A stretch of DNA of 64,000 nucleotides from Octopus sinensis (lineage: Eukaryota), in the NCBI RefSeq assembly GCF_006345805.1, contig NC_043005.1, forward strand, positions 81,530,001 to 81,594,000. The letters are read 5' to 3'. The position numbers were made by a program, and so were the translations under genes. Positions 1-64,000 of this stretch are shown in pieces. The notes beneath the pieces were generated by a model. It was given only the letters and a program-made list of their open reading frames with translations. It did not search any database and had not been told where the DNA came from. Positions within the stretch are counted from its first letter, which is position 1, and every line of letters starts with the position of its first letter.

Positions 1-1815
1 GTAACTTAGTGGTTCGGCAAAATAGTCCGATGGAATAAGTACTAGGCTTATAAACAACAAGTCTTGAGGTTGATTTGTTCGAGTAAGAGAGATGCTCCAG
101 CATGGCCGCAGTCAAATGACTAATACAAGTAAAAGTATAAAAGAATAAAAGAAAATATATATAGGTTATGGGAGATAATGGTGTCATTGAGACCCAAAGT
201 TGTCAGGTAATGCTGAATAACTGCTATAGAAGGACCGTAGTTAAGTTCCAGGTTCGGTGATTATGCGAATAAGGGGTTCAACGCTGGTCATATGTCAGCG
301 TGTGTATATAAGAATTCTATATATACATATGTATTTATATGTATGTATGTAAGTATGTATGTATGTGTGTGTATATATGTATTTATATGCCTGTCTGTGT
401 TTTCGTGTCTGCGTTTCTCCACTGATACCACATGACAAACGGCGTTAGTTTGTTTACGTCTTCGTATCATAGCGGCTCATCAAAAGACAGCAGTAGAGTA
501 AATACCAAACTTTAAAAAATAGTACCGCAGGCGATTTTTCGAACAAAAGTCTTCAAAGCGGTGCCCCAGCATGGCTGCAGTCTAATGACGGAAATTAGTA
601 ATAGATAAGAAGGATCGTAAAGTATTGGATGACTAAGATGATGCTGCTAAAACTGAGGGAGATGGTTAGAGGATTAATGGTAGATCAGTTGGTCTATTCT
701 AGAGGTTAGTAATGTTGTAGTTAAATGAAGGATGGTTAACACTGAGTTGTTTATATCAGGTGTGTGCTGAGCCTGGAATGGCTCTTAATGAGGAATTGGA
801 TATTTTATCGTATTCACGTAGGTAATCACTTCATTGATGATTATAATGAGCGTGATGGTGGTGATGAAGATAGAGGCGCTTCCAACGATGATGATGATGA
901 TGATGACGATGATCATGATGACAATGATGATGACGGTGATGATAAGAGCCGATGACAACGACGACGAGTATGATAATGATGAGGAGGAGGGAGAGGGGAG
1001 GGGAGGCGGAGGGGATGGGAGGCTTAGGAGAGAAGGAAGGGGAGGAGGCGATAGGGAAGAGGAGGAGAGGAGATAAGGAAGAGGATGAGGAGGAGGTAAG
1101 GAAGTGTCTGAGGAGGAGATAAGGAAGTGGATGAGGAGGAGAGGAGGAAAGGAGGAACAGGAGGAGAGGGGACGAAACAGGAGGAGTTCACGACGACGAC
1201 GATGCTGCTGTTGCTGCTCATGATGATGTTAATGGTGATGGCGATGATGGCATTCACGATGTTGACAATGACGACGACGACGACGAAGGCGATTATGATG
1301 ACGTCTATAACGATAATATAATTAGCTCTCGTGATAAGAAGGATAATGATTACGGTTCCCAAATGAAGCGATTAATAAACAAGATAAAATAAACTAATTC
1401 TTTTCTTTTTGCTCTTTGAATAAGAACAGCAATCAACACCGAGCCCCACCCACTAAACGCAATCCTACCTCACAAAGACGAAAGGCAGTCATCAGTTTCA
1501 TTTCCGGAATATTCTTGTCACCATAACTACCAACACCGCCAGATGCGTCAACGTGCACGCTTGATATGCTAGAGATAACAGTCAACTCTCCTTCAGGACA
1601 TACTTAAAGGACATTAGATATTGCGGTTCGAGGTAATTCCTTCTGTTTATGTTCTTTTAATAACAGAAAAGAACATGGGAAAACTATGGTTGGAATATCT
1701 TTTAACATGAGCTTACTCAGTCAACACCGAACTGGTGCTAAACAACATAACGACAACGATGAGGATAAATATGATGATGATGAAGATGATGTGGAGGAGG
1801 AAGATGATGATGATT

Positions 1816-1822
1816 ATTATTA

Positions 1823-1864
<42 letters not shown>

Positions 1865-1982
1865 TACTATTATTATTACTATTATTATTATTATTACTAT
1901 TATTATTACTACTATTATTACTACTATTACTATTATTATTACTACTATTATTACTACTATTATTATTATTATTATTATTATT
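1816..1982. repeat. (ATT/ACT)n microsatellite, one of many simple repeats in the window
   Basis: Directly visible. Others include (TA)n at about 12945-13018 and 16533-16611, (GT)n at about 42043-42126 and (GAA)n at about 15401-15510. Confidence 0.95.
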
Positions 1983-2259
1983 TTGACGACCACGACGACC
2001 ACGAAGACGATGAGGAGATGACAACGATAATGATGAAGATCTCAAGCTCCATTTTTTTATTACAAGTACTGCATTCAACATTATTCAATTTCTTCCAAAA
2101 GCGACGGCCATTATAAACACCATAATATTTAACTCCACTAACTACTAGGACCATTATTATCACCATCAAAACCATTAATATGGTTTTAGCTACTTTCACC
2201 ATTCCATCACAACCAACACTATGAGAACCATTATAAATATTGGGAATATTATCTCTTAA

Positions 2260-3040
2260 TCGGCGGCGAGCTGGCAGAAACTTTAACACGCTGGCCGAAA
2301 TGCTCAGAAGTACTTCGTCTGTCTTTACGTTCTGAGTTCAAATTCCGCAGTAGTCGACTTTGCTTTCATCCTTTCGAGGTCGATAAATTAAATACCAGTT
2401 GCATACTGGGGTCGATACTGTCCTACTCCCCCAAAGTTTCGGGCCTCGTGCCTAAAGTAGAAAAGAATGTTATCGCTTAATCCACCAACAAAAATGGTGC
2501 TATCACCAATATATTTATCATCATTCTTTTTCTCTTTTAGGCACAAGGTCCGAAATTAGATCGACATCACTACGCAACTGGTACGTAATTCATCGAAACC
2601 GAGAGGATGAAAAGCAAAGTCGACTTCGGCGGAAGTTGAACTCAGAACATTAAGATAGAAGTATAATATTCATTATTATTACTCGTTATTAGGCGGTGAG
2701 CTGGCGGAGTTGCTAATACAACGAACAACAGTTCGACCTTGCGTTTCATCCTTTGGAGATCGATAAATTAAGTACCAGTTGAACACTGGGTAGATTTCAT
2801 TGTCTTAAGTCCTATTGGCCTTGTGCGGAAAACTGAAACCAATATTATTCATCGATAAGGCGGCAAACCGGTTGAATGACTGGCACGTCAGGCACAATGC
2901 TTAGCAGTAATTCGTCCGTCTAAACGTCTATACATTCTGAGTTCAAATGCCGCCGTGGTCGACTTTGCCGTTCACTCTCTAGAGATCGATAGAATTAGTA
3001 CCACTTGAATAATAGGTTCGAAGTAATTTGAAACTAACAT
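2260..3040. mobile_element. Cluster of degenerate family A SINEs in both orientations
   Basis: Repeated ggcggcgagctggc heads, gagttcaaat B boxes and gtcgactttgc cores. Confidence 0.7.
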
Positions 3041-3483
3041 TAACTTAATTATCAGTTTGTATGTTAGTCACATTGTATAGTAATTACAAGATGACATTCT
3101 AATCTTTCGTGTATTTTCTAACGGTCCTTGTATTTTAAGAGAAGAAAAAATATTTTCGTGTCTGACGACCCAGGTACAAAGACTAATGCTTTTATGGCTG
3201 TTCCTTCCTTAATTTCTGCCATCTTCTGCCCCTCCTTCAATTGAATCCCCCATCTCTTTTATTTCTCTTCCTTCTCTACTTTTCATATTTTTTCTCTTTA
3301 CCACTCATTGATACTGATATCGATGTAATCGATTTCTCCCTGAAAAAAAATTGCTGGAATTTTGCCAAATATTGAAATCCTTTTCACTACTCATTTTCCT
3401 TTTATATGCGTTAATCAGAGAGCATGATGTTTGTAGAAAAGGGAAGTAACTTTCAGTTTGTCAGACTAGAGACCTTCTGTGTA

Positions 3484-3595
3484 CGCTTGCACGGGAGACA
3501 GCTTCGCTAAAAGCAGCGACGTCTCCGAAACGTAGCGGTTCGGCCATCACACTAACCACTGATTGTCTAACACCTAAGACGCGAAACAACTCAGG
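3484..3595 (+). ncRNA. Two tandem decayed hammerhead-like motifs
   Basis: First: CGC-TTGCACG-GGAGAC(21 nt)GTCTCC-GAAAC-GTA-GCG (3484-3537), with a perfect 6-bp stem II and a 7-nt decayed core. Second: CTGATT-GTCT(aacaccta)AGAC-gc-GAAAC-AACTC-AGG (3559-3595). Confidence 0.45.
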
Positions 3596-4350
3596 AACCT
3601 TGGTCTCTGAGTATCACGTAGGTTAGAGATGGAAAAGATGACCTCCCTTGCTCATACTTTACGGACACAAACTATGTGTTGGTGGCCAGCTGGAAAAGAT
3701 GTTTTCCTGTGTACTAACTGCCATATTCTGTCGGTAAATAAACTTTACTGATCGGTAATGTTACTAAATATCTCTCGCTCAGAGATTTAAAAGACAAGAA
3801 GAGGGGGAGAGGAGAAGGGGAGGAGATAGAGAAGGGGAGGAGGAGGAAAAGAGGATAGAAGAAGGAGCGGGTGGATGTTCATGACGACGACGACGATGCG
3901 TCTCCTGCTGATAAGGAGGATAATGGCTAAACCAGGCTTGAGAAAACGAAATCGTACTGGGCTTACCTCTATCGACTAAAATTCTACATGGCGGTGCCCC
4001 AGCGTGGCCGTAGTCTAATGCTTGAAAATTAGAAAACATAAACGATGAGAGAAGCCACCGAGTCATCATCATGATCATCATGCTCATTATCATAGTCGTC
4101 TTTGTCGTCATCGTCATCATTATCAGTAGCAACAGTGACGGCCACGACGACGGCAACCACTGCAACTACAAAAAGGCTGTAGTAGCACACGCTACAACAA
4201 CAACAAAATCAGTAACATCATCAACAACAAGAGTAATGTCAGCAACTTAACTATAAAGACGTCAAAACAACATGATTGGCTTCGTCACACCTACATAAAT
4301 TGATGGTTGCAGCAGGTATCATTAGCAATCAGAAAATGTTCTTGCACACA

Positions 4351-4388
<38 letters not shown>

Positions 4389-4675
4389 ATAAAACTATAT
4401 TTGCACACTTGCATATATATATATATATACATATATATTTTATATATATAAAACTATATATAAATATATGCATATATGTAAACGTATGTATGTGTGTGTG
4501 TATGTATATATATATATATTATATATATTATATATATAATATATATATATATATAATGTATATACATATATATATATTAATATATATATACATATGTATA
4601 TTCATATGTATACATATATATGCATACATATACATAAAATACATTCAAACGCATATATACATATATATATAGACA

Positions 4676-4699
<24 letters not shown>

Positions 4700-4720
<21 letters not shown>

Positions 4721-5171
4721 GCACATATATACATACATACGTACGTTACATACATATATATATACATACATACATTACATACATATATATATACATACAT
4801 ACATTACATACATATATATATATATACATACATTACATACATTACATACATATATATATACATACATACATACATTACATACATACATTACATACATACA
4901 TTACATACATATATATATATACATACATACATTACATACATACATTATATATATACATACATATATAATATACATACATACATTACATACATATATATAT
5001 ATACATACATACATTACATACATTACATACATATATATATACATACATACATACATTACATACATACATTACATACATACATTACATACATATATATATA
5101 TACATACATACATTACATACATACATATATATATATACATACATATATACATACATACATTACATACATAC

Positions 5172-5180
<9 letters not shown>
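4700..5180. repeat. Compound (CATA)/(CATTA)/(TA) minisatellite
   Basis: Recurring tacatacatacattacatacatatatata blocks. Confidence 0.9.
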
Positions 5181-5239
<59 letters not shown>

Positions 5240-6354
5240 TGTGTGCATGCTACATTTACTTTAGTATGAGAAATTCGTTTTCATCGTTGACGTCATCAAA
5301 ATTATCGGATTCGCCACCTTTTTTGTCGCTATATTCTTCTTACTCGTCGACCTCCTCCTACCTCCTGCTTCTTATCACCACCATCATCATCATCATCATC
5401 ACTATCATCGCCATCATCATCGTATAGTTTCATATTATAAATTCTTGGGCCGCGACAGTGATGGCGGGGGTTGGGTTATTTTATTACCACTTTCACTGAT
5501 ATACTTACCTTAATCCGTATTATTGCATTTAATCACAATTAACCTTATTATGTTCCTTATACATAGTATTGTTGCCAGTTTCAATTTTGATATCACAACG
5601 TTAAGTTTAGTTATGACGATGATGATGATACGGAGGAGTAGGAGATGATGAGGATGTCGGTGCTTGTGCTCGTAATAGTTGTGGTAGTGAAGGTGATGTT
5701 TGTGAGGATGGAGATGATGATGAGGAGGCGGATGATGATGTCGATAATGACGATGATGATGATGACGATGATGACGACAATGATGATGACAACGGCAATG
5801 ACGACAACAATGGTGATGATGATGATGATGACGGCAACGATGCTGTTGATGATGACGATAATGACGACGACGGCGATGACCTGGGCGACGACAATGACCA
5901 TCACCATGATGGTGACGATGATAATGATGATAATGAAGATGATTGCAAAGGTACTCATATATATCATCACCATCATTATCGCAGCCGCCACCCACACCAT
6001 CAGCAGGAGCACGTTTACCATAAACATAATCACGTTCGCATGATCATTAATTGTCACGTCCGCATGATCCGTCACGTCCGCATGATCATTAATTGTCAGC
6101 ATCCTCATCATGATCATTACGCCCTTAGTCATCAGCAGAAATTGGCGTATCGGGTTTACGTCATTGAGGATTACGACAGCAAATGTTGAAGAACCATTCT
6201 ATTTATCTGTCAAATGCAGCCGGCCTTCTTCGAGTTGATAAACATAAGCATTTAAAGAGCTTAAAGCCATTAAATGTAATGATGCATTATCTGATATTGA
6301 CAACTTGTTTTCCTTTCATCTTTTTAAACGTAAGTTATCGCTGTGATTAAAATA

Positions 6355-7190
6355 TGTTAATATTCCTCACAAATAAAGCGGCGAACTGGCAGAATCGTTA
6401 CTATGCCTGACAAAATATTTAGCGTCATTTCGTTCGGCTTCTAGTCCACCCAGCTGGCAAAAATGAGTTCTACCTTTATCTCAAAGGACCAGCCTTTTCA
6501 TATTCTGTGTCTCCCTGAGAATTATGTTAAAAGTACACAGATCAACCTTAATAGTAACTCGTGGGTGTTGTCCTGCTGTTATTCAAATACTTTTCTCAGG
6601 TTCATTTTGCCTTTCATCTTCTCGGGTCGATAAAATAAGTATAAGTTGTGTGCTGGTGTCGATGTAATCGACTTATCTCCTCCCCCGATATTGCTGGCCT
6701 TGTACCAACATTTGAAACCAATATTACTCACAAATAAAGCGATAAGCTGGCAGAATCGTTAAGAACCCCGGGCGAAATGCTTAGCTACATTTCGCCCACC
6801 TTTACGCTCTGAGTTCAAATTCCACCGAGGTCAACTTTGTCTTTCTTTTTTCTGAGTCGATAAAATAAGTACCAATCGAGTAATAGGGTCGATGTAATCG
6901 GCTTACCCCTCCCCATAACATGCTGGCCCTGTGCCAAAATTTGAAACCAATATTACTCACAAATTAAGGAGGTGAGGTGACAGAAGCTTTAGCTCGCCAA
7001 GCAAAATTCTTAGCGATTTTTTATCCATCTTTACGTTCAGAGTTCAAATTCTGCTCAGCTCGACTTTACCTTCATCCTTTCGTGGTCGATGAAATAATAC
7101 CAGTTGAACACTGGGCTTGGTGTAATTGACTTAGCCCCTCATCTGAAATGGCTGGCCTTATGCAAATTTAAAATATGTATTACTCATAAA
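6355..7190 (+). mobile_element. Head-to-tail array of older family A SINEs
   Basis: Three heads, each preceded by a near-identical linker aatattactcacaaat(a/t)aag, with a fourth linker-like copy at the end. Confidence 0.7.
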
Positions 7191-10010
7191 TTAGAATGTC
7201 TTTGTGCATTATGAATGATACATTTTAAGAAATAAATTATTACGTTACTCTCTTCTTATATGTCTCATCAACAGGTTGTTACTAATTACATGGCATGGTG
7301 CAATGATACAGTATTTCTACATAAAAGCATATTCTACTGCTGCATACGGTACTATGATATAAGGAATGATAGCTGGAACTGAATAGGAATGCAACAAGCC
7401 CCAAAACATGGGAGGACGGGAAACCCATTTGAATCAGTGCAAGTTCATGCGGTGGTCTTTTTTTTTTTTTTGCAAACAATAAACTTACGCAGATATTTTG
7501 AGTTCAATCCCCACTGAAGGAAGTATTTGAATAACAGCAGGAAAACACCCACGAGCTACTATTAAGGTTGATCTGTGTACCCTTAACATAATTCTCAGGG
7601 AGATAGAGAATATGACAAGGCCGGTCCTTTGAAACACAGGTAGAACTCATTTTTTTCCAGCTGGGTGGACTAGAACAACGTGAAATAAAGCGTATTATTC
7701 AAGGACACAACGCATCACTGAGAATTGAACTCACCCCCTTCCGACCTTGATTGATAATGAGATAAATAAATGCAAACGAAAACACTAAACACTAAGCAAT
7801 ACCCTTTCACGGGATAGTGATAGTTCGGCGCATATCAGAAATGATGGATCTGTAGCTCATACGTAGTGCTTTGGCCTCCTAATATAAATCTGGTATGTTC
7901 GATCGAGGTTAATTTGCAACTATTCCTAAATCATAAGATATGCTAAATGAGGTAAGAGTAAATATAAGTATGATCGGGCGAAAATATATCCGTTGATTAC
8001 AAGCTTGTACAAAACATGTGTAATGAAAATCGTATCGTGCAAGTTTAGGACGAAATCGAGCATCATCTATAATACCTATGATCAAAGTAATTCCAGTGAT
8101 AACCATCGGCTATTTTAGAATATGTCGATTTAAAATATGTAATAAGCTTGTTAAACAAGGTGTCATAGATGCAGATATGCTGTTAATCCTTGTGGGTTGT
8201 ACAGAGATGCAGAGTTCTCACCGTTTGATCGTTTTAATTAGGTTAAAAAAACTATGGCATCAGTATTAGCTAGGATATCAGTATGTAATTTGGTTAATAT
8301 CAACCACCACAAAAGAAATATATGAATACATAAAGCCGGTATATTCGATATATACAGAGTTGATTGGTATTAGGAATGAATGTTCGTCAATTATTATTCT
8401 TTTTTTTTTATATATATTTGTTCTCTTCCTTTGAAGAATTTATATATTCATATATGTTCGCTAATTTCCCAGAGTTTATATCAGAATTTTGTTACAACAA
8501 GTAAAGAAAGAAAAACAGCAAAGATCTTAAATAGAGAAAGAAGGAAGTAATAGAAGCGTAACTCTCTTGTCAATACAAGAAAATCTAATCAACATAGAAA
8601 ATGTAATAAAATGTATTGTAGATTTATTTCTAAAAATCCTAGCCTCGAGTAAATACTTATCTAAAAAGTGTAGATAAATTGTTTGAAACTTCACACTAAT
8701 TAGACCAAACATTTAATATATACTTTACATATATATTTCTTTATTTTTCATAGATATTGTTGACTGAAAGCGTTTGAGTGCCAATGTGAAATGGAAAATA
8801 CTTCACACAAATTAAATTTACATAAAGAAAATTACCTCTAACTCGCATTCTCTCCTTCAATTTCTCTCTAACACTCACTCCTGTATATTTTATAAATACA
8901 TTCATTACATAGATGTCTATGTATATATATATACGCACATATCTTAATGTGTAAGCTTGTGTATTTATGAAGGTATCTATGTGTCTGGGCAAACGTCAAT
9001 AGAAATAGCGATAAACATACTAATAAATAAAGGTAGGTAAATACACAGAGACACATTTTTCTAAATATTTATATATAGAAATATACATACACTTCATCAA
9101 ATAAACACACGTACATAAGTACACAACCACGTTCGCAGACACCTTGCAAGATATGTTTATATATCTACAAATGAATGTGTGAGTGTGTGTGTGCATTTGT
9201 GTGGTTGTATCAAAACACACACACACACATATAACTACATGTACACATATCACATACACACTAATATGAGTGCGTGTTGCAATTTGAGATTACGCAAATA
9301 TAAATCCATTTGTTTAGAACTTCTCGTTGCGTTTAAGAGACTAAGAGTAGAAAACTTCATCGTGAATGGAACCCCTGTCAATTGAAGGCTTAACATCTCA
9401 CACAACACTCAACGGTGATCGTTCTTACCTCAGTGGACTGAAGTAACGTCAAGTGGAGTGCTTTGATTAATGATACAATTGATAATCTATTAATAGGCAC
9501 TTATTAGTTCAGCTTTATCAGAGAATCGAACAAAATGACCCCTTTTGATGGTAATCGTAATCCTGAAACCAGCAACTCACTTGTTCCACAAAACCATACA
9601 CACACATACTCGCACACACGACTACACAGATACATGTGTATATACATGTATACATACATGCATGCATTTGCACATACATACGTACATGCATACATTCACA
9701 CATACACAGAAATACATATATGAAGATAGATAGATAGATAGATAGTAAGGGAGAGAGATTAGGGCTGTCTATATATATATACATACATATATATATATAT
9801 GTGTGTATAATATAATATAATATAATATAACATAATATAATATAAAGTTATAAATAACGAGAGAAATTAGTTTGATGAAATTTATTTAATCATTGGAAAT
9901 TCTCATATCACAACAATTGTTTCCCGACTTAAAACATGCAAAGATAAGTTACTTAATTATATTTTATAAGCAGTAAAATGCTTACATGTATGTATTTCTT
10001 TTATCATTTT

Positions 10011-10406
10011 ATTCTTTTACTTGTTTCAGTCATTTGACTGCGGCCATGCTGGAGCACCGCCTTTTGTCGAGCAAATCGACCCCAGGACTTATTCTTTGTA
10101 AGCCTAGTACTTATTCTATCGGTCTCTTTAGCCGAACCGCTAAGAGACGGGGACGTAAACACACCACCATCGGTTGTCAAACGATGTTAGGGGACAAACA
10201 CAGACACACAAACTTATACACACACTTACATATACATACATATATACGACGGGCTTCTTTCAGTTTCTGTCCACCAAATCTACTCACAAGGCTTTGGTCG
10301 GCCCGAGGCTATAGTAGAAGACACTTGCCCAAGGCGCCACGCAGCGGGACCGAACCCAGAACCATGTGGTTGGTAAGCAAGCTACTTACCACACAACCAC
10401 TCCTAC
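10011..10406 (-). mobile_element. SINE family B, full length
   Basis: Head gtggttgtgtggtaagtagcttgcttacc...gggttcggtccc, internal (TG/TA) tract and 3' gcatggccgcagtcaaatgactgaaacaagtaaaag. Confidence 0.85.
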
Positions 10407-11595
10407 ACCCATCTGTTGATCTTTAGAATGATATTGTAGGGTAGACACAAGGGGCTAGATCTGGCCAGGTTGAATATAAAATATAAAATATGCATATAAG
10501 CAATCTTTAAATTAATGTAGATATTAAGCTAGATCCTCGTGTGTGTGGGAAAAATCTATGTTAGACCGTAATCACTGGACATAACGCTTTTACTCCTTAT
10601 GCTTTTCTCTGGTATCGTTGTATATATTCAATGTTTTGTACAATGCTACATTAAGGAGCTTATTTTTTTTATAAGCACCTCTGAATTAGGTGAATCCATA
10701 AATTCTGACTTAAATACATACATTGTCTGTCTGTCTGTCTGTCTGTTAATTCCACAATTTAACAGGGAGATGATGTTGAAAAAAAGAAGTTTTGTTGGTG
10801 ACTTGTTAGGAAGTATGGGAGCTAAGTAACTTCTACTTAGAGTTTAGAGTTCCGAAAGATGATGGATTTTGATTGATTGAGAATTATATGCAAAGGATTA
10901 AAAATACTGAACAAAGACCCCTCAAAAACTTTAAAATTCTTTTCAGTCTTAATCAAAGATTTTAACTATAGAAATCGACGTCCTCAGTTACATTGTTATG
11001 AGAAAACGTATATAATGAACTCTGCTCCTTATCGCTTTCAAACTTAAAATACATAGAAATTGTGATTATAGTAAGAGATGTAGAAAAAAAGACATTTATT
11101 TTAAATGGTTGTAAAAATGTCATTTCAAATAGCTGTGTAGTTTTTATCGCTAATCAATAATATTTTACCGCAATCATATCTCTAAACCCAAAGAAAGTAC
11201 TTAATTTGTGAAATTAGGAAATGTACGTTTAATCCCAAAGCTTGCAGAAAATGTATGCAGATAAATTAAGCCAAGGAATTAAAAGTGAGAGAATCATCAA
11301 TGTTGGTTGTCACATAAATTTATATATCAATGTATCTGTGTAGATATGTATGTATCAACGTATGTTTATATCTATGTATCTATGTATACAGGCAAATGTG
11401 TGTTTTTCTATAATTCTCCGAAGCTTTGCAAGAAAGAAGTGAAGAAATCAAGGAGACCACATCTTGAAACACTAAATACATGAGTGCACACATACACTGT
11501 AAGTGTTGACAGATGGAATCATAAGATTGGGTGGTTGTCTTCTGGTATTATGGGATTAAACCGTAATTCAGCACAAAGGCGACATTGTATAAAGG

Positions 11596-12011
11596 GCGGC
11601 GATCTGGCAGAACCGTTAGCGTGCCCGGCAAAATGCTTTGCGGTATTTCGTCTGCCGCTACGTTCTGAGTTCAAATTCCGCCGAGGTCGACTTTGCCTTT
11701 CATCCTTTCGGAGTCGATTGAATAAGTACCAGTTACGCACTGGGGTCGATATAATCGACTGAATCTGTTTGGCCGTCCTCATTTGTCCTCTCTTTGCTTA
11801 GCCCCTTGTGGGTAGTAAAGAAATAGGTATTTCGTCTGCCGTTACGTTCTGAGTTCAAATTCTGCCGAGGTCGACTTAGCCTTTCATCCTTTCGAGGTCG
11901 ATTAAATAAGTACCAGTTACGCAATGGGGTCGATATAATCGACTTAATCCGTTTGGCCGTCCTTGTTTGTCCTCTCAGTGTTTAGCCCCTTGTGGGTGGT
12001 AAAGAAATAGG
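11596..12011 (+). mobile_element. SINE family A, head plus two body-tail units
   Basis: GGCGGCGA(T)CTGGCAGAA head, GAGTTCAAATTC B box and core gtcgactttgcctttcatcctttcggagtcgat. The body-tail restarts at aaataggt|atttcg (11828/11829). Confidence 0.85.
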
Positions 12012-12029
12012 TAATTATGGTCAACAGTG

Positions 12030-12255
12030 TAAGTTGTACTCTTACAAATTGATGCTAACTGTATGGGTCGTCACTGTATCACAGATAGAAGAATAAGAAT
12101 TGAACTGTCATAATCTATAATTAGCCTAGTAGAGAAATAAGTCATTGGAGATGGCAAGAGGAAGAAGACGCTAGAGTGAAGTCATAAAACCAGACATCAA
12201 AAACACCATCAAAATGATGCTTAAATGCTCCGTTGGGTTTGGGTAATTATTATTG
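12030..12255 (-). pseudogene. Highly decayed CR1/Jockey-like RT fragment
   Basis: EHLSIILMVFLMSGFMTSL*RL...*ANYRL*QFNSYSSICDT resembles the LSxIFxxxLxSGxxPxxW...xNYRPISLTSxxCK region. Confidence 0.4.
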
Positions 12256-12941
12256 TTAACTGTTCATTTCTATGAAGTGTCAGCGATAAACTATTTTTTG
12301 TTATCTCCGACTTGACTAACAAGTGTTCGGTTTCCTAGAGCAAAGATTCAACATAGATTTCTTTTAGTGTAATTTATGTAAGTACATAATTCTGCACGGG
12401 GTGCAGGTTTAACTGTTCAGATGTTGCAAATCTGTAATTAGTCTACACTGCTGTGTCAATAGCTCTGATACTGGATACAGGCTATAGCGAGCAAATCAAA
12501 ACATTTCAAATTGAGAAGAGAATAGTATAATTTCAGTTCGAAACTAGCTACCAAATATGTTTACGTGTACATGAACACATATACATACATGTGTATGTAT
12601 ATATATATATGTATATATATGAATATAGGGATGGTATTATTAAAATACCATTACAAGTGGTAAGCGAATTATTAGCCGTACAGGCAAATTAATAAAATAT
12701 ATACATACAATATTAGATATGTACTTATATACATACACACACATACACAAATACACACACATGTGTAGAGTGAAAGAGGAAGAGCGAGAGATACATACAG
12801 ATATCAGGTAAGCAATCCTATTGATATTATTTTCAAAGCAGGCACGTCGGTGACAAGTTTAATTCGGGGCAGCAATGTTTTCCTTTCTCATTTCCTCAAA
12901 ACAACAAAACCGAATTAGTTGTTACTTTGTGTCCATGTATA

Positions 12942-13020
<79 letters not shown>

Positions 13021-13505
13021 TATACCTCCTATGGAAACGTGAAGACGAGCGAATTTGTGTTGATAGCATTGAAAATTGTATTTATTATTTTATTAACACA
13101 GCAGCTGTCAAATTATAAAGTACTTTTTTTCTTGACCTCTAAAGGAAGAGCAAAACTCCTGTCTATTTTCTCAATAATTAAAACATTGTAAATGACATAG
13201 GGAAGAAATTTTGGCAAAATATCATAATAAAAGTGTTTTGGCCGACTTCAAGCCTATAACCCATAAGGTCATAAGTAAGTTAGCTGCAAAGCCAACGTGT
13301 GAAGTTTCGACTCTGATAAAACCATTGTAATGTGTCTAATTACTTTACACATTAAGTTTCCTCGATTGAATATTGTAGTATTTTAACTTGGTTTGTGTCA
13401 TTATTAATTAAGCTCACAAGTGATGTACTTTTATTTTCCCTATTACTATTTCGCGACTCTTTCATGTTGTTCTGTGTAGCGAAATTTTTCTGCAAACCCT
13501 ATAAG

Positions 13506-13555
<50 letters not shown>

Positions 13556-14399
13556 TCTGGCAGTCTGGAGTGACTGCTTCATTTTATTTTCGTAACATAC
13601 TAATCTGAGTTCAAATCTTGAATGAATTCACTTCAATAATTTAGCTTTCCTATTGCGAGACAGATGTAAATAACATAAGATTTGCTTAGATAAAATTCAC
13701 CTGGATTTTCTTTATTCATTGAGTCTTCCATCGATAAAAAGAAGGTGGAAAGAATCGGGAAAGGACCATTTCTGTGGTGCCCCAATTACACTGGTGCCCT
13801 AAACACATGCTTTATTTAACTTAAAGGTTATTACAGCGCCGTTAATAAAGCGCGTATGTGACTCACCAGCCACCAAAGATGCTCTTCGGAAAGAAAAGAA
13901 GGGAAGAAATCAAGAGTAAGAAATGCAGTTACTGCCCCTGCATTAGCGTCGACCAACGACAAAGAAGGGCAAAAATAAAGATACTTCATAAAGACTACCA
14001 TCTTAAAAATTATTATTTTTCCACGAAATAGCTCGATATAGCAGTAACGCGTCGTATATTGAGCCTCTAATTTCTATTCTGTGCATTAGGAGTTTAAGTC
14101 ACAATGTAGTCGTACATAAATCGATAAAAGGGTTTTCAATAATATATTTGTGTGTGCGCAAAGAACTATACAGTATTCCCAGAGATACTGGTCATTTGCC
14201 AAGTCTTGAGAAATCATTATTCCGTTGAAGTCTAAGACATTCATATACCACAATGCAGATTTAATCCTCCCTGAATAATAAATGATTTTTTATTTTGTTT
14301 TTACTTTTATTACGAAAAACATAAAAGCAAGATTTTTTATTGCCTTAAATTTTACTATTTTACAAACAAAAAATACTGCACATGATATGTGTGTGATAT

Positions 14400-14830
14400 T
14401 GTAAGTGAAATGCGCAGTGTTATGTGTACTTAAAATTTTACCAACGTCTAATATCTACGCCAACGTGTTTCGAGAAGTTCGAAAGCTGTCAAAGCCCTGC
14501 GTGACATTTCTGCTGTGTATTGATGCTATTACCGATAGAACAGCACAGAAATGGTCTACATGCTACAAGAGGCGAACTCCGAAATAACAGAATCTCCGTT
14601 CAGTTCAATGAGGATCGACTAGAGATGTTCATTCATGAGGATCCTCACCAGATGACCAAGGAAGTTGTCCAGCATATAAGATGTTTTTTATGACATCCTC
14701 ATCTGCCACCTTCACTCGATTGATAAGGTCCACCCACTTGGTGCATGATTGCCACACACTCTGAACGAAAGAGACAAATTTTAGCGCTGCAAACCTGTCA
14801 CCACCAGTTTGATCTCTTCTCACCAGTCTC
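14400..14830 (+). pseudogene. Mariner transposase relic, N-terminal HTH region to the WVPH motif
   Basis: Frames give DAITDRTAQKW, FNEDRLEMFIHEDPHQMTKEV and KVHPLGA*LPHTLNERDK (cf. mariner LGxWVPHxL), with stops and frameshifts. Confidence 0.75.
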
Positions 14831-15244
14831 ATCGTGGACACAAAGGATTCATCACAGCAACGTCACCGGCAATAAAAATTGATGACAGTTTGAAACAAAA
14901 GAAAGAATGGCTGATTCTCGACAAGCAATCGTCACCTCGGGCAACAGAAGGAATGTATTTGTCCATTACTTCTATAAGGTAGTTTCTATTTGGTCGATGT
15001 TATTTTGAATTAATAATAATGATAATGGTTTCAATTTGTGGCACAAGGCCAGCAATTTCGGGATTGTGAGTAAGTCGATTAAATCGACTTATTTTATCGA
15101 CACTGAAAGGATAAAAGCCAAAGTTGACCTCGGCAGAATTTGAACTCGTAAAGTAAAGTCAGACGAAATACCAATAAGCATTTTGTCCTGTTTGCTACCG
15201 AATCTGACAGCTCGCCGCCTTACTTTAATAACAACAACAACAAC

Positions 15245-15281
<37 letters not shown>

Positions 15282-16532
15282 GTAACGGTTTCAAACATTT
15301 CCACAAGGACAGCAGTTTTGGGGGAGGAGATTAGTCGATTACATTTCCACCAAAGTTCAACTAGTACTTGTTATATAGACCCTGAAAGGATGAAAGGCAA
15401 AGAAGAAGAAGAAGAAGAAGAAGAAGAAGAAGAAGAAGAAGAAGGGGGAGGAGAAGGATAAGGAGGAGGAGGTGAAGAAGAAGAAGAAGAAGAAGAAGAA
15501 GAAGAAGAAGAGGAAGAGATGACGATGATTAATAACCGAATTAATAACAATAATAATGATAAATAATAATGATATTTTCTAACAAGAAAAACAATACCAA
15601 GAAAAACAACAACAGCAATGACAATAGGAACAAATGGAAGCGAGTAAGCATTGCATGCCATTTGATGTGAATGAAATGTTTTACTTGAAGGCCATTTAGT
15701 AATAGTATTCAGGTATTTCGATTTCTATAGAGCATATCTAACACAGCGATGGAACGTTCAACTAATGAATACTGTATTCCCTGCAGGATTGTGACTGATT
15801 TTCAATAGAACTAATTATGGTCAGTGTAAAAATAATTTGTCCTTCAGATATGTCAAAAACTTGCAATTTTAAATGCAAATTCAGCTTGCCACGCACACAC
15901 ACTATAAGAAGAATAAGTTTTAATGAAGCTATAAACGAACGCAATGGACAATAGACAAAGGAGTTTACCAAGTGTGGATTGTGAGACATGAGCTATTATT
16001 GAAACGTTCAGATTTCTCAGACAGACGGAGAGAAAGAGAGGGAGGAGGTGACTGACAGCAGAAATTTGAAATGCTTTTAAATTGATTAGAACTAGTTAAA
16101 TCCTTCTCAGTAAATACTGCTCGCATTCTCTCCTCTTATCTCTCCTTCTCTCTTTCTCGTCTCGCTCACTCGCTACCTGTCTCTCTATCTCTTTATCTCT
16201 CTTTCTCTTATGCAATAAAGTGTTCCCTTCATGATCCATTGCTGCTAGGCGTCCAAAACAATCGGAAGAGCCAATGCTGAGTTCCAATTAACGGCAACAC
16301 TGAAACGTACGTAGACACAAAATATTTATACTGGTGTTCATTTTCATTTCTACGACGTATTCTCCGTATCTTATAATTAGTAACGACGCTTCGTACACCA
16401 GCTGACTAATCCCTTTAATCGAAACCGATAGTTTGTATACATATAACTGTGCAACCAAGATATAAGTGTGTGAACACTGTGTGTACATTGGTTTGATGAT
16501 ACAAACAGGATATATATAACTCAAAACTTCAG

Positions 16533-16615
<83 letters not shown>

Positions 16616-16632
16616 CCTGCCTTATATGGCTT

Positions 16633-16684
16633 ATAGGTTAAATGAGGCATGATTGCCCTTACTGCCGAAACAGCTGTCAGATAT
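16633..16684 (+). ncRNA. Decayed hammerhead-like motif beside a (TA)n array
   Basis: ATAGGT-TAAATGA-GGCA(13 nt)TGCC-GAAAC-AGCT-GTC-AGATAT. Stem II, GAAA, palindromic ACAGCTGT stem III and GUC triplet are intact; the CUGAUGA core is decayed. Confidence 0.45.
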
Positions 16685-16865
16685 GATATAATTACATATT
16701 TATTTTATATTTCTATTTCCTTGTCTAATTATATTTACAATATATTTTGTATAATGCCTTTACTGTTATGTAACGGTGTAATAAAGTATTGATTGGGTAT
16801 CATCTGATGGTTGAGGTTTGATTGATTTAAGTATGTTTCTCCATTTTCTAATTTTGTAGTATATT

Positions 16866-16901
<36 letters not shown>

Positions 16902-17091
16902 ATATATATATGCACTTCTATTATTAATCGGCAGATGAGATGGAGTGGTTCAAAGGCTAAGATTTTCGTGCAATTACGCTTATCAAACAGATAAGTGCCG
17001 ATCCACGACGCACCCGGTGTAGCATCTACCAATTAATAATAATGATAATAATGCTAATAATGATAATAATATAAAGATTATATATATTTTT

Positions 17092-17444
17092 TATTCGTTT
17101 CATTCATTTTACTGAGGTCCTGCTGGGGCACCGTCTGTAGTCGAACAAATCGACTTATTCTTTGTAAGACTAGTACTTATTCTATTCGCCTGTTTAGCCC
17201 AGGCCCTAGCTTATGGAAACGTAAACACGCCAGCATCGGATGTCAAATGATGGTTGTGGAGAAACACACACATATATATACATATACGACGGGCTTCTTT
17301 CAGTTCCCGTCTACCAAAATCCACTCAAGATTTGGTCGGCCCGGGGCTATAGAAGAAGACACTTGCCCAAGGTGCCACGCATTGGGACTGAAGCCGGAAC
17401 TATGTGGTTGGTTGCCCAGCTAGTTACCACACAATAACTCCTGC
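17092..17444 (-). mobile_element. SINE family B
   Basis: Same head and body motifs as 10011-10406. Confidence 0.75.
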
Positions 17445-17513
<69 letters not shown>

Positions 17514-17601
17514 GTCAATGATAAAAGGGTAAAATTAATTAATTATTAATTAATTTTACCAAGTAGTGTTCAGTATGTAAAAAGACCATTTACGGTATAT
17601 T

Positions 17602-17700
17602 TAAAACATTACATTATATAATTAGGGTTCAGCAAAAAAATTCGGTGTGTGGTAAAGTAATTTTTTTTACTGAACCCTAATTATATAACGTAATGTTTTA
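17602..17700. repeat. 41-bp-arm inverted repeat with 16-nt loop
   Basis: taaaacattacattatataattagggttcagcaaaaaaatt (17602-17642) pairs with 17659-17700. Confidence 0.9.
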
Positions 17701-18619
17701 CATACATATATATATATATGTATGTGTGTGTGTGTGTCTGTGTGTATATATATATATATATTTAATATACTTTTATAGTATATTATGAATGTATAACGAA
17801 ATACAGTGTCCCTCCAAGTAATATATATGTGTGTGTGTAATTACACACACTTCCATACATATGTGCAGAATAATTTTACCTATCAAAAGCTTTGAGAACT
17901 TGTCACCACAGTAACGAAATGATTATAAGATATGTACATGTATATATATCTATCTCTATCCTTCTCTACATATATGTCTCTATATATGTATCCAAGTATA
18001 GATATACGCACCTATATAAATATATAATTAGTCCTGAAAACTATATCTGCGCGCGCGTATACGTGTATGTATCTCATTATGCATGTATTTATGCCTGTAT
18101 ATACGAAGATGTGAAGATATGTATGTACGTAGATCGCTATATTACTCGACTAATTTTACTGTCTCATCAGAACTGTTTACTGCATAACTTCTTCAAAGAA
18201 ACAGAGATAATTGCCAGCAAAAAACAGTAATACGTATGCTAAATGCCCTTGGTAACAGACATTGCTTCGAATCTCAATTGGCAATATGTATGGTTCACCG
18301 ACGACCTAATTAGTCGTAATGAGCACCTAAGAAACAAGTCACACTAATGTACTTCTTTGGATCATTCTGAAGTTTGTAGTTTCTTATGTGAACCAAGCTA
18401 AATTTATGTTTCTGCAAAACGCACAACATTCTGTTCAGAATTTATCCCATTACCTTTCTTAATAGACAGCCATATACGCACATACGCTCATAAATATTCT
18501 ATTATATTTATATAGTATACATTAATACATTTATATTATCCTATATATAACCATGTACATTGACAATACATTTATGTATAAGCGTATCTGTGTGTGTATA
18601 TATATATACACACAAACAC

Positions 18620-18653
<34 letters not shown>

Positions 18654-18656
18654 TAG

Positions 18657-20260
18657 ATACATATGTATATGCACACAAATATTTATATATGCATATATAT
18701 ATATATACAAACACACACACACACACGCACATATACAAATACTTTTAATAAACCAACAAAATCTTCACAAACTTTTAGTCTGTTTCACGCTTCCGTTCGT
18801 CAGAGTGTTGTGATCATACTGAAAAATTGCGATGCTATAGGTATATATATATTCGTTTGTTCTTTTATTTGTTTCTCCTGCATGTATATATATATATGTG
18901 CGTGTGTGTATTTATTTTTAAGAATGCTTATACACTCCTATTCACCCATATATATATATATATACAACGTGTGTGTGTATGTGTGTGCATTTATGTGTGC
19001 ATGTGTGTGTGTGTATGTGTGTGTGTGCGTGGAAAAAGAGAAACCAATAAATGATGTTATGTAAATTGGCATCAGATAAGCAATTAACTCCCTTGCATAC
19101 GCTCACACACACACACAAACACAGTACAATACAACACACACACATAAATACATATGTATATGCACACAAATATTTATATATGCATATATATATATATACA
19201 AACACACACACACACACACACGCACATATACAAATACTTTTAATAAACCAACAAAATCTTCACAAACTTTTAGTCTGTTTCACGCTTCCGTTCGTCAGAG
19301 TGTTGTGATCATACTGAAAAATTGCGATGCTATAGGTATATATATATTCGTTTGTTCTTTTATTTGTTTCTCCTGCATGTATATATATATATGTGCGTGT
19401 GTGTATTTATTTTTAAGAATGCTTATACACTCCTATTCACCCATATATATATATATATACAACGTGTGTGTGTATGTGTGTGCATTTATGTGTGCATGTG
19501 TGTGTGCGTGTATGTGTGTGTGTGCGTGGAAAAAGAGAAACCAATAAATGATGTTATGTAATTGGCATCAGATAAGCAATTAACTCCCTTGCATACGCTC
19601 ACACACACACACAAACACAGTACAATACAACACACACACATGCAAAAAACACAATACAACACACACACATACACAAACACAATACAACCACACACACACA
19701 CATAATACATATGTATATGCACACAAATATTTATATATGCATATATATATATATACAAACACACACACACACACACGCACATATACAAATACTTTTAATA
19801 AACCAACAAAATCTTCACAAACTTTTAGTCTGTTTCACGCTTCCGTTCGTCAGAGTGTTGTGATCATACTGAAAAATTGCGATGCTATAGGTATATATAT
19901 ATTCGTTTGTTCTTTTATTTGTTTCTCCTGCATGTATATATATATATGTGCGTGTGTGTATTTATTTTTAAGAATGCTTATACACTCCTATTCACCCATA
20001 TATATATATATATACAACGTGTGTGTGTATGTGTGTGCATTTATGTGTGCATGTGTGTGTGCGTGTATGTGTGTGTGTGCGTGGAAAAAGAGAAACCAAT
20101 AAATGATGTTATGTAAATTGGCATCAGATAAGCAATTAACTCCCTTGCATACGCTCACACACACACACAAACACAGTACAATACAACACACACACATGCA
20201 AAAACACAATACAACACACACACATACACAAACACAATACAACACACACAACACACATAC
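18657..20260. repeat. Near-identical tandem triplication of a 495-555 bp unit
   Basis: Anchor acttttaataaaccaac occurs at 18741, 19236 and 19791; unit joins fall in CA-rich tracts. Confidence 0.95.
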
Positions 20261-20871
20261 ACACTCAGGCATACACACACATTTAGAAAGGATAGTTTCG
20301 AGAACTAATTATTCCATCTGTTCTGGCTCTGTATTTGGGGGAAATACAATCAATATTTTGTTAAGCGTTGCGTAAGCTAAACGATCAGATATATTTGCAC
20401 GCTCGTGTAAAATACTGTTAAAGATGTAAGCCTTTGGTCACAATAAATAAGTTTTCTTTCTAATCTACGCTCTGCATATAAGTCGGAGAAAAGAGAAAAA
20501 AAAACACTCACGGTGTTATATTTACTAGAGAACGTAAATCTATGATATAAATTGGTATTTTCATTCTTTTACATTATGAAATATTGTTTGCTTAGCAGTG
20601 CTTGCAGTTTTAATCGTTTGCTTTTTATTGATTTTCCAAAGCTAAGGACTTTGACCGTCATTTGGCCACTTTTAACTGAATGATGATTATCATCATTATC
20701 GTCAACGACAACAATATTTAACATCAGTTTTCTATGCTGGCATGGTTTGGACGGTTTGACAGGAACTGACAAACCCAGAGCCGCACCTGGTTGCACAGTC
20801 AGTTTTAGCTGGGTTTCTATAGCTTGATGCCCTTTCTAAAGCCAACCACCTTACAATGTGTTGTAGATACC

Positions 20872-21355
20872 TTTTACGTGGCTCTATACCCAGCGTTTTT
20901 TATGTGGTGCCATCACCAATGTTTTTAATGTGGAATTACACCAGTGCTTTTTGTGTTGCACAAGCACCAGTGCTTTTTAAGCGGCACATCTACCAGTGCT
21001 TTTTAAGTAGCATAAGCAGTAGTGATTTTTTTTTAAGTGGCACAATACGAGTGCTTTTTAAGTGGCACAAGCACCAGTTTTTTTTTAAGTGGTACAACCA
21101 CCAGTGCTTTCTTTTTAAGTGGCACAACCACCAGTGTTTTTTTAAGTGACACAACCACCAGCGTTTTTTAAGTGGCACAAGCAACAGTGTTTCTTCTAAG
21201 TGGCACAACACCAGTGCTTTTTAAGTGGCACAAGCAACAGTGTTTTTTTTAAGTGGAACCTCACCAGTGCTTTTTCTGTAGCACATGCACAGTGCCTTTT
21301 TAAGAGGCACAAACACCAATGCTTTTTACGTGGAACCACCACCAGTGCATTTTTT
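20872..21355. repeat. Degenerate minisatellite, about 18 units of about 26 bp
   Basis: Consensus AAGTGGCACAAGCACCAGTGCTTTTT with variable T runs. Confidence 0.9.
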
Positions 21356-21480
21356 ACAGTTATTCATAATTGTATTGTAGTGACTGTAATTCTATAAGTA
21401 TGGAGAGATGTAGGGCAGGGTGAGACAGGACATTATCAATAGGGAATCACATAAAAGGTGTAGCGTAGGTTAACACTCAC

Positions 21481-21738
21481 CGTTACCATAAATATATTCC
21501 AAACAAAATAACCGGGTCGCCGCGCTGCTCGACATTTCACAGAGAGTGCTGACCGTCGAACAGTAGCATCTGCTTGGTCTATGGCCAGTTCCTTCTTCTC
21601 AGTTTCCGTATGCATGTAAAGATGCCATTCTTGTTCATCCACAAACGACTGTCGATTGACTACATGATGTTCATCTATGTCTTCAATCAATTCAACTTCA
21701 TATGAGGGAAGCTCGGAGGCCACAGTCACAGTGAGATC
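21481..21738 (-). CDS. Internal coding exon (86 aa) of a pentameric ligand-gated ion channel-like protein, probably of the Cys-less/Pro-loop orphan type
   Basis: Acceptor ttcttctttcag|GAT (AG at 21740-21739) and donor ACG|gtgagt (GT at 21480-21479); 258 bp, phase 0/0. Translation DLTVTVASELPSYEVELIEDIDEHHVVNRQSFVDEQEWHLYMHTETEKKELAIDQADATVRRSALSVKCRAARRPGYFVWNIFMVT shows the pLGIC pattern: D-L-T-V after the expected FPFDxQ loop, F-x-D-E-Q-E-W-x-L, and pre-M1 R-R-P-G-Y-F-V-W-N. Family assigned from motif recall, not a search. Confidence 0.85.
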
Positions 21739-21934
21739 CTGAAAGAAGAAAGCATGACAACCTTTATTGTAGAAGGCAATATCTGAAAGGAAACAAGACA
21801 AAACCACAAACATATATTGCTAGGGCGATTAGACGTTTTGGCGATTAGGTGTGACATCGCTGCATCGAAACGCTGAATTGTTTGACATCAGCCGTTTTAA
21901 TGATTTTCTTTTTTGATCTCTGTCTCCATAAGTG

Positions 21935-22254
21935 GAGACCCCCTTCGGTCATGAATGACTATGGGATTGCACCTAGAAAGTTACCCTCCGAGGCACAAGT
22001 CCGCGCAAGGTTGTTTGTGGAAGGCCAGCAGTCGTCCATGCATACTAGCCTCTCCTCTCCACACCACAGTTGCCTTCCAAGGGAAAGGCAAAGGACGATA
22101 CAGCTTGGCACCAGTGGTGTCGCAACTCATTTCCACAGCAACGTAAAGTAAAGTGTCTTGCTCAAGAATACAACACGCAGCCCGGTCCGGGAATCGAACT
22201 CACAACCTCACGATCGTAAGCTCGACGCTCTAACGACTGAGCCATGCGCCTTCA
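21935..22254 (-). mobile_element. Full-length tRNA-derived SINE (family C) with 15-bp TSD
   Basis: Head gtgaaggcgcatggctcagtcgttagagc...gttcgattcc has A and B boxes. TSD CTGTCTCCATAAGTG at 21920-21934 and 22255-22269. Confidence 0.85.
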
Positions 22255-23161
22255 CTGTCTCCATAAGTGCAGGAATGAAATTTGCTTAGTGGGATGCGAA
22301 CCCACGTCCAATTTTCATTGCCCACATTCACGAAATGGTTTTAGGGAGTGTGCTTGCACCTGCTGCACTCATCTGTTCCTGAGCCTTTATCTGTCTCTAT
22401 CACATCTTTGCCTGTATATCATACTGTCAGCGTATATGTCAGCGCTCACACATGCATGTGCCCGTGTATATTGTATGTGTGTTTAGCTCTGGTGGCAAAA
22501 CGTACAGTTGTCAGCATCCATGCAGCTGCGCTGAATTCTATTATTCTGTATTTGCCCACACATAAACACATACAGACATATAAGCATTATATATATATAT
22601 ATATGTATGTATATGTAAGTATATATATTATAGTACATTAATATTTATATAATATGATATAATATTATATTTCATTACAAAATATTATATTGTATAATTC
22701 ATATTGTATTTAGTCGAGTTGCAACGTCATGTTTCTTAACTAAAATATTCTATCAATCTTTGAGGCCTAGAAGAAGAGTTATTATAAATATACAACACAA
22801 CGAATAACAAGAAAAAGAAAGATACGTTTTATATTTTAGCAGGTGAAAAATAAAATCCAGATTCTATTGTAAAACCACGTTGTCTTATACATGTGATGAA
22901 GTTAACAGAAGGAAGCGGAAGGAAAACAGTTGTAGCAAACGGATAACCACGATCATAATATGAGATTGAACATATATATTACACACACGCACACACATAT
23001 AAATGTATATATACACACATATATATGTATATATACACACACATATATATGTACACACACACACATATATAGATATATATATATATGCACACACATATAT
23101 GGCATATTCATACATATACATAGACACACAGACACATACACGCATGCACGCACACACGCAT

Positions 23162-23536
23162 GTAGGCGTAGGCGTAAGAAGCTTGCTTTTCAAGCGCATG
23201 GTTTAGGTTCAGTCCTACTGCGTCGCATATTGGGCAAATGTTTTCTACATTAGCCTCAGGATTTGCAGACGGAAGCTGAAAGCAGCCGATCATATACCTG
23301 TGTGTGTGTGTGTGTGTCCATACTTTTGTCTCTGTCTATAACCCACCACCGCTTGATAACCGGTGTTGGTGTGATAATATCCCAGTATTTTAACGGTTCG
23401 TCGAAAAGAGATCGATAGAATATGTAACAAGTTTTAAAAGGATAATTAAGCATTGGGATCGATTTGTTCGACGGAAATCCCTTCAAGGCAGTACCCCAGC
23501 ATGGCCGCAGTCGAATGACTGAAACAAGTAAAAGAT
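23162..23536 (+). mobile_element. SINE family B, diverged
   Basis: Ends ccccagcatggccgcagtcgaatgactgaaacaagtaaaag. Confidence 0.75.
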
Positions 23537-24055
23537 ATTTATTTCTTTATTGCCCACAAGGAGCTAAACATAGAGGGAACAAACAAGGGATTAAGTCGAT
23601 TACATCGACCCCAGTACGTAACTAGTACTTATTTAATCGACACCGAAAGAATGAAAGGCAAAATCGACCTTGGCGGAATTTGAACTCAGAACGTAGCGAC
23701 AGACAAAATACCTATTTCTTTACTACCCACAAGGGGCTAAACACAGAAAGGACAAACAAGGACAGTCAAACGGATTAAGTTGATTACATCGACCCCAGTG
23801 CGTAACTGGTACTTAATTTAATCGACTCCGAAAGGATGAAAGGCAAAGTAGACCTCGGCGGAATTTGAACTCAGAACGTAACGGCAGACGAAATACAGCT
23901 ACGTATTTCGCCCGGCTTGCTAACGTTTCTGCCAGCTCGCCGCCCTAAAAGATAAAGTCGACCCCGGCGGAATTTGAACTCAGAACGTAAAGCCAGATGA
24001 AATACTGCTAAGCATTTCGCCCGGCGTACTAACGATTCAGCCTGGTCGCTACCTT
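23537..24055 (-). mobile_element. SINE family A dimer plus an extra head fragment
   Basis: Same body-tail junction at 23710/23711; a further 5' fragment at about 23950-24055. Confidence 0.8.
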
Positions 24056-26699
24056 AAAAGTTAAAAAATATTATATAGGAGCCATGTAATCGACTTCCTC
24101 TTCCCCTCAATAACTCCCGAAATTTTACACCACATTTAGTCTAGAAAATGAAATCGGTGAGCTGGCCGAATCGTTAGCACACCTGGCGAAATATTTAACG
24201 CTTTTCATCCCTCTCTACTTTCTGAGTTCAAATTCTTCCGACGTTGACTTTATCTTTTGTTGGGGGCGGGGTTGATAAAATATGTACCACTTGAGTACTG
24301 GGATGGGGGTGAGATTGTAATTGGCTTACTAACTCTCCACAAATTACTGACTTGGTACCTAAAATTTAAAATCATTATTATAATAGAAAATATGCTTCTT
24401 TAAAGAAAACAATTTTAAAAGTTTAAAGTAGAAATTTTAAGGAATATCATATTCCTTAATTAACCTTTATAAGCTAATTCCTTATAAAAACATTTCATAA
24501 AATACATATAAAAAATGTATTTCCGTCTATTTCAAATTATTTAAAAAGGTAAGTCGTATGTTAAAAATTATAAATTAACAAAAGCAGCCCTTTTGTTGTT
24601 CTTTGCTTTTGCATTTATTTCTCAAACATAAATAAATAAATAAATTCTCCTATGTACGCGATTGTAACAAAGGTAAAAGTCAGTCAGAATTACAGAACAA
24701 TTAGATTAAATTAATTAAATAATGCTGATATGCTACACAGAACTGAATCAATGCAAAAATTTCTTTCACGTTAGTAACGTTAGGTGAAACAGCGTCTTAC
24801 GTAATTGTTATTAAAGAAATTACACGTGAGTATCAATTTGATTTATAAATGTTCTGTGCTTTGAACAGTGGGAACAAATATGTAGTAAATTCTATTTAAA
24901 TTTAATACATATTATAATACAAATATTATAAGAGTTTTTTCCTTCTTAGAATAATCTAAATTGTTTACATGTCTATTTGTAAAATGTAACATTCTTAAAG
25001 AATCATTCTTTATTGATCTTATTTTAAAATAAATCTAAATAAAGTTTGTAATACACCTTCTTCCGTCAGTTTTCATCAATTTCACTCACAAGCGAATACA
25101 GTGTTTGGAATTCAGGTTATTCAATAGTTTATAAGTCGTTAGTGTATTTCATATAACAAAGTGTCTCTTTTATGTTCTATCTTTCACTTGTTTCAGTCAT
25201 TGTACAGCGGCCATGTTGGAGTACCGCCATTTTGGGTTCAATCAAAGACATCGATCCTAGTGCATTTATTTTTTTTATCTAGTACTTGATTTGTCGGTCC
25301 CTTTTACCGAAGCGCTATGTTATTTGGCACGCAAACACACCAACACGGTAGTCAAGCGATGGGAGAAGGACAAGCGCAAAGATACATACACACAGAAACA
25401 CACACACATTTCTACCTACATATAAGCTTACCGAATTCACTAACAAGGTCCGTGGCTATGGGAGAAAACACTTGCCTAAGGCCAACATAGAGGGACTGAA
25501 TCTGAAAATCTGAAACCACGTGACTTCGAAGCGCGCTTCTGAAGCATACAAACACACCTTCACACACACACCTTTTTTCTGCTAACATCTTATATTTATT
25601 TTACTTTATTTTTTCCTACATTTTGTTATATAATAAACACTTCTTCATCTCAACCACTTATATATATGTGTGTATGTTGTGTGTGGGAGTGAGTGTATGT
25701 ATTTATATCTATCTATCTATCTATATATCTAGCTATCTATCTATATATATATATATATATTCAAGAGTTATGGAATGGAGTAGAAGATAAAATCTGGGCT
25801 ACATATGCTTCATAGCAAGCGGAATTTCGGAAGCAGTATATGTGTATGTGTGTGCCCACATTATCATTTACCGATGTAGATGGTTCGGCCATTGCAAGTA
25901 TATTTTTCCCAACAACTGATACATTGTAGATGTTGAATGAGCAACCGCCATGGCTTGCCTGCCGCTCACTTACTGAACCCTGAAATCAGGAATTTGCGGT
26001 TAACATAGAATGCGTCAGATGATTTTCGTCTTTGTTGTGGTTACCGGTGGCGTTGGTGGCTGTTCGGTATTATGTTATTGTTGTAGTGTTTTGTTGCTTA
26101 ATACCAGGCGGCACCGACTATGGAGAATGATCATGAATGCAACAATAGTCATTCTACTTTTCTATTTGCAGTCATAAAATACACAGGGATAGATTATTTT
26201 GAGTGTTTTACTTTCTATGGCGATTTGGCAGCTATTTCTTGAAGGTCTAACGATTATAGACTAGGAGTGGCCAAGGTGTTTCATAACATCAGCCACAAAA
26301 AATATTTTTAAGCATAGCTCTGAGGTAAAAAGTTTGCTTCCCAGCCACATGGTTCCCGGTTCAGTCCCACTGCGTTGTACTTTGGGCAAGTATCTTATAC
26401 TATAGTTTAGGGCCGACCAAAGTCTTGTGAGTGAACTCGATTGACGGAAACTGAAGGGAGCCCGTCGTGTGTGTGGTATTTTGTGTTTGTGTTTCTGTGT
26501 GTCTGTATTTCTCCTCCACTACGCCGCTTTACAACAGGTGATAGTGGGTATCAGACGCTGCAAATGAGCGGTTCGGTAAAAGAGACTGATAGAATAAGTA
26601 ATTAGCATAAAAAAGTGTTAGCGTCGATTTGTTCGACTGAAAATTATTCAAGGCGTACGATAAAGGTTAAATGTACAGTTCCTACTTTTCACTTGCTAA

Positions 26700-26929
26700 G
26701 GCGGTGAACTGGCAGAAACGTTAACACGTCGGGCGAAATGCTCTGTGGTATTTCGTCTGCCGTTACGTTCTGAGTTCAAATTCCGCCGTGGTCGACTTTG
26801 CCTTTCTTCCTTTCGGGGTCGATTAAATAAGTACCAGTTACACACTGCGGTCGATATAATCGACTTAATCCGTTTTTCTGTCCTTGTTTTCTCCCTCTGT
26901 GTGTAGCTTCTTGTGGGCAGTAAAGAAAT
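26700..26929 (+). mobile_element. SINE family A, full length
   Basis: Head, B box, core and ...gggcagtaaagaaat tail. Confidence 0.85.
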
Positions 26930-27739
26930 GATAGGTTGTTTAACCCCTGCTTGTTGAATGCTTTTAAAGAGTCTTCATTTTGGCAATTAAAACTTTGAAA
27001 TCTGGTTGGTAAGATTAAGAAGAATGGCTATGGAATCTAATATAATCTCAGGAACTACACATAAATTTCTGAGCCGTAGTTTGGCTAAGTTAACTCACCT
27101 GGACTCTTTCTGCTGATGTTATTCATTAATCCAAGACCAGCTTTATCATGCAACCCTATGACCATCTATCATTATGTAATCACATAGCAGTAACCATCGT
27201 AAGATTATTCTATAAGAAAGCCTTCGTCAGATGCAAATTGCTTTCACTACCATACTAAATTATATTGATATTATTATCGTTTGTGTACACTGCTAGGTGC
27301 ATGGGTATCACATCAATAAATGTCAAAGGCGGAAGCCTCGGGTGCGGACCTGGGTGTAGTCGAACACAAGTACAGATCTCGATAGTAGATCAATGCTTCA
27401 AATAATTAAACCTAGTTGGAATTCTGACAGATTACGTGTTTACCAAGATGAAACATGCCGTGATCTTGAGTGAACAGATCAGCATTTATTAGTTTCGAGC
27501 TACTGCTGCTTAATATACAACGAAGGCAACGAAAGACATTTAAAATACATCGATGGTATAACATCGAGGGAAAGGGTATAACAGCACAAATATTTACCAA
27601 CCACTTTTAAAAGCAAATCTTTAAAACTGGTGAATGACATGTCGGCTTTTTGTCTAGTTATCCTCATGGTTATACTTTTTTATAATTACTATTAATTTTT
27701 TCGCAAAGTAAAATATATTTGTTATAGTTGTACCCGGAA

Positions 27740-27970
27740 GGCGGCGAGCTGGCAGAAATGTTAGCACGCCGGGCGAAATGCGTAGCCGTATTTCGTCTGC
27801 CGTTACGTTCTGAGTTCAAATTCCGCCTAGGTCTACTTTGCCTTTCATCCTTTCGGAGTCGATAAATTAAGTACCAGTTACACACTGGGCTCGATGTAAT
27901 CGACTTAATCCGTTTGTCTGTCCTTGTTTGTCCGCTCTGTGTTTAGCCCCTTGTGGGTAGTAAAGAAATA
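27740..27970 (+). mobile_element. SINE family A with a degenerate TSD of about 17 bp overlapping the LTR start
   Basis: tatagttgtacccggaa precedes it and tatagttgtagccgaaa follows it. Confidence 0.85.
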
Positions 27971-27976
27971 TATAGT

Positions 27977-28493
27977 TGTAGCCGAAAAATTCAGCAATTA
28001 CTCGATATCACAATTTGCTAGGATATTGCCGACATGATCAACAAATTCTGACCAAACACAACATCGCGCCAAATAGGATCGCTTTCTTTTGGCGCCTTTT
28101 CTCCTGAACCTACCGTCCGGTATAAATACAGTACATCGTGACTATTAGACGTAGAACTTTGGGATGCAGCTGAGAGAGCAGTGACAGACACACTGTAGGA
28201 ATTGACAAAGTCGGATGACAGCAGCTGACAACTGAAAGGCAATGAACTGTCGGATAACGAACGACATTAGAAGTCAGTAGCCGGCAAGCAACTAACAACA
28301 CTTTAACTGCTCTGCAGCCACTACATCAAGAACAAAAACTCTCGACGTTTTGTCGTTCGTTGTAACAAGAACTGTCATTTCTTGTGTACGAAAAGAATAA
28401 ATTCTTGTTTATCAAAATCTCAACAGACTCCATTGTTCTTTTCTGTTCATAGCAAATAAACATGTATTGCTAATGTAAATCTTTTTCACTACA
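27977..28493 (+). mobile_element. Candidate solo LTR
   Basis: 517 bp bounded by TGTAG...CTACA, with TATAAATA at about 28121 and AATAAA downstream. No internal ORF and no TSD found. Confidence 0.5.
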
Positions 28494-29287
28494 TTAAACT
28501 GTGTTACTGCTTTCAAGATAAAATTTGAAGTAGATATTCTGAATATTGAAAGTAGTAATATGGAAAGAAAAAACAAAAACCGGAATATGATAACGGATAA
28601 ATGAGAGAACGGGGGTGAGAGAGAGAGTATCAGCTAGAAAGCGAATACGATGCAGCATGGTTAGTAACATGATTACGATCAGGAGTTATATAGAAAGGAA
28701 AAGGATAAGGAATCTATGTGGAAAAAGAAAGAGGGAGAAGTGGTTATATATGAAATAAAAATGCGGTAATTGGAAAAGACAGAAAAATGTCAGGAAATCC
28801 TTAGAGAAAAAGAAACTATTTTAGTTTCAAGAAATTATTGGATACAATATTTTTAATTTGTGAAGAATAGAGCATTCTTTAAGACTAATATGATTTTCTT
28901 AAAAAAACGTTCTGTATGATAAATGTACAGATGCTATTAGATACCTAACATACATGTTTTTAGTAATTAATTGCATTGATATATATTTCTAATAATAATA
29001 GTAATAATAATAATAATGATGATATATTAATTTTGAAATTGTTCTCTTCAGTCTACCTTTTAAAGTAAAAAATATAGAAATACAAGACAGTATTCGTAAA
29101 GACAAATTGTAAAGAAAATTCGTTTCTCTAAGAGAGGTTAAGGAGATGAATAATAAAACTGATTTCTTTATACAGACATACACATACATACGTACATATG
29201 CATGTATGCAGACATACATATATACATATTTATATATATATATATATATATATATCAATATATATATACATATATGTACACACACAC

Positions 29288-29353
<66 letters not shown>

Positions 29354-29738
29354 AGGCGAGCTAGTAATATCGTTTGTACGTCGAGCAAAATGTCTAACGA
29401 TATTTCTTGCAGCTGTTTAGTTTCTGAGTTCAAACCCCGTGACGGTCAACTTCCATCCCTCTAGTGTCAATAGAATTAAATACAAGTCAAGTACTGGACA
29501 TGTCTGTTCCTGCCCCACCCCTCTCAACAAGATCGCTAACCTTGAACTCTACAACGAACCATCATCCCGTTCATCGGAACGTTGTGGTCACTTATGCGTC
29601 ATAGAAACCGAGTTACCGACCTTGCGAATTCTAGGGATCATATAAGTGTGTGTATGTGAGTGTAAGAGAATATATATAAGAGAAAATAAGTTATGGGGAC
29701 ATAAGCCCACTAACACTGTTGTCAAAGGGTGATGAAGA

Positions 29739-29771
<33 letters not shown>

Positions 29772-29784
29772 CACACACACACAT

Positions 29785-29817
<33 letters not shown>

Positions 29818-30974
29818 CACGACTGGCTTCTTTCAGTTTCCGTCTTCTAATTCCACTCACAAGGCTCGAGGGTAAAGTAGAAGGCACTTGGTCAAGGTAT
29901 CATCTAGTAGGACTGAACCTGGAGCCATGAGGTTGGGAAACAAGCTCCTTACCACACAACCCCCCTACTCCTATATTTATTACATAACATCTATATTATA
30001 TAATATATATATAGATATGTATGTATATAAAACAGTATCCCTAAGACAATTACGCGCACACTCAGAAGGTATGACACGCACATTTTCATTAGAGAATGTT
30101 GGCATTCAGCTCTGATGTAACTTTTGATACTATGGACAATCATTCACGTTGAATGAATGATGTAACGACTAAATTGTACGCGTTGAATAAATGAACGTAG
30201 AACAACCCCGATATGAAACAACGTAATTTGAGACGACAAGAGTATGTAGGGAAGGAACTATAATAGTGGGGAAAGGAGAATAGGAATTTCATGAAATGAG
30301 GTTAAACGATGTTGAATGAACGTAAGAGAGAGCATGAAGAAGAGGATTTGTTTTTTATTTTAATGGTTTTAACAGTAAATTGTGTCGTCTCAGATATCAC
30401 CAGTCATTATTTGCATCTCTTGCTGACTGCTGTGGTCTCTCAAACCAACGTTGATTTTAACGTATAAATCTTATGTTATAAATGCTTGTGATATTTAGTG
30501 TAGTGAGCAACACAGCGTAATAAAATCATACTCTACTATTCTGTCCTCTTCTAGCAATAAATTAAATCCAAGCGATGTGTGAGGCGACCGACTCGCTATA
30601 AATAGTAGTGAAATACCTTCAATTGCTTTAAGATTAACCGATCTTAAATATTTATAGTTTATTATAACGAAGTTTGCTGATTTAGTGTGTTTTTGACTTG
30701 TTAACATGTCTCCCGCACTGCAATTGCTTTACTTTCAACACACAGTCTGAGGACAAATCGATAGCCAAGTAGGGCACCTATATAATCAAGGCTTCCACGC
30801 AGTTTTCGTCTATCAAATTCAGACAAAACATATCGGTTGGCTTAGGGATATAGACAAAGGACTCTACCTCAAGGGGTCTGCTGCACAGTACGACTGGACC
30901 CCAGACCACGAGATAGCAAAGCGAGCTTCTGAACCCCACAACAAGACCTTCGACAATCCTTATATTCAGAAGGA

Positions 30975-31336
30975 CAAGGCCTCAAATTTTGGGGGAAGGG
31001 ATTAAGTCGATTACATCAACCTCAGTACGTAACTGGTACTAATTTTATCGACTCCGAAAGGATGAAAGGCAAAGTCAACGTCGGTGGAATTCGAACTCAA
31101 GATCTGACGGCAGACGAAATACCTATTTTTTTACTACCCACAAGGGGCTAAACACAGAGAGGAAAAACAAGGACAGACAAACGGATTAAGTCGATTATAT
31201 CGACTCCAGTGAGTAACTGGTACTTATTAAATCGACCCCGAAAGGATGAATGGCAAAGTCGACCTCGGCGAAATTTGAACTCAGAACGTAGCGGCAGATG
31301 AAATATGGCTACACATTTCGCCGGCCTGCTAACGTT
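30975..31336 (-). mobile_element. SINE family A dimer (long-tail unit followed by short-tail body)
   Basis: Same junction at about 31121; the second body ends in a different tail. Confidence 0.8.
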
Positions 31337-32687
31337 TCTGCCAGCTCGCCACCTTATCTTCAATCATAGATGGTATGATGTCAAATGAGTGGTTTTCAAA
31401 TGAGCTGGGAGTGAGTGAGTGATTTAGCAGAAAGCCACTTCCACTAACCACGCTGTTACTGTCATGTGGTTACAAGTGTTTAGTGAAAGAGAGAGGTGAA
31501 ACCAAAAAGAATGAGAGAAATATTAATAATGTAAAGAAAGGAGTGGCAAGGTTGAAATATTTGTTGATCTAAGGGGTAGAAAGAAAAGGAGAGCCAGGAA
31601 AAGAGAGCGAGAGAAAGAGAGAGAGTGAAAGAAAGAAAGAAAGAAAAAGAGAGAGAGAAGGGGGAGAGGGAGAGAGACAGTGTTTAACTGTGGGAAATTC
31701 TAAAATCATTTTATGTATTATTATGACTGAAAGTGAAATTACAGAGCAAAATAGCTTTGGGCGTTATTTTTTAAACTTATAATGGAATTGAAATTAAATT
31801 GTTATTGTATATTTCTCTATCATTTATTGCACAGGTAACAATAAGATTTATTTGTAATATAAATGCAAATCATCTTGTCCTCCTTAAACAACACCTCTTA
31901 ATTCTTTTCGTTCTGTGGAATTTCTACAGGTTTTGCTTGTAATTATATATATTACCATATCCTCTTAGTTCAGTTAAACAAAAGAAAAAAAAAGAAAAAT
32001 TTGAAATACACAAGACATTTGCACAACCTGTCGCGCATTGGAACTGAAACATTAGACCTCGGGACTAAGAAATGAGCACCATAGCAACACAACCTTGCCT
32101 ACAGCTATAATACAATTCTAGAATTGGAAAATCGTTCATGAAATTAAATATGGTTCATTTTGTGAACTGGAATGATTTCTAAGAATTTTGTATTTACCAG
32201 TTATTCGAGGAATGTTCATGCATATTCAGCTGGTCGAAACTTCTAGCTAAATAAAATTAAATCCATATAAAGGGGTAGTAAAAGCAGGACGTTTGTGATA
32301 TACATTTTAACGTTTGAAATCTAACTGTGTATGAATTCCTTATCGCAAAATACAATTTTCCTTTAATTTGTATAACCTTGAAGAATATTAAGGAATACAA
32401 CTTACTATGACCCTTTTGCGGGGAGTACTTCTCAAACAAGAATGTTCTATAGAGTAGAATGTGCGTGTACACGTGTGAGTATGTGCATATATATATAATC
32501 AACTAATAAGGGTGAGAGAATTGGATACTAATTTAATAGTACATCCATTTAACACCAAGTGGCTTAGTGCATAAAAACCCGGAATACGATAAATTTTATA
32601 CATAAATATAAGAGAGTAACCACCATGTTCTATTTTTAGTGCTAGAGTCGACCACATGGTGGTTACTCTCTTATATTTATGTATAAT

Positions 32688-32753
<66 letters not shown>

Positions 32754-32773
32754 TATGTTTGTGTGTGTGTGTG

Positions 32774-32920
32774 TAATTGTTAAAGAGGACAGCAAACATT
32801 AAGGCAAGGCAAACACCTCAGGCCGTATACAATATTACTACTGGATTTTTTTCCAATAATAATATATACGACTTGAGATGTTTGCCTTACCTTAATGTTT
32901 GTTGTCCTCTTTAACAATTA
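32774..32920. repeat. 147-bp near-perfect palindrome
   Basis: taattgttaaagaggacagcaaacattaagg...ctgga / T6 loop / tccaataat...cttaatgtttgttgtcctctttaacaatta. Confidence 0.9.
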
Positions 32921-33107
32921 TATATCCGCTGCATCGGGAATGTGCAATGGCTCCATAACTACCGTCTCTCCCTGGAGCCCTAGTAATGCGTTACAGTACT
33001 TAAGTAGCATACCTAATCGTGTAGATTGCCTGTGAAGTAAAACCCATACTTTGTGTGTGTGTGCGTGTGTGCGTGTGCGTGCGTGTGTGTGTGTGTGTGT
33101 GTGTGTA

Positions 33108-33458
33108 TACATGGGGTGTAGATAAAAAGTCAGGTAATACTAAAAAAAGTCACCATTTTGTTTTAATCCCCTTCAAAGTATTCGCCTTAGGAGTCTATAC
33201 ACTTCTGCCAGCGTTCCTGCCACTGCTAGAAACTTTTCTGGAAATCACTTATTTGGATGCTGTAGAGATGCGCCGTTGAACCTTTCTTTTGAGCTTTAGG
33301 AATAGCTAAAAGTCACAGGGAGCAAAGTCTGGGATGTAGGAAGCCTGACGTACAAGTGGCGCGTTTTGCTTGACGGGGAATGCTTGGACGATGTAGGCAG
33401 AATGAGTAGGTGCGTTGTCATGGTGGAGTTGCCAGTCCATTGCTTCCTGTGGATCGGG
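33108..33458 (-). pseudogene. Mariner transposase relic, C-terminal catalytic part and one TIR
   Basis: WQLHHDNAPTHSAYIVQAF...ASYIPDFAPCDF*LFLKLK (cf. HDNA and YSPDLAP motifs). Ends at TACATGGGGTGTAGATAAAAAG next to TA. Confidence 0.85.
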
Positions 33459-35134
33459 ATTTATAATTTGAGATTTTTTTTTTTTTTTGCGGAGGGTGAA
33501 AGTGGTAACAAGAACAGGACAGTGAGAACAGAAAAAAAAGAAAAAGAAAAACAAACGGTGAGGGTTGTTAAGCCAAGACGATAGAAAAATTATTATGAAC
33601 GCTAGGAAGACGAGCTTAAGAAGGAGATATAAGCACGTTTAGTCTTCATGGATTATGTGGGTAGAAAAGTAGATTCTCTTTCGTCACGTGTCAGCGGCGA
33701 GAGAGTCGAGGAGGAGGAGTGAGAGAGAGGAAACGGTGAAGAGGAGAGGAGAATAGGGAAGAATAGGGAGTTCAAATTCCGCCGAGGTCGACTTTGCCTT
33801 TCATCCTTTCGGGGTCGATAAATTAAGTACCAGTTACGCACTGGGGTCGATGTAGTCGACTTAATCCCTTTGTCTGTCCTTGTTTGTCCCCTCTGTGTTT
33901 AGCCCTTGTGGGTAGTAAAGAAATATATATATATATATATATATAACATCATTAATATAATGTAGGTACATTCGCCTAAACAACTTGAATTTTCGTGTTG
34001 TAGTATTAAATGCCAAATTATATCGTATTAAGACTATCAAAACTTTGTCAACGGTATTTTTTTTTATTCCCGTTGAAATATTCAATTCTTTACTGGAGTC
34101 AAAATAGCAAAGACATGGTTGACAAGAATGTATTTTGTATGCACTTTAGTTCTTACCACTCTCCCATAGGGAAAAATACCCCATGCAGGAAGAAAGCTGC
34201 GTTGCATCAGAAGAAAGCGCAGACATAACTTCCGGCTTCCATAAAGTTCAAGTCTGCTGTTAGGCTATAATGTTTTCCATATCTGTTTTTACTATTCAAT
34301 ATGACTTGTGTTTTCAGGATGACTTGTGTTTTCAGAAGCACATGAAAATGTTATCCTCGGGCACTTAGAAAACATCAGAAATTACAGCTTTCAACGGTTT
34401 GGTTACTCTCTGTAGAACTACCTCTTATTTACTTTATAAGAATAGTAAAGTTCATTTTCAAATACTAAATTCACTCATATGTACACACGTAGACGCAGCG
34501 AACAAAACGGTGAGAGAGAAGGTGGAGGATGAGGAGGAGGCGTATGGTGAAAGAGCGGTTGTAGAGCGGGTGTAAAGAGGAAGGAGAAACATATAGAATC
34601 ACAATCATGCATGCACTCATACACATATATACCAACACAAGTATATATTCCAACAAATACGCTGTTAGTAACAGCTCCATGACCTCAGAAAAAGACACAC
34701 ATACGCTGAGAAAAGGAGATACGCACCGTAGGCATATTGCAACCACGTACATAGCTATAATTTGCTGTATTTTCATAAATAATGATGTTATATCGGATGG
34801 AAATAAAATACGAATAAATACGTAAAAAATATTTCCATTAAAATTATATTAAATAAATGTAAAAAAATATATAGAAATTCGTGATTTATGGAATATTAAA
34901 ATTTAACAATGTAAAATATTAAAAAATATATATTAATTCCCAATAATAATAATAAAAAACAAAAGATGAATTTTCAATATTACAGTATTAATAAAATGAA
35001 ATTAGTACTTTTTAGTGAACTGGAATAGGTCTCATTTGAGAAAGCGCATCAAAGAGTGATTGATTGAGAAAAAATAGAGATACGGATATACTGAAAAATA
35101 ATTAGCAAATAATAATCATTCGCAAATCGATATA

Positions 35135-35226
<92 letters not shown>

Positions 35227-36335
35227 CATATATGTATGTATGTATTTATGCATGGATGTTTATATTTGAGTGTGTCTATATAGAGGGTGCCTCCACTACT
35301 AAATTGCACATTTTAAAGCTGTTAACTCACTTGCTTTTAATTTCATTTTAGATTTAACCCATTAACGATAGGAAAGGGGGCTATTCTTAGCTTTGAACAA
35401 AAGAAATTGCTAGTCGATGTGCAAAAACAATTTAGGAGAGAGATGCAAATAGATCTGCCAACGCGACTTAACAACAATTCGAATGAGAGGTGAGTTTCAA
35501 TCCGATGCAACTATTGCGAACGGCTACAAAACTTTACCGGAAAACTGCTGACATCGGCGACCCCACAAACTAAGAAAGGCTACTGGAAACTGATTGCCAG
35601 AAATGAGGAAAATCTGTGCATCAAGCGAGTCGTGAGATAGTAACTTCAAAACAACTCTCCCTCTCTTGTTCTTCATCCTTTCTGCTTTTCTCTCTTACCC
35701 TTCCCTACTCTTCTCCTCCCCTCTTAACTGTTCCCTCTCTCTCTCACTCTTCCTCATTGACTCTCTCGTCGCTGACACGTGACGAAAGAAAATCTTTGTG
35801 CCCATTTCCTTCCTAAAGACATGTGATACCTGTCTCCTCTCATAAGCTCATCTTCCTAGCATTCATATTAATTTTTCTCTCGTATTTACTTAACAGTCCT
35901 CACCGTTTGTTTTTACTGTCTTGGCACCACTTTCACCCTCCTAAAAAAATCCCAAATTTTATTCAATTCGCTTTGCGAGAAGGACTGTTTCAACGAAGTC
36001 ACGTCTTGTCCTTGCCTTCGAAATGCGTGGAGTATGAAACAGGGACAACTGATGAAGGGGAATATTCTTTATGTTGTATGTCTCGTTTCTCTGGGGTTTT
36101 TTTGTTGTTCGAAAAAAAGTTATTTTTCTATGTTTTTGTTTTTATGTTTTCGTTTCTCATTGTGTTCTACGTCTTCTGATGTCCTGTACCCATATATGCA
36201 TGTATATATACATATATATGTAGGTATGTACATATATGTATGTATATATGCATATATTTACATATTATTTGTATTATTATATGATCGAACGCCACGCATC
36301 CTCTTCCAATTAAGTTTTATCTATCTATCTATCTA

Positions 36336-36371
<36 letters not shown>

Positions 36372-36721
36372 CTTAAATATATACTATATGTGTGTATCTA
36401 TGTTTGTACATGTTGAATGGCAGAGAAGAACTGAATATTTTAGAGAGAGAATTTGAGGGAGATAATAGTTTTTTTCTAGCAATGTGCAGTGGTTTTATGG
36501 TGATGTGCAGTTGTGAGTTTCAGTTCAAAGGTGATGACCATTTTAACCTATGAATTGGAGTTTAACACCAAAAGTTCACGTTTCTTGTAATGTCATTAAC
36601 AAAATTTCAATAATTGGATTACGTCAATATTTCCCCGTGAATCTTAGGCATTCTTCAAATACCTGCGTATTGTCTCCTTCATTAAATGCAAGCATAGAGT
36701 CCAACTGAAAAGGAATTGATT

Positions 36722-37320
36722 ACAGAGACAGAGAGAGAGAGGGAGGGAGGGAGAGAAAGAGGGAGGGAGGGAGAGAAAGAGGGAGATGGAGTAAGAGGGA
36801 GGGAGACGGAAAGAGAAAAACAGGGAAATAGAGAAGGAGAGAGACAAAGAGGGAGAGGGAGAAGGAGGGAGGAAGACGGAGAGAGAGAAACAGGGGAATA
36901 GAGAAGGAGAGAGAGAAAGAGGGAGATAAAAAAGGAGAGGGAGAAGGAGGGAGATAGATGAGAGGGAGAAGGAGGGAGGGAGACGGAGAGAGAGAAACAG
37001 GGGAATAGAGAAGGTGAGAGAGAGAAAGAGGGAGATAGAGAAGGAGAGGGAGAAGGAGGGAGGGAGACGGAGAGAGAGAAACAGGGGAATAGAGAAGGAG
37101 AGAGAGAAAGAGGGAGATAAAGAAGGCGAGGGAGAAAGAGAGAGATAAAGAAGGCGAGGGAGACGGAGAGAGAGAAACGGGGAAATGGAGACGGAGTGAG
37201 AAGGAAAGAAATCGGGATGGAAAGAGAAAGGAAGAGAGAGAGAGAGATGGGGAGAGTGAGAAAGAAAGAGAAAGAAGGGGAGGGGAGAGGAATTGTAGAT
37301 TATAACTAGAGATAGACAAA
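36722..37320. repeat. Purine-rich (GA) tract with higher-order repeat units
   Basis: gacggagagagagaaacaggggaatagagaagg recurs several times. Confidence 0.85.
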
Positions 37321-37725
37321 GAAAGTAAGAAACGTAAGAGCGAAGAAGAATGACGCCTCAGCAAATTGCTTCAGAGCCATTATGCAACCTCCACGTAATC
37401 CTTAAATTAGAAGATTCCATCTGTGTTTTAAGATTGTGTATATTGTTATCATTATGAAGAAGGCCAGCTGAGGTCGATGTAATCGACTCCTCCACCCTCG
37501 TCGTTACCATTACTGGCCTTCGAAAAAGTGGCGAGCTGGCAGAATTGTTAACGCTCTGGATGAAATGCTTAGCGGTATTTCGCCCGAAGCTACGTTCTGA
37601 GGTCAAATGCCGCCGAGGTCGACTTTGCTTTTCTTCCTTTCGGTTTCGATAAAATACGTACCGGCTGAAAACTGGGGTCGATGTAATCGACTCGTCCCCA
37701 CCTCCCCCTTGTGGCAAAAATTTGA

Positions 37726-37763
<38 letters not shown>

Positions 37764-37801
37764 TAGCAGTAGTAATAATAATAATAATAATAATAATGAG
37801 G

Positions 37802-37837
<36 letters not shown>

Positions 37838-38105
37838 ATTATTATTATTATTATTAGTAGTAGTAGTAGTCGATAAAACAGGTACCATTTTGAGTTTAGG
37901 GGTTCATGTGATCGACTAGCCCCTTCCTACAAAATTGCAAGCCTTGTGTCTAAATCGACTAAAGCCTCTTCTTGAGTTGCTGGCTTGACGCAAAAATTAT
38001 TGTGACTTAACCAAAATCATTCCGAATTTGATAGATATATCACGAAAACCCTTCTCAAAGCTCCGACAATCACATATTTTGATTCATACAGCATACAAGT
38101 AGGAC

Positions 38106-39220
38106 CGGATCTTTTCTTTTTGATGGACGGGATTTTCTAGTTAACTAAACAATTTGAAACTTCGTATATTTGTAGAATGTGTCAAAAGAAAACATTATTG
38201 TAAACAAAATTGAAAACAAAATTGTAATTTGTAACTTTAACGTAGTTTAATTCTTCGAATTTTAACCAATGAAATCCTAGCATTCGAGCTCAGATCATTT
38301 GCTGCGTCTAAAAACTCACACACACACACACACGCGCCTTATTCATCCTTCTCGCTTCTGTCTTCTGCTAGAAATAACAGCTATATCTCTTAAATCGATG
38401 ATTTTCGTCGCCCAATAAAAATATTGACGATATTTTTTGAATATTTTCTTTATTTTTTTTTACCGAAAGGCTTCTCCCATGGTTTTGAAGGGCCAGAAAC
38501 AACAAAAACAAAACGATAATATGCCTAAAGCGGTCTAGAATTTGCGCGTGGAGTGTGAGTTGTATTGTAAAAATTTGCGAAATATTTTTTCATAAAAGGA
38601 TGCCCCAGCTTGTCGGAAGCTGTGATATAAATTGGGAAAAAAATCCTCGACACCAGTGCGTAATTGGTACTTAATTTATCGACCCCCAAACGATGAAACA
38701 TTGACCCCACCTTCTGGTTTATTTACCTTTTGTGTAAATTTGTTGCGGCAAGGGGCAACTCACGAACGTGTATGTATGCTTGTGTGTGTATGTATATCTC
38801 CGTTTGTATGTGTGTGTGTGTACGCTTATATATTAATTACTATGTGCTTGTGCAAATGTATATGCATGTGTTTGAGAGAGAGAGTAACAGAGAGTGTGTG
38901 TGTGTGTGCAAGTGTACGTGTGTATGTATCTGAATATGTGTGTGTGTATGCGGCATGCGTCTGCTATATTTCTTTATCAATATCAATAACGCAGCAAATG
39001 ATTTGAGCTCAAATGCTCGGATTTCATTGGTTAAAATTCGAAGATGCTGGGATTTCATTGGTTAAAATTCGAAGAATTAAACTACGTTAAGTTACAAATT
39101 ACAATTTTGTTTTCAATTTTGTTTACAATAATGTTTTCTTTTGACACATTCTACCAGTATACGAAGTTTCAAATTTTTTAGTTAACTAGAAAATTCCGTC
39201 CATCAAAAAGAAAAGATCCG
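38106..39220. mobile_element. Non-autonomous DNA transposon with about 200-bp TIRs and a 6-bp TSD (TAGGAC)
   Basis: 38106-38307 is the reverse complement of 38989-39220 with few mismatches; the right arm has a 31-bp tandem duplication at 39013-39074. TAGGAC lies at 38100-38105 and 39221-39226. Confidence 0.8.
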
Positions 39221-39379
39221 TAGGACCTTATCCAATCTGTATCGACATCGGTTATGACTTAGGAGAGATTTAACTGCTATTTTAGCAGACCGAATAACCG
39301 ACTAGATTCTTCCTTCAGTTATGTGCTGATGTAGGCGTTGGTTGAGTGATATCTACGTGTTGGAATATGATTGCATTTC

Positions 39380-39411
<32 letters not shown>

Positions 39412-40379
39412 TGTGTGTGTGTGGCTAATCAATCAACTCTGCAATTTTCCCATAAGATTAACAGATATTAGACACTTAATCTTTTTACTCTATACTAATT
39501 CGTGTGAATCTGGAAATATTCAAAATCTATTCACGTACATGAAATCGTGTTGTATCATCCCGTATTTCTCGATGAAAGTGACGAAATCGTTGATTCTTTA
39601 AAGCACCTGGAGGTACTTGTTTCTCCGTCACTCTGTGTTCAAATACAACTGAGGTCAACTTTGTCTTGCTTCATCATTTTGGTGTTAAATAAAGAAAAAA
39701 GCACCAGTTCAGCGTGGGTGGGCGTTTGGTGTATTCGTTGGAACGTCGGACTAGATGCTGAAAAGAATCAATTTGAATCCAGATTGTATTCCATCAGCAA
39801 TGTCTAAGACGAGTGCCAAGGTGTGTGAGCCTTAAAATAATCGCCTTTTGGTTGGACAATATAAGTGAAGGCGCAACTGCCTTGTCCACTCCTGCGCACA
39901 GAGATGGATTCAACTGTGCAAAACCTGATCGTGAGCCCTAGATTCAAATTTGATCGTAGGCAAATCCAAACCTGACCGTAGGCAAACAACTTTGAGTGGT
40001 TTCTTAAGGAGGTTTCTATTGATCCAAGCATTAAGAAATTCTGTCGGTGGAAACTGTACGGATATCCTACAGAATGATTTTATAATTCATTGCTTGTTAG
40101 TTTTAATACATGCTCCGATTTAATACCACTACTTTAAGAGCGCGACCCAACACTTGCAAACGACCACAGGAACCAGTTCTTATTGCGTTGTGGTGGCTTA
40201 TGTGCCTCTATAACTGAGAGAGGTATGGCAGAGAAGTGCAACGCAAGCTCCTGTGGGGGCCTTCAGTGCTGTTCAGGCCAAAGGATGGAGGCCAGGCTAA
40301 TAGGGACCATCTCTTTTCAGGAGTAAAAATGAGTATGCATACGGCCATTGTCCTTTCTTAGAAAAATCTAAATTTACAA

Positions 40380-40605
40380 AAGCGTCGACTTAGGAGAGAA
40401 AAGCGTTCTCTCGGGGAAACATATGTCCCAAAGGAAAACATTAGCGAGGACGCCCTAAAAATAGCCGCAAGAGGGATGCTGTGGAAGTGTTAAAACAGTA
40501 GGGATCCAATTGGGAAGAAACCGAAAAAGACAGCCCAGAATCAAGGACAAAGTAGAAAAGTCATCTATGGTTTATGTCCCATGAGGATCGAAGGGTTAAA
40601 GAAAC
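40380..40605 (+). mobile_element. RTE-clade LINE 3' end relic
   Basis: ...KGKH*RGRPKNSRKRDAVEVLKQ*GSNWEETEKTAQNQ...YGLCPMR resembles the RTE C-terminus GKRxRGRPKxTW...AQDR...GLCS. Confidence 0.55.
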
Positions 40606-42038
40606 TAACTTTCTCAGGGATTCATGCCAATTCTGCGATGTAATGATGATTTTCTCCATGCTTTTCCTCAATATCGAGATACTTCAAAAATGATTTGAAC
40701 TCTATCGTCCTTTAATTAAAGTACAACAAAGAAATAGTTCAGATCTTGCTTCATGTTCTGAGTCAAGTACTGGGCTAGGGTTTCACACTGAATCCCTCTT
40801 CGATTCCAGGTGGTACCTCTTCAGTTTGACTACTTTTGTAAGACGTCAATGGATAAAGAGAGAAAAAATGGATATAGAAGTCTAACTGCTGGGCTTATCC
40901 CACCCCACGCCTGAAGGCGTTAATATTTAGTCGTAACTGCCGCGCTAATATGGGGCTGATCGGATGTTCAATACTCACATTGTTAGCGAAATGGACTTAA
41001 AGATCGTGTAGTAAAATGACTCACACAATGCCAGTAATTGCTTTGTTGATTGATAATGTTTCTTTTGCGGTTTGGCCTGAAGATAACATACATATATGAT
41101 GTATATAAACAAAGGCGTTCTAAACATGGTAACTCAGACATCTGGGGTACTGTTGATCTAAAATTGCAGTTTAAAGTTTGTCATTTTTTCAAGAAGATCG
41201 ACGTTAATTCCGACAAACGTTAGTACGCCGGACCAAAAGCTTAGTGGCACTTCATCCGTCTTTACGCTATGAGCTAAAATTCCGTCAAGGTCGACTTTAC
41301 CTTTCATTTCTGAGGGGTCGATAAAATAAAGCAATATAATAATAAAATAAAGCGATAAAATAAAGCAATATAATCGACTTACCTCTTCCCTAAAAATGGG
41401 AAGGGTTGGCCTTGTACCAAAATGGTACAAGGCTGGCCTTGTACCAAAATTTGGAAACAATGTAGTTAAGCGCAACCTGCAGACTCGTCATTTGGTAAGT
41501 CTTGTTCTTCCAACATTAACTGACTGATTCATTCATTTATTCTCTCATTCCTAAATTTTTACATTCAATAATTCATTCCTTTGCGTATTCAGTCATTCAA
41601 TCATTGGAAAACTGAATCTTCATTGTGTAGAAAGATTCAATATATACACAAAACTATTAAAATATCTGATATTCAAATCAATCATTTGTCTCCCTTTAAT
41701 GTTGCTTATCATATTTTATAACAGAAAACAGACGTGAGTAAGCGACTGTATCTACCCTACTTCATAGCAAATTCTGTGTTTCTGAACAAGTGTCTCTATG
41801 TAATATATGTTTTCCAAATACATTTGTGAGTGTGTTTTTCACTACTATGTTCATAATCATACGCGCATACATTTATAAATAATACACATATATGTATGTA
41901 TATATATGTGTCTGTTTGTGTGTATTCATACAACCACACACATATTTTCACAGACAGAAAGAACGAAAGATAAAGCGTATCCTTTGTGAAATATATCTAT
42001 TTGTAGCATTTCTATTATCTACACAAACGTTCGCGCGC

Positions 42039-42129
<91 letters not shown>

Positions 42130-43520
42130 TTTGTTTCTATCAAAAGTGTGCAGCAGGCAAAAATATCAAATTATTTTAATTGCTGTTGCCTCCAAAAAAA
42201 CTGATGTAACATATTGTCTACGGATGCGGTGAATTGGCAGAAATGCCGAGCGGTATTTCGTCTGTCTTTACGTTCAAATCCCGTCGAGGGTGACTTTGCC
42301 TTTCATCCTTTCGGGGTCGATAAATAAGTACCAGTTGCATTCTAGGGCCATGTGCCTAGAGTAGACAAGTGCATGGTTGCTTAAACTTCCAGAAACACCA
42401 GCTATATCTCTCTTCATATTAGCATCAGGCAAAGCTACAATAAAGGACATTATTGAGGTGTATATCCCAGCAGCTAACAAAGCTTGAATACCTTTCAATG
42501 TATGTGGGACATAGGATTAAAGAACAGTCACAAATGACCAATCGCATGAAGTGAAATAACAAAACTGAACACCATAGAATCGTGAGAAGAGAAAATGAAA
42601 ATTATATTATCACTATATTTCGGGAAGGTATTTTTTTTTGTTGCTAAATAACCACACGCCCTATATACACGATCTTTATTATTACTCTCCGGTGACCTCT
42701 TCAACGACACTCCATCCCACGTGTCTCCCCCTCTCTTGTTTAGTCCATTTTGTCTCTGAGGTGTGTTAGAAGATTATATTAGCTAACATTACTTGTGAAA
42801 ATATCACGACAATATACGTTCTGCACGAAGTAAGAATATTATTTTATAAAGTGAAACTTTTCGATCAAGTGGCCTTCAATTTCTTTCCTTAGTCAAGTTT
42901 ATCGGAAACGAAAAACTCGAACTTACTTCATATTGTTATTATTCCAACTCTGGCTTCCATTTCCTTTCATAGTTAAGATTGTTAACAGATAAGATCTTAA
43001 CTTTAGAGCAAGAGTATTATCGATTCAAATAACCTTAGTACGTGACTAGCAATAAGGACAGCGTTAACGAGTTTGGGAATCAAAAGGTAACGATCCGGAA
43101 CTAAAATATCATACCAAAAAAAACAAAAATTATTTTCTTTCACGCTCTCGTAATTATGTCAATGCATTGCCATATTGTCACCCCACCCTATCTACAAATG
43201 AATGAAATTGTAAAGAGAGAGACAAGAAAATAGACAGGGAGGGCAAGAGAGTGATGAATGGAAGTAACCAAACTCACACAGCTGTTCGGGTAGTAACTAC
43301 AATTCTCAAGTTGTTTTGTACTGAATGACTTTGTAAATAAAGTGATTTGATAGGGTCAAACGCGGAGGCAATGTCGCTGGTCGTTTATTGCTTTTTAACC
43401 AGGCCTTAAGAGGTGACAGAAACTATCAAGTCTCGGATTATTAATTTGTTTTGAAGTCATATTCGTTCTTTCATTTATTCATTCATTCGTGCGATCATCA
43501 AATGTTATTAAGTCTAAGAC

Positions 43521-44280
43521 GTGATCGTGTGGTTAGGAAGCTTGCTTACCAACTTTGTACGATTTGATTCAATCCTTCTTAAGCACTTTGGCCAAGTGTC
43601 TTCTAATATGGCACCCACAAGACTTTGCTGAGTAAATTGAGTAAACGAAAATATTCAAAGAAGTAAGTCATATTTCTGTGTGTGTATGTGCCTCTTTTTT
43701 CTATTTGTCCTACCACTGCTTTTACTTGTTTCAGTCGTTTGATTGCGGTCATGCTGGAGCACCGCCTTTACTAGAGCAAATCGACACTAGGATTTATTCT
43801 TTGTAAGCCTAGTACTTATTCTATCGGTCTCTTTTGCCTAACCACTAAGTTACGGGGACGTGAAGACAACGGTTGTCAAGCGATGGTGTGGAGACAAACA
43901 CAGACACACATACACACCCACACACACATATATACACGACGGGCTTCTTTTAGTTTCCCAAATCCATTCACAAGGCTTTGGACGGCCCAAGGCTATAGTA
44001 GAAGACACTTGCCCAAGGTACCACGCAGTGGGACTGAACCCGGAGCTATGTAGTGTGTAAGCGAGCTACTTACCACACAGCCAGTCCTGCGCCTATTGAC
44101 ATTGTTGATTTGCTTACGCTAGGTTATGTATCCGTAACATAGCGGTTCGGCGGAAAGTGAGTGAAAAACCAAATAGCAGACTTGAAAATAACTAGTGAGG
44201 ACAATTTGTTCGGCTAAACCCTTCAAGGCGGTGCTTCAGCATGGCCGCTGGCGAATGACTGACACAAGTAGACGATAAAA
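43521..44280. mobile_element. Family B SINE (minus, about 43719-44094) nested in an older family B SINE (plus)
   Basis: The plus-strand 5' half (43521-43718) and 3' half (44095-44280) flank an antisense copy. Confidence 0.7.
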
Positions 44281-44664
44281 TATACGAATTTGCGTCGGTG
44301 GATGCATTCTGGACAGAAAGGTATCAAGTATAGAAATGGTAGTTGATATTATAGAAGATAGCAATAGAAACGTGGAAGTATACGAAGAAAGCAAAATAAT
44401 AACAGTAGCCGTACCTTTGGCGTGACGAGGTAATATATGAAGGAAAATGGGAGGGGTACAAGTTATTTGGTCGGACGAAAAATTCTTATGAAAGATAGTG
44501 GAAAGTAGTTTTGTGTGTGTGTGTGTGTATCCGTATGTGTATATGTAAACACATAAGAAGCATCCATCATAGAACTCCTTGCACACAAGAAATAACAGTT
44601 AAATTCCCAACCACTATTAGGGATAATTCTTCGAAGGGAATGAAAAAGAAAAAACACTTACCAT

Positions 44665-44726
<62 letters not shown>

Positions 44727-46509
44727 GTATGTTTGTACGAATATATATTTTTAGGCATATATAATTATTATATATATTTGTATGTATATTTAGTTGTATA
44801 TATTTATATATAAGCATAAAAATAAAATAAAAACAATATATATATGTATATATATATATTTATATACATATATTTATATTTATATACATATGCACACACA
44901 TACAACGCACTCGAACAAACACACTCACATATACGAATGTGTGTATATATAAGGAAAAGAAACTGAGGTGGAAATGAGATGATTTATATCATTGCTTTGA
45001 ACTAAACGATATAACAAAAACAGATAAAAAAGTGTAAAGTATAGAAGCCATCTTATCATGGCTAACCACATTGGGGAGGGGGTTGTTACTGTAGCTTTAT
45101 AGCCCCAAGGGATCTTCGTCTCTAGCTGGCTCTAAACACAAAATATCTGTGTCTTTGGAGTATTTGCAAAGGGAGGCCCATCCCTTCCTCGCAAGCCTGA
45201 GTGATACGCTCGAACTAGTTTCGGGATGTTTGTCCCTCGAAAAATAGAATAACACAAGACGTGGAATACAAGAGAATGAAAGACATAGCTAACGTTAGAT
45301 ACAAAGAGAAGCGAGCGGCTAACGAGAAGAGGTGGAAGTAGATGGATACGCAGCTGATACGTAGCTTACTATTTCCATGTAAAACGTAAATAGCTGAAAA
45401 GCATTTCGAAATTTTATTTGTTTGGTAAATGACCAGATATGAGACAAAGTTTTGAAACTGGAATAATTTTATTTTGGAAGTCATTTACTAGCATGCATCA
45501 ATTATTATCTTTCATCGTTTATCATTCATCGTTTATTTGTTTCAATCGTTAGATTGCGGCCAAGCTGGAGTGCCACTTTTAAGTGTTTTAGTTGGGCAAT
45601 CGACTCCAGGGCTTATTCTAAAGTTTGATGCTTTTCCTATCAGCCTCATGGGTTCGTAAATAAACCAACACCGGTTGTCAAGTGGTTGTCAGAACACATA
45701 CATATACACAAAACACACACAGAGACAAACACATTCTAGGATCATAATATACATTTGCCAGAGGTGCCGTGCAATGGGACTGAACACGAAAACACTTGGA
45801 TGCAGCGCGGGCGTCTTAACCCGACTGTCAGGTCTACACCAATATTCATTTTTGTATATATCTTATTATCTTGTTTCTGTGAACCAAATTCATTCGCAAA
45901 GCATTGATTGACCCGTGATTATAGCCGCTTGCCTTTGCACCCCATCGTGGTACTGAACCAGAAACCAAGTGGTTTCAAAGAGAGTTTCATACAGCCATTC
46001 ATGCACCTACAGGATATACTATTCAGTCACTCAAAGATCTATAATTCTATTCAGGTTCGAAGCACACAATTAACGACATGCGATGAGCACCAATTCCACT
46101 GCTTTAAAGCGTCAATTCACCAATAAGTCGATAATGTTTAAAGAAGTATCTATTATGTAAGGTATGCAGATGTTTCAATAGCTAACAGCACTAATTTCAT
46201 AGAAGTTAGAGTCAATATCTCCTCACTAGTATGGGACAGGATGTTCGCTTGCTCAACGCTGATTCTTAGAGAAATATTTGGTATTAACTCACGAGTAAGA
46301 TTACATAGGACAGTTAAAGAGCTTCTCGCTTTGTAGAATTAATTGCTCGCAACAGCAGTAAGATTTCTCCGAAGCCTTAATTCTCCAGTCTTAACGAAAT
46401 AAAAAGAAATATAGTGTGATGTTGAAGAAGGGAGAAAATAACTGGAAAAGGAACTGATTGTTCATTGGTAGAATGACTTCAATGCTTGGATCTTCACTGG
46501 ATATATGTT

Positions 46510-46550
<41 letters not shown>

Positions 46551-47205
46551 CGAATGTATATACATGTACATATGTTTATATATATGTGTGTATGTATATA
46601 TATGATGTATATATATATGTATACATGCTTGGATCTTACAGGATAACAATAACAAACAAAACTAAAAATATAGGTAATCTGAATAACGAAGCACTAGAAT
46701 GTCTCTCCATTTTTTTTTATTATTAAGGCTATTAAGTAAGTACATTACATAACCACAGAAACACATAAATATATATTCAATTTTTAAACAAAGATTTTCT
46801 GAAGCTGAAAATTATTAATTGTATAAAAGAATAATTAAAAACACAGAGTGATACGAACATTCTGGACGAAAATTTTCGTATATTATTCAACCTCTTTCGC
46901 AATTTAAAGTTTCTGAGACACACGTGTTATGGACTATATAGTATAGGTTGATTTTAGTAGGGGTGTTGAATATTTCCGGTAAAGTTCTGGTTTCCGATTT
47001 TTATGAAGTATTCTTTTTACTTTTCATTATTCATCATTTTCTTCGTTTACTTTGAGAAAAAGAAACAATTTCGAATATTCTGTTTGTACAAGTGTCTAGA
47101 TGCTTACTACGTGAACTATGTATAAACTCATGCATTTCTGAATGCATACATGTATTAAAACAGATATATGTACACACAGGTTTCTACATATATATAAACA
47201 CACAT

Positions 47206-47335
<130 letters not shown>

Positions 47336-47617
47336 AGGTAGGAGAGAGATTAAATATATATTTTAAAAAGAGGATTCGGATGGGCGGTTAAATGAGAGCT
47401 TCTTTAAGACTTAAGATTGTACTGATGCACTTCGATGATTTAATAATATGTCGTTTCCGATTAATAAACTTTACGTTATATACGCTAATGGATTCTAAAG
47501 GATAACCAGTAAGCTTCTGGCCATTGAAAAAACATTTCAATGATACGTATATGTGAGTATATATATAAATATATATGTATGTTTGTCTGTTTGTCTTTCT
47601 GAATGTATCTATGTATG

Positions 47618-47665
<48 letters not shown>

Positions 47666-47777
47666 ATGTATATACATGTACATATGTTTATATATATATA
47701 TGTATGTATATATATGATGTATATATATATATATGTATATATATATAGCTCTGCATGTATGAATGTGTGTGTATTTG

Positions 47778-47808
<31 letters not shown>

Positions 47809-48225
47809 GTATATATATATATATTCATATATATACATGCATACATACACACACACACATATATATATATTTCTATATATGTGTATATGTATACATACAT
47901 GCATACATATATACATGCATACATACATACATACATATTGCATAAGAGAGGATGAGAGGGGCAAATAATTGTTTCTCTATAGTTGCGCATCTGTTCAATG
48001 GGATTAGTACAAATGCATTAAAGATGTTTAATCGTATTGTTTTCTTTTTTTTTGCATTTTTGTCTAAGTACTTAAGTACAGACCAGCTGATAAATGTTCA
48101 TGTGAGATTTAATGATCCATGTTACGTTGATTTAATTAGACACTGGAAAGGAAGATTTACTACATCAGGCTGGCAGAGGGCTTACGTATCACGGATATCA
48201 CGTTAGACGTAACAAAATGCGCAGT

Positions 48226-48332
<107 letters not shown>

Positions 48333-49465
48333 ACAGAAATGCATACATACATATATTTATTACATACTTATGTAAGTGTGTGTGTGAAAGTGTAGGTGTG
48401 TATAAATTAATATGTACATATGTGTGTTTCTCTGCGCGAGCGTCCAGATATATATATATATATATATAATTAATTATATATTATATACATATATGAATGC
48501 ATGTATGTAGGTATGGATTGATATGTATATATGTATACTTATATATATATATATATATGTATATACATGTATATATATATATATATGTATATACATGTAT
48601 ATATATATATATATATATACATACATATATACATATATATATATGTATATACATGTATATATATATACATATATATACATACATATATACATATATATAC
48701 ATATATATATATATGCATATATATATATACATATATATATATATGCATATATATATATATATACACATAAAGATATATATATATATGCATATATATATAT
48801 ACATATATATGCATACACACATATATATATGTGTATATATATATATATACATATACGCACACACACATACATATATATATGCTTGGAGACGCTTTTTAAA
48901 AAACTATATCTCCTTTCTATTTTATGCTTCATTCAGCTTAAGATTATTGACTTTAAGATGATACACTAAATAACTTATAAATTTTATTTTTTCCCATTTT
49001 TATTTCTCTCATTTTTTAGCCTCTGTTTCCTGCTTTTATTTCTTCAAGTAGATATATATTTTTATAGATTATTTCCTCGATGTCTTGGATACATGAATAA
49101 GAAGCATCAGAAGAACTTTTGAAATAAAACACTGTCACTGATTCCTGTTATATGCTTGAACTTGAGATTCTTAAGAGTTAGATATGTCGTATTAGGTTTG
49201 ATTTAGTACTTCCTTACGGGATTATTGGGTATAGATTTTTATTACCCAATCTTTCTTTTTATATTGCAGCAGTACAAGTAGTTGTAGCTGCAACAGTAGT
49301 CACAACAGCAGTGGAAATATTATTATTATTATTATTATATTGTTATTATTATCATTGTTATTATTATTATCATTGTTATTGTTATTATTATTAATATTAT
49401 TATTATTATTATTGATATTATCATCATCATCATCATTATTATCATTATTATTAGCATTACTATTA

Positions 49466-49511
<46 letters not shown>

Positions 49512-49536
49512 CATTATTATCATTATCATCATTATT

Positions 49537-49566
<30 letters not shown>

Positions 49567-49567
<1 letters not shown>

Positions 49568-49996
49568 AGTCGGCGAGTTGGGAGAATCATCTGCTCGCTA
49601 GGCAAAATGCTTAGAGATATTTCGTCGGTCCTTATGTTCTGATTTCGAAATTTCTACCGATGTCATTTCCTTTTATTCTTTCGCGGTCGATTAATTAAGT
49701 ACCAGTTAAAGACCGGAGTCGATGAAATCGACTTACCCCCTTCCCTCGAATTTGCTGACCTTCTGCCAAAATTTGAAATTATTATTATTGTTGAGCTGGT
49801 AAAATCTTTAGCACGCCGGTCGAAACGCTTAGCCCGTATTTCGTCCGCTTGCACGAACTATGTTCAAATTTCGCCGAAGTCACTTTTGCCTTTCATCCTG
49901 TCAGGTCGCTGAAGTACCAGATATGCACTGGGATTGGTGTAATCGACTAGACCCCTTCCCTAAAAACTTTCAAGACGTTGGGCCTAGAGTAGAAAT

Positions 49997-50000
<4 letters not shown>
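49567..50000 (+). mobile_element. Two degenerate family A SINEs in tandem within (ATT)n
   Basis: Heads at about 49567 and 49790; core gtcgattaattaagtaccag. Confidence 0.65.
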
Positions 50001-50035
<35 letters not shown>

Positions 50036-50070
50036 TATTATTATTAGTAGTAGTAGTAGTATTAGTAGTT

Positions 50071-50109
<39 letters not shown>

Positions 50110-50651
50110 CATGTAATATTTTTTAAACTTTTAAAGCCAACATTCCCCTTCATTACAGACACACACACACACATTGTAATCAATCATTTTCATGCACTAA
50201 AGCAAATTAGATTTTAAAAAACAGTATTAATTTAGCTAAATAAGCTTTTCCTTGTATTTATCTCCCCCTTTATCCTAGAATCCTTAACTCATACCGCTAG
50301 GAGTATATTTTCATTTATGAATAAACAAGACCTGTGATAATTGAAAATAATTTTCATGTTTTCACAACCTTCTTTTTCCATATTAATTAGCAACACTCGA
50401 ATTTATGGTAGCAGCAGCAGCCGTCCAAGAATTTGGACCTGGAGATCCCCATTTCCAGCAACTTCGATGGCCACCTCCCAGTGGTGTCGGGCGTCAACTA
50501 AGAGCCCTCGACTAGAACAAGACGACTAAAGTTTTTGCTGTTTTTTGTTTTTTTCCAAGGTCCGGGGGTCTCCCAGCCCTAAGCCCTAGACCATCACCTA
50601 ATCACCCTTACCCATCTTGTTGCCTAACAAGAACAACCGCATCAGCAGCAA

Positions 50652-50703
<52 letters not shown>

Positions 50704-51232
50704 TCTTTTTACCCAAGGTGTCATTTACTTCTATTAAAAATTTACAACGTTTAAAGAACAACATGAGTTAAATTGAATAATACAATGGAGAAAATAGAAT
50801 GAATGTAGATAAACATCTTTGCTCAATGATTGTTAAATGTTAAATGTAAGTATTTGTCTTAAACTAAGTTTATTAATAGCAACTGAAAGTTTGCTGACGG
50901 AGGCAGTCAATACGGAAGATTAGCTTCAAATTTATTGTAAAATTCGCGTTAACTGGGAAGTCGAGTTTTATGTTATGACTTATTCAGCCAGTAAGAAAAT
51001 ATCGCTTCTACATTTGATGGAGGAAAAAAAAAATTTTAAAAAAAGTAAAGCCTCATTAATTCAATTTATCTCAACTTTTTTTCGGGATTCACTAATAATT
51101 ACGTTAATTACCTTGTCGCCTTTTTTTTATCTTTTTTAATTTCTTTTTATCAAATAAGAATTTTCAATTGATTAAGAAAGTATTTGTTCGAGTATTACAC
51201 GATATTTTTTTTTCTTTTCAATAATAACGCTT

Positions 51233-51274
<42 letters not shown>

Positions 51275-51321
51275 TTACTGCTGCTGCTGCTGCTGCTGCT
51301 GTTCCTGCTGCTACTGATACC

Positions 51322-51548
51322 TATTTCTTTATTAACCACAAGGGGCTAAACATAGAGGGACAAACAAGGACAGACACAGGTATTAAGTCGATTACATCGA
51401 CCCCAGTGCATAACTGGTACTTAATATATCGACCCCGAAAGGATGAAAGGCAAAGTCGACATCGGCGGAATTCGAACTCAGAACGTAACGGCAGACGAAA
51501 TAACGCTAAGCATTTCGCCCGGCGTGCTAACGATTCTGCCAGCTCGCC
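51322..51548 (-). mobile_element. SINE family A with 15-bp TSD
   Basis: GCTGCTACTGATACC at 51307-51321 and 51549-51563. Confidence 0.85.
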
Positions 51549-51825
51549 GCTGCTACTGATACCACCACCACCACCACTACTACTACTATTACAATTTGTT
51601 GGAGTAGTAGCTTGAGCAGCTATAGAAGAACTTACGTAATTTACTCCGTATGTCAGCCTTGATATATTTAACTTAATACCATTAGAGACATTAAGCCATT
51701 TCCTTTAGATTATAACATTGTTTATTCGTTATAATTATGTTCTTAGAAATTAACCTGTAGCTTATTTCTTTTTATATATACGTCAGCTTATCACCTAACT
51801 TATAAAGCCAGAAGAGTTTGGCTAT

Positions 51826-51869
51826 ACTATGCTGATGAGGTCTAACTATAGTGAAGCATAGTCCTCAGT
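51826..51869 (+). ncRNA. Decayed hammerhead-like motif
   Basis: ACTATG-CTGATGA-GGTCT(aact)ATAGT-GAAG-C-ATA-GTC-CTCAGT. Intact CUGAUGA and GUC; GAAA changed to GAAG; stems I and II partly mismatched. Confidence 0.4.
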
Positions 51870-51943
51870 TTTAAATAAGAATTCAATATTCTAATATTCA
51901 TTTGAATATACGTTTACAAACATGACAGTGTGTACACTTTTGA

Positions 51944-51979
<36 letters not shown>

Positions 51980-51983
<4 letters not shown>

Positions 51984-52055
51984 GCATATTACTCTACCTC
52001 TGGTATTCGTGTACTATTTTTTCCGCCTTGTTTCGCATTTATGTGATTACACTGG

Positions 52056-52113
<58 letters not shown>

Positions 52114-52183
52114 GCATATTACTCTACCTCTGGTATTCGTGTACTATTTTTTCCGCCTTGTTTCGCATTTATGTGATTACACT

Positions 52184-52185
<2 letters not shown>
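51980..52185. repeat. Exact 76-bp duplication (period 130) separated and flanked by (TA)n
   Basis: gaaagcatattactctacctctgg...gattacactgg at 51980-52055 and 52110-52185. Confidence 0.95.
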
Positions 52186-52224
<39 letters not shown>

Positions 52225-52964
52225 TATATGTGTGTGTGTGTGTGGTGTGTGTGTGTGTGTATGTATGTATGTGTGTATGTATGTGTGTATGTGTGTATGT
52301 ATGTATGTATGTATGTATGTATGTATGTATGTATGTATGTTTGTATGTATTTGATTAGGTTTTGTTTCGCTTCTGCATTTTAAATTCATTTATGGTTATT
52401 CCTAGATATTATGTTCCTAGTTTTACCTTCGAATAAACATTATAATAAAAACAAATGTCAAAGCAAAATTGTAACTTTTCAATCTGTTACAAGCATCGGG
52501 AACAATTAGGCGTTTTAAAGCTCTTTGTCGAAACAGTGACCCAGACATATTCACTATCAAATAAACTCGGCTAATGTGATACTTTCCCAAAACCAGACAC
52601 GAGACATTCGCTCACCACCAGCGGCTGTATCAGCTGTATCTTGCATTTCCATAGATTTCACACGACTACACGTCCGAACTGTTCTATAAATGTCCGCACG
52701 AACCTCACCCAATATATTAGCACTGTGTATTTAGTATTTCCCTTATTATATTAGTAAAACAACCGTTGAGCAGGTGCACAGTGCCCAAACTCCCCGGCTT
52801 CTCACACTGTCCTGAAATATTTTTTAGTTATACTTTCTTCTTTTGAAAGCATATGAAATCTATTCCGTTTTTCTGAAACTCAGAAGTATGATTCTTCGAC
52901 GAATTCTTTGAGCAAAGAGAAACAATCCTTTATAACATACCTCTCCCTTGATCAATATTACATT

Positions 52965-53345
52965 GGCCCAGTGGTTAGGGCAGCGGACTCGCGGTAATAG
53001 GATCGCGGTTTCAATTCCCAGACCGGGCGTTGTGAGTGTTTATTGAGCGAAAGCACCTAAAAGCTCCACGAGGCTCCGGCAGGGGATGGTGGTGATCCCT
53101 GCTGTACTCTTTCACCACAACTTTCTCTCACTCTTACTTCTTGTTTCTGTTGTACCTGTATTTCAAGGGGCTGGCCTTGTCACTCTCTGTGTCACGCTGA
53201 ATATCCCCGAGAACTACGTTAAGGGTGCACGTGTCTGTGGAGTGCTCAGCCACTTACACGTTAATTTCACGAGCAGGCTGTTCCGTTGATTCGGATCAAC
53301 CGGAACCCTCATCGTCGTAACCGACGGAGTGCTTCCACCACCTCC
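52965..53345 (+). mobile_element. Full-length tRNA-derived SINE (family D, Arg-like head)
   Basis: Head ggcccagtggttagggcagcggactcgcgg...gtttcaattccc, then a long body ending gtcgtaaccgacggagtgc. ATTACATTG is repeated at both flanks. Confidence 0.75.
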
Positions 53346-53952
53346 ATTACATTGAACAGCACGCTTTGACTTGCAATGCTAGAGAAATTACTGCTTCTGC
53401 TCTCACTATTAACATCATTTGACGATCCTTTTTATCACTTCGTAAAGTGTAAACGTCTGAAGTGTCTTCTTGTTTAATTGCGTTCATTTTCCTCTCTATG
53501 TTCGCGTGTTTTTCTTTTATCTCAAAAGTAAAACTTTAATTATTTCTCTCAAAACCATTTTTATTCGTGGGAGTAAACGGCATTGCCCCGTTTCTTACTT
53601 GCACATGTTTCTTTGCCTCGCAATATGCCACATTACATTACTAATAAACAGCTTCTAATTTTATTTAATTTTATTTCATTTCATTCATTTTCTTTTTTTA
53701 GAATAAAGTAAATATCTAAACGACCAAAGAAAAAAAATATTATTTTCTTCCAGGTAATAAAGAAGATGTCCAAACATGTTGAATCCCTTGATTACAAATA
53801 CAGAGAAAACTTTTCCTTTATCAAATGAATTAAATTTATAGTGGAGCTACTTCGAAGTGATGATGACTACGACGACGAAGACGACGCAAATGATGATGAT
53901 GATGATGATGGTGGTGGTAGTGGTGGTGATGTTTGTGATGAGGATGATGATG

Positions 53953-53985
<33 letters not shown>

Positions 53986-55527
53986 TTAACTTGAGAAATA
54001 GCTTAAATAATAACTGGAAATAATGAAAGAATACGCGCTTATTGAATTTTTAACGTGTCGTTAGACTTTTATATTCCCCTTTCATTATTGTATCTTTAAA
54101 ATGTCTGCTATAAAAATATTTTAGTCTAATTGTGTCGCAAAAATATTATTATTACTGTATGATATAATCAAATGATAGCTTTTAATGAAGTGAAGCCTCA
54201 AAGTAAGTTGGCAAAATAAAAATATCTAAATTTACGACTTGATTAAAGAGAATTATATTCCCATCCTTGTGAATTTAGTTTAACACCGCAGTGTTGTTAT
54301 TTCCGTCAATCAAATAGCTTGATGCATACGTCATAACGAGATTTTATTGGTTTGCTTGTTTGCTTTTTAACTTGCGTGCGCTGCTTCTATTGTTTTAGTT
54401 CTTGTTTTTCGTTTTGTTTTAAAAAATAAACGAATAATTAAATAAATAATTCAATACCTAAATAAACAAATACAAAGAAATAAATAAACAAATAACGGAA
54501 AATTATTTCCTTTGAGTTTGTTGAAGATTACAAAATATTGGTTTGTCAGATTTTTAATGCCTGCTATTGAAGTCGGAAACGCTTCATCTTCATATCAAAC
54601 GAAAATGACATTCTATGAGAACGAATTACAAATGAATTCTTTTGACTTAAGCACAGAGAAGTAATTTACGGGGGAAGATGCTTTAGGTGGGAAGCAGCAC
54701 AACAACCTCAGCGTATTACGGATTTCTTTATTATAATCAGTAGAGGACTAATGTGGTTTTGGTAGAAGGGGCCGTGTAAAGTTGATTAAATTGACTGTAT
54801 TTTGGAGCAGCAGGTAATTAATTTAACAGTCCTGAAGGGATGAAATTAAATGTCAATTCTTGTATTATTTGAAAAATTATTTGAAGAGTAAAGGGCAAAA
54901 CGAAAATCTCTAAATTAGAAACTGCGAAATTCTACACCCTATTTTTTGAAAAAATAAAATCCAAGTATCATTATCATCTACACAAAGACAGCTAATGCCA
55001 ATACAATCTTGCTATGATCATAATCACCACCATCGCGAGGACCACAACGGTGAGCGCAACTATGACCCGCCGCCACCACAAATACTATCACAACCACAAC
55101 ACCATCACAGCTGTTGCTGCTGTTACTACTACTGCTACTTTAAACAATAATCCTTTCTACGAAAGGCACAAAACCTGGGATTTTCGGGGCGGGGACTAGC
55201 CGATTACATCGACCCCAGCGTTTCACTGGTACTCAATTTGTCGATCAACGAATGGATGAAAAGCAAAGTCGACTTCGGCTGAGTTTGAACTCAGAGCGTG
55301 AAGAAGGACGGGAAACCGCTAAGCATTTTGCCCGACGTGCTAACGATTCTAACAGCTCACCGCCTTAATAATAATAACAACAATAATAATAATAATAATA
55401 ATAATCATCCTTTCGGCTTGAAATTTTGGGGGAGGGTCTAATTGATTACATCGCCCCCCAGTTAGTAACTGGTACTTAATTTATCGATCCTGAAAGGATT
55501 AAAGGCAAAGTCGACCTCGGCGGAATG

Positions 55528-55931
55528 CACGGATAGGTGACAAAGTGTTGTCGTAACTGGGGATATCCGCGTAGGTTACAAAGAGCTAGAAAATGTGGGA
55601 AAATACAAATTACTAAAAGACGAAATTGCAAGAATGTAGGCAGTGAAGAGAATAACTTTTATCACAGTAGTTAGAGTGATACACGGAGTACTAACAGCCA
55701 AGTTCGTAAAATATGTCGGAACAATTGGAATTGATATTAGGGGAGAGTATGCCCCAGACCTGCCCTATTGGGGACAGGGAAGGGATGAGACTGGTGTTTG
55801 TGTACTTAACACCTAAGTACCAGGTCTTACAATTCGTGGAAAGAGGCGTTTTGAGACCTCTGACAACAGCGCGCTCTCCGCTCTCACAGAATTAACCAGA
55901 GGATGTAAGATCGAGAGCTCTGTGACGTAAA

Positions 55932-55990
<59 letters not shown>
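55528..55990 (+). mobile_element. 5'-truncated R4/Dong-like LINE: endonuclease C-terminus, 3' UTR and (TAA)n tail
   Basis: GDIRVGYKELENVGKYKLLKDEIARM*AVKRITFIT...KYVGTIGIDI...LLGTG...RLVF resembles the RLE domain end. A 3' UTR and (AAT)n tract follow (about 55933-55990). Confidence 0.75.
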
Positions 55991-55991
<1 letters not shown>

Positions 55992-56069
55992 TAGCTGCAA
56001 TAATAAGGATAATAATAACACAATGAGGTAGCGAAAGTGTTACGTTGGAAACTGTGTGAAAAGTAGGGG

Positions 56070-56330
56070 TTCAGTTCCACTGTGTGGCACCTTGGGCAAG
56101 TGTCTTCTTTTTGTGTTTGTGTTTGTGTGTCTGTGTTTGTCCCCTCAAAATCGCTTTGCAATCGATGGTGGTGTGCTTACGTCCCCGTAACTTAACGGTT
56201 CTGCAAAAGAGACCGATAGAATAAGTACTAGGCTTACAAAGAATAAGTTCTGGGGTCGATTTGCTCGACTAAAAGACAGTGCTCTAGCATGGCCACGGTC
56301 AAATGACTGAAACAAGTAAAAGAATAAAAG
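56070..56330 (+). mobile_element. SINE family B with internal deletion
   Basis: ttcagttccactgtgtggcaccttgggcaag ... gcatggccacggtcaaatgactgaaacaagtaaaagaataaaag. Confidence 0.75.
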
Positions 56331-56333
56331 CGT

Positions 56334-56364
<31 letters not shown>

Positions 56365-56759
56365 GATGACAAGACTAAAACGAAACACTGTAGTAAGAAC
56401 AGGAAAATAATTTCTATTTGCTTGTTTCTATAAAAGCAAATAAGAAAGCCAGAATAAAAGTTTGCGGCGACGCCATAGCTAACAACAAAACATATGAACA
56501 ACATCGATTTACATGCATCGACATAAACACCTGTCGGAATTGTACAAAACGAAGGGAGTCAATGAAAGAATAAATAAACATTGTAAGGTCCTTCAAGTAA
56601 TTCTGTCCATTGAGAAAAAACTATGCGAATATCGATCGCCCGATTGATCTGAACTATTGTGTAAGCAATGATAGTATCAAGAGATGCTGTGTTAATTCCG
56701 CGCTGAAGCATATTCTTAAAACAGAAAGAAAATATATTTCAGAACATTGAGGATAAAAG

Positions 56760-57000
56760 ATGAGATATCTCAGAGAAATCCAACAGAGACGAGAAAAAGG
56801 TGCAACAAATAGAAAAAAGTCTAATATCAGTAAAAACCCCCTCTGGAAATGCAAGAATAAAGTGACCCGAAAGATTATTGTAGACAGTAAAACGAGGAAA
56901 ATAAATTTCATCATGGCCTCGATTGATTATGGTAAAACGTTTGATTGTGCTACCCATTCGTCGCCACTAGGGAATCAATACATAAATGAATCAATCCTGA
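56760..57000 (+). pseudogene. Reverse transcriptase fragment of an R4/Dong-like LINE
   Basis: KIIVDSKTRKINFIMASIDYGKTFDCATHS matches the RT motif ILEDxKxRKxNLxMAWIDYKKAFDSVPHSW. Confidence 0.65.
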
Positions 57001-58176
57001 TACTAAGAAAAATCGTTAATGCTCACAAATCAAAAATCACCAAATGTTGGTCTGAGATTCTGCACTTTGAGTACAAGTCACAGAATAGTTTGCTATTTGT
57101 ATTTTCGGAGTCTATAAATAAAGGACTAGATAAGTTGTGCGGTCGATTTTTCGCTTTTCTTCCACTTACTCTCTCTCTCATTTCTCTCCTTATCAATCTT
57201 TCCCTCCTGCCCCCTCTCTCTCTCTCCTAGGATATATTACGTTACTCTGTGAGATGGTTTGTAGGAGACTAGAAATTGATGAGTGGTGAAAGACGGGCTA
57301 CCAAATTGCCGCCCAGAAAGAAAACTATATTCAACTGCAGTGTTGGGGTTAGTCGGATGTGCTGGAAGGTACAGCTTAGAGCGGGAATGAAGAAAAAAGA
57401 AGACTAATAAAATATTGTAACTATGTCACATAAAAATGGAAAAAGAAATCATTCCAAAGCAAAGAGCAAATAATTTAATCCAAGTTGTACTTATGTAAGA
57501 AAATACATTTTCCCAGATGACTCATGTTTTTCTTATTTTTGAAGTGAGAAACCCAACAATGTCTCAGAAATGGGTTTGGTTTTAATGGCTAGTGGTAAGT
57601 ATAATATATACAAGCAGTAGAATACAAGGGATCACAATATTTCCTCTGGCTTCTTAGTCTTTTTCATGTCTAATTTTATTGCGAAACACGATTATCTTAG
57701 AAAAGATATCCGACGGAAAATATGTTGACTATTCAATGCAAAAACCGTTGGAAAAGTCTATAAAAATGAACGAAATACGGTGCGGATACAACCTCGATAT
57801 TATTGAATTAGAAAAGAAATATGCATTTCAACACGAAATCTAAACCCCTGCAATTAATTTTTCTTACAGCTTGCAGACTGTAGCAGCACTTTCCACTTCA
57901 TGTATATTAGGCAAAAAATAAATGAAAAAATAAAATTCAAATTAATTAAAAACGGAGAAAAATAATCGCTGCACAAAACAATTCGTCCAAGATCAACGCT
58001 CGGCAATCTGGTGTAATCTTATAAAAGCATTTAGGCTATTGCAATATAAATTGTGCGGATGGGCAATTGGATTAAACAGACGTTTATATAAACGGAAACA
58101 ATAACCAAAATTAAAGATCTGGAAATTGAGATTAGCAGAATGCCGGAATTGAATATAGGAGCAGTTTCAGTAATAA

Positions 58177-58239
<63 letters not shown>

Positions 58240-58339
58240 TAATAATAATAATAAAATAATAATAATAATGAAAATAATAATAATAATGAAATTTTTTTTT
58301 TTTAATTTTATTTTTTTATGTATTAGACATTCACTAGTA

Positions 58340-58478
58340 CAACACAACCCCCCCCCCCCCAAATATATGGTACAGAACTTCCAACCTGTTGTCTCTTGAG
58401 GTCTCTGGGTGAGACTTGGAGCCAACTTGTACAGACATAAAGCAAAAGTCAAACATAGAATAATAATAATAATAATAT
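58340..58478 (+). mobile_element. Probable LINE 3' UTR remnant ending in (AAT)n
   Basis: Unique tract ...gaggtctctgggtgagacttggagcc...gtcaaacatagaat runs directly into an AAT tail. No ORF. Confidence 0.35.
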
Positions 58479-59291
58479 ACAAATACCAGTCATACAATGA
58501 ATAGAAAACGGCACAGCTTTACACGTACCGCATTGGATAATATTTAAAACTTTTTTGTCGTGGAATACGATGACAGGCATTAATATATGATACCAGGAAA
58601 TCAATAATAACATGGACTAAGCATAACTGAAGGAAATTCACATTAAAGACTACAAATTAACTGTAGTAAAATAAAATAGTTTTAATTATTACTCTTTTAC
58701 TCTTTTACTTGTTTCAGTCATTTGACTGTGGCCATGCTGGAGCACCGCCTTTAGTCGAGCAAGGACTTATTTTTTGTAAGCCTAGTACTTATTCTATAGG
58801 TGTCTTTTGCCGAACCGCTAAGTTACGGGGACGTAAACACACCAGCATCGGTTGTCAAGCGATGCTGGGAGGACAAACGCACGCGCACACACACACACAC
58901 ACACACATACACACACACAGATACATATATATACATATATATTGCATATTACACCTATGCATTTTTGAAATTATTTATATAAAGGTAGTTCAACCTAAAA
59001 CTAAAGCAATTTATCAGTCATGCAATAACAAAGTGGGAAACTGCAGTATGGCTATGTTTATGAGCAGATTCTAAACAGTAGTGGTATTCACAGGGGAGAA
59101 GACATTGGAAACGAACAAAGCAATTCGGATCAAGGCCTTCAAGGGAGATAATTGTTTGTTTCTACTCGACTTACGATGAATACAAACACCAGTCTTTCTA
59201 AACGGGGAATATATACAGTATTTTCACTCTAAGGAAAATTGGTAACTATTTAACAAAACAGGCAACAAATAACTTAAAACTCGTACGCGAA

Positions 59292-59686
59292 TACTCTTTA
59301 CTCTTTTACTTGTTTCAGTCATTTGACTGCGGCCATGCTGGAGCACCGCCTTTAGTCGAGCAAATCGGCCGCGGGACTTATTCTTTGTAAGCCCAGTACT
59401 TATTCTATCGGTGTCTTTTGCCGAACCGCTAAGTGACGGGGACGTAAACACACCAGCATCGGTTGTCAAGCAATGCTAGGGGGACAAACACAGACACACA
59501 AACATATACACACACACTTATATATACATATATACGACAGGCTTCTTTCAGTTTCCGTCTACCAAATCCACTGACAAGGCATTGGTCGGCCCGGGGCTAT
59601 AGCAGAAGACACTTGCCCAAGATGCCACGCAGTGGGATTGAACCCGGAACCATGCGGTTGTTTAGCAAGCTACTTACCACACAGCC
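59292..59686 (-). mobile_element. SINE family B, full length, with (GAGTAAAA)n tail
   Basis: Matches the 10011-10406 copy; a second partial copy lies at about 58690-58925. Confidence 0.85.
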
Positions 59687-59900
59687 AGAATTTGAAAAAA
59701 GTACTTGAATAGTATTTCAATTTATCACTTAAAGTGATGAAAAGCAAAGTTGACATAGATGGGATTAGAACTGAGTTGTGAAGTCTGGAAACAAATAACG
59801 GTAAACGATTTCTATGATGCTGTAACAATTCTGCCAGGTCACTGTACTAAATAATCTCTGATTTAGGTACAATGCCAGGAGTGTCAATGGATACCATACC

Positions 59901-60005
59901 ATCGAAGCCAGATCTACAATATTTTATGGAAACCAGTTGTACATTATTTTATCGAAGCCAGTTCTACATTATTTTATCGAAGCCAATTCTATATTATTTT
60001 ATCGA
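59901..60005. repeat. 25-bp minisatellite, about 4.2 copies
   Basis: ATCGAAGCCAGTTCTACATTATTTT units start at 59901, 59926, 59951 and 59976. Confidence 0.9.
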
Positions 60006-60129
60006 TCTCGTATAGATGAAATGCAAAGTTGACATTTAGTGAGATTTGAAACTAGGATTTAAAGAACATAAATATATACCTTAAGACATTTCTCCGACTA
60101 AAGATTTATCTAGGTTGACATCTTAACAA

Positions 60130-61094
60130 CAACAAAAGCAATAGCAATAATTTTAGCATAAGGCTAGCAGTTTTGAGGAGAGGATGCAGGTCAATAACAT
60201 CAACTCCGGTGCTAAACGGATACTTATCTTATTGACCTGAAAGCATGAAAGTCAAAATTGACCTCAGCAGAATTTGAATTCACATTGTAAAGATCTCGAA
60301 GCAATGCCGCTGAGCATTTTGCACAAAATGCAAAAGATTAATATTTCTTATTTCTTTACTGCCCACAAAGGGCTAAACATAGAGGGGACAAACAAGGCCA
60401 GACAGACGGATTAACTCGATTGTATCGACCCTAGTGCGTAATTGGTGCTTATTTAATCGATCCCGAAAGGATGAAAGGCAAAGTCGACCTCGACGGAATT
60501 TGAACTCAGGACGTAGCGGCAGACGAAATACCGCTAAGCATTTCGCCTGGTATGCTAACGATTCTGCCAGCGCGGCGTCTTTAATGGTTTTAAAATTTGG
60601 TACAAGGCCGGAAAGTTTAGGGAGACGGTATAATCGCGAAAGAATGAAACACAAAATAAATTGACATCGGTGTAATTTTAACCAGAACGTAAAAACGGAT
60701 GAAATTTGATTAAGCATTTCGCCTCGCATGCTAACGATTCTTTTCTACTCTAGGCACAAGACCTGAAATTTTGAGGGAGGGGTCAGTCGATTAGATCGAC
60801 CTCAGTACGCAGCTGGTACTTAATTTATTGAAACCGAAAGGATGAAAGGCTAAGTGGATTTCGGCGGAATTTGAATATTGTTTTCTACTCTAGGCAAAAC
60901 GTCCGAAATTTTTGCGAAGGGGTCAGTCAATTACGTCGAACCCAGTACGTAAACTGGTACTTAATTTATCGACCCCGAAACGATGAAAAGCAAAGTCGAC
61001 CTCGGCGGAATTTGAACTCAGAACATAAAGACAAACGAAATACTGCTAACAATTTCGCCCGGCGTGCTAACGATTCTACAAGCTCGCCATCTTA

Positions 61095-61095
<1 letters not shown>
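60130..61095 (-). mobile_element. Head-to-tail array of about five family A SINEs
   Basis: Repeated gatgaaaggcaaagtcgacctcggcggaatttgaactc segments; a full long-tail copy at about 60345-60580. Confidence 0.75.
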
Positions 61096-61149
<54 letters not shown>

Positions 61150-61928
61150 GCAACAACAACAAAAACAACAATAATAACAATAACAATAATAATAATAATA
61201 ATAATAATAATATTAATAATAATAATGCTACTACTATTAATAATAATAATAATAATAATAATAATTACGTGACGTTGTTTTATTTGTTGTAAACATCGAG
61301 AAATTAATAGTTAAAATTCATCGACTGAAACAATATCAAACAGCAGCAGCCATCAAAGGTATTTGTTGTTTTTAAACTATAACACTTTCAAGAATATTAT
61401 CCGATTATCACAAATGGCATCAGTTATTCTGTTGCCGTCATGTAAACATACACCACGTACACATAAGCTTAGCACTATTATAAACATGTCTAAGTTAGAA
61501 AACACATGAAAATATTAAAAAAAAATATTACTGAATTCGAGAAAAAAATATATCTACTCAGTCGTGTTAGATTAAGTCGAGAATGAGTATTTTAAAGTTG
61601 ATAAACAAAATGCGGTATCTCAACACATTGAAAAATAAATTTAGTAAATGTTATTCATTTCAAAAGAGGCTTCATTAAGCGGAACTTGATAATCACTCGT
61701 CAATTACAGGAAAACAAAGAGATAAAACAAGTTGGCGTATTAAAGTGAAAAAAGCTGCATCGCGTTATTGTTTGTTGGTAGTAAATTATTAACCAGAGTT
61801 TCCAAAAATAAATTTATAGAAATATACATGGAGATGAAAATAAAATGTAGATTTGACAGAGTATTACGTATATACCAGTGTCTCTAAATTAAGATACACA
61901 CACACATACACACATAAATATATATATA

Positions 61929-62118
61929 GGGAGAGTGTACGAAAAAAACAAAAAACGAAGACAGGTGGTGTACACAACAAACAGACGGATTAGTATAACG
62001 CTCAGGAATAGAAAAAAGTCTTTTACGTTTCGAGCCTACGCTCTTCTACAGAAAAGGACACAGAAAAAGCAAGGACAGAAAAAAATGTGTTTAGTGGCTA
62101 GCGATCTATCATGGCGAC
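61929..62118 (-). mobile_element. Short Penelope-like (pLTR-type) fragment between (TA)n tracts
   Basis: About 190 bp of unique sequence bounded by TA runs on both sides and carrying the hammerhead-like motif. PLE origin is inferred from that architecture. Confidence 0.5.
62018..62059 (-). ncRNA. Minimal type-I hammerhead ribozyme-like motif (variant core)
   Basis: Minus strand GUCCUUUU-CUGUAGA-A-GAGC(GUAG)GCUC-GAAAC-GUA/AAAGAC. Perfect 4-bp stem II, GAAA, palindromic ACGU stem III, and stem I UUU:AAA plus GUC:GAC. Core position A6 is U. Confidence 0.6.
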
Positions 62119-62299
62119 ATATATATATATATATGTCCTATATTTATTTCTCGTTCAGGCATTTTCCTTAAGCATGAAGCGAATAGGTCTTCTAAATATC
62201 TTATGCCTCTAGTGTAGTTTTAAGAACCATGATACTTATTAGAATTAGATCGACCATAAATGACAAAATACAATCAAAGGAATATTGCCGGTAAATAGT

Positions 62300-62570
62300 T
62301 CAACCTGTTTAGAGCTATACGATAACAGAGGGTCTTTAACAGATTGGTCAGGATCAACTGGAAAACAGGTTAACAAACGCTGCAGTTCTAGACAAGCTAG
62401 AAGTTTAAATCAACAAAGCTATCATATTTTGGAATTAGAAAGAACCATATTTCATGTCCAAGATCTTCCTGACAGGAAGTGTGAAGGGAAAGAGAGACAG
62501 AGGACTTGAAAGGTGTTTTGGGGCCCGCAATAGCAAAAAATGGAGTGGAAACTACAATTTTCAATGTGTC
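62300..62570 (+). mobile_element. RTE/Bov-B-like LINE 3' fragment
   Basis: Frame pieces LVRINWKT.LTNAAVLDKL and IFLTGSVKGKRDRG resemble the RTE RT C-terminal region. Confidence 0.55.
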
Positions 62571-63617
62571 CTTTTCTTCCTTGACAGAGCAGGGTATTGA
62601 GATAATTTAGGTGCTTCTGAGATAACTTAGATGCTACCTCAGTTGAAAACCCCCAAAGGCTTACCCAGTGTTTCGTAAACCATCTCAAATGCGTATATAA
62701 AGAGATAATTAGAAGAAATTTAGATGAAAATATTACAGAAATTCCGTAACCATATTGCCTTAATTGTTACCTTAATACCTGGCTAACATTGTGTGCAACC
62801 ATGGAGGTAAAAGTGGGGCAGATGCTCTACTAATTGCTCTAAACAGAGTAACCAAGGATGTATTTAATCTAATGTTGCGTCGCCTTGTAATATATTTCAT
62901 TTGTTATCAGTGCGTTGTTCATTTCTGTAACAACGAAGACTTGACCTCATATATATACGCACAATATCCAAACACTTGCTCACAGACGTCTAGAAGTAGA
63001 TTTTCCAAGAAGATAGAATCTATTTATGATGGCAAGACACAGCATAATTAGACAGTTAAATACACTGGCGATGACAGGATGTTAACTATCGACTCCTCAG
63101 CAGGTAAACCGGCAATCTATCATCCTGCAGAAATGCAGTAATCGTAAATAGAATACCAGCTGTGAGTATTAAAGAGACTAATAGATTGATACTGAAAGCA
63201 TTATTGGATGTCATGTTGAGAGCTATGACATAGGCTGTTGATAGATTGTTATGACTATGGAACTTGTCAATGGTTCTGTGATTCATTAGACAATTCCGTC
63301 ATAACAACTTTGCTTTTCTTTTGTCGCTATTGCTTCTTGACTTGATAACATGACTCACATTTACAGACACGATAGTGTATGTATGAATATATACATACAT
63401 ACATACATACATACATGTTATATATATGCATTTATATAAATGTGCGTGTGCGTATGTTATATATATAAATATAAACATATATTTATATATATGTATATAT
63501 ATATATACATATATATATGTACATATATATATACATATATATATGCACATATATATATATACACATACATATATATATATACATATATATAAATATACGT
63601 ATATATATATATGCATA

Positions 63618-63670
<53 letters not shown>

Positions 63671-64000
63671 GTATGTATACACACATACATATATGTGTGT
63701 GTGTGTGTTCAATATAGAATATGATATATGAAGTTAGTATCGAAAGTAATACAAACGTGGGCATAAGTTTTATATTATTTGACGCAGGTCGTTCGACTTG
63801 CACATGTTGGTAGCGAATCTGTTCGCGTATAGTAAACTCTACGTTCTGTTCTTTTTCATTGCAGGCAAATAACACATTTTAATCAATGTCAACGTAACGG
63901 CAGTGAGTTCTTGAGGGAGAGCAATTTGAGGACTATCCGCTGTCAAGAGAGGGCTACGGATATTTACATAGAATATACCGACAAGAGAAAGTCGTCTAAA

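What the first reader, a model, noticed from the sequence alone, without database searches (positions are those of the whole stretch)
21481..21738. Exon of an orphan Cys-less-type pentameric ligand-gated ion channel
Seen: canonical splice sites and an open 86-codon phase-0 exon with FVDEQEW and RAARRPGYFVWN motifs. Known: pLGICs have an FPFDxQ loop followed by the beta8-beta10 strands and a pre-M1 RR..YY/F motif; a Cys-less clade in molluscs and other invertebrates has largely unknown ligands. Inference: this exon belongs to that clade rather than to the nAChR-derived cephalopod chemotactile receptors, so it could be an uncharacterised receptor.
Basis: partly seen in the sequence, partly recalled or inferred. 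Interest (0 to 1): 0.7.

Follow-up and report, generated by a model that had tools for sequence, protein, structure and literature searches.

The report
Octopus Cys-less ion-channel gene exon
This is a real, strongly conserved coding exon of an already annotated octopus gene for a "Cys-less", bacterial-type pentameric ligand-gated ion channel whose ligand is unknown and whose sequence features hint that its ligand-binding domain faces the cytosol.

Summary
Minus strand 21738→21481 is an open 86-codon, phase-0 exon with ag|…|gtgagt and both motifs.

[quoted passage not shown] Those genes span about 525-538 kb, so the 64-kb window holds only this exon.

Selection is very strong. A second cephalopod-like locus has 48 synonymous and 0 non-synonymous differences. 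Conservation stops at the splice sites in four genomic loci, and a bivalve cDNA joins the exon to …FPFDVQ and FLICSL….

The gene belongs to the published metazoan Cys-less clade. ELIC is its best solved relative, and the AlphaFold model has the pLGIC fold. It is not a chemotactile receptor.

One correction: FVDEQEW is the loop-F/β9 junction, not the FPFDxQ Pro-loop, which the upstream exon encodes. Exon residue 2 (Leu) sits where the second Cys-loop cysteine would be.

The finding is correct but already known, and function is still unknown.

Noticed in passing: 81 of 83 members lack a signal-peptide-like N-terminus. They also have a tiny M3-M4 loop and a conserved basic post-M4 tail. This suggests a cytosol-facing ligand-binding domain, untested.

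The parts
21481..21738 (-). Internal coding exon, phase 0/0, 86 codons. [quoted passage not shown] It encodes beta7 (loop B), beta8, loop F, beta9, loop C, beta10, the pre-M1 linker and the first 11 residues of M1.
   Evidence: sequence and translation; 86/86 identity to XP_052827029.1 and XP_036361945.1; dN/dS, conserved ag/gt, cDNA junctions; secondary structure E135-147, E151-155, E174-188, E197-209, H212-234.
21739..21762 (-). 3' splice acceptor: pyrimidine-rich tract ...gtcatgctttcttctttcag ending in AG directly before the exon.
   Evidence: An AG acceptor sits at the same position in L001 (tatatcttacag), L003 (ttttttttgcag) and L005 (tgtttgttttag).
21475..21480 (-). 5' splice donor gtgagt (GTRAGT consensus).
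   Evidence: A GT donor sits at the same position in L001 (gtaagt), L003 (gtgagg) and L005 (gtatgt). The cDNA L004 continues with TTCCTGATATGT (FLIC) instead.
21733..21735 (-). Codon for Leu (exon residue 2, protein L138), at the position of the second Cys-loop cysteine (FPFDVQ-D-L versus classical FPxDxQ-x-C). This is one of the two diagnostic 'Cys-less' positions.
   Evidence: protein context ...NDFPFDVQDLTV, no Cys between residues 100 and 204. PMC4795631, read, says the second Cys is typically replaced by a hydrophobic residue.
21625..21645 (-). FVDEQEW motif (protein 168-174). E173, W174 and L176 are invariant in 70 family members. It is the end of loop F and start of beta9, aligned to ELIC ...E155-E-I-D-E159-W160. 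It is not the Pro-loop.
   Evidence: ELIC alignment; invariant columns; beta9 starts at residue 174.
21559..21582 (-). Loop C (protein 189-196, IDQADATV), between beta9 and beta10. It is four residues shorter than in ELIC. The positions aligned with the ELIC aromatic residues Y175 and F188 are Ile189 (first residue of this loop) and Arg198 (in beta10, just after it).
   Evidence: That Y175 and F188 line the ELIC agonist site is from my own knowledge of ELIC structures.
21496..21531 (-). RAARRPGYFVWN (protein 206-217): end of beta10, pre-M1 RRP (R209, R210 and P211 invariant, aligned to ELIC R199-N200-P201) and the start of M1 (N217 invariant).
21436..21480 (-). Intron sequence that stays open for 14 codons after the donor (VSVNLRYTFYVIPY*). 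It is identical to the C-terminal tail of the truncated O. vulgaris model CAI9729321.1 ('isoform X3'). It is most likely a read-through annotation artefact and not part of the channel.

Best explanation
Window 21481-21738 (minus strand) is a constitutive internal exon of the octopus orthologue of the metazoan 'Cys-less' (Pro-loop, ELIC-like) pentameric ligand-gated ion channel. The gene is about 0.5 Mb long and all its other exons lie outside the 64-kb window. The exon encodes the C-terminal half of the ligand-binding beta-sandwich: beta7 to beta10, which carry loops B, F and C. It also encodes the invariant RRP pre-M1 linker and the first three turns of M1. Shown here: exon boundaries, coding status, very strong purifying selection, family membership and fold. 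Inferred by homology: five subunits form a channel, and a ligand bound at subunit interfaces made largely of this exon's loops moves the pre-M1, Pro-loop and M2-M3 junction. That movement opens a pore lined by M2 (Q2', T6', L9', with a neutral P-Q-N-R intracellular-end motif). The ligand and the ion selectivity are unknown. The pocket lacks the aromatic loop-C residues of ELIC and is very acidic, so a classical amine transmitter bound by cation-pi contacts is unlikely.
For: The sequence and splice sites are. The exon is 86/86 identical to RefSeq Octopus proteins, flanked there by ...NDFPFDVQ and FLICSLAFTTFSV. The gene range is 525 kb in GCA_001194135.2 and 538 kb in GCA_006345805.1, which agrees with tblastn finding no other exon in the window. 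Conservation stops at the exon ends. Against L005 there are 0 non-synonymous and 48 synonymous changes, and ag/gt is conserved in L001, L003 and L005. The cDNA L004 shows the junctions. Full-length relatives carry Pfam Neur_chan_LBD and Neur_chan_memb. ELIC is the best solved relative, E=1.3e-18 over residues 28-311. The AlphaFold2 model has pLDDT 81.8 and pTM 0.73, with a beta-sandwich plus four helices. Foldseek gives E about 1e-19, probability 1.00 and TM-score up to 0.74 to GlyR, GABA-A and ELIC. In 70 relatives FPFD, E173-W174, R209-R210-P211, R0' and K15' are invariant, and 6' (Thr in 63 of 70) and 9' (Leu in 70 of 70) are conserved. P0047 (A0A5K4EMP5) links the family to the published Cys-less clade.
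Against: No RNA-seq from the window's own species was available, so the junctions rest on RefSeq models, cross-species conservation and a bivalve cDNA. The 86 aa alone gives no Pfam or PDB hit. Two annotated models, O. vulgaris CAI9729321.1 and the older O. bimaculoides XP_014790781.1, read through the donor, so some transcripts may end here. No channel activity, ligand or pentamer has been shown for any member of this clade.
Confidence: 0.95

Rival explanations
1. The exon and gene are as above, but the channel sits 'inside-out' compared with classical Cys-loop receptors. The ligand-binding domain and both termini would face the cytosol, with only the short M1-M2 and M3-M4 loops exoplasmic. 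The channel would then be gated by an intracellular ligand or ion, at the plasma membrane or on an organelle.
For: Only 2 of 83 full-length members have a signal-peptide-like hydrophobic window (KD >= 2.0 over 10 aa) in the first 40 residues, and 5 more start directly at beta1. The same measure flags M1 in 88 of 88. A bivalve transcript has in-frame stops upstream of its first Met. N-terminal extensions have a median of 81 aa and are rich in K/R/D/E. The M3-M4 loop has a median of 9 aa. The post-M4 tail has a median of 47 aa, with 8 K/R in its first 20 residues. K+R sums to 12.8 on the LBD side and 3.1 on the other side. The tail motif KRRxMxxKD is nearly invariant and continues the M4 helix to residue 376 in the model. 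The LBD has only one conserved Cys (C205). It has 18 N-glycosylation sequons against 60.6 +/- 7.1 expected, and a median net charge of -10. No paper discussing this was found.
Against: No topology or signal-peptide predictor was available, and no classical pLGICs were run as controls with the same measures. Bacterial relatives such as ELIC have periplasmic LBDs. Parasitic flatworm members have long (56-118 aa) M3-M4 loops like classical cytoplasmic domains. Rare proteins translocate long N-terminal domains without a cleavable signal peptide. The sequences are related, so the counts are not independent. Some gene models may have wrong 5' ends.
Confidence: 0.45
2. The gene is a classical-orientation neurotransmitter receptor. 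The LBD would be extracellular, translocated by M1 or a cryptic signal, and gated by an as yet untested extracellular transmitter or sensory ligand in neurons.
For: All characterised pLGICs have extracytoplasmic LBDs. According to PMC9874803, citing Ross et al. 2018, planarian homologues are expressed in mechanosensory neurons and their RNAi gives seizure-like movements. The cephalopod transcripts P0208 and P0209 have an Ala-rich stretch near the N-terminus.
Against: There is no signal peptide in 81 of 83 members, a strongly basic conserved C-tail, no conserved disulfide or sequons, and the positive-inside balance points the other way.
Confidence: 0.45
3. The exon is a relic, meaning a pseudo-exon or decaying fragment of a pLGIC gene that is no longer expressed as part of a channel. 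Alternatively it makes only a truncated LBD protein, as in the read-through models.
For: No other exon lies within 64 kb. Truncated read-through models exist. Decayed partial copies of this exon occur in another species' intron.
Against: There are 0 non-synonymous against 48 synonymous differences to L005, and dN/dS is 0.065 to L001. Splice sites are intact in four loci. Full-length RefSeq isoforms and full-length cephalopod transcripts (P0208, P0209) contain the exon exactly. The 0.5-Mb gene span explains the isolation.
Confidence: 0.03
4. The exon belongs to a cephalopod chemotactile receptor or another nAChR-like subunit.
For: None beyond superfamily membership.
Against: The exon is spliced inside a 0.5-Mb multi-exon gene. 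Leu sits at the second Cys-loop position and no Cys flanks the Pro-loop. The best solved relative is ELIC, not nAChR. In cephalopod LGIC trees the cys-less group is the outgroup to both the nACh-like and GABA-A-like families. Chemotactile receptors are described as intronless.
Confidence: 0.01

Closest known systems
Metazoan 'Cys-less' Pro-loop receptors (Jaiteh, Taly & Henin 2016, PMC4795631), including the schistosome Cys-less LGICs (Johnson et al. 2023, PMC9874803) and the planarian gabrg-type genes
   Same: Same family. There is no Cys on either side of the FPFD Pro-loop and no second Cys-loop. The LBD plus M1-M4 architecture is shared. The taxonomic range is the same: molluscs, annelids, nemerteans, brachiopods, rotifers and flatworms. 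P0047 (A0A5K4EMP5) is both a hit of this family and a named schistosome Cys-less channel.
   Different: Molluscan and most other members have Gln at M2 -2' and Asn at -1' (Q in 59 of 70, N in 66 of 70). The schistosome paper stresses Glu at -2'. Octopus has a 9-aa M3-M4 loop, against 113-118 aa in the three parasitic flatworm members sampled (56 aa in the free-living Macrostomum).
ELIC (Erwinia/Dickeya chrysanthemi ligand-gated ion channel, e.g. PDB 2VL0, 8D67)
   Same: It is the best solved relative by sequence, E=1.3e-18 over residues 28-311. Shared features are FPFD, the E-W motif of loop F/beta9, the R-x-P pre-M1, a near-identical M2 (RLQLSFTLVLTAVAF against RLQTSFTLMLTVVAY), and a short M3-M4 loop.
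   Different: ELIC is a bacterial protein with a periplasmic LBD. It has Glu at -1', aromatic loop-C residues (Y175, F188) and an M1 proline (P211). The octopus protein has Asn, Ile/Arg and Val at those positions. It also has a loop C four residues shorter, a charged N-terminal extension and a long basic post-M4 helix.
Classical animal Cys-loop receptors (GlyR, GABA-A, nAChR, 5-HT3)
   Same: Same fold (Foldseek E about 1e-19, TM-score 0.6-0.7). Shared elements are the Pro-loop, pre-M1 Arg, 6' Thr and 9' Leu.
   Different: The octopus protein has no Cys-loop disulfide, no signal peptide, no large M3-M4 cytoplasmic domain and no N-terminal alpha-helix. It has a long basic C-tail. Sequence identity is only 16-19%.
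Cephalopod chemotactile receptors (CRs)
   Same: Same pLGIC superfamily and same animals.
   Different: CRs are nAChR-derived and intronless. This gene is ELIC-like, Cys-less, multi-exon, about 0.5 Mb long, and very highly conserved rather than lineage-expanded.

Membership tests
Pentameric ligand-gated ion channel (Pro-loop receptor) superfamily | Neur_chan_LBD beta-sandwich followed by the Neur_chan_memb domain | tested here: met
   PF02931 and PF02932 are recorded for the octopus proteins P0210 and P0219 and score above or near the gathering cut-off in relatives. The exon alone gives no Pfam hit. P0023, which covers this exon plus the upstream one, scores 20.4 bits against a cut-off of 26.
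Pentameric ligand-gated ion channel (Pro-loop receptor) superfamily | Pro-loop with the conserved F/Y-P-x-D motif | tested here: met
   F131, P132 and D134 are invariant in 70 relatives. The motif is encoded by the upstream exon, not in the window.
Pentameric ligand-gated ion channel (Pro-loop receptor) superfamily | Four transmembrane helices M1-M4, with M2 carrying 6' Ser/Thr and 9' Leu | tested here: met
   The AlphaFold2 model has helices 212-234, 240-264, 270-298 and 302-376. The 6' position is Thr in 63 of 70 and the 9' position is Leu in 70 of 70.
Pentameric ligand-gated ion channel (Pro-loop receptor) superfamily | Overall subunit fold matches solved pLGICs | tested here: met
   Foldseek against the PDB gives 1104 matches at E <= 0.001. 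The 50 best listed are all pLGICs (GlyR, GABA-A, ELIC), with E about 1e-19 and probability 1.00.
Pentameric ligand-gated ion channel (Pro-loop receptor) superfamily | Pentameric assembly and ligand-gated ion conduction | not testable with these tools
   Only a monomer model was made. No functional data exist for the clade.
Metazoan Cys-less clade | No cysteines flanking the Pro-loop | tested here: met
   The octopus protein has no Cys between residue 100 and C205. The second Cys position is L138, which is exon residue 2. Only one Cys column is conserved in the LBD.
Metazoan Cys-less clade | No second (loop C or anionic-type) Cys pair | tested here: met
   Loop C (IDQADATV) has no Cys.
Metazoan Cys-less clade | Groups with published clade members rather than with Cys-loop receptors | tested here: inconclusive
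   No tree was built here. Support comes from E-values: A0A5K4EMP5 (P0047) scores 1.3e-38 against P0023, and ELIC scores 1e-18 against about 1e-11 for GABA-A subunits.
Cephalopod chemotactile receptors | nAChR-like Cys-loop subunit encoded by an intronless gene | tested here: not met
   The exon is spliced in a gene of 525-538 kb. It is Cys-less. ELIC is the nearest solved relative.

The most novel reading that the evidence does not exclude
The whole metazoan Cys-less clade, including this octopus gene, could be an 'inside-out' pLGIC. With no signal peptide, the N-terminal extension, the ligand-binding domain, the M2-M3 loop and the conserved basic post-M4 helix would all be cytosolic. The channel would then be gated by an intracellular ligand or ion. 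This would also explain why bath-applied transmitters have not de-orphanised the clade.
Probability: 0.45. Interest if true: 0.85.

Novelty: already known. Interest (0 to 1): 0.4.

Why it matters
The exon itself adds nothing new. The gene is in RefSeq and its clade is published and is already used as the outgroup in cephalopod LGIC trees. What makes it worth noting is how little is known about the clade. It is one of the three deep branches of animal pLGICs, it is absent from vertebrates, Drosophila and C. elegans, and it is proposed as an anthelmintic target in schistosomes. No ligand, ion selectivity or localisation is known. Its conservation is extreme: 86/86 residues are identical across a divergence at which synonymous sites are saturated. 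The family-wide absence of a signal peptide and the charge distribution suggest a simple, testable reason for its orphan status, namely that the ligand-binding domain faces the cytosol. If confirmed, that would be the first intracellularly gated member of the Cys-loop/Pro-loop superfamily.

Tried and rejected
- **Exon alone:** Pfam and PDB searches with the 86 aa gave no family. The only PDB hit was a chance one, TBC1D15 at E=0.92.
- **Other exons in the window:** none were found by any of these:
  - a regex scan of all six frames for FPFDxQ, WxPxxxxxN and pre-M1 motifs;
  - tblastx of three homologous loci, each with 10 kb of flank either side;
  - tblastn with eight relatives, three cephalopod proteins and the O. 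vulgaris alternative N-terminus.

  The weak hits at 8676-8647 and 8048-7965 are in the wrong order and were rejected as chance.
- **P0001 and its contigs:** I first took P0001 (99% identical at protein level) to be the same species. Its DNA is only 81% identical, and only within the exon, so it is a different taxon.
- **Isoform X2 look-ups:** these were not on record. Isoform X1 gave gene spans but no DNA.
- **Identifying source organisms:** a literature search for the SRA and ERZ run accessions found 0 papers.
- **Literature on pLGIC topology:** searches for an inverted topology or a missing signal peptide found nothing relevant. PMC4795631 does not discuss it.
- **RNA genes:** the tRNA and Rfam scans of the window found nothing.
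- **Pseudo-exon reading:** rejected on dN/dS.
- **Chemotactile-receptor reading:** rejected on gene structure, the absence of the Cys-loop cysteines and the nearest relatives.
- **Searches not run:** I ran no further search on classical pLGIC controls. The contrast with classical receptors therefore rests on textbook knowledge.

Full report
**1. The observation**

Read on the minus strand, the region is ...gtcatgctttcttctttcag|GATCTCACTGTG...TTTATGGTAACG|gtgagtgttaac. Bases 21738 down to 21481 are 258 nt, or 86 codons with no stop. They translate to DLTVTVASELPSYEVELIEDIDEHHVVNRQSFVDEQEWHLYMHTETEKKELAIDQADATVRRSALSVKCRAARRPGYFVWNIFMVT. The coordinates, strand, splice signals and phase are all correct.

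**2. It is a real coding exon**

A word-indexed search with the 86 aa returned 30 proteins at 46-99% identity (54% over a partial match for the weakest). Nearly all were short single-ORF calls on eukaryotic contigs. In their alignment, similarity begins and ends exactly at the exon boundaries.

The contigs carrying the 99%-identical protein P0001 are only 81% identical at DNA level, and only inside the exon. Codon by codon, that locus (L005) differs from the window at 48 synonymous and 0 non-synonymous positions, and its synonymous sites are saturated. Against another locus (L001), dN/dS is 0.065.

The ag acceptor and gt donor sit at the same positions in L001, L003 and L005. A 2.6-kb transcript contig from a bivalve (L004, encoding P0035) joins the exon to TTCGACGTTCAG (FDVQ) upstream and TTCCTGATATGT (FLIC) downstream.

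**3. Which gene it belongs to**

[quoted passage not shown] Among them are Octopus bimaculoides XP_052827029.1 and XP_052827028.1, O. sinensis XP_036361945.1 and XP_036361944.1, O. vulgaris CAI9729321.1 and Argonauta hians GAB1602453.1. Residues 137-222 of the two Octopus RefSeq proteins are identical to the window exon at 86 of 86 positions. In those proteins the exon is preceded by ...ENLELNDFPFDVQ and followed by FLICSLAFTTFSV....

The gene range on record is 525 kb in O. bimaculoides and 538 kb in O. sinensis, for a protein of about 420 aa. That explains why tblastn with eleven family proteins finds no other exon anywhere in the 64-kb window. The upstream intron is therefore longer than 42 kb and the downstream one longer than 21 kb.

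The 14 codons that stay open past the donor (VSVNLRYTFYVIPY) are identical to the tail of the truncated O. vulgaris model. The corresponding O. bimaculoides tail differs. The window therefore most likely comes from O. vulgaris or a very close relative. This is an inference from 14 residues only.

**4. What the protein is**

- The exon alone hits nothing in Pfam or the PDB.
- A Macrostomum fragment that also covers the upstream exon hits Neur_chan_LBD weakly (20.4 bits).
- Full-length relatives hit Neur_chan_LBD and Neur_chan_memb.
- An exhaustive HMMER search found 953 cluster representatives at E <= 0.001.
- The best solved relative by sequence is the bacterial channel ELIC, at E=1.3e-18 over residues 28-311. 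GABA-A and glycine receptor subunits score 1e-11 to 1e-9.
- An AlphaFold2 model of the O. bimaculoides protein, built on 70 relatives, has mean pLDDT 81.8 and pTM 0.73. It shows a beta-sandwich followed by helices 212-234, 240-264, 270-298 and 302-376.
- Foldseek matches that model to GlyR, GABA-A and ELIC chains at E about 1e-19, probability 1.00.

The protein has no cysteine between residue 100 and C205. The Pro-loop reads F-MENLELNDFPFDVQD-L, with Leu138 (exon residue 2) where classical receptors have the second Cys.

One family hit, A0A5K4EMP5, is named as a schistosome 'Cys-less' channel in Johnson et al. 2023. The clade was defined by Jaiteh et al. 2016. [quoted passage not shown] A molluscan transcriptome survey lists a Cys-less clade of 231 sequences, distinct from the CR and CR-like clades.

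**5. What this exon contributes**

From the ELIC alignment and the model, the exon encodes the following elements:

| Element | Protein residues | Note |
|---|---|---|
| beta7 with loop B | 137-147 | Glu145 aligns with ELIC E131 |
| beta8 | 151-155 | |
| loop F | about 156-173 | |
| beta9 | 174-188 | |
| loop C | 189-196 | |
| beta10 | 197-209 | |
| pre-M1 linker | R209-R210-P211 | aligned to ELIC R199-N200-P201 |
| M1, first 11 residues | 212-222 | |

FVDEQEW (168-174) aligns to ELIC E155-E-I-D-E159-W160, at the loop-F/beta9 junction. The pre-M1 assignment is right.

Columns invariant across the 70 relatives and lying inside the exon are D137, D156, E173, W174, L176, R209, R210, P211 and N217.

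The positions aligned with the ELIC loop-C aromatics Y175 and F188 are Ile and Arg, and loop C is four residues shorter. The conserved M1 proline (ELIC P211) is Val here.

M2 reads P(-3') Q(-2') N(-1') R(0') L Q L S F T(6') L V L(9') T A V A F K(15'). R0' and K15' are invariant, Leu fills 9' in all 70 and Thr fills 6' in 63 of 70. There is no acidic residue at -1' or -2' in most members. Charge selectivity therefore cannot be read from the sequence.

**6. Likely mechanism**

By homology (inferred, not shown), five subunits form a channel and a ligand binds at subunit interfaces built largely from this exon's loops B, C and F. Movement passes through the pre-M1 RRP, the Pro-loop and the M2-M3 loop and opens the 9' Leu gate.

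The only functional hint in the literature is second-hand. Planarian homologues are expressed in mechanosensory neurons, and their knock-down causes seizure-like movement (PMC9874803, citing Ross et al. 2018).

**7. An unexpected family-wide feature**

- **Signal peptide.** None of the full-length proteins I read has an N-terminal signal peptide. Among 88 full-length members starting with Met, 5 begin directly at beta1. Only 2 of the other 83 have a 10-residue window with mean Kyte-Doolittle hydropathy >= 2.0 in the first 40 residues. The same measure flags M1 in 88 of 88. The bivalve transcript has in-frame stops upstream of its first Met.
- **Loops and tails.** These figures come from the 70-sequence alignment:

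| Region | Median length | Charge |
|---|---|---|
| N-terminal extension | 81 aa | rich in K/R/D/E |
| M3-M4 loop | 9 aa | |
| post-M4 tail | 47 aa | 8 K/R in its first 20 residues |

  K+R sums to about 12.8 on the LBD side (pre-M1, M2-M3 loop and tail) and about 3.1 on the other side.
- **Conserved tail.** The tail motif KRRxMxxKD is nearly invariant. In the model it continues the M4 helix to residue 376.
- **LBD composition.** The LBD has a single conserved Cys. It has 18 N-glycosylation sequons where composition-preserving shuffles give 60.6 +/- 7.1. Its median net charge is -10.

By the positive-inside rule, and because a 185-aa or longer N-terminal domain without a signal sequence is rarely translocated, these features point to a cytosolic ligand-binding domain. 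I found no paper that raises this.

Several caveats apply:
- No topology predictor was run, and no classical controls were run with the same measures.
- The sequences are related, so the counts are not independent.
- Parasitic flatworm members have long M3-M4 loops.
- Some cephalopod transcripts have an Ala-rich N-terminal stretch.

I put this reading at roughly even odds and list it as the novel case, not as the main conclusion.

**8. Verdict**

It describes an exon of a gene that is already annotated and a clade that is already published. As a discovery the exon itself is therefore ordinary. Its interest lies in the unknown biology of the clade and in the testable topology hypothesis.

Noticed in passing
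window 21436-21480 (minus strand), just past the exon's donor: The frame stays open for 14 codons into the intron (VSVNLRYTFYVIPY*). The O. vulgaris model CAI9729321.1 ('isoform X3', 242 aa) ends with exactly this tail. The older O. bimaculoides XP_014790781.1 has a similar but different tail. These LBD-only models are either read-through annotation artefacts or real truncated transcripts. The identity also suggests the window is from O. vulgaris or O. sinensis.
   Followed up: partly
Family-wide (alignment A2, 70 proteins; 88 full-length members): There is no signal peptide in 81 of 83 members, and 5 more start at beta1. The N-terminal extensions are charged, the M3-M4 loop is 9 aa, and the basic post-M4 tail (KRRxMxxKD) is nearly invariant and helical to residue 376. 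The LBD has one conserved Cys and is depleted in glycosylation sequons. Together these suggest a cytosol-facing ligand-binding domain.
   Followed up: partly
window 20896-21358: A minisatellite of 26/53-nt units (consensus about TTTTTAAGTGGCACAACCACCAGTGC) lies in the intron and ends 123 nt downstream of the exon's donor.
   Followed up: no
window 18659-20204: Three tandem copies of a unit of about 500-555 bp (85-100% identical), flanked by TA/CA microsatellites, lie in the downstream intron. They give rise to the near-identical mechanical ORFs at 18663-19064 and 19737-20102.
   Followed up: no
window 23631-23711 and 23816-23896, and similar sequence elsewhere (e.g. around 11837, 31112, 51184-51615): Dispersed SINE-like repeat copies whose translation recurs as ...NWYLIYRPRKDERQSRP.... 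ARAGORN finds no tRNA and Rfam gives no hit in the window. The window is otherwise dominated by TA/CA microsatellites and low-complexity sequence.
   Followed up: partly
window 56760-57230 (+): A mechanical ORF with a reverse-transcriptase-like stretch (...ASIDYGKTFDCATHSSPL...). It probably comes from a decayed LINE fragment and was not searched.
   Followed up: no
L001/L002 9544-9636 and about 9700-9760: In a contig whose exon is closest to the bivalve sequences (ENA ERZ25073280 and ERZ25073293), the intron about 390 nt upstream of the orthologous exon holds decayed partial duplicates of the exon's first 31 codons. They have their own AG and are interrupted by a (TTA)n microsatellite. The window has no such copy.
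   Followed up: partly
L005-L014 (Logan contigs from ten sequencing runs): A second taxon has the exon at 86/86 amino-acid identity but only 81% DNA identity (48 synonymous changes). This is unusually strong conservation for a ligand-binding domain. The organism could not be identified from the run accessions.
   Followed up: partly
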